From the NCBI GenBank assembly GCA_965195225.1, contig CBDAFL010000085.1, forward strand, positions 82,120 to 146,119: 64,000 nt of DNA, written 5' to 3'. A program made the position numbers and the translations under genes. The stretch is from an uncultured Thermoguttaceae bacterium. Lineage in GTDB: Bacteria; Planctomycetota; Planctomycetia; Pirellulales; Thermoguttaceae. The notes beneath the pieces were generated by a model, which was not told the DNA's origin, ran no database searches, and was given only the letters and a program-made list of their open reading frames with translations. This document shows, piece after piece, positions 1 through 64,000 of this stretch (the stretch's first letter is position 1; the number at the start of each line of letters is the position of its first letter).

Positions 1-13
1 CGGAGAGAAAACG

Positions 14-1000
14 ATGACCAAACACACACATCTGACAATCCGCGCCATACTTGCCATGGCGTTTGTCTTCTGCCCCGCCCTGGCCTCGGCCGATTACGTC
101 GCGTCCTGGGGCAGAAACGATACCGGCCAATGCAATAGCCCCGCCGGCAGCGACTACATAGATATAGTGGGCCTGTACGATAGGGGCTTGGCCCTGAAGT
201 CCGACGGCTCGATAGTCAATTGGGGCAGACAGCCTTCAATCACCACGCACGTGGCCGAACCGGCAGGCACGTTCACCGAAATCGACGGCTTCTACGACCA
301 CGTCGTCGCCATCCAGACAAACGGTTCGCTGGCTGATTGGGGATACGACTACTTCGGCCAGTGCTCAGGCACGCCGACCGGCAACAACTTCGTCGACGTC
401 GCGGCAGGCGGCTATTTCAATCTGGCCCTGAAGTCCGACGGTTCCGTCGTTGGCTGGGGCGACAACAGCTACGGCCAATGCACCATCCCCGGACACCTGC
501 CGCCGAACGGCTTTGCCGCGGTCGCGGCGGGCGGAGAATGGGCCCTTGCCTTGATGCTGGACGGTTCGCTCGCAGCGTGGGGCTATGACGGCAAAGGCCA
601 GGTCTCCAACCTGCCCGGCGGCACAAATTTCATGGCGATCTCGGCGGGCTGGGACCACGGCCTGGCGCTAAAGGCCGACGGCTCGGTCGTCGCCTGGGGA
701 GAAAACGCCGACGGACAGGTCTCGCAAACGCCTGCCGGCACTGACTTCGCTGCAATCGTGGCCGGGTGTGATTACAACCTCACACTAAAGACAGACGGTA
801 CGTTGGCCGCATGGGGCCTGAACGCCTATGGCCAGTGCAACGTCCCCGCCGGCAACACATACACAGCCGTCGAGGCTGGCTCCGACCAAGGCATGGCGTT
901 GAATACCGTGCCCGAACCAACAACGCTGACGTTGCTGAGTCTGGCCTGCTTGGCCTTGCTCCGCCGTCGCCGGTACTTTAGTACCACAACGCCAGATTGA
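14..1000 (+). CDS. Secreted RCC1-repeat protein with PEP-CTERM sorting signal
   Basis: N-terminal hydrophobic signal (AILAMAFVFCPALASA). Tandem repeats of about 50 aa carry the recurring WG.N..GQC motif typical of RCC1 blades. The C-terminus has VPEP, then a hydrophobic helix, then RRRR (PEP-CTERM). GGAGAG lies upstream of the ATG. Confidence 0.8.
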   Translation: MTKHTHLTIRAILAMAFVFCPALASADYVASWGRNDTGQCNSPAGSDYIDIVGLYDRGLALKSDGSIVNWGRQPSITTHVAEPAGTFTEIDGFYDHVVAIQTNGSLADWGYDYFGQCSGTPTGNNFVDVAAGGYFNLALKSDGSVVGWGDNSYGQCTIPGHLPPNGFAAVAAGGEWALALMLDGSLAAWGYDGKGQVSNLPGGTNFMAISAGWDHGLALKADGSVVAWGENADGQVSQTPAGTDFAAIVAGCDYNLTLKTDGTLAAWGLNAYGQCNVPAGNTYTAVEAGSDQGMALNTVPEPTTLTLLSLACLALLRRRRYFSTTTPD

Positions 1001-1042
1001 TCGGCCCTTGCCGCGGGGCGAGTTGTGCCGTATCATCAGCCG

Positions 1043-2941
1043 ATGGCACTTGTTACGCTGCGCGATGTTAGTCTGAGCTTTCGTGTCCCGTTGGTGTTGG
1101 ATGGGGTCAACCTCAAGGTTGAACCTGGGGAGCGGGTCTGTCTTCTGGGCCGCAACGGGACGGGAAAAACCACGCTCTTGCGGCTGATCCACGGGGAGAT
1201 TGAGCCGGACCACGGAGAAATCGCGCGGCAGCAAGGGCTTGTCACGGCAATGCTCCCACAGGAGGTGCCCCGGAAATTCAGCGGCACCGTTTTCGACGAG
1301 ATTACCCGGGGATTGGGGCCGCGGGTCGAGCTGCTGGCCGAGTACCACCACGTCTCCGGCCGTCTGGCCGTCGAGGGAGGCGACGCACTGCGGGAACGCC
1401 TGGACCGCATCCATCGCAAGTTGGAGATCGAAGGCGGCTGGCACATACACCAGGAAGTCGAGGCGACCATCTCGCGCATGGCGCTGCAAGGCGACGCCGA
1501 CGTGGCCACCCTCTCCGCCGGCATGAAGCGTCGAGTGCTGCTGGCCAAGGCACTGGTCGGCGCGCCCTCGATCCTGCTTCTGGACGAGCCGACAAACCAC
1601 CTCGACATCGACGCCATACGCTGGCTCGAAGAATTCCTCCTGCGGTCCAGCGCGGCACTCTTGTTTGTCACGCACGACCGGGCTTTACTACGCCGGCTTG
1701 CTACCCGTATCTTCGAGCTAGACCGCGGCCGACTGACGAGTTGGTCCTGCGACTACGATACTTATGTGAAACGCAAAGACGCGGCCCTAGAGGCCGAGAC
1801 CCGGCAGAGGGCCGAATTCGACAAGAAGCTGGCCAGGGAAGAGGTTTGGATCCGCACGGGAATCAAGGCCCGGCGCACACGGAATGAAGGTCGCGTAAGG
1901 GCTTTGCAAAAGCTACGCGAAACCCGTCGCGCCCGCCGCGAGCAACCGGGCGAGGTACGCATGGAGATTCAGGAGGCGGAGCGGTCGGGCCGGCTGGTCA
2001 TCGAGGCGAAGCACGTCGGTTTCGGCTATACGGAGACGCCGGTCGTCCGCGACCTCTCCACGATGATTATGCGGGGCGATCGGGTCGGGCTGATCGGTCC
2101 GAACGGCTCCGGCAAAACGACCCTCCTGCGTCTTCTACTCGGCGAGTTGCAGCCCCGGGCCGGGACGATACGCCTCGGGACGAATCTCGAAGTGGCTTAC
2201 TTCGACCAGCTCCACGCCCAGTTGGACGACACGAAATCGGTGCGGAACAACGTCTGTGACGGATCGGATTGGGTCGAAATCTGCGGCCGCAAACGGCATA
2301 TTATCGGCTACCTCGATGATTTTCTCTTCGCGCGCGAGCAGGCGGACGGTCCGGTGGCGCGGCTTTCGGGCGGAGAGCGGAATCGATTGGTGCTGGCCCG
2401 GCTTTTCACCAAACCGTCGAACGTGCTGGTGATGGACGAGCCGACCAATGACTTGGATATTGAAACGCTCGAATTGCTGGAAGACATGCTGCTGGAGTAT
2501 CCCGGCACGTTGTTGTTGGTCAGTCACGATCGGGAGTTTCTCAACAACGTGGTGACCAGCACTCTGGCTTTGGAGGGCGAAGGCCGGGTCAAGGAATACG
2601 CGGGCGGCTACGACGACTGGCTCCGGCAGCGTCAGCCCGACTTGCCGACCGCGGCTGAGCCTGCCCTCGTGAAGCCCACCTCGACACGACCTTCCAAGCA
2701 GCGTCGTCGTCGGCCGACGTACAAGGAGCAGCGCGAGTTGGAAGCCCTGCCGGAACGGATCGCGGCGATTGAAGCTGAGTTGAGCCAGTGTCACGAGACG
2801 ATGGCCGATCCGGCGTTCTATCGTCAGGAGCCGGCCGAACTCGTGAAAGCCAAGACCCAACTGCAATCACTTGAAAAAGACGTTGCCAAGGCGTACAAGC
2901 GATGGGAAGAGCTGGAGACGCTGCGCGAGCAAGGTGATTGA
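1043..2941 (+). CDS. uup: ABC-F family ATPase (Uup-like, no membrane domain)
   Basis: Two ABC cassettes with Walker A GRNGTGKTT and GPNGSGKTT and signatures LSAGMKRR and LSGGERNR. Charged coiled-coil C-terminal tail. ATG 1043 (MALVTLRDVSLSF) is preferred over the GTG at 1025 used in the ORF track. Confidence 0.85.
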   Translation: MALVTLRDVSLSFRVPLVLDGVNLKVEPGERVCLLGRNGTGKTTLLRLIHGEIEPDHGEIARQQGLVTAMLPQEVPRKFSGTVFDEITRGLGPRVELLAEYHHVSGRLAVEGGDALRERLDRIHRKLEIEGGWHIHQEVEATISRMALQGDADVATLSAGMKRRVLLAKALVGAPSILLLDEPTNHLDIDAIRWLEEFLLRSSAALLFVTHDRALLRRLATRIFELDRGRLTSWSCDYDTYVKRKDAALEAETRQRAEFDKKLAREEVWIRTGIKARRTRNEGRVRALQKLRETRRARREQPGEVRMEIQEAERSGRLVIEAKHVGFGYTETPVVRDLSTMIMRGDRVGLIGPNGSGKTTLLRLLLGELQPRAGTIRLGTNLEVAYFDQLHAQLDDTKSVRNNVCDGSDWVEICGRKRHIIGYLDDFLFAREQADGPVARLSGGERNRLVLARLFTKPSNVLVMDEPTNDLDIETLELLEDMLLEYPGTLLLVSHDREFLNNVVTSTLALEGEGRVKEYAGGYDDWLRQRQPDLPTAAEPALVKPTSTRPSKQRRRRPTYKEQRELEALPERIAAIEAELSQCHETMADPAFYRQEPAELVKAKTQLQSLEKDVAKAYKRWEELETLREQGD

Positions 2942-2944
2942 TCC

Positions 2945-3079
2945 GGGTGCATTCCGCACTTTGCAGGGCCGTTCACGGCCCTTGTCTGCCGTAGGCGGAA
3001 ATACCCGTAAACGGGCATGAGAATATTCCATCACTTGTCAAATCGACGGGGCATACATTGCAAAGTGCGGAATGCACCC
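2945..3079. repeat. 21-bp perfect inverted repeat enclosing 93 nt with two nested hairpins
   Basis: Arms GGGTGCATTCCGCACTTTGCA (2945-2965) and TGCAAAGTGCGGAATGCACCC (3059-3079) were read directly. Inner hairpins are GGGCC/GGCCC (2966-2981) and CCCGT/ACGGG (3004-3015). The element starts 4 nt after the uup stop codon. Confidence 0.8.
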
Positions 3080-3441
3080 CTTCGCCCGGCGGCGGGTCGG
3101 CCAGATTATTCCCAACCCCTTGGCACTATTTTCTCATGAAAAATCGCGTTCCGTGACAGCCTGGGCTGCTTGTTGCCCTGTGATGGAAGGGGTAAGATGT
3201 TCGGCGCGGGTGTCAGCCGTGGACACAAAGGTAAAGAGTCAAGGGGGCGGGAGCAATCCTGTTCGGCACGACGATTGCTTGCATTCAACAGTATCCGAGG
3301 GCGGAACCTGGGAAAGGCGTTTCCAGCAATGCCAGTGAACTGTTTCCACCAAGAAGGCGAGACTGGGTAATGTGGAAAAGATGAGCCGCCACTACTTGCG
3401 ATTAGCGGTCGAATACCCGTTGGCTGGAAGGAACTAAACTA

Positions 3442-3609
3442 CTACCGGCTATAAGCCGGTAGGTTTTGAGGGTGTTTCGTGAGCTTCGGACTGAAGTCCT
3501 CAGCCCACGATTTAGAAACATGAAAATCTTCGCCACCATCGCTGGGTTCGTTTTCTTCCTGCTGGCGAATGTACTCCGCAATCACTTCATCCGTCACATT
3601 GCCGCTGGA
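3442..3609 (-). pseudogene. C-terminal remnant of an IS200/IS605-type (Y1) TnpA transposase
   Basis: The minus-strand frame reads SSGNVTDEVIAEYIRQQEENEPSDGGEDF... This resembles the conserved TnpA C-terminus (..STVGG.P..VVKQYIENQ..). An in-frame TAA lies two codons upstream, so only about 55 codons survive. The stop codon sits inside a perfect 21-nt palindrome, CTACCGGCTATAAGCCGGTAG (3442-3462), like the subterminal hairpins of this IS family. Confidence 0.5.
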
Positions 3610-3690
3610 CGGTTAGCATAACATGCAAACGAGGAACCTAAAGGTTTCGCCTGAAGGCGAGGGATTTAGACCCATCGCAAGGACATTAAT

Positions 3691-6033
3691 ATGGCAAAAG
3701 AAATAATCGCAGAAACATATCTGGAACCCCTGCTTACAGATCCTTCAAAGATCCTCAAAGAAGCTGTGCGCCGCCGCAAGCTCTTTAACGAAAAGTCTGT
3801 CGCCGGCGATGCTATTCAAGAGCATGTGGCACAGGGCTGGCAGTTCTATCGCAAATTAAAGCGAGTTACGAAAGTCAGGAAGGAGATAGAAATTGACGAG
3901 CGCCTGGAGAACCGATTCTGGATGCTCCTCTGCAAACTGGGCTACCCCGAAGTCAGTGATGGCCGCAATTTCACGATCCTAATCAAACGAAAAGGTGCCG
4001 AGCCACTACGAAAGCAAGTTGATGTCTTCGGGAAAGATGATGAAACGGTAATAGTTGCGGAGTGCAAAGCATCTCAGAAGCTGACGAAACGAAGCCTTCA
4101 GAAGGACATCGAGGAGTTCGCTAACCTAAAGCGCCCAATTGCAAATGCAATCCGAAAACACTATGGTGCAGAACTGAAACTGAAAATCATTTGGCTCTTC
4201 GTTACAGAGAACATCATCTGGTCCTCGCCCGACAAGCAGAGAGCCTTGGGGGAGAACATACGGGTTATTACAGAGAGAGAGTTGAGGTACTACGCGCAGA
4301 TCGCCGAGCACCTCGGCAAAGCCGCTCGTTACCAGTTCTTGGCAGAGTTTTTGAAAGACCAGAAAATTCCAGAGCTTTCCAACATGATGGTTGCGGCAAT
4401 CAAGGGGCGGCTCGGCGGGAGGCACTTTTTCTGCTTTGTGACAACGCCTCGGCATCTCCTCAAGATTTCATTTGTTAACCATCGGTCGTTGAATGACCCC
4501 GAAGGAGTGCCTACATACCAACGACTCGTCAGTCGTTCGCGGATGCGTGACATAGGCAAATTCATACGGGCAGAAGGATACTTCCCAAATAATCTGATCG
4601 TCAATTTCACTCATAAAGTTCGCTTTGAGAAGATAGCGGGACACGAAAACACGAGTGTTGTGTTTGGGAATCTGTACCTACCGGACAGATATCGGTCTGC
4701 GTGGATAATCGACGGGCAGCACCGCCTCTACGGGTTCTCACGCATTGAGGATAAGTACCTTGATCAGAATATTGTTGTGGTGGCATTTGAAACTCTGCCA
4801 AAGGCCGAAGAAGCCAATTTGTTTGTCACGATCAATCATGAACAAAAGTCTGTTCCCAAACATCTTCTCGATGATCTTGAGGGAGAACTCAAGTGGGGCT
4901 CTTCTGTACCCAGCGAGCGCATCGGGGCGATTGCTGCACGTTTAATTAATTGTCTGAACACCGATGTTGGCGAACCCTTTTACAATCGGATTACCCAGCA
5001 GGGCATACCATCAACGAGCAAGACATGCCTCACAATACCCGCGATCAAAGAAGCACTGCGAAAATCCGGACTGCTTGGCCGCACGCTTCATAACAACACG
5101 ACGTATGACTTAGGCGCTCTCTGTGGACGAAATGACAGTGAGACACTTGATCGCGCCAGGTCAGCGCTGAATCAGTACTTCGGTCAGTTGCGAAATGCAA
5201 ACTTAACGGAATGGGAAAATGGCCGGGACGGCATCCTCTGCACGAATGTTGCGGCTCAGGCATACATCATGTTGCTGGGCGCTCTAGTGAAGTACTGGGA
5301 GGCAAACACCGCTGCAGATGCTCGCGAGATGACTGTGGAAGATACGATGCTGGAGACTGAGGAGTATCTGAAGCCGGTACTCGACTTCCTCGAAAGCAGC
5401 AATGCAGCGCAGCTGAAAACAGCGTTTCAGGTGCCATTTGGTTCTGGAGGGCCGCCCGAGTACTACTACCGGTTATGCAAAATGATAAAGGACAAGTACT
5501 CCGACTTCCGACCAGAAGGAATGGAGGAGTGGGAGGAAGAACAATCAGAAGAACGAGTACAGGACGCCGACACAAAGCTCAAGGCCATCGTATCGGAAAT
5601 CCGAAACTACATTTTTAATGTGTTTCGAGAGACCTACGGAGAGAAGAAGGATGCCTATTGGGATAAGGGGGTTTCCGACAAAACGATGAAAGCGGAGGCC
5701 TACAAACGTTCTCTTGACTATGAAGTTGATGAACGTTTGCCGCTAGAGACGTATCTCGAAGTTGTTGAAATGAAGAAGATCGTCGAGAATAAGCAAAATT
5801 GGCTACGGTTCAAGAAAGTATTCAACATCCCCGAGCCTGGAGAAAAGGGGATGTCGAAGAACCTGAAGTGGATGGATCGAATCAACGAACTGCGCCGAAT
5901 ACCTGCACATCCGGCCAGAGAGCGACGCTACAAACTTGAGGATTTTCAGTACATCGACTTCGTCAATAATGAGTTGATAACCCGACTGAAGGAAGCGCGG
6001 GAACATCCCGAGCGCGAGGATGGCAATGACTGA
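3691..6033 (+). CDS. DGQHR-domain (DndB-like, ParB-fold) protein with N-terminal PD-(D/E)xK-like nuclease motif and C-terminal HEPN-like motif
   Basis: 780-aa ORF with AAGGA 8 nt upstream of the ATG. The core carries YQRLVSRSR, FPNNLIVNF, IIDGQHRLYG (nt 4711-4725) and LFVTINHEQKSV, matching the DndB/DGQHR pattern. The N-terminus has VDVFGKDDETVIVAECKAS (D111...E124-x-K126). The C-terminus has NELRRIPAH (R735-x4-H740). GC is clearly lower than in the flanks. Confidence 0.85.
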   Translation: MAKEIIAETYLEPLLTDPSKILKEAVRRRKLFNEKSVAGDAIQEHVAQGWQFYRKLKRVTKVRKEIEIDERLENRFWMLLCKLGYPEVSDGRNFTILIKRKGAEPLRKQVDVFGKDDETVIVAECKASQKLTKRSLQKDIEEFANLKRPIANAIRKHYGAELKLKIIWLFVTENIIWSSPDKQRALGENIRVITERELRYYAQIAEHLGKAARYQFLAEFLKDQKIPELSNMMVAAIKGRLGGRHFFCFVTTPRHLLKISFVNHRSLNDPEGVPTYQRLVSRSRMRDIGKFIRAEGYFPNNLIVNFTHKVRFEKIAGHENTSVVFGNLYLPDRYRSAWIIDGQHRLYGFSRIEDKYLDQNIVVVAFETLPKAEEANLFVTINHEQKSVPKHLLDDLEGELKWGSSVPSERIGAIAARLINCLNTDVGEPFYNRITQQGIPSTSKTCLTIPAIKEALRKSGLLGRTLHNNTTYDLGALCGRNDSETLDRARSALNQYFGQLRNANLTEWENGRDGILCTNVAAQAYIMLLGALVKYWEANTAADAREMTVEDTMLETEEYLKPVLDFLESSNAAQLKTAFQVPFGSGGPPEYYYRLCKMIKDKYSDFRPEGMEEWEEEQSEERVQDADTKLKAIVSEIRNYIFNVFRETYGEKKDAYWDKGVSDKTMKAEAYKRSLDYEVDERLPLETYLEVVEMKKIVENKQNWLRFKKVFNIPEPGEKGMSKNLKWMDRINELRRIPAHPARERRYKLEDFQYIDFVNNELITRLKEAREHPEREDGND

Positions 6034-6895
6034 GCCATTCCTTAAGTGGCCCGGAGGCAAGAGGTGGCTCGTTCAACGATACGCTACGCTCTTTCCGACA
6101 ACATATCGCCGCTATTTCGAGCCGTTCCTCGGCGGTGGAGCGGTATTTTTTTACCTCTCGCCCCCTCGTACCGTACTATCGGATTCCAATCCTGATCTGA
6201 TTAACGCCTATAAATGTATCCGCGATTATCCAGATATCATCGACAGACGCCTCCGCAGCCTGCATGCGCATCACGATAGCAGGCTCTACTATCGAATGCG
6301 TGCAATGAAGCCGAGAAGCGATATCGGAAGAGCGAGTCGCTTCATCTATCTGAATCGCACGTGCTTTAACGGAATATACAGGGTGAATCGACAAGGCGAG
6401 TTCAATGTGCCTATGGGTTCGAAGGATCTTGTCAAGTATCCTGATGGTTATTTGTCATTGATCTCAGAGCGCCTCGGGAGCGCTTCGATCAAGGTGGGCG
6501 ACTTTGAAGATACAATAGACTCTTCAGGCAAAGGTGACTTTGTGTTTGTTGACCCGCCATATACGGTAATGCACAACAACAACAATTTCATTAAGTACAA
6601 TTCCAAATTGTTCTCTTGGACTGATCAGATTCGATTAGCATCAGCATTGAGGCGTGCCGTTTCTCGGGGTGCCAAAATCATGCTTTCGAACGCGGATCAC
6701 ATTAGCGTTAGAACCCTTTACTGCAAATTTGGCTACCATCACAAGGTTGATCGTTCGAGCGTTCTCGCGGCTGAGTCGGCCAGACGCTTGAGGACATCTG
6801 AACTCTTGATAACGACATACAAGACACCTAGGGAGAAAGTGACAAAAGTCGAAACGGAGACGAAAAGTCGGAAGTCGAAACGAGAACGCAGCTAG
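6020..6895 (+). CDS. Dam-family (D12 class) N6-adenine DNA methyltransferase
   Basis: FLKWPGGKRW, EPFLGGGAVFF (FxGxG SAM motif), SNPDLINAY, YLNRTCFNGIYRVNRQGEFNVP and FVDPPYT (DPPY catalytic motif) are collinear with E. coli Dam. The ATG at 6020 lies 14 nt inside the upstream ORF (stop 6031-6033). Confidence 0.9.
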   Translation: MAMTEPFLKWPGGKRWLVQRYATLFPTTYRRYFEPFLGGGAVFFYLSPPRTVLSDSNPDLINAYKCIRDYPDIIDRRLRSLHAHHDSRLYYRMRAMKPRSDIGRASRFIYLNRTCFNGIYRVNRQGEFNVPMGSKDLVKYPDGYLSLISERLGSASIKVGDFEDTIDSSGKGDFVFVDPPYTVMHNNNNFIKYNSKLFSWTDQIRLASALRRAVSRGAKIMLSNADHISVRTLYCKFGYHHKVDRSSVLAAESARRLRTSELLITTYKTPREKVTKVETETKSRKSKRERS

Positions 6896-6985
6896 TTGTC
6901 GCATCCTCACTTGCCAATACTAGGCTTTGTCGGAAAACCTCGACGGTCATCCCGAGCGAGGCGGAGTATCTCGCCGATTCGGACG

Positions 6986-7044
6986 GGGGGCACTGACGAA
7001 AGGGGCTGAGGTTGGGCGCCACTGGCTTTGCCAGTGCTTTGGGC
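6986..7044 (+). repeat. About 59-bp repeat, copy A1 (contains a GCCACTGG...CCAGTGC hairpin)
   Basis: GGGGGCACTGACGAAAGGGGCTGAGGTTGGGCGCCACTGGCTTTGCCAGTGCTTTGGGC is similar, with about 10 mismatches by eye, to 7949-8008 in the same orientation. Confidence 0.7.
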
Positions 7045-7142
7045 TTGTTTGACGTTCCCACGTGTTTTGGTGGAAGTGGGGGGATGGCGCAGTGAGAGGC
7101 AGTAGGCTGGAGGCTGTAGGACTGGAGACAGTGCCGCGATGG

Positions 7143-7203
7143 GATAGCCCGAAGGGCTTGTGGTAGGACAGCCCGGGGTTGCCGCTTGAGCGGCTACCCC
7201 GGG
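7143..7203 (-). repeat. Composite REP-like element, copy B1 (inverted)
   Basis: Its reverse complement matches the B2/B3 pattern: a CCCGGGGTAGCCGC-TCAA-GCGGCAACCCCGGG palindrome followed by an AGCCCTTCGGGCT hairpin. Confidence 0.7.
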
Positions 7204-7301
7204 TGAACGGGTTTGCCGTAACATCTTACTCCGAAGGGGTTGCGGAATGGCGTCGTCGCTCCGCAACCCTTTCAGGGTTGAACAAATCATTGCCCCCGCA
7301 C

Positions 7302-7358
7302 CCCAGGGTAGCCGCTCAAGCGTCAACCCTGGGCTATCATATCGAAGCCCTTCGGGCT
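7302..7358 (+). repeat. Composite REP-like element, copy B2
   Basis: CCCAGGGTAGCCGCTCAAGCGTCAACCCTGGG followed by CTATCATATCGAAGCCCTTCGGGCT. The second half is identical to B3. The first palindrome is partly degenerate. Confidence 0.75.
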
Positions 7359-7516
7359 AAAGCTGGAGGCTGGAGGGACGTGCAACGGGTTGCCCTCGCT
7401 TGCTACCAGTTGACTGTAGCCAATCCACCCGATAGAATGACGGGTTCGCAGTGGAGCAGCCTGAACATGGTGTTTCGGGTAACGCTGCAGGACACTCTTT
7501 TTGAGGAATTGGACAA

Positions 7517-7714
7517 ATGGCAGAAGGCACGATAAAGCGACTCACGGACAAGGGCTTTGGATTTATCGACACCGGGAGCGAAACGGACATGTTTTTTCAC
7601 TCGTCAAACCTCGAAGGAGTGAGCTACGAAGAACTCCAAGAAGGACAACGAGTGTCATACACCGAAGGACGTGGACCGAAAGGGCCAAGAGCCGAAAACG
7701 TCAAGCCGGTCTGA
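7517..7714 (+). CDS. Cold-shock domain protein (CspA family)
   Basis: 65 aa. GTIKRLTDKGFGFI (RNP-1-like KGFGFI) and DMFFHSS (RNP-2-like) are typical of bacterial cold-shock proteins. Confidence 0.9.
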   Translation: MAEGTIKRLTDKGFGFIDTGSETDMFFHSSNLEGVSYEELQEGQRVSYTEGRGPKGPRAENVKPV

Positions 7715-7832
7715 CGGAGCTGAGAGGAATAGTCGTTTTCAATAAAGATGAACGATACGTTTGGGATTGAATCGGACGCGGCTCAATTCGCAACCCCTGC
7801 GGGGCTAAGATATGGTGGGTGCCGAATTCTTA

Positions 7833-7889
7833 CCCAGGGTAGCCGCTTGAGCGGCTACCCTGGGCTATCATATCGAAGCCCTTCGGGCT
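7833..7889 (+). repeat. Composite REP-like element, copy B3
   Basis: Perfect palindrome CCCAGGGTAGCCGC-TTGA-GCGGCTACCCTGGG followed by CTATCATATCGAAGCCCTTCGGGCT. Confidence 0.8.
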
Positions 7890-7948
7890 AAACGTGACAA
7901 ACGGCACCCCGAAACTTCAATGAGGGCTTCCCCTTCTTTCACACCGAC

Positions 7949-8008
7949 GGGTGGCACTGACAAAAGTGGCTGTGATTAGGTGCCACTGTCTTTGCCAGTG
8001 CTTCGGGC
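7949..8008 (+). repeat. About 59-bp repeat, copy A2
   Basis: GGGTGGCACTGACAAAAGTGGCTGTGATTAGGTGCCACTGTCTTTGCCAGTGCTTCGGGC is a direct-orientation partner of 6986-7044. Confidence 0.7.
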
Positions 8009-8167
8009 TAGTGCTGAACACTCCGTGCCCAATTTCCCCCGTGTGGCGAGATATGCGGGCTAGACTCGGGGTTGTCGCGGGGATTCACTCTATCAGTAGC
8101 CAACGTCATGGACTAGAATTGAAGCTGTGAGCGAAGCACCGGGACATTTCCCACAAGAACCATACGT

Positions 8168-9964
8168 ATGAAACATATTCGGAACTTTTGCATTATCGCC
8201 CATATTGACCATGGCAAGTCGACTCTGGCCGATCGACTGATCCAGGCCTGTGGCGGCGTTGCGCAACGCGATTTTCGCAATCAACTGCTCGACGCGATGG
8301 ATATCGAGCGTGAACGGGGTATTACGATTAAGAGTAATTCGATCACGCTCTCCTACCGTGCCCCGGACGGTCAAGACTATCTGCTGAATCTCATCGACAC
8401 CCCTGGCCATGTCGATTTTTCGCACGAAGTACGGCGTTCACTCATGGCTTGCGAAGGCGCCTTGATTGTTATAGACGCTTCTCAGGGGGTCGAGGCGCAG
8501 ACGGTCGCCAACCTCTATCTGGCCCTGGATAATAATCTGGAGCTTCTGCCGGTGATCAATAAGATCGATCTGTCGGCCGCGGACGTCGAGCGTGTGCGCG
8601 AGGAGATTGATGCGGATTTGGGGCTGGATCCGTTCGAGGCGATACCCGTTTCCGCAAAGACCGGCCTCGGCGTTGAAGACGTGCTCGCGGGAATCGTCGA
8701 GAAGTTGCCTTGTCCAAAGGGCGACCCGGACGCGCCGCTGAAAGCCTTGGTCTTCGACGCTCATTTCGATCAGTATCGAGGGGTGATTCTCCAGTGTCGC
8801 ATCATGGAAGGCACGCTGAAACCACGCGACACAATCCATTTCATGCACATGGGCTGCGATTATACGGTGGAGGAGTTGGGCTTCAATCAGTTGAGGCTCA
8901 ATCCAAAAGAGCAGCTCGGCGCCGGGGAGGTGGGGTATATCGTCGCCGGAATCAAGAGCGTACGGGAGATCGAGATCGGCGATACGATCACTCACCTCGA
9001 TCGCCAAGCGGCGGAACCGGTCCCAGGCTATCAGGAAGCGAAACAGGTCGTCTTTTCCTCGATCTATCCGATGAACACCAATCAGTACAAGGACCTCAGC
9101 AAGGCTCTGGACAAACTGGCAATCAACGATGCGGCGCTCACCTATGAAAAAGATAGTTCGGCGGCCCTTGGTTTCGGATTTCGTTGCGGGTTTCTCGGCC
9201 TTCTTCACCTGGACGTGGTTCAGGAGCGTTTGCAGCGGGAATTCGACATCGGACTGGTCATCTCGGCCCCATCGGTAAAGTACAAGGTGACCTTGAAGGG
9301 CGGCAAGACGATAGATGTAGACAACCCCAGCTACTGGCCCGATCCGATGAAGATCGACTCGGTCACCGAGCCATACATTAAGACCTCTATTCTTACCCCC
9401 GAAGTGTACGTCGGTCCCGTCATGGAGCTATGCCGCGAACATCGCTCGGAGAGTCAGACGATAAATTATCTCTCCGTGGGCCGGGTCGAAGTGATTAGCG
9501 AGATGCCGCTCGGAGAGGTGCTCTTCGATTTCTACGGCAAGCTCAAGACGATCACACGAGGCTACGGATCGTTTGACTATGATCCGATCGAATATCGAGA
9601 CACCGACGTTGTGAAGGTCGATATCCTGGTCAACAAGGAGCCGGTCGATACGCTTTCCTATCTGGTCCATCGCGACAAGGCGCGAAAACGGGCGCTTCAC
9701 TACTGCGAACAACTTGCCGAAGCGATTCCCCGCCACCAGTTCAAGATTCCGGTCCAGGGCGTCATCGGCGGCACGATCATCGCCCGATCGACGATCCAGC
9801 CTTACCGCAAGGACGTAACCGCAAAGTGCTATGGCGGCGACGTTACACGTAAGAACAAGCTCCTCGACAAACAGAAGAAGGGCAAGGCGAAAATGAAGCA
9901 GGTCGGCCAGGTCCAGATACCCCAAAAAGCCTTCGTCTCGGTCCTTTGCGCCGACAGGGATTAG
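8168..9964 (+). CDS. lepA: Elongation factor 4 (LepA)
   Basis: IRNFCIIAHIDHGKSTLADRL, DTPGHVDF and NKIDL GTPase motifs. 598 aa. Characteristic LepA C-terminus (...KCYGGDVTRKNKLLDKQKKGK). Confidence 0.95.
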   Translation: MKHIRNFCIIAHIDHGKSTLADRLIQACGGVAQRDFRNQLLDAMDIERERGITIKSNSITLSYRAPDGQDYLLNLIDTPGHVDFSHEVRRSLMACEGALIVIDASQGVEAQTVANLYLALDNNLELLPVINKIDLSAADVERVREEIDADLGLDPFEAIPVSAKTGLGVEDVLAGIVEKLPCPKGDPDAPLKALVFDAHFDQYRGVILQCRIMEGTLKPRDTIHFMHMGCDYTVEELGFNQLRLNPKEQLGAGEVGYIVAGIKSVREIEIGDTITHLDRQAAEPVPGYQEAKQVVFSSIYPMNTNQYKDLSKALDKLAINDAALTYEKDSSAALGFGFRCGFLGLLHLDVVQERLQREFDIGLVISAPSVKYKVTLKGGKTIDVDNPSYWPDPMKIDSVTEPYIKTSILTPEVYVGPVMELCREHRSESQTINYLSVGRVEVISEMPLGEVLFDFYGKLKTITRGYGSFDYDPIEYRDTDVVKVDILVNKEPVDTLSYLVHRDKARKRALHYCEQLAEAIPRHQFKIPVQGVIGGTIIARSTIQPYRKDVTAKCYGGDVTRKNKLLDKQKKGKAKMKQVGQVQIPQKAFVSVLCADRD

Positions 9965-10000
9965 ATGAGTAGGACAGGATGGTATCCTGTCCCCCTCATC
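9964..10000. repeat. Palindromic hairpin of the GGACAGG...CCTGTCC family just after lepA (possible terminator)
   Basis: GATGAG-T-AGGACAGGAT-GGT-ATCCTGTCC-CCC-CTCATC was read directly. A second hairpin, CACTGGC-AGA-GCCAGTG, follows at about 10023-10045. Confidence 0.6.
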
Positions 10001-10165
10001 CACTCGCGCGTGGCGGTGGATTTGGCACTGGCAGAGCCAGTGGCACACTTCAACCTTCAACAGTGCCACCCAGCCGGACCGGATACTTGCCGTCCTCATC
10101 GCCGATGCCAAGGTCGGTGCGGCGGCGGAGCGTTTTGATCTTCTCAACGTCCGTCACCTCGCCCA

Positions 10166-10474
10166 TCACACGATCTCTCTGATCTCCTGAGCCACGACCA
10201 GGGCTTGGTTCGCCGCCTTAACGCTGCCAACGACCTTGAGAAAAGCCAGAGCCGCTTTGACCTCGGGGATGCCGATGCCTCCCTTGGCGACAACTTTCCT
10301 CACCGCCTGCCGCCGCTTGTTGTGGGTGGTCTTGATGTTGCTGACGTAGTTATTGCTGATCTTGATGCCCTTCTTCGCCAGTGCAGCGACCACTTCCACG
10401 TTCTTCGCCTTCGGGTGCGCCTTGAGATACTCCTTCACGGCATGGGTCTTGTTCACTTGTTTCTTCTTGGCCAT
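10166..10474 (-). CDS. Small basic hypothetical protein (102 aa)
   Basis: The internal ATG at 10474 gives MAKKKQVNKTHAVKEYLKAHPKAKNVEVV... The upstream part of the 169-aa ORF looks non-coding. Function unknown. Confidence 0.55.
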   Translation of the reverse strand: MAKKKQVNKTHAVKEYLKAHPKAKNVEVVAALAKKGIKISNNYVSNIKTTHNKRRQAVRKVVAKGGIGIPEVKAALAFLKVVGSVKAANQALVVAQEIREIV

Positions 10475-10671
10475 GATTGTGGCTCCTTGTAGTTGGGATG
10501 GTTGAAACCGCAGGATTAGTCTACCAGTTGAGTCAAAGTGCGTGAATCCCCTCGCCACCGATAGCCACCGATAAAGGGATCGTACAAACAAAGTGCCCGA
10601 CCCCGTAAATCTCCCGCCCTCGCCCCCGGCCCCTCTCCCTTTGGGGGAGGGGAGATTTTTATAACACGTTC

Positions 10672-11949
10672 TCACACTGCCTGTCTGCGGCGAACCTTGG
10701 GGCCGCGTCGTTGGCCGTAGAAACGTTTTCCACTCGCCGGGCGCGATGAATACGAGGGCTTGCCCGGTCCTTTTTTATGACCGGAACGCACCTCTTTCAC
10801 AGGCTCGGCGGTCGTCATGCCCTCGGGACCTTGCTCGACGGAGAGCGTTTGGCGGGTGAGACGTTGGATGGCCTGCAAACTCGACCGCTCGCCGTGATCG
10901 CAGAACGAGACGGCCACGCCGTCCGCGCCCGCCCGGCCCGTGCGGCCGATGCGATGGATGTAGTTGTCGGCATCGCCCGGCAAATCGTAGTTCACCACGT
11001 GCGAGACATCGTTGATGTCCAGCCCGCGGGCGGCAATGTCGGTGGCCACCAGAACCAGCGGCTGCGGCGCCTTGAAGCGAAGCAATACGCGCTGCCGCGC
11101 CGATTGGCTCTTGTTGCTGTGAAAGGCGTCGGCCTGAATGCCGGCCTTCACCAGCGATTTGACTATCTTGTCCGCGCCATACTTGGTGCGTGTAAACACC
11201 AGCGTCCGCGTCCAGGGCGTCTCTTGCAGCCAATGGGTGAGCAGCTTCAGTTTCTGCTTCTGGTCGACAAAAAACACCGATTGCCGAATCGTTTCCAACG
11301 TGACCGAGGCGGGCGCGACATGCACGTCCACCGGATCGGTCAACCATTGGCTGGCCAGCGTGCGGATGGTCGAGGGCAGCGTGGCGGAAAACAGCAGCGT
11401 TTGCCGCCGGCGCGGAACCTTTTCCACAATCCGCCGCAGATCGTGGATAAAGCCCATGTCGAGCATCCGATCGGCCTCGTCGAGGATCAACACCTCGACG
11501 TGCGACAGGTCCACGTGGCCTTGCTGCATCAGGTCCAGCAATCGTCCCGGGGTGGCGATCAAGACGTCCACGCCCTTGTTCAACGCATGCACTTGCGGCG
11601 ATTGGCCCACGCCGCCGTAAATCGCGACTTGTCGCACGGTGGTATAGCGGCCGTAAGTCTGAAAGCTTTGGCCGATTTGCAGCGCCAGTTCGCGTGTAGG
11701 CGCAAGCACCAGCGTGCGGATCTTCCGCCCGCGCCCATTGACGCGGCACTCTTTGCGGCTGAGTCGCTGCAAGGTGGGCAAAGCGAACGCGGCTGTTTTG
11801 CCGGTTCCGGTCTGCGCGCAGCCCAGCACGTCGCGTCCTTCGAGGACTGGGGGAATGGCGGCGGCCTGAATTTTGGTGGTGGTGGGGTAGCCCTGCGCAC
11901 GAACGGCGCGCAAGAGCGGCTCGGCGAGGCCGAGATCTTCGAACTTCAT
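10672..11949 (-). CDS. rhlE: DEAD-box ATP-dependent RNA helicase (RhlE-like)
   Basis: Q-motif region, AQTGTGKTAAF (motif I), LILDEADRMLDMGF (DEAD), FSATLP (SAT), HRIGRTGRAG (motif VI) and a basic C-terminal tail. Start taken at MKFEDLGL (ATG 11949). Confidence 0.9.
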   Translation of the reverse strand: MKFEDLGLAEPLLRAVRAQGYPTTTKIQAAAIPPVLEGRDVLGCAQTGTGKTAAFALPTLQRLSRKECRVNGRGRKIRTLVLAPTRELALQIGQSFQTYGRYTTVRQVAIYGGVGQSPQVHALNKGVDVLIATPGRLLDLMQQGHVDLSHVEVLILDEADRMLDMGFIHDLRRIVEKVPRRRQTLLFSATLPSTIRTLASQWLTDPVDVHVAPASVTLETIRQSVFFVDQKQKLKLLTHWLQETPWTRTLVFTRTKYGADKIVKSLVKAGIQADAFHSNKSQSARQRVLLRFKAPQPLVLVATDIAARGLDINDVSHVVNYDLPGDADNYIHRIGRTGRAGADGVAVSFCDHGERSSLQAIQRLTRQTLSVEQGPEGMTTAEPVKEVRSGHKKGPGKPSYSSRPASGKRFYGQRRGPKVRRRQAV

Positions 11950-12569
11950 CAACGCTTCCTTCACTAACGGCTTTCCAAGACGAACGCAAGCCACGACAGC
12001 CAACCGGGCATACAGGGTGCGGCACCCGACCCCAATATTGATGAGGTCCTCGCAATCGAGACTTCGGCACAAAGGCACGGCCTGGGGCCGAGGGTGCAAG
12101 AAAGATCAAAGGCAGCCGTAGGCATGAAACCTCGCCAGACCGCTGGGTCGGGCAAAGTGGCTGCTACAGAAGAAGCATATGAACGCACGACGCCAGCCGA
12201 AACCCGCGCCGCTCTCGCACGTCACGAACAACTCAATATAGCACCCCCTCCGGCAGTGTCAAGTGGTCTTTCGCCCCAAAATCCAATCGGGCTGTCCAGC
12301 GGGAGCCCATCGTGCTATAATCCTCACTTTGGGGAATGGATCGAAGCCCCCTCAGCTTCCCTCCGGATATTTCGCTCCGAGTCGCATGTTGGCGGCCTGC
12401 CGCGGATGTCTCTTGGATTGCGGCTGATTCGCTTGCTTTGTCGGCGCGGCAGTTGTTCTGTCGCTTGCCCCGGACCTGGGGTGGCGGTACGACTGCCACC
12501 CCGACGTAACCTGTCCGCAGAGTTCTGACGGACCACAATTTTCGGCTTCAGCGGCCAGATGGAGTGTTC

Positions 12570-12785
12570 ATGGCGAGAGACAAGAATACCTACGCCAAAC
12601 GTCAACGGGAAACGCTTAAGCGGCAGAAGGCGGAGGCGAAGCAAGAACGTCGCCGGATTCGCAAGGAGCAGACAGGCGACCCGGACGCCCAAATCGAGCC
12701 AAGCGATGACGTTAGCGATGACGTTAGCGATAGCGATAGTGTCAGTGTCAGAGAGGAAGAAGAGAAAGAGGTCGGGAGTCTTTGA
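12570..12785 (+). CDS. Small highly charged hypothetical protein (71 aa)
   Basis: GGAG lies 6 nt upstream of ATG 12570. The N-half is basic (KRQRETLKRQKAEAKQERRRIRKEQ). The acidic C-half is encoded by short tandem DNA repeats (GATGACGTTAGC x2). Confidence 0.4.
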   Translation: MARDKNTYAKRQRETLKRQKAEAKQERRRIRKEQTGDPDAQIEPSDDVSDDVSDSDSVSVREEEEKEVGSL

Positions 12786-12820
12786 TTGTACCAAGCAATC
12801 CCAAAGCACCTCACTCATCA

Positions 12821-12900
12821 CCTGAGTTTTGGATAAGAAAATAGCCGAGGGCTGTTAGCCCCCGGCTATTTCGATGATGTGACCCCATCCAAAACTCAGG
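12821..12900 (+). terminator. Nested hairpins downstream of the small charged ORF
   Basis: Outer inverted repeat CCTGAGTTTTGGAT (12821-12834) / ATCCAAAACTCAGG (12887-12900). Inner stem ATAGCCG.GGGC / GCCC.CGGCTAT followed by TTTCG. Confidence 0.4.
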
Positions 12901-13054
12901 TTCATCGGTATTCCTCCCTCGTCTCACGGCGACGTGTTCAGAAGAAACGGTTCCCCGTCTTCTCCCAACAAGAAACCCATCCACCCCCCGGCGGGGTGCA
13001 TTGCAGGGGAATATCCCGCGCGGTAAGTTGATTGATTCTTCGCGTCCGAAGAAA

Positions 13055-13135
13055 GTAGGGCGGGTCGAGCGAAGCGTAGCCCCACCGCGTTTTCCCCGCT
13101 GCTGGTGGGGCTTCGCTCCGCTTGACCCGCCCTAC
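13055..13135. repeat. Long imperfect inverted repeat (32-nt arms) upstream of the PFOR gene
   Basis: GTAGGGCGGGTCGAGCGAAGCGTAGCCCCACC (13055-13086) faces GGTGGGGCTTCGCTCCGCTTGACCCGCCCTAC (13104-13135). Confidence 0.7.
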
Positions 13136-13194
13136 ACAGTCGCGATGTCGGACTGAGAGCAGCAAGTTTTTATCTTGAATCGAGGAGATTGACC

Positions 13195-16100
13195 GTGGAA
13201 AACAGACGCTTTGTGACCGTCGATGGCAATGAAGCGACGGCCAACGTCGCCCATATGTGCAACGAAGTGATGGCGATATACCCGATCACGCCTTCATCGG
13301 GGTTGGGCGAGATGCCCGACGCCTGGGCAGCCGCCGGGCGAAAAAACATTTTCGGCACGGTGCCACACGTGGTCGAGATGCAGAGCGAAGCCGGGGCCGC
13401 CGGCGCGGTCCACGGCGCGTTGCAGGCCGGGGCACTGACGACCACCTTTACGGCCTCGCAGGGATTGCTGTTGATGATCCCCAACATGTTCAAGATCGCC
13501 GGCGAGTTGACGCCGACCGTCTTTCATGTGACCGCGCGGACGATCGCCACGCACGCCCTGTCGATTTTCGGAGACCACAGCGACGTGATGGCCTGCCGAT
13601 CTACCGGTTGGGCAATGCTCGCCTCGGCCTCGGTTCAAGAGTCGCAGGACATGGCGTTGATTTCGCAGGCCGCCACGCTCGAAACCCGCGTCCCCTTCAT
13701 CCACTTCTACGAGGGTTTCCGCATCTCGCACGAAGTGAACAAGATCGAGCAGATTACCGAGGACGACGCCAGGGCGATGATCGACATGGACCTGGTCGCC
13801 GCCCATCGCGAGCGTGCCCTCTCGCCCGAGCGGCCGAAGCTCCGCGGCACGGCCCAGAACCCGGACACGTTTTTCCAGGCCCGCGAGGCGTGCAATAACT
13901 TCTACGACGTCTGCCCCGCGATCGTGCAGAAGCATATGGACAAGTTCGCCAAGCTGACCGGCCGGCAGTATCATCTGTTCGACTACGTCGGCGCTCCGGA
14001 CGCCGATCGGGTAATCGTAATCATGGGCTCCGGCGACGGAGTGGTCGAGGAAACGATCGAGTACCTGATGGCCCAGGGCGAGAAGGTCGGCGTGTTGAAG
14101 GTCAGATTGTACCGTCCGTGGGACAGTCGGGCATTCATGGCGGCGCTGCCGAAGTCGGTCGAGAAGATCGCCGTGCTCGATCGCACGAAGGAACCGGGCG
14201 CGGTCGGCGAACCACTCTATCAGGACGTGGTCACCGTGTTGTCGGAGCTTGGTGAAGGCGAGAAGACACCACACGTCATCGGCGGCCGCTACGGGCTCTC
14301 GTCGAAGGAATTCACGCCCGCGATGGTCGCCGGCGTGTACGACGAGTTGAAGAAGCCGCAGCCCAAGCGGCAGTTTACCGTCGGCATCAACGACGACGTG
14401 ACGAAAATCAGCTTGGACTACGATCACGACTTCTCGACCGAACGGGACGACGTGGTCCGGGCGGTGTTCTTCGGCCTGGGTAGCGATGGCACGGTAAGCG
14501 CCAACCGCAACTCCGTGAAGATCATCGGTGAAAACACACCCTTGCACGCACAGGGTTATTTCGTCTACGACTCGCGCAAGGCCGGTTCGGTCACCACCTC
14601 TCACGTCCGATTCAGTCCTCGGCCGATCAAGGGTTCGTATCTGGTCCACAAGGCCAATTTCGTGGCCTGCCATCAGTTCCACTTCCTCGAACGGATCGAC
14701 GTCCTTTCGATGGCCATTCCGGGCGCTACGTTCCTGTTGACCAGCCCCTATCCGGCCGATCAGGTCTGGGACCACCTGCCCGTCGAGGTACAGAAGCAGA
14801 TCATCGACAAGAAGCTGAAGTTATACGTGATCGACGCGCTCAAGGTGGCCCGCGAGACGGAGATGGGCGTTCGGATCAACACGATCATGCAAACCTGCTT
14901 CTTCAAGTTGGCCAATGTGATCCCGGCCGACGAGGCCATCTCGCAAATCAAGGAGGCCATCAAACGGACCTACGGTAAGAAGGGCGGCGGCAAGATCGTC
15001 GAGCGGAACAACGCGGCGGTCGACGCCTCGCTGGCCGCCTTGTACGAGGTGAAATATCCGGCCGAGGCCACTTCCAAGCTACACATGACTCCGCCGGTCC
15101 CCGACCATGCCCCGGCGTTTGTCAAGGACGTATTGGGGACGATGATCGCCAACCGCGGCGACGAGTTGCCGGTAAGCGCCTTCCCTTGCGATGGCACTTA
15201 CCCGACCGCCACCACGCAGTACGAAAAGCGGAGCGTCGCTCATAGCGTCCCCATCTGGGATCCGAATATCTGCATACAGTGTGGACTATGTTCATTGGTA
15301 TGTCCCCACGCCGCGATCCGCATGAAGGCGTTCGATCCGGCTTTGATGGCCAAAGCGCCGAAGGGATTCAAGGCGACCGATTTCAAGGGGAAGGAGTTCC
15401 CCGGCTGGAAGTTCGTTGTCCAGGTGGCCCCCGACGATTGCACCGGCTGTGGGCTATGCACGGGAATCTGTCCGGCCAAGGACAAGGAGCGAGTCAAGCA
15501 CAAGGCGATCGACCTGGAGCCGAAGCTCGACCACCTGGAGCGTGAGCAGGCCAACTGGGACTACTTCCTCTCGTTGCCCGAGGTTGACCGCTCCCAGGTC
15601 AAGCCGGCAACGATCAAGGGTTCGCAATTGTTGGCGCCGCTGTTCGAGTTCTCCGGGGCCTGCGCCGGCTGCGGCGAAACGCCCTACGTCAAGCTGTTGA
15701 CGCAGTTCTTCGGCGACCGGATGTTGATTGCCAACGCCACGGGCTGCTCGTCGATCTACGGCGGCAACCTACCCTGCACGCCCTACTGCCAAAACAGCGA
15801 AGGCCGAGGCCCATCCTGGTCGAACTCGCTGTTCGAGGACTCGGCCGAATTCGGTTTCGGGTTCCGCCTGGCGGCCGATCAGCAGGCCGAATACGCCCAC
15901 GAGTTGTTGCGCCGGCTGGCGTCCGATTTGGGCGACGATTTGGTCACGGCGCTTATCGACTGCAAGCAGGAGGCCGAGGAGGAGATTTTCGCCCAGCGGG
16001 AACGGGTGGCCGAGCTGCTCAAGCGGCTGGCGAAAATCGACTCGCCGGAAGCGAAAAACCTGCTGGCCTCGGCCGATTACCTGATCCGCAAGAGCGTATG

Positions 16101-16806
16101 GAGCTTCGGCGGCGACGGTTGGGCATACGACATCGGCTTCGGCGGCCTAGACCACGTGGTGGCCTCCGGCCGCGACATTAACATCCTGGTGTTGGACACC
16201 GAGATCTACTCGAACACGGGCGGGCAGGCGTCGAAGTCCACCTTCCGCGGAGCGGTGGCGAAGTTCGCCGCCGCCGGCAAACCCGGCTGCAAGAAAGACC
16301 TCGGCCTGATCGCCATGTCCTACGGCAACGTGTTCGTCGGCTCGATCTCGCTGGGGGCCAACCCGATGCACGCGATCCGCACGATCCGCGCGGCGGAGTC
16401 GTATCGCGGCCCCTCGCTGCTGATCGCCTTCTCGCACTGTATCGGCTGGGGTATCGACATGTCGCAGGGTATGAACATCCAAAAAGAGGCGGTGGCTTGC
16501 GGCTACTGGCCGCTGTGGAGTTTCGACCCGCGCAACGAATCGCAGCCGTTCCAGTTGGCCAGCAAGCAACCGACGGGCACTTTCGAGGATTTCGCCATGA
16601 AGGAGGCCCGCTTCGCCATGCTGGCCCGTTCCAAGCCCGAGGACTCGGCCCGCCTGCTGACCCTTGGACAACAGGACATCGACAAACGGTTTCATTTCTA
16701 CGAGCAGTTGGCCGGCGTGGACCGGGTGGTGGCCGGCGCGGCCGCGGCGGAGGCCGGCGGAAACGGCGAGACTAAAGCCAAGGACGCAAAGGAGGTGGAA
16801 GCATGA
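13195..16806 (+). CDS. nifJ: Pyruvate:ferredoxin (flavodoxin) oxidoreductase, single-chain
   Basis: About 1200 aa. DGNEATANVAH N-terminus. Two 4Fe-4S motifs (CIQCGLCSLVCP, CTGCGLCTGICP). TPP-binding GGDGWAYDIGFGGLDHV. GTG 13195 lies 7 nt after GAGGAG and is preferred over TTG 13189. Confidence 0.95.
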   Translation: MENRRFVTVDGNEATANVAHMCNEVMAIYPITPSSGLGEMPDAWAAAGRKNIFGTVPHVVEMQSEAGAAGAVHGALQAGALTTTFTASQGLLLMIPNMFKIAGELTPTVFHVTARTIATHALSIFGDHSDVMACRSTGWAMLASASVQESQDMALISQAATLETRVPFIHFYEGFRISHEVNKIEQITEDDARAMIDMDLVAAHRERALSPERPKLRGTAQNPDTFFQAREACNNFYDVCPAIVQKHMDKFAKLTGRQYHLFDYVGAPDADRVIVIMGSGDGVVEETIEYLMAQGEKVGVLKVRLYRPWDSRAFMAALPKSVEKIAVLDRTKEPGAVGEPLYQDVVTVLSELGEGEKTPHVIGGRYGLSSKEFTPAMVAGVYDELKKPQPKRQFTVGINDDVTKISLDYDHDFSTERDDVVRAVFFGLGSDGTVSANRNSVKIIGENTPLHAQGYFVYDSRKAGSVTTSHVRFSPRPIKGSYLVHKANFVACHQFHFLERIDVLSMAIPGATFLLTSPYPADQVWDHLPVEVQKQIIDKKLKLYVIDALKVARETEMGVRINTIMQTCFFKLANVIPADEAISQIKEAIKRTYGKKGGGKIVERNNAAVDASLAALYEVKYPAEATSKLHMTPPVPDHAPAFVKDVLGTMIANRGDELPVSAFPCDGTYPTATTQYEKRSVAHSVPIWDPNICIQCGLCSLVCPHAAIRMKAFDPALMAKAPKGFKATDFKGKEFPGWKFVVQVAPDDCTGCGLCTGICPAKDKERVKHKAIDLEPKLDHLEREQANWDYFLSLPEVDRSQVKPATIKGSQLLAPLFEFSGACAGCGETPYVKLLTQFFGDRMLIANATGCSSIYGGNLPCTPYCQNSEGRGPSWSNSLFEDSAEFGFGFRLAADQQAEYAHELLRRLASDLGDDLVTALIDCKQEAEEEIFAQRERVAELLKRLAKIDSPEAKNLLASADYLIRKSVWSFGGDGWAYDIGFGGLDHVVASGRDINILVLDTEIYSNTGGQASKSTFRGAVAKFAAAGKPGCKKDLGLIAMSYGNVFVGSISLGANPMHAIRTIRAAESYRGPSLLIAFSHCIGWGIDMSQGMNIQKEAVACGYWPLWSFDPRNESQPFQLASKQPTGTFEDFAMKEARFAMLARSKPEDSARLLTLGQQDIDKRFHFYEQLAGVDRVVAGAAAAEAGGNGETKAKDAKEVEA

Positions 16807-17810
16807 GCGCGGAACTGAATACGACCTATCTGGGACTGAAATTGAAAAACCCGCTGGTTGTTTCCGCCTGCCCTTTGACGGCGGAGATCGACCAGCTTAA
16901 ACGGCTCGAGCAGGCCGGCGCGGCCGCGGCCGTACTGCCGTCGTTGTTCGAGGAGCAGATCGAACACGATTCGATGCAGGTGGCCGAGGCCCAGGAGTTC
17001 GGCACGGAAAGCTTCGCCGAGGCGCTGACCTATTTCCCTCAGCAGGACGAATACCGCTCCGGGCCGGAAAAATACCTGGAGACGATCGTCAAGGCGAAGA
17101 AAGCGGTGGCCATTCCGATCGTCGCCAGCATCAACGGCACGAGCAAGGGGGGATGGGTCCGCTACGCCAAGATGATGCAAGAGGCCGGCGCCGATGCGCT
17201 GGAGCTGAACGTCTACTTCGTGCCCGGCGAGTTGGAAATGACCGGCAAGGACGTTGAGGACCGTTATCTTGAACTGGTCGCCACGGTGAAGGGGTCGATT
17301 TCGATCCCGCTGGCGGTCAAGGTCGGGCCATATTTCAGCTCGATGGGCAACATGGCCGTTCGGCTGGTCGAGGCCGGCGCCGATGGCCTGGTCTTGTTCA
17401 ACCGGTTCTTCCATCCCGACATCGACCTGGAGAAGATGGAAACCCATCCGCAGTTGCATCTTAGCACCTCGGCCGAGTTGTCGGTGCCGCTACGTTGGAT
17501 CGCCCTGCTTCACGGTCGGGCGAAGGCCTCGTTGGCCGCCACCAGCGGCATCCACGACGCACCCGGCCTGTTGAAGGCCCTCTTGGCAGGCGCCGACGTC
17601 GGCATGATCGCCTCGGTCCTTTACCAGAAGGGGATCGGCGAGGTGAGCGAAATCCTCGCCGGATTGAGCAAGTGGATGGAAGAGAAGGAATACTCCTCGG
17701 TCGAGCAACTCAAGGGGAGCATGAGCCGCGAGAACTGTCCCGACCCGTCCGCCTTCCAGCGCGGCAACTACATGAAGACGCTGACCTCGTTTGTCGGCAA
17801 GGCGATTTAG
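16803..17810 (+). CDS. Dihydroorotate dehydrogenase-like (PyrD family) protein, PFOR-associated
   Basis: 4-nt ATGA overlap with nifJ. TIM-barrel DHOD-like N-terminus (LKLKNPLVVSACPLT), central SINGTS and LELNVY segments. Confidence 0.75.
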   Translation: MSAELNTTYLGLKLKNPLVVSACPLTAEIDQLKRLEQAGAAAAVLPSLFEEQIEHDSMQVAEAQEFGTESFAEALTYFPQQDEYRSGPEKYLETIVKAKKAVAIPIVASINGTSKGGWVRYAKMMQEAGADALELNVYFVPGELEMTGKDVEDRYLELVATVKGSISIPLAVKVGPYFSSMGNMAVRLVEAGADGLVLFNRFFHPDIDLEKMETHPQLHLSTSAELSVPLRWIALLHGRAKASLAATSGIHDAPGLLKALLAGADVGMIASVLYQKGIGEVSEILAGLSKWMEEKEYSSVEQLKGSMSRENCPDPSAFQRGNYMKTLTSFVGKAI

Positions 17811-18006
17811 TGGGTAGTGGATAGCAGCCGGCGGCCAACAGCCGCCGGAGTTCATCCGTTGCCGATTCTCATATACAGAAGCCAGGGCGGCGAGTGGCCT
17901 GCCGCCTTGGCTTTGTGTATTGAAGAGCACTTTGTCTTGAATAAGTTGGAATGGGTTTCAAAGCACGGCATAATTGAGACACACTATCCGATAGTGGAGT
18001 CTTGCC

Positions 18007-18243
18007 ATGTCGTATCGCGGTCATGTGGAAAATGGCGCCGTTGTTCTCGACGATGCGGTTGTTCTTCCAGAAGGCGCATCCGTGCAAGTCGATCTTTTGC
18101 GAGATCAGAACCAAACTGCAACGGAAGAGACGGGAGCTTCGCTTTACGAACGGCTGAAGCCGGTGATCGGTACGGCTCAAGGACTTCCGTCCGACGCGGC
18201 CCTGAATGTTGACCACTATCTTTACGGGCATCCCAAACGATGA
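18007..18243 (+). CDS. Antitoxin-like protein (AF2212/DUF104-type, partner of PIN toxins)
   Basis: MSYRGHVENGAVVLDDAVVLPEGASVQVDLL plus C-terminal LNVDHYLYGHPK is the usual pattern of small antitoxins encoded upstream of VapC genes. Its stop overlaps the next ATG (ATGA). Confidence 0.6.
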   Translation: MSYRGHVENGAVVLDDAVVLPEGASVQVDLLRDQNQTATEETGASLYERLKPVIGTAQGLPSDAALNVDHYLYGHPKR

Positions 18244-18344
18244 CTCGCGTCTTTGCCGACACTTCGTTCTACGTGGCCGCGGTTTCCCGAGACAATTGCT
18301 CAGTCAGATCGAATGAAAAGACCCGCGAGCGGGCAAATCGATAG
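18240..18344 (+). pseudogene. Truncated PIN-domain (VapC-like) toxin remnant
   Basis: MTRVFADTSFYVAAVSRD matches a PIN N-terminus with the first catalytic Asp. The frame stops after 34 codons. I saw no continuation in other frames before the next gene. Confidence 0.55.
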
Positions 18345-18522
18345 GAGTTCCTCGGAACTCCTGTGCGATCACTGGTATCATTGATGGAGGAAGGCCACTC
18401 TGTTATGTGTCGTGTGGAAGTCACAGTCTTGTTACATCGCCGCGACAAAGATGCTAGAATACGCGGAGTGTCTGTGCCCAGACATCCGTCCGCCAATGCA
18501 GCACCGATTCGGGAGCTTCCCC

Positions 18523-21500
18523 ATGAATAGCGACTATCCGAATCCGGGAAGGTTATCACTGTGGATACTGGCGGCACTCCTTCTGGCTGGCAACGTGGTT
18601 GGCGCAGGGGAGGTCGAGTCGGTGATTTTCGAGGATGGGACACGTTGGCGGGGGGAGGAGTACGTCATGGCACGGGACATGCTCGTACAGCGAGGCCCCA
18701 GTCTAACTCCCTTTCTCCAGCAGAAGACCCGCTCTAAAGACTGTCGCCAGCGGATATTCGCCGAAATCCTCATCTGCCGCATCCAGCGGCCGCAAGAGGT
18801 TGCTCGTTGGGACAAGGCATTGGCCGGGCTGGTCAATGACCGTTCCGTGCGGCAGGTCCTTGAGACATATCGCGAGCCAGAGTGGGACAAGTTGCCGAAT
18901 AAGGCTGCCGACGTGCCGGCCAGTCACGTAGTGGATGTACTCTGGGAGACCGCGGATCTGAACAGTTTGGGCCGGAAGTCCAGGCGAACGGCCGCGGCGC
19001 TTCAGTTCTACTTTGCCCCGCATCTCGACGCCGTCGAGGCCGCGGTCCAGGTCCTTGCCGTGGACGACAAGTTGAAGTACCTGGCACGCGAGGGCTTCGT
19101 CAAGCTTGGCGCGGCGGCGGTCCCCCACATGCGGCAGGTCTTGGAGCAGACCGTGCCGCCGGCAGTGAAGGACCCGCGGCGGATGACGATAGAGGAGCGT
19201 GAATCGCGACATGCGTATTGGAGACAGATGAGAAGAGCGGTGGTCGCCGTCAACGTGCTCGCACGCCAGCACGACGCCGATTCGGTGCCGCTGATCGTGA
19301 AGTGTCTGAAAGAGGGCGGGTCGAATTCTGAGTACATCAAAGCCCTTTCCGGGGCGCTTGCCGAGTTGAAAGCCGTCGCGGCCATCGACGTGATCCTGGA
19401 TCACCTGCTCCGCTCAGCGGTCGCTCGGCAGCGAACCGGCGGCAACCACAAGCCGAGATACGACCTGTTGCGGAGCCACGTCGTCAGCTTTGGCCGGGAC
19501 GCACTGCCCGCGGTGAAGAGACGTTTGCACGACGCCGAGGCGGAAAGCGATCGGATACTCCTGGAGTACCTGGTTGCCGAACTCTCGGGCGCTAAAGGCA
19601 AAAAGGAGGTCGCGGCCCTGCGTGAATCGCTCTGGTTCGACGAGACCGCCGACGGCCTGTTGAAGCTGCACCGGATGACCGGCGAAGACGTCTTTCCCAG
19701 GCTTCAAGCCCTGGTTCGTGGACAGGGCCCACGCCGCTCGCAAACCGACCAACGTAAAACCGCGATGCTCACACTGAGCGCGATGCGGGATGTCCGTGCC
19801 GTGCCGCTGCTGGCCGACGTATTGAAGGACCAGCACGACAAATGGCAACGCGCCCAGAAGGCACGCACTCCAAGTGAGAACGCCGAGAGCTTCGATCCCC
19901 AGGTCGCCCGGGAAGCGGCGGACACTTTCGGCTGGGAAGACACCTGTCCGGCCGATATCCTCGACTGGGGCGATACGGCGCTGCTGGCTCTGCGGAGAAT
20001 CGGCTCGGAAGACGCCCGAAAGGCGGTGGCGGCCGCTGTCGCCTACGACGAGTACAAGACCCGCGTCGAGACGTCCTTGCTGCTGATCGACGGCCGTGTT
20101 GACCAGCTCGCGGCACGCCTCGACGACAAGGACCGCGCCGTGCGCGAAGAGGCGTCCCTGGCGCTATTGGAAATCGGCGACCGCCGGGCAACACGCGAAC
20201 TCCTCTGTGCTGCCGCTCGCCGGCAGGGGGCGGGCCACCAGCAGTGGAAACAATGGGCGCTTTCGTCGAAGGATTTCACGGCAGAGCTCCGCGAGCTGCT
20301 CGGCAGCAAAGATGTGCGCCAACGTGTGCTGGCCGAAGCCATGCTTCTGGAGGCAAAGACCCCCGACAAAGCCGTCTGGTGCAGCCGATCTCTGCAGGCC
20401 ACGGCACAAGGCGTGGGCATGGTGCACGTCATCAGAATTGGTATGATCGAGGCGGCCGGTCGCGGCCTGGTGACCAAGACCGCAGGCGAGCGGCGAGGCG
20501 ACCCGTCGTGCACCGGTCCACCATCCCAAGCCCAATTGCTCGTCCGTCAGAGCCCTTTTGGACGGCAGGTACAGCCGCTCGACGAAAGCTATCTTCCGCT
20601 GGTCGAGGCGGCGTGCCTGTTCGATCGGGGCGTGATCCTCCGCGGGGTCGCCGCCTTTGCTCTGGCCGAGTGGAAGAAGCCGCGATCCATGGAGGTCCTG
20701 GCCGCGTCGTTCAACATGGGCTCGCTGCACGGATTCAACCCGGCGGCCCTGGCACTGGCCGACTTCGGGCCGGAGGGAGCCAAGCTAGCCGCCAAGGTGC
20801 CTTCGCCGAAGCCGGGCCAGCACGATACGGGGCTCCGCATGACCCGGCATCGCGGCGGCACGTGTGTGCTGGCCGAGCAAAAGGACATCCGCGGCGTCGA
20901 CGAAATCATCAAAGGGCTGAAGGTTCTCGAACAAGACCCAAAGCTGAACATGTGGAGCCACCGGGCGGGCATCTATCTCACGGCCGCCGGCAAGTTCCAC
21001 GATCGGAGACTGGTCGACCCGCTGCTGCGAATCCTTAATGTTTCCGAGTGGCCGCAACGCGACGTCCATGCGACCGTCATCAATCTATTGGCAGCCTACG
21101 ATGATCCTCGCCTGGTGCCTTTGTTCACTCAACGAATGACTTCCTCCGTCAAAGAGAGGACCGTTGCACTGATGGCCTTGACGCGCCGCCTGGGCGAGAA
21201 GACGCCCGACTACCTGATTGAGCAGTTCAAGGCGTCGGGCGACGACGGTTTCCGCGGAGTGGTCCTGCTGGGCTTGGGTGAACTCTCTTATCCTGGCTCG
21301 CCGCCTTATCCCGGCAAGGCCGGGTGGTCGCCAAAGGCGTTCGAGGCGCCCGATGGACGGAACGAAGCGGCGGCCAAGACGCGCGAGATGGCCTACTCGG
21401 TTCTGGTCGAAGCGTTGGACGACCCCTCGTCGCGAGTCAACGCCATGGCGGCCTCGGGGCTGACGATCCTGGCTGAGGGAAAAGGCCTGGTCCGTCCTAA

Positions 21501-22134
21501 TCTGCGCGCGGTTGAGCCGCTGACCCACTGGTGCCGAAAAAGAAAAACGTGCCCTTATCCGTTGACCGAGTATCTGGCCAAGCACGGCAGTGCCGAGACG
21601 GGACGCGTGCTCTTGGAGGTGCTTGAAACGAAGCCGCCCGAACGCGGCTACCCGCATCTTGCCGGGGCCGTCGGGATGCTGAAACCACCGGGCGCCGTGG
21701 CGGTGCTGGCCCGCAACGTCCGCGCCCACGTCGCCACCCACCAAGACCGATACGGTGCCCCGCCAGAGCTCACCATCCTGGCCGAGTTTGGCCCGCCGGG
21801 GGCCGAGGCCCTGTTGGCCATCTTCCGCGACGTGGACCAGATGCCGTGCCGGTTGAACGCGGCACACCTGTTGGCGCAGAAGGAGTGCAAGACGGCTGCC
21901 GGGCCGATCGCCGAGCTGCTGCGCCGCACGATCAAAGCGGGGCCAGCCAATGCGAAGCTGGTCGCGCTGGATCACGAGTCGCGTAAGAGGGCGTACGTGC
22001 GCACCTGTGCGTCGCTGATCGAATCGCTACGACGCCTCGCCCCGCAACAAGCGAAGCAGATCGCCGAGGGCGTCATCCGCGACGGGCCCGACTCGCTACA
22101 TGCCGCGTGCTTGAAAGTCTGGGCCGGCGAGTAG
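18523..22134 (+). CDS. Large exported HEAT/ARM-repeat protein
   Basis: Start chosen at MNSDYPNPGRLSLWILAALLLAGNVVGAGE (signal peptide). Many helical repeats of HEAT type (for example LDDKDRAVREEASLALLEIGDRRA, LDDPSSRVNAMAASGLTIL). Confidence 0.7.
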   Translation: MNSDYPNPGRLSLWILAALLLAGNVVGAGEVESVIFEDGTRWRGEEYVMARDMLVQRGPSLTPFLQQKTRSKDCRQRIFAEILICRIQRPQEVARWDKALAGLVNDRSVRQVLETYREPEWDKLPNKAADVPASHVVDVLWETADLNSLGRKSRRTAAALQFYFAPHLDAVEAAVQVLAVDDKLKYLAREGFVKLGAAAVPHMRQVLEQTVPPAVKDPRRMTIEERESRHAYWRQMRRAVVAVNVLARQHDADSVPLIVKCLKEGGSNSEYIKALSGALAELKAVAAIDVILDHLLRSAVARQRTGGNHKPRYDLLRSHVVSFGRDALPAVKRRLHDAEAESDRILLEYLVAELSGAKGKKEVAALRESLWFDETADGLLKLHRMTGEDVFPRLQALVRGQGPRRSQTDQRKTAMLTLSAMRDVRAVPLLADVLKDQHDKWQRAQKARTPSENAESFDPQVAREAADTFGWEDTCPADILDWGDTALLALRRIGSEDARKAVAAAVAYDEYKTRVETSLLLIDGRVDQLAARLDDKDRAVREEASLALLEIGDRRATRELLCAAARRQGAGHQQWKQWALSSKDFTAELRELLGSKDVRQRVLAEAMLLEAKTPDKAVWCSRSLQATAQGVGMVHVIRIGMIEAAGRGLVTKTAGERRGDPSCTGPPSQAQLLVRQSPFGRQVQPLDESYLPLVEAACLFDRGVILRGVAAFALAEWKKPRSMEVLAASFNMGSLHGFNPAALALADFGPEGAKLAAKVPSPKPGQHDTGLRMTRHRGGTCVLAEQKDIRGVDEIIKGLKVLEQDPKLNMWSHRAGIYLTAAGKFHDRRLVDPLLRILNVSEWPQRDVHATVINLLAAYDDPRLVPLFTQRMTSSVKERTVALMALTRRLGEKTPDYLIEQFKASGDDGFRGVVLLGLGELSYPGSPPYPGKAGWSPKAFEAPDGRNEAAAKTREMAYSVLVEALDDPSSRVNAMAASGLTILAEGKGLVRPNLRAVEPLTHWCRKRKTCPYPLTEYLAKHGSAETGRVLLEVLETKPPERGYPHLAGAVGMLKPPGAVAVLARNVRAHVATHQDRYGAPPELTILAEFGPPGAEALLAIFRDVDQMPCRLNAAHLLAQKECKTAAGPIAELLRRTIKAGPANAKLVALDHESRKRAYVRTCASLIESLRRLAPQQAKQIAEGVIRDGPDSLHAACLKVWAGE

Positions 22135-22314
22135 GCGGCGGCTCCGGCCGGACGTACCTGACTGGAGCGGCTCGCCAAACTCTTCCGGCTGGTGTGGTCG
22201 TCGAGCGTTGGCGGCAATTCACCGGCTGCAATCTCGAACGGAGGGTGGCTGGTAGTATCGGAGCAGCATGAAATCACGGATCAAACTAACCCACTACCCA
22301 ATTGCCACACCCAC

Positions 22315-22343
22315 TTGCCCTGACGTGTGAGATTAGGTACACT
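22315..22343 (+). promoter_or_regulatory. Candidate sigma70-type promoter for the EF-G gene
   Basis: TTGCCC, 17 nt, TACACT. It ends 51 nt upstream of the ATG at 22394. Confidence 0.35.
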
Positions 22344-22393
22344 ACAAGGCTCGGTATTTTCAGGGGACTTTCTATCGTATCGCTGTATCGGCC

Positions 22394-24487
22394 ATGGACC
22401 TGTCAAAATTACGCAACATCGGCGTTTCCGCACACATCGACTCGGGTAAAACTACCCTGAGCGAACGCATCTTGTACTATGCCGGCCGCATCCACCGCGT
22501 CCAAGAGGTCCACGACGGCGGCGGCGCCACGATGGACCACATGGAACTGGAGAAGGAACGGGGTATCACGATCACCAGCGCCGCCACGCAGGTCCAGTGG
22601 CACGACGCGACGATCAATCTGATCGATACGCCCGGCCACGTCGATTTCACCGTCGAGGTCGAGCGGAGTCTGCGGGTGCTCGACGGGGCGATTCTGGTCC
22701 TCTGCGCCGTCGGCGGAGTGCAGGCCCAATCGCTGACGATCGATCGCCAAATGCGCCGCTACCATGTGCCCCGGCTGGCGTTTATCAACAAGATGGACCG
22801 CGTCGGGGCCAACCCCGACAAAGTGGTCGAGCAATTGCGGGCGAAGCTGAACTGCGACGCCGTGCTGATGCAGTTGCCCATCGGCAGCGAGGCCGACTTC
22901 CGGGGCGTGATCGACCTGGTGACGGAACGGGCGTACTATTTCGATGGCCCCGGCGGCGAAGAGGTCCGCGTCGAGGCGATTCCGGCCGACTTGGCCGACC
23001 AAGCCCACGCCGCCCGGCAACGGCTGCTCGAAGCCCTCTCGATGTACAGCGATGAGTTGATGGAACTGTTGTTGGCGGAGCAGGAAGTGCCGCAGGAGTT
23101 GATCTGCGACGTGATTCGCTCGGCCGTCGCGCAGTTGGAGTTCACGCCGGTGTTTCTTGGCTCGGCATACCGCAACAAGGGCGTGCAGCCGCTGCTGGAC
23201 GCGGTGGTCCGCCTGATGCCCTCGCCGTTGGATCGGCAGCCGAAGGCGATGGCCTTTGGCGAAGAAGGCAGTCAGAAAGAGATGCAACTTGTCCCCGACC
23301 CGGAAAAGCCGGCCGTTGCGATGGCCTTCAAGATCGTCGAGGATACGTACGGCACGTTGACCTTCATGCGGCTCTATCAAGGCCGGTTTGTAAAGGGAGA
23401 ATCGTATTTCAACCAGCGGACCGGACGCAAGGAACGCTTTGGCCGGATCGTGCGCATGCACGCCGACCAGCGCGAGGAGGTCGAAGAGGCCCACTCGGGC
23501 GACATCGTGGCGGTCCTCGGCGTCGATTGCGCCAGCGGCGACACCTACGCCTCGCAGCCTAAGTATTGTACGCTGGAAAGCATGTTCGTGCCGGAACCGG
23601 TGATTTGCATGGCCATTGCCCCGGCCGTTCGCGACGGCGCCGACCGGCTGAGCAAGGCCCTGCACCGCTTCCGCCGCGAAGATCCGACCTTGCGGGTAAG
23701 TACCGACGAGGAGACGGGCGAGACGCTTATCGCCGGCATGGGCGAGCTGCACCTGGACGTTTACATCGAGCGGATCCGCCGCGAGTATAAGGTGGCGGTC
23801 GAGGTCGGCCCGCCCAAGGTGAACTACCGCGAGGCGCCCACTCAGCCGGCCGAGTTCAACGTCCGCCACCGCAAGCAGACCGGCGGCTCGGGCCAGTACG
23901 CCCACGTCATCGGCCGGCTCGACGTGTTGCCCGAGGACGCCCCGGAAAACTTCTTTTTCGAGGAAAACGTCCGTGGCGGGCGGATTCCGAAGCAATACAT
24001 CCCCGCCGTGGAAAAGGGCTTCCGTTCGATGCTCTCGAAAGGTCCGATCGCCAAATATCCGGTGGTTGGGCTGGCGGTCTATCTCGAAGACGGCTCCTTC
24101 CACGAAGTGGACAGCTCGGAGATGGCCTTCCAGACATGCGCCCGGACGACGATGCGCGAGACATTTCCGCGGACCAAGCCCGTGCTGCTCGAGCCGGTGA
24201 TGAAGATCGAGATCGAGTGCCCCTGTCAATTTCAGGGATCGGTGGTGGGCAACCTCACTTCGCGTCGCGGCATGGTGCTCGGCGCGGAGGTCCACGGGCC
24301 GGAAGTGCGGATCGAGGGCGAGGTCCCCCTGGCCGAGACGTTTGGCTACTCGACCGACCTGCGGAGCATGACCCAGGGTCAAGGCACGTTCACGCTCGAG
24401 TTCGCCCGCTACAAACGCCTGCCGCGGAGCATCGAGGAAGAGCTAATTGCCGAGCGCAAGAAGGCGGCGATGGCCGGGGCGCTGTAA
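22394..24487 (+). CDS. fusA: Elongation factor G
   Basis: RNIGVSAHIDSGKTTLSERILYY, DTPGHVDF and NKMDR motifs. 697 aa with full EF-G domain order. Confidence 0.95.
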   Translation: MDLSKLRNIGVSAHIDSGKTTLSERILYYAGRIHRVQEVHDGGGATMDHMELEKERGITITSAATQVQWHDATINLIDTPGHVDFTVEVERSLRVLDGAILVLCAVGGVQAQSLTIDRQMRRYHVPRLAFINKMDRVGANPDKVVEQLRAKLNCDAVLMQLPIGSEADFRGVIDLVTERAYYFDGPGGEEVRVEAIPADLADQAHAARQRLLEALSMYSDELMELLLAEQEVPQELICDVIRSAVAQLEFTPVFLGSAYRNKGVQPLLDAVVRLMPSPLDRQPKAMAFGEEGSQKEMQLVPDPEKPAVAMAFKIVEDTYGTLTFMRLYQGRFVKGESYFNQRTGRKERFGRIVRMHADQREEVEEAHSGDIVAVLGVDCASGDTYASQPKYCTLESMFVPEPVICMAIAPAVRDGADRLSKALHRFRREDPTLRVSTDEETGETLIAGMGELHLDVYIERIRREYKVAVEVGPPKVNYREAPTQPAEFNVRHRKQTGGSGQYAHVIGRLDVLPEDAPENFFFEENVRGGRIPKQYIPAVEKGFRSMLSKGPIAKYPVVGLAVYLEDGSFHEVDSSEMAFQTCARTTMRETFPRTKPVLLEPVMKIEIECPCQFQGSVVGNLTSRRGMVLGAEVHGPEVRIEGEVPLAETFGYSTDLRSMTQGQGTFTLEFARYKRLPRSIEEELIAERKKAAMAGAL

Positions 24488-24527
24488 GCCGGGTCGTGAC
24501 CCGGCGGGGTCGAACGATAAAAGACGA

Positions 24528-24767
24528 CTAAAAGAGCTGCGTCCCTTTTTCGTCTTTCCCCCCCTTTTTCCCTCCAGGAAGCTCCCTCTTCTTCAGATTT
24601 CGCATTGCAAGAGAGATATAACTCTTGGGTACGGTCGGGGCTTGGCGCAAAATGAAATCACTTACCTCTCTTATAGTCGCATTTGGTCCCAACTCGTTTA
24701 ATGCTCGTCGCACCCAATCAGTAACACCTGTCATTCTTGCTCCTCTTGGAAACGCCTTTCTTGGCAT
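24528..24767 (-). CDS. Small hypothetical protein (79 aa) in low-GC islet
   Basis: ORF only. Basic C-terminus. Weak positional resemblance to the 102-aa protein at 10166-10474. It overlaps the upstream ORF by 50 nt, so the real start may be the internal Met (MTGVTDW). Confidence 0.4.
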   Translation of the reverse strand: MPRKAFPRGARMTGVTDWVRRALNELGPNATIREVSDFILRQAPTVPKSYISLAMRNLKKRELPGGKKGGKDEKGTQLF

Positions 24768-25065
24768 TGCTTATCTCTACCGAGCGAGCGGTAGTGACCG
24801 TGAGATTGTACGTCCCATCCGACTGCCGTTTGTAGACCCGCCAAGCTGTAATGTCAATTTCGTCCCATTCCTGCGCCGCAGCCAGCAAGACACGGGCGAG
24901 ATGGATGGCCTGCTCGCGCGACAACTTAATACCCACAGTCTTAAGGTCTGCGATGGTCTTCGTACTGTTTCGATTATCCTCAACCGGATAGATACGAAGA
25001 CAACGTACATTGGGGTCGATTTTGATGCTCGACGTTGCCTGTCGCTTCTTCGATGAAGTCGCCAT
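24718..25065 (-). CDS. Hypothetical protein (115 aa) in low-GC islet
   Basis: ORF with no recognisable motifs. Lower GC than the flanks (28/60 on line 24661). Confidence 0.45.
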   Translation of the reverse strand: MATSSKKRQATSSIKIDPNVRCLRIYPVEDNRNSTKTIADLKTVGIKLSREQAIHLARVLLAAAQEWDEIDITAWRVYKRQSDGTYNLTVTTARSVEISNAKKGVSKRSKNDRCY

Positions 25066-25260
25066 CGTTTTCCTTTCCTACGGCCAAGCCGCATAACATT
25101 GTCTAGCTTGATCCGCATAACATGTCGAGTGCCTGTTTCCAAGCCGCATAAGCCGCAATAGAAACGGCGACCAATTGCGCCTTAACTGCACAGGTGCATA
25201 TGATATTGCGAGCCGACCAGTAATCATAGTACCCCCCCAATTCGCCGAAGTATTATTTGG

Positions 25261-25333
25261 GGAATCGGGGGACACATTGAATGAACCGGGGGACAGAATC
25301 GGGGGACCGAATCGGGGAATCGGGGGACACATT
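25261..25333. promoter_or_regulatory. Cluster of five direct (A/C)(A/C)(T/C)CGGGGGAC repeats (operator- or arm-site-like)
   Basis: AATCGGGGGACA at 25263, AACCGGGGGACA at 25284, AATCGGGGGACC at 25297, a degenerate copy at 25310 and AATCGGGGGACA at 25318. The first and last share the 18-mer GGAATCGGGGGACACATT. The cluster lies about 200-270 nt upstream of the minus-strand gene starting at 25065. Confidence 0.5.
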
Positions 25334-25538
25334 ACCAGTTTTGGTGTTCTAGGCAAGGACGAGCAACATTTGTGATTCTTGCTGACCGATCTGGAGTCGA
25401 ACGAGACGACCTGGACGTTCGACCCCCGCCGGGTGCCATGCTGACTTGTCCAGCAGTGCCCCTTTCTACACGACGGAAACGCTTGATCTTGACTTGTTAA
25501 TCCGTTGCTCTCCTTGTTCGTTTCTGGCGGTTTTATTC

Positions 25539-25742
25539 CTAAGTTCTTTGCGTAGCTGGACTTAGGAGCACTCCGCAGTCCTGCGCAAGCACTTTTACAG
25601 CCTGCGCGAGCACTATTACGGGCTGCGCGAGCACTATTACGGCCTGCGCGAGTACTGTTACGGGCTGCGCGAGCACTTTTACAAGCCGCGCAAGCGCCTT
25701 TGCGGACTGCAAAAGCGCTCGCGCAGTTGCGAAATCCATCAT
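25539..25742 (-). CDS. Possible 67-aa heptad-repeat peptide, coincident with the 21-bp tandem repeats
   Basis: Its ATG lies 2 nt after the stop of the upstream exonuclease gene (TAG-AG-ATG). It translates to (V)LAQ(P/A)V(T/I/K)V x5. Coding status is uncertain because the same DNA could be non-coding iterons. Confidence 0.3.
   Translation of the reverse strand: MMDFATARALLQSAKALARLVKVLAQPVTVLAQAVIVLAQPVIVLAQAVKVLAQDCGVLLSPATQRT
25580..25726. repeat. 21-bp tandem direct repeats, about 6-7 copies
   Basis: CCTGCGCAAGCACTTTTACAG, CCTGCGCGAGCACTATTACGG, GCTGCGCGAGCACTATTACGG, CCTGCGCGAGTACTGTTACGG and GCTGCGCGAGCACTTTTACAA, then two degenerate units. There are no spacers. Confidence 0.85.
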
Positions 25743-25744
25743 CT

Positions 25745-26455
25745 CTACGCCTTCAACCAGCCTGTGAACGCGCGCCGAGGAATCGCGCTATCCATCCAAG
25801 ATGTATCTGGCTTTGGCAAACGCATGGCGTCACTGACGGTCAACCAACCTTGCGGCAAGTCCATCGATCTTGTGGCGCCCTTCTGGGTTATCCATTTGAA
25901 TCGCCGCCGCCGCTCACAGATACGGGCAACGTCGAGCGCGATCCGCACGTCCTGAGCCACGTAATCGAGAACATCCTGGAAGCGCCCTTGCGCCCAAAGC
26001 CGAGGAGCCAACATTCCAGACATTCCGGGCGGCTTGCCCGGTATGCCAAGGGCCTGAGCCGCCTTGTCGATCGCCACGGGAAAGCCGCGATCGCAGAACA
26101 CGTGAAACATCATGTCCACGTGGTTCATCGCCAGTTCCTTGCACTCATCGCGGCAGCCGGACTCTTCCCCGAGGACGTCGAAATCGAATCCCAATCCATT
26201 CCAAGTTAGCAGGGTATAGCCGTCCGCAACCCAATTCGTCAATTCAAGGACCACGCCTTTTGCTTCGGCCTGCGACATTCGTCCTGCCGGACTTCCGTCG
26301 GCGTTCTTGCCGTGCCAGATTACAGGCTCTTGAGAATCACATTGCAATGCAGCGGCACAAGAGATGCCCAGCGGGCGGTAGGCCCTCCAATTGAAATCGC
26401 TGCCGGGAACGTCCTTTGCTGTTTCAATGTCGAAGGCTGCATATCTTCGAGTCAT
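25745..26455 (-). CDS. 3'-5' exonuclease, RNase H-like fold (PolB-exonuclease-related)
   Basis: AAFDIETAKD (Exo I), LLTWNGLGFDFDVL (Exo II), HVDMM...IDKAAQALGIPGKPPGMSG...VLDYVAQDVRIALDV (Exo III region). The order and spacing resemble the 'predicted exonuclease related to PolB exo domain' family. Confidence 0.7.
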   Translation of the reverse strand: MTRRYAAFDIETAKDVPGSDFNWRAYRPLGISCAAALQCDSQEPVIWHGKNADGSPAGRMSQAEAKGVVLELTNWVADGYTLLTWNGLGFDFDVLGEESGCRDECKELAMNHVDMMFHVFCDRGFPVAIDKAAQALGIPGKPPGMSGMLAPRLWAQGRFQDVLDYVAQDVRIALDVARICERRRRFKWITQKGATRSMDLPQGWLTVSDAMRLPKPDTSWMDSAIPRRAFTGWLKA

Positions 26456-26767
26456 GGCGACCTGCCCTATTCGTGATAGTTTTGGCGATCTCGTATTTGC
26501 CTTGATCCGTTCGCAGTATAGGATGCGCTCACGCCAGCGACAAGTATCTTACCCCCGCCGTGAATACACGACGGGCAGCGGTGGTTGGACGCACCAGACC
26601 GTGCCCCGGGTGTATTCACCCGGGGCTAAATAGCTGTTTTTGTGGGCCAATTCCCGTGGCGCCCTTGTGAATAATCCGGCATAAAGTTCTCTCTTGCCCG
26701 AAGCGCCTGGTTTTGCTACGCTCCCGCCCCGTTTTGGTACCCCTTTTCGCCTGCGACAAGGAGGTCG

Positions 26768-28378
26768 TTGGTGCTGTCGAATTGTCCAATCCGCCGGAAA
26801 CTGCTGCTGGGACTGGCTCTGCTGGTGCTGGTCGTGGCGATCCTTTCCAGCACCGGATTGGTGGCCACCTACGCCTATCGCAATCTGGTCAACAGTCTGA
26901 GCTGGCGTGTGAGCGAGTTGCCGCTGGCGGCGGAACTCAGCACTCACGTGAGCGATCTGCGGATCACCATCGGAGAATTGCGCGGGCTGCGAATAAACAC
27001 TTTCCCCAACACAGATCACGATCTCGTGCCGATGCGGGTGCGGATGGCACGCGACCAGTTTCGCTGCCAGTTGGACGAGGTCGATCGGACACTGGAGCGA
27101 TATCGGGACCAGTTGGCCGGCGAAGCGCGGGCCGATCCACGTATGTCCGACCACCAGCGCGAGCGCGAGACGGTCCGCAAGATCGAGGCCCAACTGGAAC
27201 GCATCCGCACGGCCAACCGCGACGAGGACTGGATGCTCGACAACGTCAAGATCGGCTGGCTGGACGTGGAGTTGGAGCAGTTGCAGATACTTGCCTCGGA
27301 GTTGCCCAGCCACTTGCACTCAAAGCTGGCCGGATTTTCCCATGAAGTACGCGGACAGTATCGAGTGTTGATCGTCAGCGCGTGGACGGTTACCGTTTTG
27401 GCCGGGCTGTTTTTCCTGTTGTTCATGCGGCTCTCCTATCGCTGGGTCTTCCGACCGTTGCGGATGCTGATCGCCGGTTCGCGGCGGGTGGCCGCGGGCG
27501 AGTTCAGCTACCGTATCCGGCTCGACACCGAGGACGAGATGGCCGAATTGGCCAAGGCCATGAACGACATGACCGCCCGATTCCAGGAAATCCGCGACGA
27601 CCTGGACCGTCAGGTGCAGGTGCGTACCAAGCAGGTGGTCCGCAGCGAGCAGTTGGCCAGCGTGGGCTTTCTGGCCGCCGGAGTCGCCCACGAGATCAAC
27701 AATCCGCTGGCCTCGATCGCTATATGCGCCGAATCGTTGGAGGGCCGCCTCCAAACCACGCTCGACGAGGACGATCCGCAACGCGCCGTCGTGGGCAACT
27801 ATCTGCGGATGATCCAAACCGAGGCCTTCCGCTGCAAGGGGATCACCGAAAAGTTGTTGGACTTCTCCCGCATCGGACCGGGTAAGCGCGAAGAGACCGA
27901 GTTGGGAGAGTTGGTCCGCGACGTAATCGACATGATCGGCCACTTGGGCAAGTACCAGCGGAAGCACGTCGAGTTCGACCCCGCCGGGCCGGTGCCGGCG
28001 AAGGTGAATCCGCAGGAGATCAAGCAGATCGTGTTGAATCTGTTGAGCAATGCCCTGGACAGTTCGGCCGACGGCGACACGGTTCGCGTCGGGTTGGAGA
28101 CCCGCGAGGGATACGCCGTGCTGACGGTTTCGGACGACGGGTGCGGCATGACGCCCGAGGTGTTGGAGCACGTTTTCGAGCCGTTCTTCACCCGCCGCCG
28201 AGGCGGCCAAGGCATCGGATTGGGGTTGTCCATAACTTATCGAATTATCGCCGATCACGGCGGGGAAATTGAAGCCCAGAGCGCCGGCGCGGGCCACGGA
28301 TCGACGTTCCGCATCCGCCTGCCGCTGCCGGCTTCCAACAAGGAGAGCGACGATTATTTCCACTCCCGAGCCGCATAA
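26768..28378 (+). CDS. Sensor histidine kinase (TM-HAMP-HisKA-HATPase, NtrB/AtoS-like)
   Basis: TTG start 5 nt after AGGAGG. Two TM segments, a HAMP region, H-box GVAHEINNPLASI, and the N/G1/G2 boxes (NLLSNALDS, DDGCGM, GIGLGLS). Confidence 0.9.
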   Translation: MVLSNCPIRRKLLLGLALLVLVVAILSSTGLVATYAYRNLVNSLSWRVSELPLAAELSTHVSDLRITIGELRGLRINTFPNTDHDLVPMRVRMARDQFRCQLDEVDRTLERYRDQLAGEARADPRMSDHQRERETVRKIEAQLERIRTANRDEDWMLDNVKIGWLDVELEQLQILASELPSHLHSKLAGFSHEVRGQYRVLIVSAWTVTVLAGLFFLLFMRLSYRWVFRPLRMLIAGSRRVAAGEFSYRIRLDTEDEMAELAKAMNDMTARFQEIRDDLDRQVQVRTKQVVRSEQLASVGFLAAGVAHEINNPLASIAICAESLEGRLQTTLDEDDPQRAVVGNYLRMIQTEAFRCKGITEKLLDFSRIGPGKREETELGELVRDVIDMIGHLGKYQRKHVEFDPAGPVPAKVNPQEIKQIVLNLLSNALDSSADGDTVRVGLETREGYAVLTVSDDGCGMTPEVLEHVFEPFFTRRRGGQGIGLGLSITYRIIADHGGEIEAQSAGAGHGSTFRIRLPLPASNKESDDYFHSRAA

Positions 28379-28391
28379 GAGACTGAAGCTG

Positions 28392-29735
<1,344 letters not shown>

Positions 29736-29763
29736 CCGGCCCATAAAGCCGCGACCGGACACT

Positions 29764-29844
<81 letters not shown>

Positions 29845-29859
29845 TTTTTCAACGGGCGG

Positions 29860-31173
29860 CTATATGGCGTCGCGAGTCCGGGGCACGTCGTTCGATCCCG
29901 ATCGGGCGAAAACCACTTGGAACAGTTGTAGCCCGCCGGTGCTGAACGCCGCGATCGAGCCGGATAGATACAGCCGCCATGTGCGGACGAACCGTTCGTC
30001 GAACATCTCCGCCACCCGTTCGGCCGACGCCTCGAAACGATCCAACCACCGGCGGAGCGTTTTGGCGTAGTGCAGCCGCAGATTTTCCACGTCGAGGACG
30101 GAGAAGCCCGGCGTCTCGAAGATGTCCATCATTTCCCGCAGCGTGGGCGGATACGCGCCGGGGAATATGCGGCGCTCGATCCAGGGGTTGGTCTCGCTGG
30201 AGCGGTCTTGCCCGATCGACTGGATCAATCCGCGTCCTCCGGCGTTCAGGCAACGGTCGGCCACGCGGCCGAACTCGCGGTAATGTGCCGCGCCGACGTG
30301 CTCCAACATACCCAGCGAGACCAGCGCGTCGAATCGGCCGGTGGCGTTTCGATAGTCGTCCTCGACGAACTCCACGCGGGAGTCGAGTCCCTCGGCCTTC
30401 GCCCGGCGGCGGGCAAATTGAACCTGCTCTCTCGATATGTTGTACGACTTGACGGTGACGCCGTAGTCGCGGGCCAGCAGCAGTCCCATCGCGCCCCAGC
30501 CGCCGCCGATCTCGACGACCGTTCCTCCGGGGCGCAGCCAGAGCTTTCGGCAGACGTAATCCAGCTTTGCCCGCTGCGCCTCTTCGAGCGTCATCGACGG
30601 CGAGGGAAAATACGCGCCGCTGTAGACCATCTCGTCGTCGAGCCAGAGCCGGTAGAAATCGTTGCCCAGGTCGTAGTGGCGATGGATGTTTCGGCGTGCG
30701 CCGCGGACGGTGTTTGCCGCGGCGTGATGCAACCGGCGCAACAGCCCGGAAGGGACGAGGCTCCCCGAGCGGCCCGCCGCCGAGCGCGTGCGATGGATGG
30801 TTTCCAAAAAAGCGACCAAATCGCCTTCCACCACGAGCCGTCCGTCGCTGTAGGCCTCGCCAAACTGATAGTTCGGATCGAGCAGCACTTTCCAGAACGT
30901 CGCGCGATCTCGCAGAACGACGCGGGCCGACGGCGGGGCGTCGCTCGTGGCGATCTCTTCGCCGTTCCAAAGCACGAGCCGCAACGGCGGAGAGCCGACC
31001 GCGCGGAGTAGACGGTGGGCAAGAAGCCGCTCGATGCCCGATACCCGACTGCCGCTCGCCGCGATTGGATTCGACCCAGCCGGAGCAGACGGTCTAGACG
31101 GCGGCATTTCGATCGATGGAAGATTCGCTGGAGACATTGGGGACACCTCCGGAACAGGAAATGCGGGGCCCAA
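29860..31173 (-). CDS. cfa: Cyclopropane-fatty-acyl-phospholipid synthase family methyltransferase
   Basis: HYDLGNDFYRLWLD, VVEIGGGWG (SAM motif I) and the MLEHVG / RLHYAKTLRRW pattern typical of Cfa/mycolic acid cyclopropane synthases. The exact start among several Met codons is uncertain. Confidence 0.85.
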   Translation of the reverse strand: MGPAFPVPEVSPMSPANLPSIEMPPSRPSAPAGSNPIAASGSRVSGIERLLAHRLLRAVGSPPLRLVLWNGEEIATSDAPPSARVVLRDRATFWKVLLDPNYQFGEAYSDGRLVVEGDLVAFLETIHRTRSAAGRSGSLVPSGLLRRLHHAAANTVRGARRNIHRHYDLGNDFYRLWLDDEMVYSGAYFPSPSMTLEEAQRAKLDYVCRKLWLRPGGTVVEIGGGWGAMGLLLARDYGVTVKSYNISREQVQFARRRAKAEGLDSRVEFVEDDYRNATGRFDALVSLGMLEHVGAAHYREFGRVADRCLNAGGRGLIQSIGQDRSSETNPWIERRIFPGAYPPTLREMMDIFETPGFSVLDVENLRLHYAKTLRRWLDRFEASAERVAEMFDERFVRTWRLYLSGSIAAFSTGGLQLFQVVFARSGSNDVPRTRDAI

Positions 31174-31245
31174 ACCTCACAAAACGAACGATTTGGGTAT
31201 ATTCTACTCTTCTCGTACATCCGTGCAATAACCACAGGCGGTGAT

Positions 31246-31449
31246 GTAACCGTTCACGGGCCGGCCGGGGACTGGTCCATTTTTCGGCGAAAAAACGCGT
31301 TTTGCCGACGAACCGTTGGCCGAAAACATGAACCTGTCCCCTTCCCGCGGCGCCAGGGGGACAGTCCCATTTTCACGGCGGTCAAGTCAATTCGTCTGGC
31401 AATGTCCCTCACGCCGCGAAAATTGGGACAGTCCCCTGTGAACGGTTAC
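31246..31449 (+). mobile_element. MITE-like repeat, copy A (about 204 bp, terminal inverted repeats GTAACCGTTCAC...GTGAACGGTTAC)
   Basis: Its reverse complement aligns end to end with 41068-41272, with about a dozen substitutions or 1-nt indels by eye. It contains several GGGAC.GTCCC-type internal palindromes and has no coding capacity. Confidence 0.75.
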
Positions 31450-31529
31450 GCGGTGATTGTCACATCGCCACTGGTGGTTTACCATAAATCCGTGGCGGTG
31501 GTGTGAATAGGTAGAAAATTACTCATATC

Positions 31530-31949
31530 GTGGGCTTATCCGCTGTGAACTTCCACTGTTTCCTTGCCGACGTTATCGTGATTGTTCATTTCGCTTACGT
31601 CGCGTTCGTCGTCGTCGGGATGGGGGCGATTCTCGCCGGCATCGTCATGCGCTGGCGGTGGGTGCGGAACTTTTGGTTTCGCATGGTTCATCTGCTGATG
31701 ATCGCCGTGGTCGTGGCCGAATCGCTCTGCGGCATTCTCTGTCCGCTGACCGAATGGGAGGATCGGTTGCGCGAAGCGGGCGGGCGGCCGAACGAGCCGG
31801 GTGGTTTCATCGCCCGATGGGCGCACGATTTGTTGTTCGTCGATCTGACCTTTTCCGAGATGACGGTTTACTACGTTGCCTTCGGTCTGGCCGTCTTGTT
31901 GACGTTTATTCTAGCGCCGCCACGCCTGCCGTGGGGTAAGTCATCGTAG
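31530..31949 (+). CDS. DUF2784-like small membrane protein
   Basis: Four hydrophobic helices and the CPLTEWE motif (SLCGILCPLTEWEDRLR), as I recall for the DUF2784 family. GTG start. Confidence 0.6.
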   Translation: MGLSAVNFHCFLADVIVIVHFAYVAFVVVGMGAILAGIVMRWRWVRNFWFRMVHLLMIAVVVAESLCGILCPLTEWEDRLREAGGRPNEPGGFIARWAHDLLFVDLTFSEMTVYYVAFGLAVLLTFILAPPRLPWGKSS

Positions 31950-31972
31950 GACAGGTTGTCAACCTGTCCCAC
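31947..31972. repeat. Palindromic element GTAGGACAGGTTGTCAACCTGTCCCAC
   Basis: Read directly. It overlaps the stop codon of the DUF2784-like gene. It belongs to the same family as 35415-35442, 35454-35481 and 9971-9992. Confidence 0.8.
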
Positions 31973-31976
31973 GGAC

Positions 31977-32005
31977 TTGCCTTGCCGGCGAAAAACTGGT
32001 AGAAT
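31977..32005 (+). promoter_or_regulatory. Near-consensus sigma70 promoter with extended -10
   Basis: TTGCCT (31977-31982), a 17-nt spacer ending in TGG, then TAGAAT (32000-32005), which gives TGnTAGAAT. The predicted transcription start is about 32011-32013. Confidence 0.55.
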
Positions 32006-32010
32006 CCATA

Positions 32011-32222
32011 GTGGTCCTCTACCATGTTCGTGATGTCGATGCGATAATTTGGTGAGCCGATACCTGCCCGTTGGGCACCGGTATTAAAAATCCTGGCCGC
32101 GTGTATAGCCGTCGTCCGACTCGTTCGTCGGCGGATCACACAACCCGGGGTTCGGGTGCCCCCTTGCAATGACGGGCTCTCAAAAAAGCATCGCCACGGC
32201 ATTCCGGTGGAGGACCTTTTTT
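32011..32222 (+). ncRNA. Candidate structured small RNA (rod-like fold, class unknown; 6S-like or larE leader)
   Basis: The 5' end GGTCCTCTACC (32013-32023) pairs with GGTGGAGGACC (32206-32216) over 11 bp, followed by TTTTTT. Further collinear pairings are GTG/CAC, CGATGC/GCATCG (32037-42 with 32188-93) and GAGCC/GGCTC. There are internal hairpins such as ATACC-TGCCC-GTT-GGGCA-CC-GGTAT. No ORF. A strong promoter lies immediately upstream. Confidence 0.4.
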
Positions 32223-32299
32223 GTTTTCAGTTTTCAGTTTTCAGTGGTCAGTTGTAGTTGCTGACTTCTGACTGACAACTGATTACTGACAACTGATTA
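32223..32299 (+). repeat. Short tandem repeats in the larE leader (GTTTTCA x3; CTGACAACTGATTA x2)
   Basis: The heptamers at 32223-32243 and the 14-mers at 32272-32285 and 32286-32299 were read directly. GTCAGTTG / CAACTGAC can pair. Confidence 0.8.
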
Positions 32300-32306
32300 C
32301 TCAGTC

Positions 32307-33152
32307 ATGCTCGAACTTCCCGCCGAACTGATCGCCAAACGCGACCGATTGATTGATCTGCTGCGGAGCTACGGCAGTTGCGCGGTGGCGTTCTCCGGCG
32401 GATTGGACAGTACGGTGCTTGCCCAGGCGGCGCGTCTGGCGCTCGGAGATCGGGCCGTGGCCGTCACCGGCGTAAGCGCGAGCATGGCCGCCGGCGAACT
32501 GGACGAGGCTGATCGACTTGCCCGGCGCATCCGTCTCCGGCACGAAACCGTCCCAACCGGCGAACTCTCCGTCCCGGCTTATTGCGAGAACCAGGCCGAC
32601 CGTTGCTACCACTGCAAGATGGAATTGTTCGCACGGGTTGAGCGAGTCGCACGACGCTTGGAGTTGGCCGTAGTGGCCGACGGCGGCAACCTCGACGACC
32701 GGGACGATTACCGGCCGGGGCTGCAAGCCGCCCGTCAATGCAACGTACAAACCCCAATGGCCGAATGCGGATTGACAAAGGCGGAGATTCGTCTTCTGGC
32801 CGAGGCCTGGGAACTGCCCGTCCGGGACAAGCCGGCCACGCCCTGTCTGAGCAGCCGCATCGCATACGGCGAGCGAATCGCGCCCGAGCGGCTCAAAATG
32901 GTCGATCGGGCCGAGCAGTTCTTGCGGGATCGCGGTTTCCGGCCGTTGAGGGTAAGATACCACAAGGGCGACATGGCCCGAATCGAGGTGTCCGTCGAGC
33001 AGTTGCCGAAGTTTTCCAACGATCAATTCCGCAGCGAGCTGATCGAGCATTTCCGCTCGTTGGGTTTCAAGTACGTATCGCTCGATCTGGAGGGATTTCG
33101 CAGCGGCAGCATGAACGTGGTGTTGGAGGAGGGATTAGGGATTGGGGATTAG
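32307..33152 (+). CDS. larE: PP-loop ATP-utilising enzyme, LarE-like sulfur transferase family
   Basis: AVAFSGGLDSTVLA (SGGxDS PP-loop), the conserved Cys region (ATPCLSSRI) and a C-terminal RVRYHKGDMARIEV pattern typical of the TIGR00268/LarE family. Confidence 0.75.
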   Translation: MLELPAELIAKRDRLIDLLRSYGSCAVAFSGGLDSTVLAQAARLALGDRAVAVTGVSASMAAGELDEADRLARRIRLRHETVPTGELSVPAYCENQADRCYHCKMELFARVERVARRLELAVVADGGNLDDRDDYRPGLQAARQCNVQTPMAECGLTKAEIRLLAEAWELPVRDKPATPCLSSRIAYGERIAPERLKMVDRAEQFLRDRGFRPLRVRYHKGDMARIEVSVEQLPKFSNDQFRSELIEHFRSLGFKYVSLDLEGFRSGSMNVVLEEGLGIGD

Positions 33153-33350
33153 TGATTCTGGAAGTTGACGGCCATGAGCAAGAATCAAAGCACCGGCCGA
33201 AAGACGAGGAAGATCGTCCGCACGCCGGCCACCAAGTGCGCGCATTTGCGCAAACGGATGCAACAGCGGAAATTAGACAGCAACAAAGCGCCGCGTGGAC
33301 GCGGCGGCTAAACGATCTAATCCCGAACCCCCAGTCCCGAACCCCGTTCC

Positions 33351-35183
33351 ATGTACCGCAGCCTCCGCCAGTGCGTCGATGATCTGGAAGCGACGGGGCA
33401 ACTGTTGCGTATCGACGCGCCGATCGACGCAAACCTGGAAATGGCGGAGATTCAGCGGCGAGTGTTTCGCGCCGGCGGGCCGGCACTGTTCTTCTCGAAC
33501 GTCGTCGGCTGTCGCTTCCCGATGGTCGGCAACCTGTTCGGCACGATCGATCGGGCGCGATACATCTTCCGCGATTCGCTCGACCGGCTGCGGCAACTGA
33601 TCTCGCTTCAAGTCGATCCGTCGGACCTGATGCGTCGGCCGCGTCTGTATCTAAAGGCCCCGTGGAGCGCACTGTTGACTCGGCCGCGAAAAGTTCGCCG
33701 CGGACCGGTGCTGGACTGCGAAACCACGCTCGACGAGTTGCCGCAGTTGAAGTCGTGGCCCGACGACGGCGGTCCGTACGTCACGCTGCCGCAAGTCTAC
33801 AGCGAAGCCCCCGACGCCCCGGGCTTCGCGCGGAGCAACTTGGGGATGTACCGTGTGCAGCTTTCGGGCGGACGGTACGTACCGAACCGCGAGGTCGGTC
33901 TGCATTATCAGATACACCGCGGCATCGCGGCCCATCATGCCACGGCGCTGCGGCGGGGCGAGACGCTGCCGGTCAACGTCTTCGTCGGCGGGCCGCCGGC
34001 GATGACGCTGGCCGCCGTAATGCCGTTGCCCGAGGGAATGAGCGAATTGACCATCGCTGGCGTGTTGGGGCGACGACGTGTGCCGATGATCTGCCGTGCT
34101 GGGCAATTACCCATCCACGCCGCGGCCGATTTCTGCATCGCCGGCCGGATCGACCCCGCGCGGTTGAAGCCCGAGGGGCCGTTCGGCGATCACTTGGGCT
34201 ACTATAGCCTGGCCCACGATTTCCCCGTCATGCAAGTCGAGCACGTCTATCATCGGCGGGACGCGATCTGGCCCTTCACGGTCGTCGGGCGTCCGCCGCA
34301 AGAAGACTCCGTGCTGGGACAGCTTATCCACGAACTGGCTGAGCCGGCGATACCGAAGCAGATTCCCGGCGTTCGAGCGGTCCACGCGGTCGATGCCGCC
34401 GGGGTGCATCCGCTGCTGCTGGCCATCGGAAGCGAACGATACGTCCCCTACGACGAGCTTCGCCGGCCGAGGGAACTGCTCACGCTGGCCAACGCATTGT
34501 TGGGCCATGGGCAGTTGTCGCTGGCCAAGTACCTGTGGATCGCCGCCATCGAGGACGATCCGACGCTGGATGTGCGCCGAGTTCCCGACTTTTTCCGCCA
34601 CGTGCTGGAGCGCGTCGATTGGCGGCGCGATCTGCACTTTCAGACCTGCACGACGATCGACACGCTCGACTACAGTGGCGGACGAATCAACGAAGGCTCG
34701 AAGGTGGCGATTGCGGCGGCCGGACGACCGATAAGAACACTGCCGACCACCCGTGACGGACTGACGCTGCCCGAGGAGTTGGGTTTCCGCAATCCGCGGG
34801 TGGTAATGCCCGGCGTTTTGGTAGTGGAAGGGCCGGCATATCAAAGTGGCGCGGACCGGACGATCGAGCGGTTCTGTGGATGTTTCCGCCGGGAGGACGC
34901 GATTTGTGCCTTTCCCCTGGTGGTCGTGGTCGATCGGAGCGAGTTCGCCGCGGAGACCCTGGAAAACTTCCTCTGGACTACATTTACGCGGAGCAATCCG
35001 GCATCGGACATTTACGGCATCGAGCCGTTCTGCTCGGAGAAGCATTGGGGGTGTCACGGCTCGGTGGTGATAGATGCCCGCGGCAAGCCGCATCACGCCC
35101 CGCCGGTGGTCGAAGACGCGGAGGTGACCCGTCGTGTTGACGAACTGGCGGCTCGCGGCGGCCCGTTGCACGGGGTCATCTGA
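33351..35183 (+). CDS. UbiD-family (prenyl-FMN-dependent) decarboxylase
   Basis: 610 aa. The N-terminus LRQCVDDLEATGQLLRIDAPIDANLEMAEIQRRV, GMYRVQL and HYQIHRGIAAH segments are collinear with UbiD/menaquinone-biosynthesis decarboxylases. Confidence 0.8.
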   Translation: MYRSLRQCVDDLEATGQLLRIDAPIDANLEMAEIQRRVFRAGGPALFFSNVVGCRFPMVGNLFGTIDRARYIFRDSLDRLRQLISLQVDPSDLMRRPRLYLKAPWSALLTRPRKVRRGPVLDCETTLDELPQLKSWPDDGGPYVTLPQVYSEAPDAPGFARSNLGMYRVQLSGGRYVPNREVGLHYQIHRGIAAHHATALRRGETLPVNVFVGGPPAMTLAAVMPLPEGMSELTIAGVLGRRRVPMICRAGQLPIHAAADFCIAGRIDPARLKPEGPFGDHLGYYSLAHDFPVMQVEHVYHRRDAIWPFTVVGRPPQEDSVLGQLIHELAEPAIPKQIPGVRAVHAVDAAGVHPLLLAIGSERYVPYDELRRPRELLTLANALLGHGQLSLAKYLWIAAIEDDPTLDVRRVPDFFRHVLERVDWRRDLHFQTCTTIDTLDYSGGRINEGSKVAIAAAGRPIRTLPTTRDGLTLPEELGFRNPRVVMPGVLVVEGPAYQSGADRTIERFCGCFRREDAICAFPLVVVVDRSEFAAETLENFLWTTFTRSNPASDIYGIEPFCSEKHWGCHGSVVIDARGKPHHAPPVVEDAEVTRRVDELAARGGPLHGVI

Positions 35184-35315
35184 ACGATTGCGCGTTATCC
35201 GCGAACAAGCCAAACTCGCCATTGCCCCCATCTTCCCGGTTCTGCTACTTTCCGTCCGGCAAAAGTTGCGAAATCGGTATAGTCTGCCATTTTTACGGCC
35301 GATCCTAAGAATACC

Positions 35316-36077
35316 ATGTGGTGTAAAGACTGCCGCCAGGATGTGCCTGCGCTGTTGTCGGGCGACAAGCAGGCGTTTTGCTGTCCCCGTTGCGGTGGGA
35401 TGCTCTGCGCCGATAGTAGGACAGGTTGCCAACCTGTCCCACGCGAAACAGGCAGTAGGACAGGTTGCCAACCTGTCCCACAAACCGATTCGCCGCCTTG
35501 CTATGACGGCTGGGAGACGGGCGAGGAGTTGAACGAGATCGGCCGGTCATTGCGAGGCACGAAACACGACGACCGCCAGTCGAAGGCGATCTATCGCCGC
35601 GAGTCGATGCGGTTCGACCAGCCCCACGTCGAGCAGCCCTCCAAGCGGCGCAAGACCGCAACCGACAAGCGCGGCGTCGCCCCGTCCGTGTTGACTTGGC
35701 TCTCGCTGGCGTTGGGGACCACCGGCCTCGTGTGCGGTGGGGTACTGATGGGCTGGTCGCTCGCGACCGGCCGGCAGGAGCTTTGGACCATCGGCTTGCC
35801 GGTGGCGTTGATAAGTCCAATCGCGCTGATGATCGGTCTGGTGTTGCAACTCGACCGGATATGGCGAGACAACCGCCGCGCGGCGGCCAAGCTCGACAAC
35901 GTGGACGAGCAGCTCCGCGATCTAAAGACCGCCACCAATCTGTTGAGTACGAGTCATGGCCCGGCCTCGACGACGTTCTATTCGCACTTCGCCGGCGGCG
36001 CCAGTCCGCAACTGCTGCTGACCGATCTGAAGAGTCAGCTCGACCTGTTGGCGATGAGGATCGCGCAGGACGAGTAA
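35316..36077 (+). CDS. Hypothetical membrane protein with N-terminal zinc-ribbon (CxxC...CPRC)
   Basis: MWCKDCRQ...FCCPRCGG, then two predicted TM helices and a C-terminal coiled coil. It contains two in-frame copies of a palindromic repeat, each encoding SRTGCQPVP. Confidence 0.55.
   Translation: MWCKDCRQDVPALLSGDKQAFCCPRCGGMLCADSRTGCQPVPRETGSRTGCQPVPQTDSPPCYDGWETGEELNEIGRSLRGTKHDDRQSKAIYRRESMRFDQPHVEQPSKRRKTATDKRGVAPSVLTWLSLALGTTGLVCGGVLMGWSLATGRQELWTIGLPVALISPIALMIGLVLQLDRIWRDNRRAAAKLDNVDEQLRDLKTATNLLSTSHGPASTTFYSHFAGGASPQLLLTDLKSQLDLLAMRIAQDE
35415..35481. repeat. Two identical 28-nt palindromic elements (AGTAGGACAGGTTGCCAACCTGTCCCAC), 39-nt period, inside a CDS
   Basis: Copies at 35415-35442 and 35454-35481 were read directly. 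The period is 13 codons. Confidence 0.85.
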
Positions 36078-36150
36078 TAATTTCGCTCTCTTGACTTTTC
36101 TGGTAAAATGGGGGTGTTCGTGAATTGGCCCGGATTTCATCGACCGTTGA

Positions 36151-37479
36151 ATGTCTGAAACACCGCTGCCCGCCGACAACTCGCAGGCCGCCGATAAGGT
36201 GCGATCCTTCCCGCGGACGCCCGGCGTGTATCTAATGAAAGACGGCGCCGGGCGGGTGATCTACGTGGGCAAGGCGAACAACCTTCGCGCCCGGGTCGGC
36301 AGCTACTTTCTGAAGGCCGCCGCGGAAGACCCGCGAACCGCCAATCTCGTGCCGGAAATCCGCGACATCGACTACATCGAGGCCGAGAGCGAAATCGACG
36401 CCCTGCTCCTCGAGGCACGGCTGATTAAGGACATCCTGCCCAAGTACAACCGCGACCTGCGCGACGCAAAGACATTTCCCTACCTGGAGATTTTTACGCA
36501 CGAGGACTTTCCCCGCGTGCGGTTCACCCGCGAGCCGCATCGGCAGGGAACCAAACTCTACGGGCCGTTCGCCAGTCCGCGAGGGCTACGCGGGGCGATC
36601 CAGGTGTTGCAGAAGATTTTCAAGTTCCGCACCTGCGACCTGGACATCGACGAGGCGGACCGGCGCTGGCGTTGGTTTCGCCCCTGTCTGCTGCACTCGA
36701 TCGAACAATGCACCGCGCCGTGCAATCTGCGCATCTCGAAGGAGGAGTATCGCCGAGCGATCCGCCGCCTGCAACGGATTCTCGACGGCGGCAAGAAGAC
36801 GCTGTTGGCCGAGATGCGGGGCGACATGGAGACGGCCGCCGGGGAGCGTCGGTTTGAGGAGGCGGCCCGGCTCCGCGACGAGATCGAAATGCTCGAATCG
36901 CTCGACCAGCGCGGCAAGCTGGAGACGCACGTGCAGCCGGAGGTTTTTCCGATCGACCCGAAGCGCGGGCTGGCCGGGCTGCGAAAGGTGTTGCGCCTGG
37001 AGCGTCGGCCGCGGGTGATCGAGGGGATCGACATTGCCCACACCGCCGGCACGGACACCGTGGCCTCGGTGGTGCAGTTCATCGACGGGCTACCCTTTCG
37101 GCCGGGCTATCGGCGGATGCGGATTCGCGGCGTCACGGGCCCCGACGACACGGCCGGCATCCACGAGGCCGTCACGCGGCGGTTTCGCCACATCCGCGAC
37201 GAAGACGAGACGTCGCCCGACATCTTGTTGATCGACGGCGGCCGCGGGCAGCTCAACGCGGCGCTGGCCGCGCTTTCTTCGTTGGACTTGAACTCGCAGC
37301 GGGTCATTTCGCTAGCGAAGCGCGAGGAACTTGTTTTCACTCCCGACGCCGACGAACCGCTGCGTCTGAGCCGTCACAGTTTCGCGTTGCGGCTGCTCCA
37401 GTACATCCGCGACGAAGCCCACCGTTTCGCACAGCACTATCACCATCTGCTGCGGAAGAAGTCGCAGATGGGAGAGTAA
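36151..37479 (+). CDS. uvrC: Excinuclease ABC subunit C (short form)
   Basis: GIY-YIG (PGVYLMKDGAGRVIYVGKANNLRARV), UVR domain (RFEEAARLRDEIEMLE) and RNase H-like endonuclease domain (IEGIDIAHTAG). At 442 aa it is shorter than the roughly 600-aa canonical UvrC. Confidence 0.85.
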   Translation: MSETPLPADNSQAADKVRSFPRTPGVYLMKDGAGRVIYVGKANNLRARVGSYFLKAAAEDPRTANLVPEIRDIDYIEAESEIDALLLEARLIKDILPKYNRDLRDAKTFPYLEIFTHEDFPRVRFTREPHRQGTKLYGPFASPRGLRGAIQVLQKIFKFRTCDLDIDEADRRWRWFRPCLLHSIEQCTAPCNLRISKEEYRRAIRRLQRILDGGKKTLLAEMRGDMETAAGERRFEEAARLRDEIEMLESLDQRGKLETHVQPEVFPIDPKRGLAGLRKVLRLERRPRVIEGIDIAHTAGTDTVASVVQFIDGLPFRPGYRRMRIRGVTGPDDTAGIHEAVTRRFRHIRDEDETSPDILLIDGGRGQLNAALAALSSLDLNSQRVISLAKREELVFTPDADEPLRLSRHSFALRLLQYIRDEAHRFAQHYHHLLRKKSQMGE

Positions 37480-37503
37480 TCAGTCGCAATTTAATGCCAG
37501 TGG

Positions 37504-37959
37504 CTATTGCGTTTCTGTTGTTGCAGGCTTCATCCGCGAGAAACCCCGTTGAGTTACTCGTGCAAACACCAAGCAAATGATCGCGTAGAAGCCGAGAAGC
37601 ACAACCGCGCCGACCACTGGATTAACATTGTGCTGCTGGTAGAAAAGAGAGGTTGCGTTTATGCCGAAGCCGACAACGGCTAATACGACAAACGTAATGA
37701 TGGAGGGTTTGATACAAGCCGTGGGGTTGTCGATGCAGGAGGTTTTACGAATGTACGACAGCGAATAAAATACGCCGCCGATGTAGCCGAGTGCCTGGAG
37801 GCCGAGGAGGATCAGAAATGCAACCAGCGGAGACGACCGAACCTGCTCGGTCAAAGCATAGCCGATCATGCCTGCAAGGGTCGGCATGGCGAAACCCGTG
37901 GTAATTACGTGGGTTGAGACTACCCAAAACAGCGAGCGTTGCTTCTTCTGGACCATCAC
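37504..37959 (-). CDS. Hypothetical 4-TM membrane protein (lower-GC patch)
   Basis: ORF with four hydrophobic segments and no recognisable motif. Confidence 0.5.
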   Translation of the reverse strand: MMVQKKQRSLFWVVSTHVITTGFAMPTLAGMIGYALTEQVRSSPLVAFLILLGLQALGYIGGVFYSLSYIRKTSCIDNPTACIKPSIITFVVLAVVGFGINATSLFYQQHNVNPVVGAVVLLGFYAIICLVFARVTQRGFSRMKPATTETQ

Positions 37960-38112
37960 TTGGCTCCCGTTGACACAGCCCCTCTCTCCTCTTAACCTGT
38001 TGTTCAGTGGTATAGTATATTGGCATGCGGACTACCATTCAAGAAGATACTTTGGGCCATTTCCTCGCTTTTACGTATTCCTAATTGGCGGTGGGAAGTT
38101 GGAGCAAATTCA

Positions 38113-38703
38113 ATGCATCGCGTTTCTTTGGGGGAAGTTTCCTGGGAACGAATGGAGCGAGCCGTGGAGAAGGTCCGCGAGCGATTGATGCGGGCGGCTT
38201 CGGCGTTGGAGCAGGCAGGCGTGCCTTATGCAGTGCTGGGCGGCAACGCGGTGGCGGCGTGGGTATCCCGCGTGGATGAAGCGGCGGTGCGCAACACGCG
38301 AGACGTGGATATTCTGATTCGGCGAGCGGACTTGCCCGCCGCCGTTGAAGCTATGTCAAAAGCGGGTTTTATCCATCGCCACTCGTCGGGGATCGACATG
38401 TTTCTCGATGGTCCGGAGTCCAAGGCCCGCGACGCCGTGCATCTGGTTTTTGCCGGGGAAAAGATTCGGCCGGAATACGTGCTACCCGCCCCCGATGTCG
38501 AGGAATGTGAATTGTCCGCGTCGTTTCGGCTCCTCTCGCTGGAATCGCTGGTGCGGATGAAGTTGACGTCGTTCCGCCGGAAAGACCAAATGCATCTGCT
38601 TGACCTCATTGATGTCGGTTTGATCGACGCCGCATGGCGAGAGCGTTTTCCGCCGGAATTGGCCGCCCGCCTCCAAGAGCTTTTGGATAATCCGGAAGGG
38701 TGA
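38113..38703 (+). CDS. Nucleotidyltransferase-fold protein (MNT/AbiEii-like)
   Basis: LGGNAVAAWVSRVDEAAVRNTRDVDILI fits the hG[GS]-x(n)-D-h-D NTase motif. The C-terminal LVRMKLTSFRRKDQMHLLDLI pattern is common in this family. Start at ATG 38113 (MHRVSL). Confidence 0.6.
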   Translation: MHRVSLGEVSWERMERAVEKVRERLMRAASALEQAGVPYAVLGGNAVAAWVSRVDEAAVRNTRDVDILIRRADLPAAVEAMSKAGFIHRHSSGIDMFLDGPESKARDAVHLVFAGEKIRPEYVLPAPDVEECELSASFRLLSLESLVRMKLTSFRRKDQMHLLDLIDVGLIDAAWRERFPPELAARLQELLDNPEG

Positions 38704-38718
38704 AGAGCTTGGAGCGGT

Positions 38719-38781
38719 GGGTGGCACTGGCGTCTCGCCAGTGTTCTTGCCGCCAGCACTGGCGAGACGCCAGTGCCACCC
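38719..38781. repeat. Perfect 25-bp-arm palindrome (GGGTGGCACTGGCGTCTCGCCAGTG ... CACTGGCGAGACGCCAGTGCCACCC)
   Basis: Arms at 38719-38743 and 38757-38781 with a 13-nt loop. Each arm is itself palindromic (CACTGGCG/CGCCAGTG). It lies between convergent genes. Confidence 0.85.
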
Positions 38782-38834
38782 AACTGACAAGATCGACTGC
38801 AATGAGGTACTCCATTCGGGAACGGATTTGGAAA

Positions 38835-39494
38835 TCAGTTCTGCAATCCGGCAAACGGGTTGTTCCGCTTCTCTTCGCCGACGGTGGTTTCGGGGCCGTG
38901 GCCGGGCAGAAGGATCGTGTCGTCCGGAAGGGCGAAGAGCTTCGAGCGTATGCCGGAGATCAGTTGGTTGTGGTCGCCATCAGGGAAATCGGTTCGCCCA
39001 ACGCTGCCGGCGAAGATCGTGTCGCCGACGAACACTACCGCCGGCTCACGGCCTTTCCAAAGAAAGACCACGTGGCCGATCGAGTGGCCGGGTATGGCTT
39101 GCACCTGAAACTCGACCCCAGCCGTTTCGTAGACGTCGCCATCGCCGACCGTCGCGTCTGCCGGGGGGCTGATCATCGGAATGCCGAATCCCGCCGATAG
39201 ATTCATTTTGGGATCGGTTAATTTTTCCGCGTCGTCCGCGCCGATGACCACCGGGCAGTCGGGCCAGCGTTTCTTCAGCGCGGCGTTGCCGCCGATGTGG
39301 TCGCCGTGGCCGTGGGTGTTGAGGATCGCCACCGGCGTCAAGCCGTGTTGTTCCAGGTGGTCGATGATCTTTTCCGGTTCCAGGCCGGGATCGATTACCG
39401 CGCAGTCGGCACGGTCCCGGCGCCAGGCGATATAGGTGTTTTGCTCGAACGGGAGACAAAGAATAGTGTCAAGCTGAAAATCGGTCGACTTCAC
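38835..39494 (-). CDS. MBL-fold metallo-hydrolase (glyoxalase II-like)
   Basis: HGHGDHIGG (HxHxDH zinc motif), a later GHSIGH and VGRTDFPDGD. GTG 39494 lies 9 nt after GAGGAG and is preferred over the longer ORF. Confidence 0.8.
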   Translation of the reverse strand: MKSTDFQLDTILCLPFEQNTYIAWRRDRADCAVIDPGLEPEKIIDHLEQHGLTPVAILNTHGHGDHIGGNAALKKRWPDCPVVIGADDAEKLTDPKMNLSAGFGIPMISPPADATVGDGDVYETAGVEFQVQAIPGHSIGHVVFLWKGREPAVVFVGDTIFAGSVGRTDFPDGDHNQLISGIRSKLFALPDDTILLPGHGPETTVGEEKRNNPFAGLQN

Positions 39495-39973
39495 GAGATT
39501 GGACTCCTCAGAGGGCAAAAAATTAGGTAGAATATAGCGGTTACTGTTGGAGATTACACAGAGGGGTATTTCAACGATTGGGCAAAGGGGCATTGCGAAA
39601 CTAAACATTGTAATTCCGACTAGAGGAATTTGCGATAAGGTCGAAGAGGGTTGGCGTTGGCAACGGGGGGTTTTGCAGATATTTTGTCGAATTAGCCCGT
39701 TATTGCTGCCGCATATCGCCCAAACTAACATTGAGTATTTGGGGCAAGGCAGGTTAGCGTACGCTTTGCTGCCGCCGTTTAGGATCGGATTTCAAGGAAG
39801 TAGATACCGGTATCGCCCGAACCGCCGTCCACGGCCTGCGATGTCGGCAGCATGGCGATGCCCCACAAGGAGGAACATTGATGACCGCTAGGATTATTTT
39901 ACGTTGCACGGGAAGTAATGCAGCATTCTTTTCGGATGGAAAAGAAAGTTGCAATTCAAGCCGTTCACTGTAT

Positions 39974-40957
39974 ATGTTGCGGTGTTGGCTACCGATCTTG
40001 CTGTGCTGTGCCGCGATTGCGTTTCTGACCGGGACGGAGTCGGTGCTTGCCGCCGGCCCCGAAGGGCCGATGCAACGTCAACCAGCGTCGGGAGTAATGC
40101 CTGCGACCGTTCCGATTGCATCGACGACGGCCCAGCCCACGCCGTCGTTGCCTGTTTCCGCGCAGCCACCGGCGCGTCGTCCCGCCTACCATTTGGCCGA
40201 GCGTTCGGAAGCGGCTCAAGCGGCCTCGGCGGCGCCCAAGCTGGCCCCCGGCCATCCCAACGAACACCCGATGATGCCCGCCCTGCGCTGGGCCTACTCC
40301 GGCCTGGGCAACATAGAGAAGGTTCAGGATTACTCGGCCACCCTGGCCAAGCGGGAGCGGATCGGCGGCAAGCTGCTCGATTACGAGTACATGTTTGTCA
40401 AACTCCGGCAGAAACCGTTCAGCGTTTACATGTATTTTCTTGCCCCGGCCGAGATCAAGGGCCAGGAGGTGCTTTTCGTCGATGGTAAGAACGACGGCAA
40501 CATGTGGGCGCATACGGTCGGTATCAAAAACACCATGTTCGGCACCGTCTCGATAAGGCCCGACGGACCGATCGCCATGCGGAACCAGCGTTATCCGCTG
40601 ACGGAGTTGGGTATCCTCAACCTTACGCGCCGGTTGGTGGAAGTCGGCGAAAAGGATATTAAGTACGGCGAGTGCGACGTGAAGTTTTACGAGGGTGCGA
40701 AGATCAACGGCCGCGTTTGCACCTGCATTGAAGTGGTCCACCCGGTGCCTCGCCGCAACTTCCTCTTCCACTTGGCGCGGATTTTCGTCGACAAGGAATT
40801 TAACTTGCCGATCCGCTACGAATCCTACGATTGGCCGAAAGAACAGGGCGGAGCGCCCGAGTTAATCGAGGAGTACACCTACCTCGATCTGAAGCTGAAC
40901 AACGGATTCACCGACACCGATTTCGACATTAAGAATCCGAACTACAAGTTCCGTTGA
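39974..40957 (+). CDS. Exported hypothetical protein (possibly DUF1571/LolA-like)
   Basis: Signal peptide MLRCWLPILLCCAAIAFLTGTESVLAAG, a Pro/Ala-rich linker and a conserved-looking C-terminal domain. The family name is from memory only. Confidence 0.5.
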   Translation: MLRCWLPILLCCAAIAFLTGTESVLAAGPEGPMQRQPASGVMPATVPIASTTAQPTPSLPVSAQPPARRPAYHLAERSEAAQAASAAPKLAPGHPNEHPMMPALRWAYSGLGNIEKVQDYSATLAKRERIGGKLLDYEYMFVKLRQKPFSVYMYFLAPAEIKGQEVLFVDGKNDGNMWAHTVGIKNTMFGTVSIRPDGPIAMRNQRYPLTELGILNLTRRLVEVGEKDIKYGECDVKFYEGAKINGRVCTCIEVVHPVPRRNFLFHLARIFVDKEFNLPIRYESYDWPKEQGGAPELIEEYTYLDLKLNNGFTDTDFDIKNPNYKFR

Positions 40958-41067
40958 GGCGATACAACGCCCAATATCCTCCACCGACCTCGTCCCGCGC
41001 CAGCCGCGAGGCGAGGTCGTGGCGTATAATTGTTCAACGCAATGTTGCGACGTTGATTGGTGACCGT

Positions 41068-41272
41068 GTAACCGTTCATAGGGGACTGTCCCAATTTTTG
41101 CGGCGTGAGGGACGTTGCCAGGCGAATTGACTTGACCGCCGCTAAAATGGGACTGTCCTCCTGGCGCCGCGGGAAGGGGGACAGGTCCATGTTTTCGGCC
41201 AACGGTTCGTCGGCAAAATGCGTTTTTTCGCCGAAAAATGAACCAGTCCCCAGCCAGCCCGAGAACGGTTAC
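41068..41272 (-). mobile_element. MITE-like repeat, copy B (inverted relative to copy A)
   Basis: Aligns with the reverse complement of 31246-31449. Same terminal inverted repeats (GTAACCGTTCAT...GAGAACGGTTAC). Confidence 0.75.
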
Positions 41273-41346
41273 GGTAGAATGATGCAACATTGGCGGATCA
41301 TGAATTCCCCCAAAGGTCTTTCGCAAGCAATATAGGCTTCAGGCAC

Positions 41347-42552
41347 ATGCAAATTGATTTGAGCAAGGTTCCGCTGGAGCGATTAACGCAACTTGAGCAG
41401 CAGTATCGCGAGGCGTTGCTAGACGATGTGACGCCGTGGTGGGAGCGTCATTCGCTGGACCGAGAGTGCGGCGGATACTACTCCTGTCTGGAGCGAGACG
41501 GCCGCCCGTGGTCTACCGAGAAGTACATGTGGATGACCGGCCGGGAAATATGGATGTTCAGCCACTTGTACAATCATTGTCGGCAGAACCCGGATTGGTT
41601 GGACACGGCCCGCTTGGGCGCCGATTTTTTGTTGAAGCATGCCTTCCTTCCCGACGGAAAGATGCACTTTCGTCTCGGACGCGACGGCCGGCCAATGTCC
41701 AAAGTGTTGAGCATTTACACGGAGGTTTTTGGCGCAATCGCACTGGCCGAATTGAGTCGCGCGGCCGAGGACGAGGAGCTTTGGGCCAAGGCAATGGCGA
41801 TGTACGATTTTTTGATCCCGCGGTTCGGTCGGCCGTCCGACACGGCATTGCTCGGCTATCCGATCAACGCCGAGTTTCACTTGCACGCTCACGACATGTG
41901 CCGCATGACGGTGGCTTGGGTATTCAACGAGATTCGGCCCGACAAACGGTTCGACGACGATCTTAGGTTATCGGTGGAGTCGATCATCGGCAGGCACTGG
42001 AAGCCGGAGCACAATGCGCTGCTGGAAAATGTCGCCATGAACGGCGATCCGTTGCTGGATCTGCCGGAGGGGCGATTGTTTCTTCCCGGTCATGCGATCG
42101 AGAGCGCATGGATGGTGATGGAAGTCGCCCGCAAACATGACAATCAAGAAGTGACGCAAACCGCCATCGACATCGTACTGGCGTCGCTGGAACACGGCTG
42201 GGATCAACAGTACGGCGGGCTAAAGTACATCACCAACATCGACTGGACTCCAACGCACGAGTTGGGAGCCAATCTGAAACTATGGTGGCCGCACTGCGAA
42301 ACCCTTTACGCTTTGCTGTTGGGTTGGTCGTTGACGGGCCGGGAAGACCTCTGGCGGTGGTACGAGAAAGTACACGAGTATGTATTCGACCACTTTCCCG
42401 ACCCCGAGTTCGGCGAATGGTTCGGGTATCTCGATCGCGACGGGAAACCGGTTTGGACCGCCAAGGCCAATGGCTGGAAAGGATTTTTCCACCTCCCGCG
42501 GGTACTGCTGCGATGCCACACTCTGCTGACTGAATTGGCGAAAGGCGAATAG
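41347..42552 (+). CDS. N-acylglucosamine 2-epimerase (AGE) family protein
   Basis: WWERHSLDRECGGYYSCLERDG, the alpha/alpha-barrel repeat pattern and C-terminal GWKGFFHLPR are typical of the AGE/cellobiose-epimerase superfamily. Start at MQIDLSK (41347). Confidence 0.75.
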   Translation: MQIDLSKVPLERLTQLEQQYREALLDDVTPWWERHSLDRECGGYYSCLERDGRPWSTEKYMWMTGREIWMFSHLYNHCRQNPDWLDTARLGADFLLKHAFLPDGKMHFRLGRDGRPMSKVLSIYTEVFGAIALAELSRAAEDEELWAKAMAMYDFLIPRFGRPSDTALLGYPINAEFHLHAHDMCRMTVAWVFNEIRPDKRFDDDLRLSVESIIGRHWKPEHNALLENVAMNGDPLLDLPEGRLFLPGHAIESAWMVMEVARKHDNQEVTQTAIDIVLASLEHGWDQQYGGLKYITNIDWTPTHELGANLKLWWPHCETLYALLLGWSLTGREDLWRWYEKVHEYVFDHFPDPEFGEWFGYLDRDGKPVWTAKANGWKGFFHLPRVLLRCHTLLTELAKGE

Positions 42553-42684
42553 TACAGCGTTGCCGTTGGTATTGGCGGCAAATCGTATAGCGGCATGTCG
42601 GCTTTGCATGCCCGTTGGTAGCCGATATACTAAACGCACGATTTTGACTGTAACGGCGAAAAAGTGCAACAACGGGACTGAACC

Positions 42685-44121
42685 ATGCGATCCGACGCAC
42701 CCCGGGGAGACGGGGCATCCGCCGAGAATACTGCGGGGCCAACTCGCGGCAAGGCCCTCTATCTAGCCGGAATATGCCTGACGGCGTCGCTGGGCGGTTT
42801 GCTGTTCGGTTTTGACACGGCCGTGATTTCCGGCACGGTGGGGTTCGTGGAAAAACAGTTTTTGTTGGGGAAACTCGCCGTTGGATGGTTCGTCAGTTCC
42901 GCACTGCTGGGGTGCATTTTGGGCGCTGTCGTCGCCGGGTTCTTAAGCGATCGTTTCGGTCGCAAGCCCATCCTGATTTTTTCCGCTTTGTGTTTTTTCG
43001 TCTCCGCGCTGTTTTCCACCATGCCTCCAAACTTTCAGGCGTTGGTTTGGGCACGGCTCGTCGGCGGGTTCGGCGTGGGTATGGCCTCCGTGTTGGCGCC
43101 GATGTTCATCTCCGAGTTCTCCCCTCCCCATTTGCGCGGGCGACTGGTGGCGCTGTATCAATTATCGATTGTCGTCGGCATACTCGCCGCCTATTTTTCC
43201 AATTGGCTGTTGCTTACCAACGCCCAAGCGCATCCGATGGCCTTTGGTGGAGAGGGCTGGTTGCACTGGATCATGGTGGCCGAGGTATGGCGGGGGATGT
43301 TCGCCGCCGAGATGATTCCCGCAACAGCGTTCGTGTTCCTTTTGCTCTTTGTGCCGGAAAGCCCTCGATGGCTTGTGAAAGCGGGACAAGATGATCGGGC
43401 AATGAAAATTCTCGCTCAAATCGGAAGCCACGAGGTGGCCTGCCGCGAATTGGCCGACATTCAAGCAGCGCTCTCTCATGAAAAAGGATCGCTCAGAGAA
43501 CTGTTTCAGCCGGGGCTAAGGGTCGCCATGATCGTCGCCTTGGGACTATCGGTGTTCGGGCAGCTTAGCGGCGTGAACATCGTGGTGTATTACGGACCGG
43601 CAATACTCAAGTCCGCCAATATGCCAATCCAACATGCCTTCCAGTGGCAGGTGGCCTTGGGAATCATAAATTTTATCTTTACTCTGGTAGCTATCATGGC
43701 GATCGATAGCTGGGGACGCAGGCCGCTGCTGATCTGGGGCATGGCGGCGGTAACGCTCCTGATGGGAACGACCGCCCTCTTGCTTCTGTTCCACGCACAC
43801 GCGCTGTGGATCGTGCTGCTGCTGTGCCTCTACATGGCCTGCGAAGCCGCGTCAATCTGTGCGGTGATTTGGGTAATTACGGCGGAAATATTTCCCAATC
43901 GCATCCGCGGCCGGGCAATGTCCATCGCCACGTTTTTCAACTGGGGAACCAATATGCTGAGCGCGCTCATATTTCCCAAGTTTGTGGACAATTACGGGCT
44001 TCATGCCGGATTCTTCGCCTGCGCGGCGATTTGCCTGGTGGCCACTATGTTCTTTTGGGCCTTGGTCCCGGAAACGAAAGGCAAGAGCTTGGAGGAAATC
44101 GAAAGACATTGGATTGCTTGA
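42685..44121 (+). CDS. MFS sugar porter family transporter
   Basis: GGLLFGFDTAVISG, GRKP loop, PESPRWL and PETKG signatures. 12 hydrophobic segments. Confidence 0.85.
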   Translation: MRSDAPRGDGASAENTAGPTRGKALYLAGICLTASLGGLLFGFDTAVISGTVGFVEKQFLLGKLAVGWFVSSALLGCILGAVVAGFLSDRFGRKPILIFSALCFFVSALFSTMPPNFQALVWARLVGGFGVGMASVLAPMFISEFSPPHLRGRLVALYQLSIVVGILAAYFSNWLLLTNAQAHPMAFGGEGWLHWIMVAEVWRGMFAAEMIPATAFVFLLLFVPESPRWLVKAGQDDRAMKILAQIGSHEVACRELADIQAALSHEKGSLRELFQPGLRVAMIVALGLSVFGQLSGVNIVVYYGPAILKSANMPIQHAFQWQVALGIINFIFTLVAIMAIDSWGRRPLLIWGMAAVTLLMGTTALLLLFHAHALWIVLLLCLYMACEAASICAVIWVITAEIFPNRIRGRAMSIATFFNWGTNMLSALIFPKFVDNYGLHAGFFACAAICLVATMFFWALVPETKGKSLEEIERHWIA

Positions 44122-44282
44122 CGCTCGCCTCCGCGCGACGCGGGGAAGTAAGTCGCCGTGAAGAAATTACTTGTTGACTGGGGTTTTTCAGATTTCGGAT
44201 TAAACGCCCTTTCTCCATCCGAGAGAGGGAACCAATTTGCAAAACGCCGGAATCAAAAAAACTTTTCTGGAGACACGTTATC

Positions 44283-45374
44283 GTGGATGCGTTGAACTAC
44301 AAACCTAATTGGGCCGACGTGCTGGAAAGGCTGCGGTGTTTGTACGATCGCCGGGGATGCGATCGCATCTTTGCCACCATGTCGATTTCCAGCCCGGCAC
44401 TGGCCGATTTCCGCAGGCAATACCCTAACGTGGAGTGTGAGTACCCCGACCCGACGGAACGGGCGGCTTTTTGGGACCGGCTGCTCGGCGAGCGGACGGG
44501 AATCGAGGACGATGCGCTACCCAGCGCCTATCTGAGCGAGTTTGACCAAGGACTTTACGGCGGGTTGCTCGGCGGCGAAGTTCGTTTCATGGCCCACCCG
44601 GACGTCGGCTGGATATCGTCGATGGTTCCGCCGCTGTTGAAAGACTGGTCGGAATTCGACCGGCTGAGCTTCGACGAGTCTCATCCTTGGTGGCAGCGGT
44701 ATCTTCGGCAACTCGACGTTTACGTCGAGTGCGGCCGGAATAAGTGGGGTATCAGCCACTTCATCCTCATCGACGGGCTAAACTTTGTCTTTGAGTTGCT
44801 GGGCGCCACCGAAACGTATCTTAGTGTCGAGCAGTGCCCGGAAAACGTCCTTCGGGCAATCGACTTCGCTTATGACCTGAACGCGAGGGTTCACCGCAAG
44901 TTTTTCCAGGCCGTGCCAATGTTGGAAGGCGGAACGTTCAGCAACTTCGGCCAATGGATACCGGGCCGTGTTGTTTCCGAGAGCCTGGACCCATACCACA
45001 TGACCTCGGTGGCTTATTTTGAACGTTGGGGACGCGAGCCGGTAGAGCGAATCCTCGACGCCTTTGACGGTGGAGTGATCCACATTCACGGCAACGGTCG
45101 GCACCTGCTTCAAGCGGCCTCGACCATCAGAGGCCTCAAGGCGATTCTGTTGCTCGACGACAAGGGATTCCCCATGGCGTTTGACGTCCTGAGGGAGTTG
45201 CAAGCCCACGTGGGCGACGTGCCGGTGGCCGTGTTTGCCGAATATCAGGAATTCGTCGACCGTCTGGAACGGCACGACCTGCCCGGCGGCGTGATGTACC
45301 AGGTAAAAAACGTTCCCGACGTCGATACGGCCAACCGGTGCATGGAAAAAGTCCGCGACTATCGGACTTATTGA
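44283..45374 (+). CDS. Hypothetical enzyme (possibly uroporphyrinogen-decarboxylase-like TIM barrel) in the sugar operon
   Basis: Clean 363-aa ORF with a GTG start, co-oriented with the epimerase and transporter. No motif I can name with confidence. Confidence 0.5.
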   Translation: MDALNYKPNWADVLERLRCLYDRRGCDRIFATMSISSPALADFRRQYPNVECEYPDPTERAAFWDRLLGERTGIEDDALPSAYLSEFDQGLYGGLLGGEVRFMAHPDVGWISSMVPPLLKDWSEFDRLSFDESHPWWQRYLRQLDVYVECGRNKWGISHFILIDGLNFVFELLGATETYLSVEQCPENVLRAIDFAYDLNARVHRKFFQAVPMLEGGTFSNFGQWIPGRVVSESLDPYHMTSVAYFERWGREPVERILDAFDGGVIHIHGNGRHLLQAASTIRGLKAILLLDDKGFPMAFDVLRELQAHVGDVPVAVFAEYQEFVDRLERHDLPGGVMYQVKNVPDVDTANRCMEKVRDYRTY

Positions 45375-45473
45375 GGATCGGATAAACAGTGCAATTCCGT
45401 TTTACCGCCGAGTTTGCTTGCCGCGTGGGAGTTGGCCGACGAAGATACCACGACCTTGCCGGCCGGCTTGCCC

Positions 45474-45503
45474 TTGACAGCCCGAAATATTACGTTTTAT
45501 TGT
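45474..45503 (+). promoter_or_regulatory. Candidate sigma70 promoter for the hydrolase gene
   Basis: TTGACA (45474-45479), 18 nt, TATTGT (45498-45503), about 30 nt upstream of ATG 45534. Confidence 0.35.
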
Positions 45504-45533
45504 AGCAATCAGTAACGTCACATAGGCACGCAC

Positions 45534-46382
45534 ATGGATTCCCCGCGAAACGCGTCCGCGTTGAATCGGACTTTTTGGAAATGGGCGTGGCGAATCGGCC
45601 GAGTGCCGTTGATCTGCTTTCTCGTTGTGGTGGTGATCGCCATGTTTATGGAAAACTCGCTGATCTTTTTCCCGAGCCGTTACCCGATCGGCGAATGGCA
45701 ACCGCCGGGGATTGAGTTCGAGGACGCCTGGTTCCAGTCGGAAGACGGCTCTCGGCTGCACGGCTGGTACGTGCCGCATCCGAATCCCCGCGCAACGGTG
45801 CTTTTCTGTCACGGCAACGCCGGCAACATCACCCATCGCGCCGGGATTCTCGAGGTCTTGCACGACTACGTCGGCGCGTCGGTGTTGATTTTCGATTACC
45901 GTGGATACGGTCGAAGCGAGGGTGGGCCGAGCGGGTCTGGCGTTTTGGCCGACGCCCGCGCGGCGCGCGCTTGGCTGGCCGCCCGCGAAAATATCCCCGA
46001 GCGCGACGTGGTGCTGATGGGCGAGTCGATCGGTGGGGCCGTGGCGGTTGATTTGGCCGCCCGCGACGGCGCTCGCGGTTTGGTTCTGGAAAGCACGTTC
46101 GACGCTTTGCCGGAAGTGGCCGCGTATCATTATCCGTGGCTTCCGGTTCGCTGGCTGATGCGGACCCGTTTCGACTCGGCCGGCGTGATCGGTCGGTATC
46201 ATGGTCCGTTGCTGCAAGCGCACGGCGACGCCGATACGATCGTTCCCTTGCGGTGTGGCCGCCGCTTGTTCGAGGCGGCCAACGAGCCGAAGCGGTTCAT
46301 TCTCCTGTCCGGCCACGACCACAACGATCCCATGCCGCGGGAGTACTACGAGGCCTTGGCGTCATTTTTAGAGGGGCTCTGA
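45534..46382 (+). CDS. Alpha/beta-fold hydrolase
   Basis: FCHGNAGN, the nucleophile elbow GESIGGAV (GxSxG), and later D and H (GDADTIVP, GHDHND). One N-terminal TM segment. Confidence 0.8.
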   Translation: MDSPRNASALNRTFWKWAWRIGRVPLICFLVVVVIAMFMENSLIFFPSRYPIGEWQPPGIEFEDAWFQSEDGSRLHGWYVPHPNPRATVLFCHGNAGNITHRAGILEVLHDYVGASVLIFDYRGYGRSEGGPSGSGVLADARAARAWLAARENIPERDVVLMGESIGGAVAVDLAARDGARGLVLESTFDALPEVAAYHYPWLPVRWLMRTRFDSAGVIGRYHGPLLQAHGDADTIVPLRCGRRLFEAANEPKRFILLSGHDHNDPMPREYYEALASFLEGL

Positions 46383-48275
46383 GTAGGGCGCGTCGCCGTT
46401 GCCCTCGAACAAAGGGAGCCTCACGGAGAGCCGCGTTCCTTCGGTCGGGGCCGACTCGATGGTCACGCTTCCTTCCAGCAGACGGACCCGTTCGCGGATA
46501 CCCTGCAATCCGAACCGTTCTTCTCCCACGGCGTTGGAGTCGAAGCCGATTCCCCAGTCGCGGACATCGATGTGAATATGGTCGCCGCGCTGAATCAGGG
46601 TGACGCGGATTTTGTCGCTGCAACTGTGCCGGCAGGCGTTTTGCAGCGATTCCTGGATGATGCGGAAAACCGCGCTCTCCAATGACGGGGCAAGATGCCG
46701 GCGGGGTAAGTCGTGCTCGAACTCGATTTCCGGCCCATCGTCCTTGCGATGTTCACAGATAATGTATTGAACGGCGTCGACGATTCCCAATTCGTCGAGG
46801 ACCGGGGGCCGAAGCCCGCTAATCAGACGCCGGGCCTCGTCGATGGCTCGGGCCAGCAGGTTCGCGGCCGAATCGAAGCCCTTCCAAGCCTCGGCGGCAT
46901 CTCGGGCAAGCGTCTCGCGGAAGGCCTGGAGCCGGTAGAGCGCGCCGGTGAGTTGTTGAGCGAAACCGTCGTGAATCTCGTAAGAGATCAACCGCCGTTC
47001 GCGCTCGTGCAATTCGAGCAGTTGCCGCAGCAGCCGTTGCTCTTTTTTAACCGCCTCGGTGGCCAAACGCCCCTGGGTAACGTCGGTGCTGATTACTATG
47101 ATGTTCTCAATGCCGTTTTCTCCGCCGATCGGCACTATCCGGCTCGACCACCAGTTGCCGAAGATGCACCGCAGTTCCGTGGTTTGGGGCTGTCCGGTGG
47201 CGAGTGCCCGATCGAGAGCGCGCCGGCTCGATTCTCTATACTCCGGCGACGCGAAATTATAGATGCTCGCACCGATGTGTTCTTCACGGCTTATTCCCGA
47301 TTGGGCGCGGTTGATAAATTGGATGTTGGCGTTCCGATCGAGCATCATAATGAGGTCTGGGAGGTTCTCGAACAGTCCCCGCAGGGTGGCCTCCGATTCT
47401 CGCAATGCCCTTTCCGCCCGACGATGCTCGGTAACGTCGCGGGTAATTCCCAGCAGACCGGTCGGCATGCCCTCTTCGTCGCGCATGTACGTGCTGACGA
47501 TTTCGCACCAGCGGTGCGAGCCGTCCTTTGCACGGCATTCCACCTCCAGGAAACGTTTCCGATAAGCGTCCACGGGCCGAGAAGCGTCCCAGGAAAAGTC
47601 CTCGATCAAAGCATTACGGGCGCGGGCGATGGCCTCCGGCGCGACGAGGTCTTGGAGCGAGAGGTTCTTGCTTTCCTCCGGCGTATAGCCAAAGACCCGC
47701 TCCGAGGCCGGACTGACGTAAGAGAACTGCCAGTGGTTCAATACGGCGTCGGCCAGTTCCGCCGGCGCCGCTTCCCCCCATCGCTGCTTGAGAATCTCCG
47801 TCGGAAACTCCACCGTCCAGATCACGTCGGCCACGTTGTTTGCGATTGTCCGATAACGGTCGTCGCTGGCCCGGAGCAATTCGATCGTCCACTTCCGCTC
47901 CGTGATGTCGTGGAAGAAACCGAGCAAACAGTCCCGGTTTTGGTACTTGAAGTGGGTGGCCGAAATGTCGGCATAGACCAGCCCCCCGTCCTTCCGCAGG
48001 CAAGGGATGTCCCGAACGCACTTCAAGCGGCGCTCGCTCATCGCCTTGAATGCCGCCAACACATGCGGCAAGCTGTCGGCGGGATGAATGTCCTCCACCG
48101 ACAGCGACAGCATTTCTTCTTCCGAGTATCCAAGCATCTGGCAGATAGCCCGGTTGACGCGGCGAAAACGCTTGCCCCGTAGATCGGCGATGATGATCCC
48201 CTCGGCCGATTCGTCGTAGAGCACCCGCAACTCTTCGTTTGTTTGCCGCAATGCCGACTCGTTCGCATCGCTCAT
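46368..48275 (-). CDS. Multi-PAS sensor histidine kinase (HisKA_3/NarL-partner type)
   Basis: Several PAS/PAC units, H-box SYEIHDGFAQQLTGA and an HATPase domain (DVRDWGIGF, GLQGIRERV). Start chosen at MSDANES (48275); the ORF is open to 48395. Its 3' end overlaps the convergent hydrolase gene by 15 nt. Confidence 0.85.
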   Translation of the reverse strand: MSDANESALRQTNEELRVLYDESAEGIIIADLRGKRFRRVNRAICQMLGYSEEEMLSLSVEDIHPADSLPHVLAAFKAMSERRLKCVRDIPCLRKDGGLVYADISATHFKYQNRDCLLGFFHDITERKWTIELLRASDDRYRTIANNVADVIWTVEFPTEILKQRWGEAAPAELADAVLNHWQFSYVSPASERVFGYTPEESKNLSLQDLVAPEAIARARNALIEDFSWDASRPVDAYRKRFLEVECRAKDGSHRWCEIVSTYMRDEEGMPTGLLGITRDVTEHRRAERALRESEATLRGLFENLPDLIMMLDRNANIQFINRAQSGISREEHIGASIYNFASPEYRESSRRALDRALATGQPQTTELRCIFGNWWSSRIVPIGGENGIENIIVISTDVTQGRLATEAVKKEQRLLRQLLELHERERRLISYEIHDGFAQQLTGALYRLQAFRETLARDAAEAWKGFDSAANLLARAIDEARRLISGLRPPVLDELGIVDAVQYIICEHRKDDGPEIEFEHDLPRRHLAPSLESAVFRIIQESLQNACRHSCSDKIRVTLIQRGDHIHIDVRDWGIGFDSNAVGEERFGLQGIRERVRLLEGSVTIESAPTEGTRLSVRLPLFEGNGDAPYSEPL

Positions 48276-48521
48276 GGCGTCGTCCCGTCTTGCCCCGCTC
48301 TGATCTCCACGTTTCGATTCCGTGGGGTCAAGGCCAATGCATCTGGCGAGGGGTGCTTCGGCGCGTCCACGGAGGCGATTTATCATGCCCGTCAATTGTA
48401 CACCATCGAAAAGCCCAACGCACCAAGAGGTACGAAGGTTGCAGAAAAAAGCCCGCGGTAGACGGCCCGCGGGCTTTTCGGGAGTGGTTTCAAGAACAAC
48501 TCTCGTGAACGCCTGTTTCGA

Positions 48522-49118
48522 TTACAGCGCGCCCAGCACCGGGGGTAACGACGCGTTTCTAGTCGTTTCGTGTGGTACCGGGGCGGGAGGAAGAGCGGTC
48601 TGATTGGCGGGGGTCGGGGGCGGTGCCGAGGTGCTGCATTCGTTACTTTCGCATTTTGGACAGCAGTAGACCACCACGCACTTGTAACTGGGAACCTTGC
48701 AGACGATCTCCTTTTTCACCAGCTTTTTCTTGACCCGCATTTTGCCGCACTTGGGCGGGATGAAGCTCTTGTTCTTTTCGACGGCGCAGGGATCGCGCTT
48801 GCCGTCGCAACAGCCGCAATCCGGATTGCACGAACCATTGCCTCTGCAACCGTCGCAACGGCCGCCGCCGCGGCGATTGGGCAACGTAGGACAGAACTCC
48901 TCGCACTCGACCACCCAAACGTACTTCTTAACCTCTTTTATCTCGCACACCACGCGGCAATACTTCTCGCACCTGGAGTTGCAGCCGCAATGGCCGCAGC
49001 GGTCGGCGCTGCCGCAGACCTGGACCTCGGTGCAGGCGTTCGGATCGCACGGCTCGGCGGCCATGGCCAGACCGGCAATCGAAAAACCGATCGCCAGGGA
49101 AATCGAGAATATCCTCAT
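48522..49118 (-). CDS. Exported cysteine-rich protein
   Basis: GGAG upstream of ATG 49118. Signal peptide MRIFSISLAIGFSIAGLAMA. More than 30 Cys in CxxC, CGC and CC clusters. Pro-rich C-terminal tail. Confidence 0.6.
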   Translation of the reverse strand: MRIFSISLAIGFSIAGLAMAAEPCDPNACTEVQVCGSADRCGHCGCNSRCEKYCRVVCEIKEVKKYVWVVECEEFCPTLPNRRGGGRCDGCRGNGSCNPDCGCCDGKRDPCAVEKNKSFIPPKCGKMRVKKKLVKKEIVCKVPSYKCVVVYCCPKCESNECSTSAPPPTPANQTALPPAPVPHETTRNASLPPVLGAL

Positions 49119-49134
49119 CCGATTATCTCCTCGG

Positions 49135-50526
49135 TTAGAAGTCGATTTGGGCACGCATCTGGACGATGTTCAGGTCGCCGACGCCGGCGCCCTGGTTCTG
49201 ATTTATACCGGAATGGATGTATTCCAACATGAAGCGGGTGTAGGGTGTCAGATACCAGTTCACGCCGAGCGTGTGGTCGCCGACGTAATCGAATCCCAGC
49301 AGGCCGCCGTCGTAGGCGTCGAGCCACGAATATCGGTATTTTAGCTCCCACGCGCCGCGGCCGGTGTAGACCGTGTCGTTTTCGTCGCGGACACGGAAGA
49401 AGTTCTCGAACGGCTTGACGCGGCCGAAAACGCCTTTTGTCCGTTCGTAGGGTCGGTTCTCGCCGGTCAGAAAGTAACTCACGTAGGCGTAGGCGCCCTG
49501 CGTCTTGCAGTCGGCGTGGGCCGAGCGGGCGATGTAGTTTACGTAATACTCCGACTGAAAGGAGAGTGGCCCGTAGACAAAGGCCAACTCCGCCCCGATC
49601 AGGTCGCGAGCGGTCACGTCGTCCAGCAGCAGGCTGTTCTGGTGCGCCAAGTGACACTCGGGGCGATACTTGATGGTGAACTGGTCCCGGAAGGGGTCGC
49701 GGTGGCTGTAAGCCAGTCCGACGTGGATCAGGCCACGGCCTTCCGTTGCCTCGTCGTACCAGGGGAGCCAGGTGCCGCGCATGGTGGCCGCGCCGCCCAT
49801 GTTGTCGTCCTGGATCGCCCCGCCGTCGTCGTTGTGCTCGGTGAAGTATCCGATGGCGAAGGTGGCGCGTTCGCTCTCGGCGACGCCGTGGGCCATCACG
49901 CCGATGTGCCGCTTGGGCGCCATCACGTCGTTCGCGGTGGACCGCTCCATGAACGTGATGTAGTTCGCGCTGGTCAGTTCGTCCAGACCATACGGCTCCT
50001 TGAAGTGGCCTATTTTGATATTCTGAAGCAGCGGCAGGTCGGTGATCTCGAAGTAAATGTCCTTCGCGCGGGAGCTGTCCTTGCCGGCAAAGTCCCACTC
50101 GATCTTATACTTGATGACGTTGAAGCCGTTTCCGCTCAATCCTAATCGAGCACGGCGCAACTCGACGCCGTTCTGTTCGTCGAAGCGGGCCTTGTCGATG
50201 GCGTCTTGGCTGAAGGCGGCCGTGTCGAAGTTAATCCTCCCGAAGGGCTTAACCGACATCTTGCCCGCCGCTTTCTTCTTCGCCGCCTTCGCCTTGTCGT
50301 CGAGCTTCTTAAGCGCCTTTTCGACCTCGGCCAATCGGGCGGCCAGAGCGGCCTCGTTGTCGCCGGAGTTGCCGGAGACAAAATGATTTTTGCTCGCCGT
50401 CGAATTGTATGTGTCGGGAAACAGCGAAGGCGTGGGGCCTTCTTCGCCGTGGACCGGGACACTCACGCCCCAGGCGACCGCGACCGTCAGCATCCAAGCC
50501 GACAAGTGGAAAATACGTCCGTGCAT
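49135..50526 (-). CDS. Porin, phosphate-selective porin O/P-like
   Basis: Signal peptide, an N-terminal coiled segment, alternating beta-strand pattern and a terminal aromatic residue (...MRAQIDF), as in OprO/OprP-family porins. Confidence 0.7.
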   Translation of the reverse strand: MHGRIFHLSAWMLTVAVAWGVSVPVHGEEGPTPSLFPDTYNSTASKNHFVSGNSGDNEAALAARLAEVEKALKKLDDKAKAAKKKAAGKMSVKPFGRINFDTAAFSQDAIDKARFDEQNGVELRRARLGLSGNGFNVIKYKIEWDFAGKDSSRAKDIYFEITDLPLLQNIKIGHFKEPYGLDELTSANYITFMERSTANDVMAPKRHIGVMAHGVAESERATFAIGYFTEHNDDGGAIQDDNMGGAATMRGTWLPWYDEATEGRGLIHVGLAYSHRDPFRDQFTIKYRPECHLAHQNSLLLDDVTARDLIGAELAFVYGPLSFQSEYYVNYIARSAHADCKTQGAYAYVSYFLTGENRPYERTKGVFGRVKPFENFFRVRDENDTVYTGRGAWELKYRYSWLDAYDGGLLGFDYVGDHTLGVNWYLTPYTRFMLEYIHSGINQNQGAGVGDLNIVQMRAQIDF

Positions 50527-50744
50527 CTTGGGGTTCCTCTCCAAAGCAAGCTCCGCTGAACGTGGGCCAGCGTGTGTACAATCGCCCCATTTCTCACTCT
50601 CAGCACCTCCGGTGCATTCGACACCGTTGGCATCCTAAGAATAATTTTCGGGAAGCGACGGCCGAAGAATTGAGTTAGAGAAGTGTTAGCGGCCGTTGCG
50701 GGGCATGGAGCCAAACGCGGCGGCCGACGCAACCGGCATAGCCG

Positions 50745-51041
50745 TCAGCGTCCGCCAAGAACCTTCCGCAAAATCGCCCAAAGAATCAGCAGCGGAATTA
50801 ACGTTATTAACAGACGAGGCCAACGCGCCGCCACAATCAACATAACCGGCACGGTAAGCAAAATCCATCCGGGCAACCGCTGAACGTCGTTAAAGGCCAG
50901 CCAGGCGGCCGCCATCAACGCCCCGGCACGCCAGCAAAACGCCAGCGCTCCTTTCGACTCCGGCCCCGGCCACCATAGCCAAATAGCCGCGGCACTGAGG
51001 AGAAGCACGACGGCGGAGATTGCCAATATACGTCGCTGCAT
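50745..51041 (-). CDS. Small hypothetical membrane protein (98 aa, 3 TM)
   Basis: ORF with three hydrophobic helices. No motif. Confidence 0.45.
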   Translation of the reverse strand: MQRRILAISAVVLLLSAAAIWLWWPGPESKGALAFCWRAGALMAAAWLAFNDVQRLPGWILLTVPVMLIVAARWPRLLITLIPLLILWAILRKVLGGR

Positions 51042-51128
51042 GGCTATTCATGAAGCCGCGCTGTGGCGGTCGTGGCTTGCGTTGGGATGGCAGTGCAACT
51101 GCCCCCCCAACAATTGTCGGACGCGGCA

Positions 51129-53204
51129 TTATATCCTGTCCAGCATATCGACCCACCGCGCGAATTGCGATAGCTCCTGGTCGTTGAGGTATCGGGGCGT
51201 CTCGCCGAGGTTCTTCAACGTGACGGGAAATTTCAACTTTTGCAACGCGGCCGCGGACCGCTTGATCGGTTTGGCCAGCCGCGATTTCTCGGCCCGTGCG
51301 ATGTAGACGGCCAATCGGTGCGGCGGTTCGTTATGAGGCGGTTTGCCCCGCATGATCGCCTCCACCGCGGCCACGGCGCGGATCGAGTCCCGATTGCGGA
51401 ACGCCACCAGAAAAGCCATCGTGCCGCCGCCTTCATATCCGTGCGCGACAATCCGTGTCGGATCCACCTGGTAAGTGGAACCGATTTGATCCAGCAACCG
51501 ATCGACGAACTCCGTCTCGCCCAGCGTCCAGTGGGCGGGATTGGCCGATTTCGGCGCCAGCAGAATCAGATTGTACCGGTCGCAGAGCGGTTTCCAGCGG
51601 GCCAGCAAGTCCTTCCACTCGAACCTGCCGGGCGCGTGCAGCCAAACCACCACGCCGCAGGGCGCCTCGGGCCGGTATCCTTCGGGTACGTAGGCCCACG
51701 CCTCGTTCGAGTATTCCGGGATTTTCAACCGCGTGGAGCCGACCTGGGGACCGTCGGACTTCGACGACTCGACGCTCGGCGAGGCCGGCGGCAATTCCTC
51801 CGGCGGCAGGTCGATGGGAAGCTGGGCCAGCACAATCTTCACTTGTCGCATGGCGCCGTTGCGGCGGACTTCAAGCCGGACCTCGGTTCCAGGCTCCAGC
51901 GAGCCGATCTTTTCGATCAATCCGATTCGGTCCTTGATCGGTTCTCCGTCGAGCGAGACAAGTACGTCGCCGGTTTCCATGCCCGCCTCGGCCGCGGGGC
52001 TTTTTGGGTAAACGTAGCGGACTGCGACCCCGTCGCGGGCGTCGAAACGCATCGGCAGTATGCCGAGGAAGCCGTGCTGGAATGGCTCGAGCTTCGCCGC
52101 CAATTGCATCTCGCGTTGGAGCCGTTGATCGCCGCGCAAGACGGTGATGGATACTTTATCGCCGGCGTACTTTCGGCCGATCTCGGTGTTGACCTCCGCC
52201 GCGCGAGTAATCTGCCGGCCGTCGATATCGACTATCTCGTCTCCAGCCTGAAGCCCCGCCTCGGTGGCGGGGCATTTCGGCAGACAAGCGGCAATGATCG
52301 GCCGGCCGGTGTACAGGTTCGGCCCTTTGAGACTGATTCCGGTCAGGCCGCGATACAGGTCTTCGCCCTTGATTAAACGGGGCAATGCCCGCCGAACGTC
52401 CTCGGCTGGAATGGCGAATCCGATTCCCGAATCGTACCATTCGATGCCTGCCATCCGGCCCGTGGCCTTTGGCGAAAGGGGCACTAGCACTCCCAACACG
52501 CGGCCATGAATGTCGATCAACGGACCGCCGTAGTTGTTCGGCGAGACGGCGGCGTCGGTCTGGATGGCCTTGCCCCAGACGCGGTCCAGCGCGCTGAGGA
52601 TTCCGACCGACATGTTGGGCCGGTCGCGCTGGAAAGTCCGTCCGACGGCGATTGCCCACTGGCCGACGCGCATCTCGCCGCGCGGGGCTATCTCGCCGAC
52701 CGGCAGCGGTTTATCCACGTCGATTTTCAACAGCACGAGCATCCGCGCATGGTCCGTGGCGACCAGCTTGGCCGGCTTGCGAGTTCCGTCGGTCAACCGC
52801 ACCAGGATCGAAGCCGGCTGGGCCGCGAAGTTGAAGGCGCTGGAGATAATATACCCCTGCGGGCCGACAACCAATCCGGTGGTCGGTCCAGTGCCAAGCA
52901 GATTCCCCTCGACCTGCTCCAGGCCGCCGAGAGTCTCGATCTGGACGACCGCCGGGGCGACTCGCTCGACCGCGGCCCTAAGCGCCGTCTGCAATTGCGA
53001 CTCGACGTCGTCCGAGGCGATGGACATTGCCGTCGTCAGGAAAAACGTCGCCGTCAGAGCGAGAAAGAATCGCCGGGTGGCACGTCCCTGAGCACAGCGA
53101 AGGGCGTGTTTACCCAGACAACCACGCCCTTCGCTGTGCTCAGGGACGTGCCACTCCTCTTGCCAACCTTGGCCGTTGTTATTGAAAACAAACGTCGTCA
53201 TCAT
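51129..53204 (-). CDS. HtrA-like trypsin-fold + 2xPDZ + alpha/beta-hydrolase-like fusion with substituted catalytic residues (probable pseudoenzyme); Tat-type signal
   Basis: Where HtrA has TNxHV, D(I/L)A(V/L)LK and GNSGGP, this protein has ISSAFNF, ARMLVLLKI and PNNYGGPL. The C-terminal esterase-like domain has GYEGGG where GxSxG is expected. A twin-arginine motif, ATRRFFLAL, precedes the hydrophobic segment. ATGA overlap with the upstream gene. Confidence 0.75.
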   Translation of the reverse strand: MMTTFVFNNNGQGWQEEWHVPEHSEGRGCLGKHALRCAQGRATRRFFLALTATFFLTTAMSIASDDVESQLQTALRAAVERVAPAVVQIETLGGLEQVEGNLLGTGPTTGLVVGPQGYIISSAFNFAAQPASILVRLTDGTRKPAKLVATDHARMLVLLKIDVDKPLPVGEIAPRGEMRVGQWAIAVGRTFQRDRPNMSVGILSALDRVWGKAIQTDAAVSPNNYGGPLIDIHGRVLGVLVPLSPKATGRMAGIEWYDSGIGFAIPAEDVRRALPRLIKGEDLYRGLTGISLKGPNLYTGRPIIAACLPKCPATEAGLQAGDEIVDIDGRQITRAAEVNTEIGRKYAGDKVSITVLRGDQRLQREMQLAAKLEPFQHGFLGILPMRFDARDGVAVRYVYPKSPAAEAGMETGDVLVSLDGEPIKDRIGLIEKIGSLEPGTEVRLEVRRNGAMRQVKIVLAQLPIDLPPEELPPASPSVESSKSDGPQVGSTRLKIPEYSNEAWAYVPEGYRPEAPCGVVVWLHAPGRFEWKDLLARWKPLCDRYNLILLAPKSANPAHWTLGETEFVDRLLDQIGSTYQVDPTRIVAHGYEGGGTMAFLVAFRNRDSIRAVAAVEAIMRGKPPHNEPPHRLAVYIARAEKSRLAKPIKRSAAALQKLKFPVTLKNLGETPRYLNDQELSQFARWVDMLDRI
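53076..53153. repeat. Perfect 32-bp-arm palindrome inside the 5' end of a CDS
   Basis: GTGGCACGTCCCTGAGCACAGCGAAGGGCGTG (53076-53107), a 14-nt loop, then CACGCCCTTCGCTGTGCTCAGGGACGTGCCAC (53122-53153). Confidence 0.85.
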
Positions 53205-54235
53205 GGATACGTCCTCTTCGATGGCTTCGACTCGCCGGCCGACCGCAAGGTGAACTCCAGCAACTCTTGGCCGCGGATAACCGTCAGTCTGATCGGATCC
53301 TCGTAATCGACAAACTCCATTTCCTTGGCCAGCGCCTTGCAGGATTGGACCAGACGGTCGCCGGAGAGAATGATCAAGTCGTCGGGTTTCATGCCCGCCC
53401 GGGCTGCCGGCGAGCCGGGCAAGACGCGATCGACGTAGGGGGGCGTGCGCTCGAGAACGTCGGGAACCAACATGATTCCCAATGCCGTCGGGTCGAGCGA
53501 TCGTAGCGGTTTCTTAACCTCCTCTGGATCGCGCCGGGCGACAAACTTGCCCGCCCGGATATCCTCGACCGATTGTCGAATCTTATCGATCGGCAAGGCG
53601 TAGTTGAGCCAGGTGTTGTTCAGCGAGTTGCGGAGTTCCTTACCCAACATACCGGCCAATTCTCCGCCGAAAGTGACCAGCGCCCCGCCGGCGGCGCCGG
53701 GGTTGTTCGTGGTCATGTCGAGCGCGTAGACCGTGCCGCGATAGGGGGTCTCGAACACGCCGCGCCGGGCATCGAGCTGCGTGACCACCGCGACCGTGCC
53801 CTTCTGCACGCTGACCGGCTCGTCGCCCAGTGCCACGCCGAAAACATTGCTGAAGGCCAGCACCCTGGCGCCGGCCTCAAGTTTTACCGCCTCCGACAGA
53901 TCGAAGCAGGGCAAACCCTCGGCCTCGATCTTGAGCACGGCCACGTCCAGCCTCGGATCGGCGCCCAGCAGTTTCGCGTCCAACTCGCGGCCATCGGAGA
54001 GCATCACCGAGATATAGTCGGTGTCGAGCACGTAACTGAACGCGGTAAGGATATGCCCCTCGGGCGAAACGAGAATTCCGCTCTGGTAGCTCTCCATTCC
54101 GCTGAACCCGCCCGCACCGTAAATCTTGACGATCTTTGGGTGTACACGGTCGATCGTATCGACGATCGCGGCGGCAGCGGGCGCGGAGAAGAGCAACAAG
54201 ATGATGAGAAGCAATTTACAATTTACAATTTTCAA
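53201..54235 (-). CDS. HtrA-like trypsin-fold + PDZ protein lacking catalytic His and Ser (probable pseudoprotease)
   Basis: Sec signal MKIVNCKLLLIILLLFSAPAAAA. GHILTAFSYV sits where GxxxTNxHV is expected. The Asp context is conserved (LDVAVLKI). NNPGAAGGAL sits where NPGNSGGPL is expected. A PDZ domain lies at the C-terminus. Confidence 0.75.
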   Translation of the reverse strand: MKIVNCKLLLIILLLFSAPAAAAIVDTIDRVHPKIVKIYGAGGFSGMESYQSGILVSPEGHILTAFSYVLDTDYISVMLSDGRELDAKLLGADPRLDVAVLKIEAEGLPCFDLSEAVKLEAGARVLAFSNVFGVALGDEPVSVQKGTVAVVTQLDARRGVFETPYRGTVYALDMTTNNPGAAGGALVTFGGELAGMLGKELRNSLNNTWLNYALPIDKIRQSVEDIRAGKFVARRDPEEVKKPLRSLDPTALGIMLVPDVLERTPPYVDRVLPGSPAARAGMKPDDLIILSGDRLVQSCKALAKEMEFVDYEDPIRLTVIRGQELLEFTLRSAGESKPSKRTYP

Positions 54236-54247
54236 TTTTCAATCCTC
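54213..54247. repeat. AT-rich heptamer tandem repeat (AATTTAC x2, AATTTTC x2, AATCCTC) spanning the RBS and start codon
   Basis: Read directly. On the coding (minus) strand it is GGAGGATT-GAAAATT-GAAAATT-GTAAATT-GTAAATT and covers the TTG start at 54235. Confidence 0.8.
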
Positions 54248-54250
54248 CCC

Positions 54251-56005
54251 CTATTTCCCCACTTCAAACCCTTCGATCCTCAGCGTGGCAAACGCCTCGT
54301 CGCCGAAGCGGACCACCATTCGCCCCGGCAGATACCGCTTTCCCTTATGACGGTAATCGGAAAAATAGACCTCGCACGGATCCGATTCATCGTCGGGGAA
54401 CATTTCCAAGGCCAACAGTCGGCCGTCGGCCGGGTCGAAGTAGAAACGGCAGTCCACTCCCTTGTGCGAACCGACCAACACGTCGGCCAGCCCTTGATAT
54501 CCGGCCAGCGGCGCCGTGCCGTAATAATAAACGTCGCCGAAGCGGTCCAGCCCTTCGCTGGCCAGTCTCCGCCAAAGGAACAGTGCGGGCATAAGCCCAC
54601 CGCTGTGTTCCGGCAACAGCGACGTTCCCAACTCATTGCCGGCGGTCCATTTAATCTCCGTGGAAGGAAGCATCAGCGACGCGGCATCGTAGCTTAGATG
54701 CAGGCTGTACTCCCCGCCGCCGCTGAGCGGGCCGGAGATGATCCAAGCACCGCGGGATCCGCCGAGATTCAACCGCGGGTTCCAAGCGTCCCACACCCGA
54801 TTTTGTTCGAGATCGTTGTAATAGTAGTTGGAGAATCCCCGCTTCTGCTTGTAATGCTCGGCCACGATCTTCGGGATCGGCAGCGCGGCTGGCTTGGCGG
54901 GTTTTGCCGGCGGCTTGGCGTCCTTGCCGGGCACGGGTTTCTTCGGCTTTCCGTCCGGCTTGGGCATAGGATGCGGTCGGGCTTTTTTTTCTCCGCCCGC
55001 TTTTTTCAGCAGTTCCCCTTGTATGTGAACGCCGGCCAACCGGACCAGAATGTCGCGTCGTTCTCCGTCGCGGCGATAGCTCAGGGGTACGCGCCACCCT
55101 TTGGGAAAGATCCCCAAGACGTTTTTGAATTCGTTGGGGGTGCCGATGGACCGCCCGCCGAAGCTGACAACCTCGTCGCCTTCCCGCAGTCCACGGCGAT
55201 AGACGTCGGAGTCGTCGAGTATATCTTTGACCACGACGTGGCCGTCCTCGTCGCGTTTCACCACCGCGCCGAGCGTGGCGTGATCGACGATCCGTCCGCT
55301 GCGGAGCGTGCCCATGAAGTGCTTAATCTGGTTGATCGAGATGGCGTAGGCGAGGCCGACGTTGATCCGGCCGCGTTTCTCGAACGAACACCGGCCGTTG
55401 ATGCCGATCAATCTCCCCAGAGCGTCGAACAACGGTCCGCCCGAGTTGCCGGGGTTGACCGAGGCGTCGGTCTGAAGGCAATCGGCGTACTCGAGCAACG
55501 TTCCGGCCGGAAACTGATAGCGATGCACGCCGGAGATGATCCCGAGGGTGATGGTCGGCTGGAAGTCGGTTGCCAGCAGGAAGGGGTTGCCTGCGGCGAA
55601 GACCCGATCGCCGACGCGGACCTTGTCGCTGTCGGCCATCTTGGCGCAGGGGAAGTCGTCGCGGCCGAAGAGTTTTATCAGCGCCACGTCTCCTGTCGGG
55701 TCGAGGCCGACCAGCACGGCGTCGTACGCCTTTCCGTCGGCCATGCCGCACTGCATGGCCTTCCCACAGGGGCGCACGACGTGGTAGTTGGTCAGCGCGT
55801 ACCCGTCGGGTGAGATGACCACGCCGGAGCCGCCGCCCCGTCCGTTGGCCGGAAAGATGGCCAGCACGGCGTCCTTGGCCTCGTTCATCGCGTCGATCCG
55901 CTTGGACTCGGCGTCGATGACCGCCGCGGTCGGCGCGCCGAGGGCTTGCGCGGCAACCGCCAGCAGTAAGGCAAGAGAATATAAGAAACGGGTGGGACGG
56001 TTCAT
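54251..56005 (-). CDS. S1C (HtrA/DegP-like) serine protease with PDZ and extra C-terminal domain, catalytic triad intact
   Basis: LTNYHVV (His), GDVALIKL (Asp) and NPGNSGGPLFD (Ser) are all present. Signal peptide. ATG 56005 forms an ATGA overlap with the upstream gene. Confidence 0.85.
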   Translation of the reverse strand: MNRPTRFLYSLALLLAVAAQALGAPTAAVIDAESKRIDAMNEAKDAVLAIFPANGRGGGSGVVISPDGYALTNYHVVRPCGKAMQCGMADGKAYDAVLVGLDPTGDVALIKLFGRDDFPCAKMADSDKVRVGDRVFAAGNPFLLATDFQPTITLGIISGVHRYQFPAGTLLEYADCLQTDASVNPGNSGGPLFDALGRLIGINGRCSFEKRGRINVGLAYAISINQIKHFMGTLRSGRIVDHATLGAVVKRDEDGHVVVKDILDDSDVYRRGLREGDEVVSFGGRSIGTPNEFKNVLGIFPKGWRVPLSYRRDGERRDILVRLAGVHIQGELLKKAGGEKKARPHPMPKPDGKPKKPVPGKDAKPPAKPAKPAALPIPKIVAEHYKQKRGFSNYYYNDLEQNRVWDAWNPRLNLGGSRGAWIISGPLSGGGEYSLHLSYDAASLMLPSTEIKWTAGNELGTSLLPEHSGGLMPALFLWRRLASEGLDRFGDVYYYGTAPLAGYQGLADVLVGSHKGVDCRFYFDPADGRLLALEMFPDDESDPCEVYFSDYRHKGKRYLPGRMVVRFGDEAFATLRIEGFEVGK

Positions 56006-57186
56006 TTTACGATCCTCGCGTTGCACAACAGAAGTCGGTCGCCGGTACCCAGGTCGTCACCGAAATCGACCAGAATCGTCAGCCGCCGGACGCCGGCCAA
56101 GTTAAGCTCGATCGATTGTGGCGAGTCTTTGCCGGAGACGTCGGTTTCCAACAACACCTGGTCGTCGCCGCGAACTATCAACCGGACTTTTCCTCCCGTG
56201 CCCCAGGCGTCGTCGATTCCGACCACGGCGCGGAAGCAGCGGAAGCCGACCGGCAACCGATAGACCAGTTTCGTTTGGGCAAAGAGTGCCAGGCCCTTGC
56301 GGTATTCGTTGCCGCCCAGTTTCAGCGTTTCCGACTCGAAGCCGCGGTCGAAACGGGGGGCGTAGAACAGTCTGAGCGCCGGCAAGGGCCGCTGGCCGCC
56401 GAAATACGGAGTCCAGACCGTGGAGTCGGGTTTCAAGTCGCTGAGATAGACCAGCTTGCCGAGGGAAAAATCCATCCGCAAGACGTTCTCCAGCGGTTGC
56501 GATACGCTCAATCCCGTGGACGTTGCCCATTGCAGGTTATCGGCGAGGCTCACGGACCGCGCCGACCAACGTGATCCGGCGGTGTCGGTGATTCGGCAGA
56601 TTGCCGGCGGCGGCTCGTCGGCGACGCCGTGACGATAGACGAATCCATAGACCTTCGAGCGCTTCACCGGCAGGACTTCGCCGTCGAGGTCGAAGCCGAC
56701 GGTGTCTTCCGTCACGTCGTGAACAACGCCTTTATGCGAGTCGAGTGTTCCGTTTGTGCGGACGATCAGCAGGTCGCTGTCGGCCTTCGCGTCGATCAGC
56801 CGCGACCATTCGGCGTCGAGCGGGTCGGCGCGTTGGAGCCGGACCGATTGGACGACGGACATGGGGGCTTCGACGACTTCGCCGCTGGCGAGGGTGATTT
56901 GGGCCTGTCCGCCACAGGCGACGTACTGCCGCCCGTGGATCGACGATCCGTCGGTCAGTTCGACGATGACGCCGGACATTTGCGGGGACGGTTTTGCCTT
57001 TCGTTTGGCGGTAAGCGTTAGGAGGTTTTCCATTTCCAGCGACACCCGCCCTTGGGCCGTGTCGAGGGTCAGGTGATCGGCTGTCAATTCGACCAGGGCG
57101 CCGGAGATCGTTTGGCCGTCGAGCGTTTGCGCCTCGAACGGTGATACGGCGAAACTGAGAATCAGCGCCAGTAGTATGCTGCTCAT
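56002..57186 (-). CDS. Exported protein with C-terminal NPCBM-like (carbohydrate-binding module) domain
   Basis: Signal peptide. The C-terminal part, ...LGGNEYRKGLALFAQTKLVYRL...FRAVVGIDD...GKVRLIVRGDDQVL...LTILVDFGDDLGTGD, resembles NPCBM/NEW2 modules. Confidence 0.6.
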   Translation of the reverse strand: MSSILLALILSFAVSPFEAQTLDGQTISGALVELTADHLTLDTAQGRVSLEMENLLTLTAKRKAKPSPQMSGVIVELTDGSSIHGRQYVACGGQAQITLASGEVVEAPMSVVQSVRLQRADPLDAEWSRLIDAKADSDLLIVRTNGTLDSHKGVVHDVTEDTVGFDLDGEVLPVKRSKVYGFVYRHGVADEPPPAICRITDTAGSRWSARSVSLADNLQWATSTGLSVSQPLENVLRMDFSLGKLVYLSDLKPDSTVWTPYFGGQRPLPALRLFYAPRFDRGFESETLKLGGNEYRKGLALFAQTKLVYRLPVGFRCFRAVVGIDDAWGTGGKVRLIVRGDDQVLLETDVSGKDSPQSIELNLAGVRRLTILVDFGDDLGTGDRLLLCNARIVK

Positions 57187-57243
57187 GGTTGTGCTCGTGT
57201 TGTTGGTTTGCGAAGCCGCAGGCGGTCGTCACTATCCACTATA

Positions 57244-58314
57244 CTATTCACTTTCCTCGGCGGCGAGCCGGCGGAAGTATTGTTCGATAACGTCGCGGTA
57301 GTGGGAGGGGAAATCGCGTCCGATCTGTTGCATGGCTTCCTCGCGTTTCTTCGGCGGCAGGTTGCCCCAGCCGCTCTCCGAGCCGATGTTCTTCCGATCC
57401 ACCTTGCCTGGCCCCTTGCCGCCGGCGATCTTGCTGTCGGGCATGGGACTGCTGGGCTGTAGGGTGCTGCTCATTTGCTGTTGTTGCTCCTCTAACTTCT
57501 TAATGAGCTTGTCGAGCGACTCGATTATTCCGTCCTGCCGCTTGCGGACCTTCTTGCCGGCGCGGCCCAGGTCGAGCCGTCGGCGAACGTCGTTCATCCG
57601 CCGGGCGATGTGGTCGAGCGTGTCGTCTTGCAGACCTTTGAGGTCTTCCTGCATGAGCCGGGCGAGAACGACGTAGCGTCGCGGACTGGACTCGGCCCCT
57701 TGCAACAATTCGCCGATCGACTTCAAACCGGAATCCTTGTTCAGCAAGGAATGGTATACGACGCTCTGGTAGAACAGCAGCGCTGCGGGGGCCGCCACCT
57801 CGTCGGGCTTTAGACCAGAAAGTTGCTCCAACGCCTCGTCGTACAACGCCTCGTCGATCAGCCATCGGGCGTAGAGCAGCCGCAGATTGTTGACCAGCAG
57901 CGGCGGCGCGGCGGCGGTGCGGAGCCAGGCATGCGATGGAAGCACCAGTTGGCTTCGCGGTTGGGAGCATAGCTCGACCAGCTTCGCCGCGTCCCGGTCG
58001 AGCAGCGCGTACGTCATCGCCAGACGGACCAGCAGGTCGTCCTCCGTGGCCGTGGCGGGTAAGTCGCGCCAGACAGCCTCCACGCGGGACCGAACGGCGG
58101 CGTCCGCCTTTGGCGTCTCCAGGCAGGCAAGCGCTAGGGCCTTGATCTGTTCCGCCGCGGGTGGTTTCCAGGCGGCGGTCGTATTGGCGAGCGGGTCGGT
58201 CGTCTGGCCCGCGGCCGGCGCGGCCGGGAGGACGGCCATCGCAAACAGGGCAATGACTGCTCCGGTTCCCACACGGAGCATGGGAACCAGGATTTTTTTG
58301 AGGCTCGGTTTCAT
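57244..58314 (-). CDS. Exported hypothetical protein
   Basis: Signal peptide, a helical repeat body and a conserved-looking C-terminus (PPKKREEAMQQIGRDFPSHYRDVIEQYFRRLA). ATGA overlap with the upstream gene. Confidence 0.55.
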   Translation of the reverse strand: MKPSLKKILVPMLRVGTGAVIALFAMAVLPAAPAAGQTTDPLANTTAAWKPPAAEQIKALALACLETPKADAAVRSRVEAVWRDLPATATEDDLLVRLAMTYALLDRDAAKLVELCSQPRSQLVLPSHAWLRTAAAPPLLVNNLRLLYARWLIDEALYDEALEQLSGLKPDEVAAPAALLFYQSVVYHSLLNKDSGLKSIGELLQGAESSPRRYVVLARLMQEDLKGLQDDTLDHIARRMNDVRRRLDLGRAGKKVRKRQDGIIESLDKLIKKLEEQQQQMSSTLQPSSPMPDSKIAGGKGPGKVDRKNIGSESGWGNLPPKKREEAMQQIGRDFPSHYRDVIEQYFRRLAAEESE

Positions 58315-59954
58315 TTGTTCTTCCCCAATTGTAGATCGCGAGTGACGCGATGGATTCGTTTTTCCCGCTCGGCAAGCCGCCTAAGGGCATCGAACAACTC
58401 GGCGCTGTCGGCCTGTTCGCCGTCGATCATTTTCGAGTACCGGTCGGTGCGTTTGTTTACCCGCATTTGCAGGGCACGGATCATTTTTACCTCGGCCAAC
58501 ATATCGATCAACGGCGGATCCCTCGACTGACCGGGCCTGCCTTTTTGCGATTTCTGGTCCTCCAGGTCCTTCTGGGCCTTCTTCAAGGCCTCGACCATTT
58601 CCTTCAGGGCTTCCAGGATGTCTTCCTCAATGCCTTGGGTGATCTTACCCACCTTGGTCCGCGCCAAACGCTGGACGACCTGCTGCATGTCTTCGCGCAT
58701 CTGTTCGATGGCTTCCGGAAAAGCCACGGCGGTGCCGTCCTCGCGCAGCAGGAGCAACGCCTTGTCGACCTCGACGACGATCCGCGACTCCTTGCCGCTT
58801 AGCCGGCTGGCTTCGATTTCGTGATTGTGCGTTCGCTGAGCGGCGGGGATCGCGTCGAGCCGCAGCGTTCCGATATAGACTTCCTGCTGCATCTGCATCA
58901 TTTTTCGGAATCGGGCCTCGAGCATCGCCAGGAGCCGGGCAATTTGCTCCTCGCGCAGTTGCCGAAGGATTTCTTCCAGTTCCGCCTTGGCTTTTTCCAA
59001 CTCGCGGATGGCTTCCTCTTGTTTTTCGGCGGCGCCTTCGCGTTGGGCCTCTTTGAGTTTCTTTTCCGCCTCCTTCATCTTTTCTCGGGCGGCTTTGAGG
59101 CGTTTTTCGGCGGGATTCTGCTCGGATTCCTGTTGCTGCTGCTGGTCGCTCTGTTTTCCTTGCTCGCCTTGTTGACCCTGCTGTCCTTGCTGACCTTTTT
59201 GTCCCTTCTGTCCCTTCTGGTCCGAGGATTTTCCCTTTTGATCTCCAGATTCAGATTTTTCTTTTCCGCCCTCCGCACCCTCCTTACCGTCCTTCTCTTT
59301 TTCCTTTCCGCCTTCCGCCTTATCTTTTCCGTCTTCCGCCTTCCGCCTTCCGCCCTGTTGTACGTCCTTGGCCAGTTTGCCGGTTTTTTCGGCGAGTTTT
59401 CCTTGTTCATCGGCCAGGCGTTTGGTGTTGTCTCCGCCGGTGGTACGGCCTTGAATGTCCTTTTCCTGCTTTATGATCCTGTTGAGTTGCTTCAAGTATT
59501 GGCGGATGCGTTCTTTTTCCTTTTCGAGGCTTTTTGCGCGGTTTTCACTCATCAAAAGTTCCAGCAGGGCGCGCAGATCGAGATCGAGATCGGCCTGGTC
59601 CTTTATGGCCCGGGAGAGTTGGTCCTTGCCCAAAAGCTCCACGAGTTGTTCGAGGCGGACGGCAATTAATTGGTCCTTGCTTTGGGCGACCGCCTTTTTC
59701 AGCAAGGCTGCCCTGCGGGGATCGGTGGCCGCGCTGAGTTCGGCCATCCTCAGCAGGACGCCTTCGAGATGTTTGTATTGCTCGGCGATGCGCCGTTCCT
59801 GAAGGGCAAGTTTTTCGGCGGGGCCAAGCTCGTTTTCCGTTCCCGCCCGCGCGGCGTCCTCCTGTCCGGTCTGGGCGCGGACCGTGAGGGGAAGGAACAA
59901 GACCACTGCCAGGGCTAATCCGAACGCCGCCGGGAGTCGATTACCGATGCTCAT
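58311..59954 (-). CDS. Exported coiled-coil protein with K/E/G/Q low-complexity core
   Basis: Signal peptide, long heptad-rich segments and a low-complexity tract (...GKEKEKDGKEGAEGGKEK...QKGQKGQKGQQGQQGQQGEQGKQSDQQQQQE...). Confidence 0.6.
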   Translation of the reverse strand: MSIGNRLPAAFGLALAVVLFLPLTVRAQTGQEDAARAGTENELGPAEKLALQERRIAEQYKHLEGVLLRMAELSAATDPRRAALLKKAVAQSKDQLIAVRLEQLVELLGKDQLSRAIKDQADLDLDLRALLELLMSENRAKSLEKEKERIRQYLKQLNRIIKQEKDIQGRTTGGDNTKRLADEQGKLAEKTGKLAKDVQQGGRRKAEDGKDKAEGGKEKEKDGKEGAEGGKEKSESGDQKGKSSDQKGQKGQKGQQGQQGQQGEQGKQSDQQQQQESEQNPAEKRLKAAREKMKEAEKKLKEAQREGAAEKQEEAIRELEKAKAELEEILRQLREEQIARLLAMLEARFRKMMQMQQEVYIGTLRLDAIPAAQRTHNHEIEASRLSGKESRIVVEVDKALLLLREDGTAVAFPEAIEQMREDMQQVVQRLARTKVGKITQGIEEDILEALKEMVEALKKAQKDLEDQKSQKGRPGQSRDPPLIDMLAEVKMIRALQMRVNKRTDRYSKMIDGEQADSAELFDALRRLAEREKRIHRVTRDLQLGKNK

Positions 59955-59957
59955 CGT

Positions 59958-62234
59958 CTACTCCTTCAACAAGTCTCGGATTTTTTGTTTGTGCCGCCGC
60001 TGGGTTTCCTCTTTGAGCTCTTTTTGCATTTCGACAATCTTCCGCAGCAATTCGACCGCTTCGTTGAAACTTTCTAATTCGAGCATGCGGTCGCGGACTT
60101 TTTGCATGGCCAGGAGTATTTCATCGGCCTGCGCTTGGGCGCGGTTGCGGAGCGCTGGACCTTGGGATTCCAGCTCGGCCTGCAAGGTCTCGATGCGCTG
60201 CTCCAATTCGGGAAACATCTCGCCGGCAATCTCGTGGAGCGGCCGCGCTATGCCTTCTTGTATCCGCTTTTTCAATTCCTCGGTGTCGATGCGATTGTTG
60301 ATTAGTTGTTTGCGAATGTCGTCGAATGCCTCGGCCACGCCCAACACTTCCTGGGCGTTCTTCCGGCAGTTGCTCAGCGCGCTTTGCACGCGGAGCAATC
60401 GCAGTGCTGCCCGCCGCTCGGGCGTATCGTCCGCATCGAGATTGTCCGGTTTATCACCTGGTTCGCTGCCGGCCGGCGCCGCGGCGGGATTGGCCGATTC
60501 ATCCGATTCAAAATCGAGCCGCGCCAGCAGATCCCGCGTCTCGGTCACCTCTTGCAGCATCCGCTCGAACCGCTGCCGCAAGACCAACTCCCGCGCTTCG
60601 AGCATTGCCCGCAATTGATCCGGCGTGACGATCTCCAGCAGCCATCGCTCGCTGCCGGCCAGATTGGGGCCTTGGCCGAGGTCGCAGAGATCGGCGGCGC
60701 GGACGGTTATCAGCAGTTTTTGGCCCGGTTTGACTCCCAAGGGGCGGACTTCCAACGCCGCGTCGTCCAGATTGAAGGCGGCGGGGGCGCGCGGGAGTTT
60801 GGCTATCGGCTGACCGGCCGGCTCGCGATCGTCGATCGCGTACTCGAACCAGACCCGGCCAATGCCGTAGTCGTCGGCGATCCGGCCGACGATCGGCACA
60901 CTGGCTTGCGGGGTGATCGCCGCGCCGATGCCGTCCAGTTGCACGGCCATTTGCGGCGGCTGGTCTGGCGCCGCGACAAGCACCAGCCGAACCGGCTCGC
61001 GGCCCGTGATGCCGTCCGTATCGGTCAGCGTGAACAGCAGTGTAGTGTTGTCGTCCAGCCTTTCCACGGTGTGGGAGAAGCCGCGGTGGTCCGTGTCCAA
61101 CTTGTCCGTCTCCAACACTTCGGTCGTCTCCGATAGTTCGGCGACGACTTTGTCGACCTGTACGCGGACGAGTTCCTTGTTGGCCTCTTCGGCGCGGACG
61201 GTAACGCGGCTACCCATGGGGATTTGCATCACTCCGGTGACCGGCAGCGGTGGCTGGCGGCGGCGGATGTAGGCGGGCAACTCGCAATCGAGCGTCCTCC
61301 GCGAGATCATGGGGCTATCGACGGCCTGAATCCGCAAGTTGCTTACGCGATCGTCGCCGCCGACCACGTCGAAGTCGATATCGGAAAGCACGCCGCGGAA
61401 AGTGTGAGAAAATTCCTGGTAATAGTCCTCCTCGCCGCGCGAGATGCCGCGGCGGTCCATCGTCACCCGGCCGCGTCCGCCACCTTCGGTCCAATAGCGG
61501 ATTTCGACTTTTTCCGGCACTCGCGGCATACGGGTGTCGGCCTTCGCCACTATCTCCACGTCCGAACCGCGGGCAACCTTGCGCAGGCCGTCGGTAAAAC
61601 CATCAACCACAATATCCGTGTACCGGGGCCATAGATCGCCGGACAGCGCCAACACGCGGTTGGCCCAAACGCCGAACGCCACGGAAAACAGTACGGCGAA
61701 CATCGCCACGCTGATCGTAAGCAGAGTCGCGGCGCCGCAATGCAGCCACAACGGACGCGGATTGAATACCTTCCTGAGTTCGATCTCCTCGACGTGGGCC
61801 GATGCCTCGCGGCAAGTTCTCGCAAGCATCTCCTCGCTTAGATTGTCGTCCGCCGGCCGGTTGCCGAGTTCAACGACCGTCAGCAGGCTGTCGTTGAGTT
61901 GTGGAAACCGGCGTTCGAGCACGGTGGCCGCGTTGCCGTCCGTGATGTGTACGAACGCCCGGCGGCCGATCATGCGAAAGAGGATCAGCACCATCACCGC
62001 GGCGACCGCGGCGAGCATGACCGCGCGAACCATCGGGGACGGCTCGAAGAACCAATCGGCCACAAGGGTTGCCCAAAACGCCGCGCCCAACCATGCCATG
62101 GCGGCGGCGGAACCTTCCAGCCAAACGTATTGGCGGATGCGGCGACGCAGCGCGCCCAGCAAGGTCCGTGCCGGGAGGGCAAGTGTCGGTCGGTCGTCGT
62201 GGTCTAGCGTTGCCATGGTAAGTACACGTTGCAT
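59958..62234 (-). CDS. Large hypothetical membrane protein
   Basis: Four N-terminal TM helices, then about 550 aa that look extracytoplasmic. Start taken at MQRVLTMATLD (62234), so that the hairpin at 62235-62300 is intergenic. Confidence 0.6.
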   Translation of the reverse strand: MQRVLTMATLDHDDRPTLALPARTLLGALRRRIRQYVWLEGSAAAMAWLGAAFWATLVADWFFEPSPMVRAVMLAAVAAVMVLILFRMIGRRAFVHITDGNAATVLERRFPQLNDSLLTVVELGNRPADDNLSEEMLARTCREASAHVEEIELRKVFNPRPLWLHCGAATLLTISVAMFAVLFSVAFGVWANRVLALSGDLWPRYTDIVVDGFTDGLRKVARGSDVEIVAKADTRMPRVPEKVEIRYWTEGGGRGRVTMDRRGISRGEEDYYQEFSHTFRGVLSDIDFDVVGGDDRVSNLRIQAVDSPMISRRTLDCELPAYIRRRQPPLPVTGVMQIPMGSRVTVRAEEANKELVRVQVDKVVAELSETTEVLETDKLDTDHRGFSHTVERLDDNTTLLFTLTDTDGITGREPVRLVLVAAPDQPPQMAVQLDGIGAAITPQASVPIVGRIADDYGIGRVWFEYAIDDREPAGQPIAKLPRAPAAFNLDDAALEVRPLGVKPGQKLLITVRAADLCDLGQGPNLAGSERWLLEIVTPDQLRAMLEARELVLRQRFERMLQEVTETRDLLARLDFESDESANPAAAPAGSEPGDKPDNLDADDTPERRAALRLLRVQSALSNCRKNAQEVLGVAEAFDDIRKQLINNRIDTEELKKRIQEGIARPLHEIAGEMFPELEQRIETLQAELESQGPALRNRAQAQADEILLAMQKVRDRMLELESFNEAVELLRKIVEMQKELKEETQRRHKQKIRDLLKE

Positions 62235-62313
62235 GTTTAGCGGCCGCCGGTACGGCGGCTTGCGGCGGAGCACGGGCCGACGTACCGTCGGCCGCTAAAC
62301 AGATTAAATGTTC

Positions 62314-62337
62314 GGGGGTGAATTTCACCCCCTTTTA
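62314..62337 (+). other. GC hairpin with T-run in the intergenic gap of a minus-strand operon
   Basis: GGGGGTGA-ATT-TCACCCCC followed by TTTT on the plus strand. On the minus strand it is preceded by an A-run, so it resembles a plus-oriented terminator with no plus-strand gene to terminate. Confidence 0.35.
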
Positions 62338-62355
62338 TTCTACACCAGTTTATAG

Positions 62356-64000
62356 TTACGCCAGTCGGAGCAACCGCCGCACCAACCACTCCAGACAAAG
62401 AAAACCGCACAAAGCGATCATGATCCACCGGAGCCAAGCCTCTTTCTCTTGGGGGTTTGGGGTGATTGGAAGAACAACGGTGCTTGTGCGGTCTTTCAAC
62501 TGCATCGTAAGGGGGGGAACCCCGTGCGTTGCCACGGCCGACTCCATGCCTATGTAGTACCGGCCGCCCGTATTTTTTGCGATGGCGCTCAATAGGACAT
62601 CGTTTCGTCGCGGGTTCTCGCGCTCCAGGTCGGGAGCCTTCACCTGTATGCGACGGCTTAGCCGCTCGTTGTCGCTTTCGGGCACGGGCAGTTCGAGGCG
62701 GTACGTTCCTTCCAGCAGTGCGGGGAACTGCCCCAGGAAGGCGCCTACCCGCGTTGGGTCGGGCCGCAACGTAATCGTCTGCGTTGCGCCGCCCGGGGCG
62801 AACACTTGTAATTTGACGCTTGGCGATTCGAGAGGTTCCAACCGGAGGTCGGTCAATTGCGCCCGGACCTCGACGGTGTTGCCCAGCAGGTATCGGTCCT
62901 GTCCGACCAGCAGTACGCCTCGGCTGGAGCCGCGCAACAGCCGGCCTTGCGAGACGTGGCGGATCAGTTTCGTGTAAAACTTATCGAAGTATGTCTCTTC
63001 GACGGCGCGGAGCCGCCACATTTCGCCGCTGCCGAGGTAAAATACGCTGCCGGAGCCGTAAAACTGTCCGGCGAAATAGACCGGTTGATCTCCCCCTTGG
63101 ACGGCGCGGGGATCGGAATACCATGCGTAGACGGTGGCGCCCGGCTTCGGACCCCGCACCAAACAGCAACTGTACACGCCGGGGAAATCGTCCCAAGCCA
63201 GACGGTTGGCGGTCGTCGTGTCGGCCAGCCAAAGGAAGTCGGCCTCCTGTCCTTCGCGGGTGAAGTCCAAGGGCCAGGCCTCCTTGCCGGCGAAAACGCC
63301 GCCATCGACGGTCGCCATACTGCCGTAGAACTCGACGGGGTACAAGTTGCGCACGGTGGACATGTCCGAGTCGTGGACCCATCCGTGAATGCTTTGGCCG
63401 ACACGTACCGGCCCGGCGACAACGATCAAGCCTCCCCCCTGGTCGGCAACCCATTTTTCCAGCAGTTCAATCTGCTCCGCGCTAAGCGCTTGCCAATTGG
63501 GGTCGAAGGCCACGACGCAGTCATATTCGTACATCTCCCGGCGGGTCATGGGGAAATCGTCGAGGATCGCATCGGCGTCCTGCGACATCCCCTCTCGGCC
63601 GCTTTGCAGCAGCACGTCGACGCTGGTGTAGCGGTCGCGGTAGAGTTGGTTGCGGAGAAACTGGTATTCCCGCATCGCTCCGTCGGCCAGTAGCAGGACG
63701 CGGCTCTTGCGGTCGATGATTTCGATGTCTGCCTCGCGGGCGTTGTCGGCCGGATTGCGGTCGCCTTCGGGGGCCTGGACCCGCAGCCGCAAAGTGCGGC
63801 GGCCGGCGGCGTCGGGAAGCAACTCGAACTTGACCGGTAGCACCTCGCCGTCGCCGCCGAGCGTGACCTCCCGGCTTTCGAGCAGTTCGCCTTCGCCGGC
63901 CTCGGTCCCATTACCCGCCGGACGCGACAAAACCCGCACCACGACCGTCTTGCCCGGCATCCCTTGGGCTTGCAAGTAGCCGGTCACGGTGTACCGATCG
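62356..64000 (-). CDS. Large hypothetical protein, 5'-truncated by the window end (C-terminal TM anchor)
   Basis: The frame stays open upstream of the GTG at 63987 to the window edge. One segment (VLLLADGAMREYQFLRN...LIVVAGPV) is reminiscent of class-I glutamine-amidotransferase-like (ThuA-like) folds seen in Bat/aerotolerance-type operons (low confidence). The C-terminus has a hydrophobic helix. Confidence 0.6.
   Translation of the reverse strand, partial: DRYTVTGYLQAQGMPGKTVVVRVLSRPAGNGTEAGEGELLESREVTLGGDGEVLPVKFELLPDAAGRRTLRLRVQAPEGDRNPADNAREADIEIIDRKSRVLLLADGAMREYQFLRNQLYRDRYTSVDVLLQSGREGMSQDADAILDDFPMTRREMYEYDCVVAFDPNWQALSAEQIELLEKWVADQGGGLIVVAGPVRVGQSIHGWVHDSDMSTVRNLYPVEFYGSMATVDGGVFAGKEAWPLDFTREGQEADFLWLADTTTANRLAWDDFPGVYSCCLVRGPKPGATVYAWYSDPRAVQGGDQPVYFAGQFYGSGSVFYLGSGEMWRLRAVEETYFDKFYTKLIRHVSQGRLLRGSSRGVLLVGQDRYLLGNTVEVRAQLTDLRLEPLESPSVKLQVFAPGGATQTITLRPDPTRVGAFLGQFPALLEGTYRLELPVPESDNERLSRRIQVKAPDLERENPRRNDVLLSAIAKNTGGRYYIGMESAVATHGVPPLTMQLKDRTSTVVLPITPNPQEKEAWLRWIMIALCGFLCLEWLVRRLLRLA

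Follow-up and report, generated by a model that had tools for sequence, protein, structure and literature searches.

A candidate restriction-modification-like gene pair joining a DGQHR-domain protein to a Dam-family methyltransferase in an uncultured Thermoguttaceae bacterium

DGQHR-domain proteins and ParB-like switches are known from several described systems. DndB is reported to repress the dnd operon in an ATP-modulated manner (PMC4507180), and a DndB-like DGQHR protein binds both ATP and GTP (bioRxiv 10.1101/2025.10.10.680097). GmrSD, BrxU and SspE, which are Type IV enzymes or sensors of phosphorothioate marks, carry a DGQQR DUF262 domain together with a DUF1524 His-Me nuclease and display no methylase pairing. 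The fusion of HEPN and ParB domains to nucleases, linked to restriction-modification (R-M), is a recognised theme (PMC3632139; PMC3710099), and the ParB+HEPN fusion Saro_3948 was tabled as 'mostly active' by Anantharaman et al. 2013 (PMC3710099). As for adenine methylases, Escherichia coli Dam (EcoDam) reads GATC through residues K9, N120, L122, R124 and P134 (PMC4417163).

In this work, we analysed two adjoining genes within a 64,000-nucleotide stretch of DNA from an uncultured Thermoguttaceae bacterium (hereafter, the window), which a preliminary description had presented as a candidate undescribed R-M-like defence module. The novelty claim stands in part: no publication on this pair turned up in literature searches on DGQHR, DndB-like and ParB/HEPN/Dam combinations, but the Saro_3948 fusion, which apparently belongs to a sister clade of the large protein, had already been tabled. 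The pair also lies outside the named defence systems of PADLOC-DB v2.0.0, which yielded no single-system assignment; the large protein matched DpdB only (8.8e-26, domain-level), and the methylase matched the generic MTase_II model (PDLC03266, 6.8e-90) and orphan-methylase models, with weak matches to PD-Lambda-5_B and mad2 lacking a partner match.

Gene structure and domain content

Both open reading frames (ORFs) were present where the preliminary description had placed them (Table 1), and the motifs it had quoted were found in the translations, namely YQRLVSRSR (aa 276-284), IIDGQHRLYG (aa 339-348) and LFVTINHEQKSV (aa 377-388) in the large protein, and FLKWPGGK, EPFLGGGAVF, EFNVP and VDPPY in the methylase. 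The 14-nt overlap it had reported, from ATG 6020 to the upstream TGA stop (6031-6033), is likewise correct, although an alternative in-frame ATG at 6026, reducing the overlap to 8 nt, is probably the true methylase start, judging by the spacing of the GAGG element, by the gene call on an identical public contig, where the methylase begins at this second ATG (289 aa), and by the homologous pairs, whose most frequent overlap class it matches. The overlap is real whichever ATG is used. A small hydrophobic ORF upstream of the large gene (3520-3621) was conserved in no other locus, and was therefore treated as spurious.

Table 1. Features of the gene pair, in window coordinates
Feature	Position	Strand	Evidence or remark
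Low-GC stretch, these two genes only	3000..7100	.	GC 0.48-0.51
Candidate effector gene, 780 aa	3691..6033	+	ORF with ATG start; predicted PD-(D/E)xK fold, DGQHR ParB-like domain and HEPN-like domain
Predicted N-terminal restriction-endonuclease-fold domain, ~aa 60-200	3868..4290	+	Foldseek of AF2 model against PDB
Candidate PD-(D/E)xK residues D111 ... E124-C125-K126	4021..4068	+	Conservation in 69 full-length homologues
DGQHR (ParB/Srx-like) domain, aa 236-532	4396..5286	+	TIGR03187 (DGQHR), 5e-47, 160.9 bits (cut-off 58.85)
DGQHR pentapeptide, aa 341-345	4711..4725	+	Invariant in 69/69 full-length homologues
All-helical domain, probable Swt1-like HEPN, ~aa 640-771	5608..6003	+	PF18731 matches in sister clade
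R735-R-I-P-A-H740, Rx4H motif	5893..5910	+	Invariant
GAGG, Shine-Dalgarno-like	6016..6019	+	Within 3' end of upstream gene; 6 nt before ATG 6026
Dam/DpnM-like N6-adenine DNA methyltransferase gene, 291 aa	6020..6895	+	ATG-start ORF; probable start 6026
DPPY catalytic motif, methylase aa 178-181	6551..6562	+	xDPPY in 58/58 aligned partner methylases

The large protein has more than 2,500 homologues, the top 120 being full-length with 67-86% identity; near-full-length matches came from over 150 clusters of proteins grouped at 50% identity, and a species-genome collection holding one genome per species contained at least 299 related loci. Its central region, previously described as a DndB-type DGQHR/ParB-fold core, was recovered by profile search far above chance, and Pfam DndB also matched (2e-13, aa 235-390). 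Invariance of the pentapeptide extends to homologues of 29-30% identity, and residues Y276, R278, R284, F378, N382 and Q385 were likewise kept by every one of the 69 full-length homologues. The full-length AF2 model gave a poor prediction of the ParB core, several segments of which had pLDDT < 50.

The N-terminal domain is predicted to adopt a restriction-endonuclease fold, with Foldseek matches in the PDB to Cdn1 (9u49, 1.1e-4) and VC1899 (1xmx, 3e-4), and further to Can2 (7bdv), Card1 (6xl1), AF1548 (1y88) and McrC (6hz4). Foldseek probability was 1.00 to Cdn1, VC1899, Can2 and Card1 (E 1e-4 to 1e-2), the region being modelled at a pLDDT of about 78. In searches by sequence, Pfam Card1_endonuc stayed below threshold (E=0.11 and 0.023), and neither a 17-sequence nor a 40-sequence profile gave a significant PDB match. 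Modelled fold and D...(D/E)xK residues together assign the domain to the PD-(D/E)xK superfamily, and the candidate nuclease residues proposed earlier (D111, E124 and K126) sit within it. D111 was kept in 66 of the 69 full-length homologues, E124 in 64, C125 in all and K126 in 59 (elsewhere R, T or V), leaving D...ExK intact in 57. Six methylase-linked homologues, all still full-length, have lost D111 or E124, so DNA cleavage by this domain would not be universally required; since the DGQHR and R/H motifs are never lost, restriction activity may lie not only, or mainly, in the PD-(D/E)xK domain.

The C-terminal domain is probably a Swt1-like HEPN, an assignment based on profile matches in the sister clade and on motif invariance. 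PF18731 (HEPN_Swt1) matched the same position in full-length sister-clade homologues, reaching 1.9e-6 and 28.6 bits (gathering score 27.5) in one protein (P0206) and 7e-6 to 8e-4 in others; no Pfam match was obtained at E<=10 with C-terminal fragments from the window protein or from two distant homologues. The AF2 model of aa 533-780 (pLDDT 86.8) gave nothing significant in Foldseek, Csm6 ranking second at E=1.4. W727, N732, R735 and H740 were invariant in 69/69 full-length homologues, and the weight formerly placed on R735 and H740 is borne out by this invariance within a domain matching HEPN_Swt1 in the sister clade.

The methylase, already recognised as a Dam-family m6A enzyme, was confirmed as such by TIGR00571 (Dam; 3.4e-69, 233.5 bits, cut-off 114.85) and PF02086 (MethyltransfD12; 1.5e-50, 172.7 bits, cut-off 22). 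Besides the catalytic motif IV, the aligned partner methylases conserve an FxGxG-type motif I and [FW]NG[LI]YRVN/NVP, and it is on profiles and both motifs that we class the protein as a D12-class N6-adenine DNA methyltransferase. Its best PDB match was DpnM (2dpm, 1.3e-57), and EcoDam matched at 1.2e-31. Equivalents of EcoDam K9, N120, R124 and P134 are retained, with L122 replaced by I, Y119 by F and Y138 by K; the target is most probably GATC, with specificity at the first base pair uncertain because of the lysine at the Y138 equivalent. The observed/expected ratio of GATC in the window was 0.95, that is, no depletion, and is uninformative on avoidance.

Linkage across genomes and signs of mobility

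Eighty related loci were compared, three of which had no room downstream, leaving 77 informative. An m6A methylase adjoins the large gene in 75 of these 77, spread over more than 10 phyla, so that the two families are indeed, as had been proposed, conserved and usually overlapping neighbours in unrelated genomes. A Dam-like methylase occurs in 69/80 loci, nearly always directly downstream on the same strand (the exceptions are one upstream copy and one inverted copy in the decayed locus L054); a long D12 variant adjoins the large gene in three other loci, and MT-A70 in three more, inverted in the decayed L079. Of the 57 measured pairs, 43 overlap, the overlap usually being 4 or 8 nt, and in a further 12 the genes are at most 30 nt apart. 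Two loci keep an intact large gene with no methylase within 8 kb; the effector may thus be non-lethal alone, or these genomes may carry the methylase elsewhere. No third conserved gene was found beside the pair in the 80 loci, and pairwise identities of effector and methylase correlated at r=0.42, indicating moderate co-evolution only.

The GC profile of the window bears out the low-GC island formerly noted: the value in Table 1 holds from about 3000 to 7000, compared with 0.61-0.64 on the upstream side and 0.53-0.62 on the downstream side. Overall, ~4 kb at 49-50% GC sit within a housekeeping region of ~60-62% GC. The closest loci resemble the window at the DNA level only in positions 3688-6826, within the two genes, and their flanks are unrelated; GC is lower in the cassette than in its flanks in 48/50 loci (mean difference 0.10). 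The cassette was found in Planctomycetota, Acidobacteriota, Verrucomicrobiota, Desulfobacterota, Actinomycetota, Alpha-, Beta- and Gammaproteobacteria, among others, with decayed copies in L045, L054 and L079. Low GC and unrelated flanks mark the cassette, by sequence comparison, as horizontally acquired and mobile. No tRNA or ncRNA was found at the island borders, nor flanking direct repeats around it. The sister clade, located on conjugative elements, has a radical SAM protein and a GHKL ATPase as its linked partners in place of a methylase.

Two contextual claims of the preliminary description did not hold. The supposed IS remnant (6895-7517) has no transposase or any other Pfam match and was rejected, the region being made up of nested inverted repeats together with a REP-like palindrome, which occurs again at 7837-7860. 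Nor is the setting typical of defence genes, as the window holds housekeeping genes and no defence island; the neighbours of homologues are also mainly housekeeping genes by Pfam, and among 148 neighbouring ORFs defence-model matches were scattered (one CBASS, PDC-S15, SoFic and ThsA-like protein) and defence-island enrichment was not demonstrated. The claim that the flanks lack Dnd, Ssp and Type I/III genes agrees with our search, none being found among the other window ORFs (best 25 of 52 families listed). A phage origin was considered and rejected, as 50,697 phage records gave domain-level matches only; 7 full-length matches were found among 2.9 million IMG/VR contigs (predicted viral).

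Proposed function and rival explanations

On balance, and with reservations, we favour the interpretation that the pair constitutes a self-contained, horizontally mobile, two-gene R-M-like module with a nucleotide-gated multi-nuclease effector. The DpnM/Dam-like methylase would mark host DNA at adenine N6, most probably in GATC, and thereby protect it, while the DGQHR ParB-like domain of the effector would bind a nucleotide triphosphate and act as a switch. The restriction-endonuclease-fold domain would bind unmarked DNA and, in most members, cut it; the HEPN domain would act as an RNase, serving as a second line of defence or supplying the principal toxic output. Translational coupling, through a methylase start codon located within the 3' end of the effector gene, would tie methylase to effector synthesis. 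We infer both this defence role and the division of labour between effector and self-protection from domain content, residue conservation and linkage.

The same features can be read otherwise. Methylation could license the effector instead of shielding the host: the large protein, reading host m6A marks through its DNA-binding and ParB-like domains, would require them for its activity and then attack invader nucleic acid or cellular RNA, in the manner of SspABCD-SspE. DndB and DpdB do act with modification modules, and SspE, GmrSD and BrxU have modified DNA as what they sense or act upon; the endonuclease motif is lost at times but the HEPN and DGQHR motifs never are, and the two intact large genes without a nearby methylase point the same way. 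The tight coupling and the repeated swaps of methylase type with gene order kept fit a protective partner at least equally, however, and no m6A reader domain is identifiable from sequence; we regard this account as rather unlikely. Addiction-like behaviour is established for Type II R-M systems, and a selfish cassette, whose loss would dilute methylation and let a long-lived effector kill, with phage defence incidental, is consistent with the minimal mobile unit, the consistently low GC, the absence of conserved flanks, the patchy spread over phyla and the decayed copies. We consider it unlikely as the main explanation, as it is compatible with defence rather than exclusive of it, and as the full-length copies in predicted viral contigs, seven in number, and a sister clade on conjugative elements, where defence and exclusion functions are common, count against it.

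That the large protein is instead a DndB-like regulator or cofactor, governing how much adenine methylation occurs or where it is placed, in an epigenetic role with degenerate nuclease-like domains, appears very improbable. It would accord with DndB, a DGQHR protein and ATP-modulated repressor (PMC4507180), with DpdB, an ATPase assisting a DNA-modifying enzyme, and with the loss of PD-(D/E)xK residues in some members. Yet DndB is only half as large as this protein, which keeps Rx4H invariant and D...ExK mostly intact, and scores far under the DndB-associated and DpdB equivalog cut-offs; pairing with three unrelated methylase types is hard to square with a specific cofactor, and the mobility signature is atypical of housekeeping epigenetic regulators.

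A bolder reading, which we put forward only tentatively, is a novel type of single-polypeptide immune effector in which the ParB-type switch scans DNA, reads presence or absence of the host mark and triggers both DNase and HEPN RNase, joining restriction to abortive infection. Its scaffold would be modular, different clades using different marking modules: three kinds of m6A methylase, or, on conjugative elements, the set of radical SAM protein, GHKL ATPase and short DGQHR protein, which could install an undescribed DNA modification. The sister clade hints at a further unexplored system. If the R-M-like reading is true, it adds a widespread system whose restriction component joins parts (a ParB-like switch, a Card1/Can2-like fold and HEPN) whose combination is not known from any characterised enzyme, and offers a tractable two-gene model for how ParB/DGQHR proteins such as DndB and DpdB couple nucleotide binding to the reading of modification, and for DNA-level and RNA-level effectors within one protein. 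It would also be a model for why some methylase-linked systems evade E. coli-based screens: were GATC methylation the mark, screening in dam+ E. coli would have hidden the system.

Comparison with known systems

Like DpnII R-M, which targets GATC, the locus combines a methylase closely related to DpnM with a nuclease-fold protein in a compact operon, and self/non-self discrimination is presumably by methylation. In contrast, the partner belongs to none of the DpnII, MboI and Sau3AI endonuclease families; Pfam and NCBIfam give only DndB/DGQHR models for it and no known Type II REase family. Its predicted Card1/Can2-like PD-(D/E)xK fold is joined to a DGQHR domain of ParB-like type and to a HEPN-like domain, and its predicted nucleotide dependence and RNase output are both foreign to classical Type II enzymes.

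With DndB and DpdB the large protein shares the DGQHR ParB/Srx-like domain and the tie to a DNA-modifying enzyme, at scores of 87.8 bits to DndB-associated TIGR04172 (equivalog cut-off 450) and 87.1 bits (1e-24) to the DpdB model NF041060 (cut-off 300). Neither system is present: no dnd genes, nor dndCDE, dndFGH or dpdA specifically, were found among window ORFs (best 25 of 52 families listed), no dnd genes were conserved neighbours in the 80 loci, and no TGT-like neighbour was seen among the examined loci. Unlike DndB and DpdB, the 780-aa protein is twice as long and bears extra nuclease-fold and HEPN-like domains.

The homologue from Novosphingobium aromaticivorans pNL1, which may be Saro_3948 itself, belongs to the same superfamily as the large protein, with 30% identity over aa 2-759 and a C-terminus matching HEPN_Swt1; in PMC3710099, Saro_3948 is a table entry only, which mentions no N-terminal endonuclease domain, methylase partner or system description. 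GmrSD, BrxU and SspE resemble the large protein in fusing a ParB-like nucleotide-binding domain to a nuclease in modification-based immunity. In the large protein, Pfam matched neither DUF262 nor DUF1524 at E<=1, and in place of these domains it has DGQHR together with the predicted PD-(D/E)xK and HEPN domains and a link to an m6A methylase.

Domains of the large protein and specificity of the methylase

Both genes of the candidate module were recovered at the coordinates proposed in a preliminary description, and all the peptide motifs quoted there were found in their translations. The 780-aa large protein, the candidate effector, is organized in three parts (aa ~60-200, aa 236-532 and aa ~640-771). 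The first matches the PD-(D/E)xK domains of Cdn1, VC1899, Can2, Card1, AF1548 and McrC (Foldseek, E 1e-4 to 6e-2, using an AF2 model with a pLDDT of about 78 in this region), in agreement with sub-threshold matches to Pfam Card1_endonuc, and the model places D111 and E124-x-K126 on adjacent predicted strands. The second is a DGQHR ParB/Srx-like domain (TIGR03187, 5e-47). The third is all-helical (model pLDDT 86.8) and holds W727, N732 and R735-x4-H740; the C-terminal region of the window protein gave no Pfam match, and its model no significant Foldseek match. At the same position, full-length homologues from a sister clade, distant relatives without a linked methylase (30% identity over aa 2-759), match Pfam HEPN_Swt1, one of them above the gathering threshold. 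No solved structure related to the large protein by sequence was found.

Across 69 full-length homologues aligned down to 29% identity, DGQHR, Y276, R278, R284, F378, N382, Q385, W727, N732, R735 and H740 are invariant, and D111, E124 and K126 are kept in 66, 64 and 59 proteins, respectively; thus, the ParB-like and HEPN-like sites are universally constrained, and the endonuclease site is usually intact. Six full-length, methylase-linked homologues from different lineages (loci L046, L049, L064, L065, L066 and L070) have lost the D or the E, with replaced motifs such as D..MCR, S..FCK and D..KCV, while keeping DGQHR and R735/H740. Since these proteins stay full-length without the acidic residues, the alignment suggests that the endonuclease active site is dispensable in some lineages. 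In the sister clade, this motif reads E-C-T or E-C-R, and the second position after it is basic.

The methylase belongs to the Dam family (TIGR00571, 3.4e-69; PF02086, 1.5e-50), with both DPPY and motif I present. Among solved structures the closest is DpnM (1.3e-57), which methylates GATC in the DpnII system, followed by EcoDam (1.2e-31). Equivalents of EcoDam K9, N120, R124 and P134, which read GATC (PMC4417163), are retained, with L122 replaced by I and Y119 by F. Because DpnM is the closest solved relative and the GATC-reading residues are kept, GATC is the likely specificity, although Y138 is replaced by K.

Regarding gene coupling, the ATG at 6020 precedes the large-gene stop (TGA, 6031-6033), giving the 14-nt overlap originally described. 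The overlap itself stands, but the in-frame ATG at 6026 is more likely the methylase start, because GAGG precedes it by 6 nt, the gene call on an identical public contig starts at this second ATG (289 aa, 8-nt overlap), and 8 nt is the commonest overlap class in homologous pairs.

Linkage, distribution and variants of the cassette

The large-protein family comprises more than 2,500 matches in a 90%-clustered database and 663 representatives at 50% identity (E<=1e-30), at least 150 of these below 1e-100, mostly of 750-790 aa; the closest named relative, with 82% identity, comes from a Planctomycetota MAG (L002). Scanning one genome per species for a pattern gave 299 confirmed loci, of which 80, from more than 10 phyla, were fetched. 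Candidate cultured carriers include Luteimonas aquatica RIB1-20, Stenotrophomonas daejeonensis JCM 16244, Lysobacter cavernae KCTC 42875, Gordonibacter sp. 28C, Polaromonas sp. A23 and Mesorhizobium marinum. A Dam-like methylase is present in 69 of the 80, nearly always directly downstream on the same strand, the exceptions being L051, with the methylase upstream, and the decayed L054, where it is inverted. Another m6A methylase adjoins the large gene in six loci, either a longer D12-class enzyme (L063, L069 and L077) or an MT-A70 enzyme (L075, L078 and the decayed L079, the latter with the gene inverted). This replacement of the methylase type, with gene order mostly kept, is classically seen where a modification enzyme partners an unchanging restriction or effector component. 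In two loci (L041 and L074), the large gene is intact but no methylase is encoded within 8 kb of it. With three loci lacking room downstream left out, an m6A methylase is linked in 75 of 77 informative loci, and the conserved co-localisation that the preliminary description had set beforehand as a check is clearly observed. Of 57 measured pairs, 43 have overlapping genes and 12 more have genes no more than 30 nt apart; clustering of all flanking ORFs revealed no third conserved gene.

The cassette is mobile: DNA similarity to the nearest relatives ends at the borders of the two genes, GC is lower than in the flanks in 48 of 50 loci (mean difference 0.10), and decayed copies occur (L045, L054 and L079). 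In L054, the large gene breaks off at about aa 478-513, an ORF containing an HNH_2 endonuclease domain comes after it, and the methylase remnant is inverted. Phage genomes essentially lack the cassette, and IMG/VR contains it only rarely (7 full-length copies). Most of the 148 immediate neighbours are housekeeping genes, with scattered defence-model matches (one CBASS, PDC-S15, SoFic and a ThsA-like protein). The original interpretation is supported in part: co-localisation holds, and the defence-island context finds no support.

Four-gene variants combine the large gene and a Dam-like methylase with two more genes. One encodes a conserved protein of ~200 aa without family matches; the other encodes a further DGQHR protein, short (~380 aa) and similar to the model named 'phosphorothioation-associated DGQHR protein 1', with 180 bits where the cut-off is 450. 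The sister clade (29-30% identity to the 780-aa protein, same three-domain layout) resides on conjugative plasmids and integrative elements. The L081 locus is carried by the conjugative plasmid pNL1 and the L082 locus by a non-mobilizable plasmid of Agrobacterium, and L084 is situated amid T4SS genes. In place of a methylase, the neighbours encode a radical SAM protein of 542 aa or close to it, a GHKL ATPase (HATPase_c_3) and, in some loci, a short DGQHR protein. This set may constitute a system of its own, so far undescribed, that possibly introduces another type of DNA modification.

Surroundings of the pair in the window

The reported low-GC stretch is present, with GC of 0.48-0.51 at about 3000-7000 versus 0.61-0.64 upstream and 0.53-0.62 downstream. 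On its upstream border, directly after the stop of the ABC-F gene, lies a perfect inverted repeat of 21 nt with a 93-nt loop. By the family matches listed for the window ORFs, the pair is surrounded by housekeeping genes, including cspA, lepA and those for an RCC1-repeat PEP-CTERM protein, an ABC-F ATPase, a DEAD-box helicase and pyruvate:ferredoxin oxidoreductase. In gene content (14-1000 and elsewhere) the host resembles a planctomycete, encoding a PEP-CTERM-anchored RCC1-repeat protein as well as a DUF1571 protein.

No tRNA, Rfam RNA, transposase or integrase was found adjoining the pair. The IS remnant claimed beside it is absent: the spacer at 6895-7517 contains no transposase, and its nested inverted repeats are based on the REP-like palindrome GGGTAGCCGCTCAAGCGGCTACCC. 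A ~215-nt nested repeat based on this palindrome, located after the methylase stop and before a sigma-70-like promoter upstream of cspA, is probably what had been read as the remnant. A 33-codon ORF, 70 nt upstream of the large gene and encoding the hydrophobic peptide MKIFATIAGFVFFLLANVLRNHFIRHIAAGRLA, is conserved in none of the related loci and is therefore probably spurious.

Coordinates of features in the window and in related loci
Sequence	Feature	Coordinates	Strand	Remark
Window	Inverted repeat	2945-2965/3059-3079		
Window	Short ORF	3520-3621		Probably spurious
Window	Large gene	3691-6033	+	780 aa
Window	Methylase gene	6020-6895	+	291 aa
Window	Nested repeat	7145-7359		Arms 7145-7159/7345-7359, 7164-7203/7302-7341, 7228-7246/7260-7278
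Window	Sigma-70-like promoter	7410-7438		
Window	cspA	7517-7714		Housekeeping
Window	REP-like palindrome, further copy	7837-7860		
Window	lepA	8168-9964		Housekeeping
L009	Four-gene variant	7974-12946		
L010	Four-gene variant	7974-11798		
L037	Four-gene variant	7992-12893		
L045	Four-gene variant	1759-6711		
L041	Intact large gene	7992-10328		Fic-domain gene directly upstream, Glu/Gln-tRNA-synthetase-like gene downstream
L074	Intact large gene	3658-6009		UvrB gene downstream
L054	Decayed copy	5401-8468		
L081	Sister-clade locus	5013-11511		
L082	Sister-clade locus	4887-11591		
L084	Sister-clade locus	7001-12644		
L085	Sister-clade locus	7001-15425		
L086	Sister-clade locus	7001-12633		

Proposed mechanism and relation to known systems

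With slightly better than even confidence, we propose that the pair is a restriction-modification-like module, for which we infer every activity as well as the direction of the methylation effect. The methylase would mark the GATC sites of the host; nucleotide binding to the ParB-like domain would gate the large protein, a step supported by the binding of ATP and GTP by a DndB-like DGQHR protein (bioRxiv 10.1101/2025.10.10.680097); unmarked DNA would be recognised through the endonuclease-fold domain and usually cut; and a HEPN RNase would provide an additional output. Rival explanations assign other roles to the same two genes: methylation could license the large protein instead of shielding host DNA, as in SspE, the large protein could be a DndB-like regulator of the methylase, or the pair could be mainly a selfish addiction cassette. 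Under the restriction-modification-like reading, if the mark is GATC, phages from dam+ E. coli would already be protected, and standard E. coli-based screens would therefore overlook the system.

The pair matched no named system in PADLOC-DB v2, and no description of it was found in the searched literature. It differs from Dnd and Dpd systems in that the large protein scores far under the cut-offs of both equivalogs, DndB-associated and DpdB, and in lacking the partner genes; as previously noted for Dnd, none occurs among the window ORFs (best 25 of 52 families). Systems of the GmrSD/SspE type carry DUF262 and DUF1524 domains, neither of which is found in the large protein. The pair differs from classical Type II systems in that the nuclease partner of the methylase falls in none of the known REase families. 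General remarks on ParB-like COG1479/DndB proteins describe fusions to nucleases and HEPN domains and linkage to R-M systems (PMC3632139), and one table lists a ParB-HEPN fusion, Saro_3948 (PMC3710099), seemingly the sister-clade protein of pNL1. Seen against these precedents, the pair would represent an experimentally uncharacterised R-M-like defence system of a known general kind.

Follow-up and report, generated by a model that had tools for sequence, protein, structure and literature searches.

DGQHR proteins and their nuclease fusions

DndB and DpdB are proteins of about 350-380 aa with a DGQHR ParB-like domain and a helical extension. DndB represses dnd, and DpdB helps DpdA to insert preQ0. 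The CARF-PD-(D/E)xK effectors of type III CRISPR systems, such as Card1, Can2, Cdn1 and VC1899, are allosterically activated and largely non-specific nucleases. DndB was reported to be a regulator (PMC4507180), and DpdB to act as ATPase in a modification pathway (PMC12839542). Relatives with a ParB fold act as switches that bind NTP, and binding of ATP and GTP was found for a DndB-like protein (PMC12704722). Makarova et al. (2013) described DGQHR/COG1479 ParB domains fused to PD-(D/E)xK and HEPN domains (PMC3632139), and Anantharaman et al. (2013) listed a Swt1-like HEPN domain fused to ParB in Saro_3948 and predicted a fallback RNase role for HEPN domains that are attached to restriction subunits (PMC3710099).

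Here, we describe a related protein of 780 aa encoded in a window of 64,000 nucleotides (contig CBDAFL010000085.1, positions 82,120 to 146,119, assembly GCA_965195225.1) from an uncultured Thermoguttaceae bacterium. Its gene (3691..6033, plus strand) starts with ATG, preceded at a distance of 8 nt by the Shine-Dalgarno-like sequence AAGGA. Together with the following gene for an adenine methylase it probably constitutes a compact, horizontally mobile, restriction-modification-like defence cassette of two genes, with a ParB-NTPase-gated DNase/RNase as restriction or effector subunit.

Domain architecture of the 780-aa protein

The central part of the protein, residues 232-541 (4384..5313, plus strand), is a DGQHR/ParB-like domain of the DndB-DpdB type with helical extension and contains DGQHR at residues 341-345 (nt 4711-4725, plus strand). 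It matches TIGR03187 (5e-47, 160.9 bits against a cut-off of 58.85), the Pfam family DndB PF14072 (2e-13, 50.6 bits against 29.1) and the PADLOC model for DpdB (9e-26), and by these profiles it is a member of the DGQHR family (TIGR03187/PF14072). Y276, Q277, R278, DGQHR, F378 and N382 are conserved to 100% in 120 homologues, the motifs QR, DGQHR and FxxxN being invariant. DndB proper and DpdB proper were both rejected as identities, with 87.8 bits against a cut-off of 450 for TIGR04172 (phosphorothioation-associated DGQHR, a hypoth_equivalog model) and 87.1 bits against 300 for NF041060. No dnd or dpd genes are present near the gene in the window, where the neighbours include an ABC-F ATPase, lepA, a DEAD-box helicase and PFOR; dnd genes are absent from related loci as well. 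In phage genomes only short matches to the DGQHR domain and no full-length homologue were found.

The N-terminal domain (about residues 60-200; 3868..4290, plus strand) is a PD-(D/E)xK nuclease domain according to topology, Foldseek, homologue profiles and conservation. Residues 110-126 read VDVFGKDDETVIVAECK and hold D111-x12-E124-x-K126 (nt 4021-4068, plus strand); these three residues and E73, the helix-1 glutamate, are the catalytic candidates, with D111 placed at the end of beta-2 and E124-x-K126 in beta-3. An AF2 model contains the alpha-beta-beta-beta-alpha-beta core (H68-82, E94-100, E103-115, E119-126, H136-158, E165-172) at a local pLDDT of only 51-85; the full-length model, built from a shallow alignment, is mediocre (pLDDT 68, pTM 0.46) and usable for its N-terminal matches alone. 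With this domain Foldseek retrieved 1xmx, 9u49, 6xl1 and 7bdv at E-values of 1e-3 to 7e-3 and a probability of 1.0; the matches comprise 1xmx, Cdn1, Card1, Can2, Nt.BspD6I and EndoMS, the best being Card1/Can2/VC1899. The N-terminal sequence of the window protein itself gave no profile match above threshold, and searches of PDB chains with the single protein and with the family profile returned nothing. Among 64 homologues, Pfam Card1_endonuc was matched in 20 (8e-6), Hjc in 25 and PADLOC CARF_PDDEXK in 28 (7e-9), with further matches to NERD and Mrr_cat. In 120 full-length homologues E73 is conserved to 85%, D111 to 96%, D116 to 92%, E124 to 88% and C125 to 96%, and position 126 is K in 74% and R in a further 8%. 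A homologue search with the N-terminal part alone yielded mainly gene fragments on short contigs. Fold, catalytic residues and homologue matches largely support a PD-(D/E)xK nuclease, for which cleavage is predicted.

The C-terminal helical domain (about residues 625-770; 5563..6000, plus strand) is probably a Swt1-like HEPN domain, an identity assigned by transitive homology and less firmly than those of the other two domains, with a predicted role as RNase. Residues 730-745, RINELRRIPAHPARER, contain R735-x4-H740 (nt 5893-5910, plus strand). A further R-x4-H, R240-H245, belongs to the ParB part of the protein and has no bearing on this assignment. In the 120 homologues W727 is conserved to 97%, R735 to 82% and H740 to 68% (plus 19% in which it is shifted by an indel), and the Rx4H motif is found in 95/120 diverse representatives; no exchange of W727, R735 or H740 occurs in another set of 95 homologues. 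The commonest residue at position 736 is N, which yields the typical RN-x3-H. Pfam HEPN_Swt1 (PF18731) matched 29/64 homologues at E<=1 (best 1.2e-7) and 13/60 at E<=1e-3, in each case inspected below the gathering score of 27.5 bits; these matches map to about residues 630-760, the region onto which PADLOC PDC-M34B also maps, and two homologues (P0265 and P0389) carry a precomputed PF18731 annotation. The AF2 model of the domain is confident and all-alpha (pLDDT 92.3). Its top Foldseek match in the PDB, the HEPN RNase Csm6, is not significant (E = 1.5, TM 0.22), and no match was found in BFVD.

Much of this architecture was proposed in a first-pass annotation made from the DNA letters. D111, E124 and K126, R735-x4-H740 and DGQHR at 341-345 were all re-read from the translation at the positions it gave, and its WLRFKKVF lies at 704-711; only its span for the first motif, residues 111-126, is off by one as it left out the leading V. 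Its restriction-endonuclease fold at the N-terminus agrees with the topology, the Foldseek matches to Card1/Can2/VC1899 and the Pfam and PADLOC matches of homologues, and its central DGQHR ParB-fold is borne out by TIGR03187, PF14072 and the DpdB profile. The Swt1-like HEPN assignment holds for the motif and, through PF18731, for homologues, whereas at E<=1 the HEPN_Swt1 model finds no match in the protein of the window; structure prediction here gave a confident helical fold but, as described, no significant structural match. Across the 120 full-length homologues, at 27-52% identity, the motifs are conserved beyond chance.

Lineages differ in the nuclease motifs that they retain. Both motifs are present in 66 of the 120 diverse members, the DNase motif alone is altered in 29, the HEPN motif alone is lost in 23 and both are lost in 2 (Fisher p = 0.022), double loss being rare. 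This natural series of lineages short of one head or the other makes the idea of two interchangeable effectors directly testable.

An overlapping N6-adenine methylase gene

Directly downstream lies a gene for a Dam-family (D12 class) N6-adenine DNA methyltransferase (6026..6895, plus strand), assigned by the gene call and by matches to TIGR00571 (3.4e-69), Pfam MethyltransfD12 (1.5e-50) and PADLOC MTase_II (7e-90). Its start overlaps the stop codon of the 780-aa gene by 8 nt; with the ATG at 6020 as start codon the overlap is 14 nt. Motif I and DPPY do not vary, and K9, N120, R124 and P134, which are conserved Dam residues, would be in keeping with GATC as a candidate recognition site. GATC occurs in the window at 0.95 of expectation, and no relevant depletion of GATC or of other 4-mer palindromes was seen there.

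The pairing is not particular to this genome. In a survey of 80 loci from many phyla, an N6-adenine methylase adjoins the large gene in 75 of the 76 that extend far enough to show neighbouring genes. The partner is Dam-like (short D12) in 68 loci, a long D12 enzyme in 5 and MT-A70 in 2; methylase families are swapped while the large protein stays constant. In all 59 intact Dam-like pairs the methylase lies on the same strand, usually with overlap (median gap -8 nt), and pairwise identities of the large protein and of the methylase correlate (r = 0.37, Mantel p = 0.001). In six loci the large gene is frameshifted, and the methylase is intact in five of these, a pattern of decay like that of restriction-modification systems.

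The first-pass annotation had regarded the protein as a stand-alone sensor-effector. It recognised the domains but missed the overlapping and near-universal methylase gene, and this partner shifts the reading toward a restriction-modification-like cassette.

Genomic island and distribution

The two genes are the only ones in a low-GC island (3400..6900, without strand; about 47-53% GC against 60% for the window), flanked by the ABC-F ATPase gene (1025-2941) and lepA (8168-9964). The flanks show no similarity to those of the 80 related loci, and no tRNA genes or direct repeats bounding the island were found. An 88-aa ORF upstream (3072-3338) was considered as controller (C) protein and rejected, having no family match and no conservation. 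Copies at 82% identity are found in MAGs of Planctomycetota and of Acidobacteriota, and members occur across bacterial phyla and also in archaeal MAGs. The position of the island between housekeeping genes and this wide taxonomic spread show the cassette to be horizontally mobile. Clustering at 90% identity divides the family into at least 2,500 clusters, and at 50% identity there are 518 (E<=1e-30); 119 of the 150 best representative clusters (50% identity clustering) are full-length at 27-52% identity. In databases these proteins are named 'DGQHR domain-containing protein' or, misleadingly, 'DndB', and PADLOC recognises the central domain only, as DpdB.

A proposed restriction-modification-like cassette and its alternatives

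Adjacent, overlapping methyltransferase and nuclease genes, paired in nearly all informative loci and diverging together, are what is expected of a restriction-modification unit. In such a cassette the Dam-family enzyme would mark host DNA with N6-methyladenine and the 780-aa protein, presumably as homodimer, would act as restriction or effector subunit. The central DGQHR ParB-like module would bind DNA and a nucleotide triphosphate and serve as a switch or clamp licensing the nucleases, so that activity would depend on NTP; the N-terminal PD-(D/E)xK domain would cut unmethylated, i.e., foreign DNA, methylation of the recognition site blocking activation. The Swt1-like HEPN domain would be a second effector, probably an RNase, acting jointly with the DNase or as fallback suicide arm once restriction fails. 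Some observations fit less well. Since the nuclease domain resembles the non-specific Card1/Can2 enzymes and not sequence-reading Type II nucleases, it does not account for the reading of methylated sites. Furthermore, a methylase is absent beside distant plasmid members (30% identity), whose neighbours are a small DGQHR protein, a radical-SAM protein and a GHKL ATPase.

A possible though clearly less likely explanation is a methylation-guarded abortive-infection sensor, in which the methylase supplies a self-mark or signal and not a shield from cutting. REase-like and ParB modules that have become non-catalytic or accessory would read methylated sites, or the ParB pocket would bind m6A-containing nucleotides, and the output would be indiscriminate cleavage of RNA and/or DNA, with death or arrest of the infected cell. 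About 10 loci in which inactivating substitutions affect the DNase triad keep the Rx4H motif and the adjacent methylase, which does not fit a simple model of methylation protecting from the DNase. One such DNase-degenerate member is the copy of Gordonibacter sp. 28C (L052), with V73, K124 and V126. The methylase partners come from three families, all of them N6-adenine enzymes, the similarity of the nuclease domain to non-specific Card1/Can2 effectors also points in this direction, and a preprint reports a methylome-derived m6-dAMP danger signal in another system (bioRxiv 10.64898/2026.01.15.699771). However, the DNase triad is intact in most members, loss of the HEPN motif in 23/120 argues against an RNase output as the general mechanism, and frameshifted large genes mostly beside intact methylases are the classical picture of restriction-gene decay. 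In a related and similarly tentative scheme, a ParB-like switch and a REase-like reader, catalytically dead in some lineages, would, in place of the classical cutting of unmethylated DNA, monitor adenine methylation or m6A-derived nucleotides and trigger interchangeable DNase and HEPN RNase heads. Some lineages would then combine a restriction-modification-like mark for self and non-self with an abortive-infection output at the level of RNA.

It is improbable that the large protein is instead an accessory factor on the modification side that, in the manner of DndB or DpdB, regulates or assists the methylase, its nuclease-like domains merely binding DNA. The DpdB and DndB models are the nearest to its central domain, but it scores far below their cut-offs, dnd and dpd genes are absent nearby, conservation at 27-52% identity includes the catalytic residues in both nuclease-type domains and methylase families are exchanged while the large protein stays constant. 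In addition, Dam-family methylases need, to our knowledge, no ATPase helper. A chance juxtaposition of an orphan Dam methylase and an unrelated stand-alone, modification-dependent nuclease of the Type IV-like GmrSD/SspE kind is very improbable: ParB-like DUF262/DGQHR domains do occur in Type IV GmrSD, BrxU and SspE (PMC4619093, PMC12839542), but pairing in 75/76 informative loci, overlapping reading frames and correlated divergence speak against it, as do the lack of an HNH/DUF1524 domain, with a weak GmrSD_N match in 3/64 members only, and the attack on the host that would be expected of a modification-dependent nuclease sharing an operon with a methylase.

If the restriction-modification-like reading is true, the cassette is a common, unrecognised system in which a ParB-type NTP switch is coupled to two nucleases, one a DNase and the other probably an RNase. 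It would then join three themes, ParB-fold NTPases outside chromosome segregation, HEPN fallback RNases and the reading of methylation marks.

Comparison with known systems

The first-pass annotation had suggested comparison with GmrSD, DndB and SspE; by scores and domains the window protein belongs to none of these. It shares with DndB and DpdB the DGQHR ParB-like domain and the helical extension, yet it is about twice their length through the added nuclease and HEPN-like domains and, unlike them, is partnered by an adenine methylase. GmrSD, BrxU and SspE follow a similar design, joining a nuclease effector to a ParB-like NTPase module in a defence protein that is aware of DNA modification. 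They carry DUF262 N-terminally and a DUF1524 HNH domain C-terminally, whereas the window protein has a PD-(D/E)xK domain at its N-terminus and a HEPN-like domain in addition; they are modification-dependent, whereas it, encoded with a methylase, is presumably blocked by modification. Membership in this type IV group was rejected on the domain evidence given above, and BrxU ranks only 28th in Foldseek (E = 0.73). Card1, Can2, Cdn1 and VC1899 provide the nearest structural and profile matches to the N-terminal domain, but the 780-aa protein lacks both a CARF domain and a cyclic-oligoadenylate context, its putative regulator being the ParB-like module.

The combination of domains was not recognised in the first-pass annotation. 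A ParB-Swt1-HEPN fusion had in fact been catalogued by computation in 2013, although no experimental work on this architecture was found in the literature searched. Saro_3948 shows the same order of ParB and C-terminal Swt1-like HEPN as the 780-aa protein; its entry is a single, purely computational table line that names neither an N-terminal REase nor a Dam partner (PMC3710099). On plasmid pNL1 of Novosphingobium aromaticivorans we find a full-length homologue of 769 aa (30% identity, 97% coverage; DndB and HEPN_Swt1 matches), SARO_RS17535, which is possibly but not necessarily the same gene as the catalogued Saro_3948. Unlike the window pair, this copy is one of those next to a small DGQHR protein, a radical-SAM protein and a GHKL ATPase in place of a methylase. 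Separately, genes of about 190 aa beside extra DndB-like genes (L001, L004) were considered as split HEPN domains and rejected, as hhalign found no relation.

The closest parallel in gene organisation is given by Type II systems of the DpnII/MboI type, in which the genes of a D12 N6-adenine methylase and of a PD-(D/E)xK-motif nuclease likewise lie side by side in the same orientation. Type II systems with a Dam-family methylase also show the same decay pattern, in which the nuclease gene degenerates and the methylase survives. In contrast, the nuclease subunit in the window is about 3x larger than in Type II, is unrelated to the DpnII family and carries ParB-like NTPase and HEPN-like domains; dependence on NTP and targeting of RNA would be atypical for Type II.

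The gene and its family

The open reading frame at 3691-6033 (+) was found to be a real gene, with an ATG start preceded by an AAGGA Shine-Dalgarno-like sequence, encoding a protein of 780 aa. All three motifs claimed for it in the first-pass annotation (PD-(D/E)xK-like, DGQHR and R-x4-H) are present. DGQHR occupies residues 341-345, R735-x4-H740 lies within RINELRRIPAHPARER (residues 730-745), and the D-x12-E-x-K arrangement reads V110-D111-...-E124-C-K126, the original numbering having been one off (leading V). A first database search yielded >2,500 homologue clusters at 90% identity, the best 120 of which are all ~785 aa long and 67-86% identical, and a second search yielded 2,294 representative clusters (50% identity clustering) at E<=1e-3, including 518 at E<=1e-30. 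Since 119 of the 150 best representatives in the second search are full-length (700-830 aa) at 27-52% identity, the three-module architecture appears to be old and stable rather than a one-off fusion. Members are named in databases only as "DGQHR domain-containing protein" or "DNA sulfur modification protein DndB", and sequence and family-profile searches of the PDB detected no solved structure with a sequence relation to the protein.

The three modules

The DGQHR ParB-like domain with its helical extension spans residues 232-541 according to profile matches (TIGR03187, 5e-47; Pfam DndB, 2e-13; PADLOC DpdB, 9e-26), and Y276, Q277, R278, DGQHR, F378 and N382 are invariant in the family alignment. 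The module is neither DndB proper (score 87.8 against a cut-off of 450) nor DpdB (87.1 against 300), and neither dnd nor dpd genes were found nearby, nor dnd genes in related loci. Proteins with the ParB fold act as NTP-binding switches, and binding of ATP and GTP has been shown for a DndB-like protein (PMC12704722); the homologous DUF262 domain serves as NTPase in GmrSD-type enzymes (PMC4619093).

For the N-terminal module the evidence from homologues and structure prediction converges on a PD-(D/E)xK nuclease, bearing out the restriction-endonuclease fold read from the sequence. In the AF2 model a helix, three strands, a helix and a strand form the core; E73 falls in the first helix, D111 closes strand 2, and strand 3 carries E124-x-K126. 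Foldseek matched it best to the nuclease domains of VC1899, Cdn1, Card1 and Can2, with E 1e-3 to 7e-3 and probability 1.0; Nt.BspD6I and EndoMS came next. Curated models do not match the module in the window sequence itself; among 64 diverse homologues, 28 match PADLOC CARF_PDDEXK (best 7e-9), 25 Pfam Hjc, 20 Pfam Card1_endonuc (best 8e-6) and a few the Pfam families NERD, Mrr_cat or HSDR_N_2. The proposed catalytic residues are largely conserved in 120 homologues (D111 96%, E124 88%, K126 74%), as are E73 (85%), D116 (92%) and C125 (96%).

The C-terminal domain is probably, though not provenly, a HEPN domain, judged by its relatives. With a deeper alignment, residues 540-780 gave a confident all-helical model (pLDDT 92.3, pTM 0.85). 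HEPN_Swt1 is the sole Pfam family that recurs in this module: of 64 homologues, 29 match it at E<=1 (best 1.2e-7), and at the stricter E<=1e-3 it is matched by 13 of 60. The matches span nearly the whole 115-position model, corresponding to residues ~630-760, and the stand-alone PADLOC candidate PDC-M34B (~190 aa) maps to the same region. The motif has the classical HEPN form N-x-[IL]-R-[NKR]-x3-H, and W727, R735 and H740 are kept without exception in 95 homologues. Against the suggested Swt1-like HEPN, the protein encoded in the window falls short of the HEPN_Swt1 model and Foldseek gave no significant match (top match Csm6, E = 1.5; nothing in BFVD).

An adenine methyltransferase as partner

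The first-pass annotation had read the protein alone and, while its domain reading largely stands, it missed a Dam-family (D12) N6-adenine methyltransferase gene (6026-6895 (+); TIGR00571, 3.4e-69) that overlaps the stop codon of the large gene. The two form an island of 47-53% GC in a window of 60% GC, flanked by an ABC-F ATPase gene and lepA. In a survey of 80 genome loci (37-82% identity to the large protein), comprising Planctomycetota, Acidobacteriota, Verrucomicrobiota, Desulfobacterota, Ignavibacteria, Gemmatimonadota, Coriobacteriia, Alpha-, Beta- and Gammaproteobacteria and a nanoarchaeal MAG, a Dam-like gene adjoins the large gene in 68, a longer divergent D12 methylase in five and an MT-A70 methylase in two; one lacks a methylase and four reach a contig edge. 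All partners are adenine methylases, present in 75 of 76 informative loci. The second profile search extended the range of the family to Brevibacillus halotolerans, a Bacillota isolate, and to an Asgard (Hodarchaeales) MAG.

In the 59 pairs with two intact Dam-like and large genes, the two share a strand without exception and usually overlap; the methylase gene follows the large gene in 56 and precedes it in three. Between loci, pairwise identity of the one protein correlates with that of the other (r = 0.37, Mantel p = 0.001). The large gene is frameshifted in six loci, five of which keep an intact methylase, as is usual when restriction-modification systems decay. The partner methylases retain motif I and DPPY as well as the E. 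coli Dam residues K9, N120, R124 and P134, not Y138; from the Dam-DNA structure we take the kept residues to be compatible with GATC recognition, not proof of it.

Surroundings of the cassette

A perfect 21-nt inverted repeat (2945-2965 / 3059-3079; arms GGGTGCATTCCGCACTTTGCA / TGCAAAGTGCGGAATGCACCC, 93 nt between) closely follows the ABC-F gene, at the upstream boundary of the stretch in which GC begins to fall; it may represent a terminator-like hairpin, a MITE or a feature of an insertion site. Between the methylase gene and lepA, 6982-8012 holds several repeat families that resemble REP or MITE elements. One is a direct repeat of 67 nt (6982-7048 and 7946-8012, 85%), another a repeat of 60 nt (7302-7361 and 7833-7892, 93%), and the 32-nt GC-rich palindrome CCCGGGGTTGCCGCTTGAGCGGCTACCCCGGG occurs three times (at 7172, 7302 and 7833). 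The ORFs 6907-7326 (-) and 7179-7535 (+) showed no family matches. A 33-codon ORF (3520-3615) 75 nt upstream of the large gene, encoding the hydrophobic peptide MKIFATIAGFVFFLLANVLRNHFIRHIAAGRLA, is probably due to chance, as no conservation was found in related loci. The neighbour gene at 14-1000 encodes an RCC1-repeat beta-propeller protein whose C-terminal PEP-CTERM sorting signal suggests that the host is Gram-negative and has an exosortase system.

Proposed mode of action

The evidence best supports a restriction-modification-like cassette. Self DNA would be marked by the methylase, and the large protein would act as restriction or effector subunit, in which the ParB-like NTPase may be a switch or clamp, the PD-(D/E)xK domain the DNase and the HEPN domain a second effector, probably RNA-directed. 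The last role agrees with a prediction by which HEPN domains attached to restriction subunits serve as fallback RNases (Anantharaman et al., 2013; PMC3710099). The N-terminal domain is most like the non-specific effector nucleases Card1 and Can2, a likeness that does not of itself account for the reading of a methylated site.

The simple restriction-modification version is complicated by loss or alteration of the catalytic motifs. Both catalytic motifs are kept in 66 of 120 diverse members; the DNase motif is altered with HEPN intact in 29 (14 with an E-C-T variant, which may still be active), HEPN is lost with the DNase intact in 23, and both are lost in two, so that joint loss is rarer than under independence (odds ratio 0.2, Fisher p = 0.022, phylogeny ignored). 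Furthermore, ~10 genome loci, such as that of the Gordonibacter sp. 28C isolate (L052), have E73, D111, E124 or K126 clearly substituted and keep Rx4H and the adjacent methylase. These patterns suggest that either domain could be sufficient for function and that RNA cleavage may be the output in some lineages, which is the basis for reading the cassette as a "methylation-referenced abortive-infection sensor".

Distant full-length homologues (~30% identity) on pNL1 (L006) and an Agrobacterium plasmid (L007) have no methylase. In its place stands a conserved trio (L006 7371-11511; L007 7368-11591) of a small DGQHR/DndB-like protein (335 aa), a radical-SAM protein (537 aa) and a GHKL-type ATPase (507 aa); L007 also encodes a PIN_8 protein and another GHKL ATPase upstream. 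The trio may be an uncharacterised DNA-modification module. Given these neighbours in place of a methylase, the large protein may be a portable effector, able to partner more than one kind of modification module. In several other loci (L001 5562-7541; L004 11824-13501; also L015 9795-10946 and L034 9754-10893) the cassette is adjoined by an additional DndB-like DGQHR gene (361-458 aa), followed in L001 and L004 by an unannotated ~190-aa gene; the two may constitute a further DGQHR system of two genes that lies together with the cassette. The ~190-aa proteins showed no relation to the HEPN-like domain by hhalign.

Relation to described systems

The domain combination, which the first-pass annotation did not recognise from described systems, is not categorically new, since related fusions were catalogued in 2013. 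"ParB (Saro_3948)" was listed among Swt1-like HEPN fusions (Anantharaman et al., 2013; PMC3710099), and plasmid pNL1 of that organism encodes a full-length homologue matching DndB and HEPN_Swt1, which may correspond to this locus tag. Fusions of DGQHR/COG1479 ParB domains to PD-(D/E)xK and HEPN domains were described in general terms (Makarova et al., 2013; PMC3632139). In the literature searched, neither a three-domain protein with an obligate adenine-methylase partner nor experiments on any family member were found. The cassette is best classed as a restriction-modification-like system with an unusual restriction subunit, predicted to be an NTPase-gated dual nuclease.
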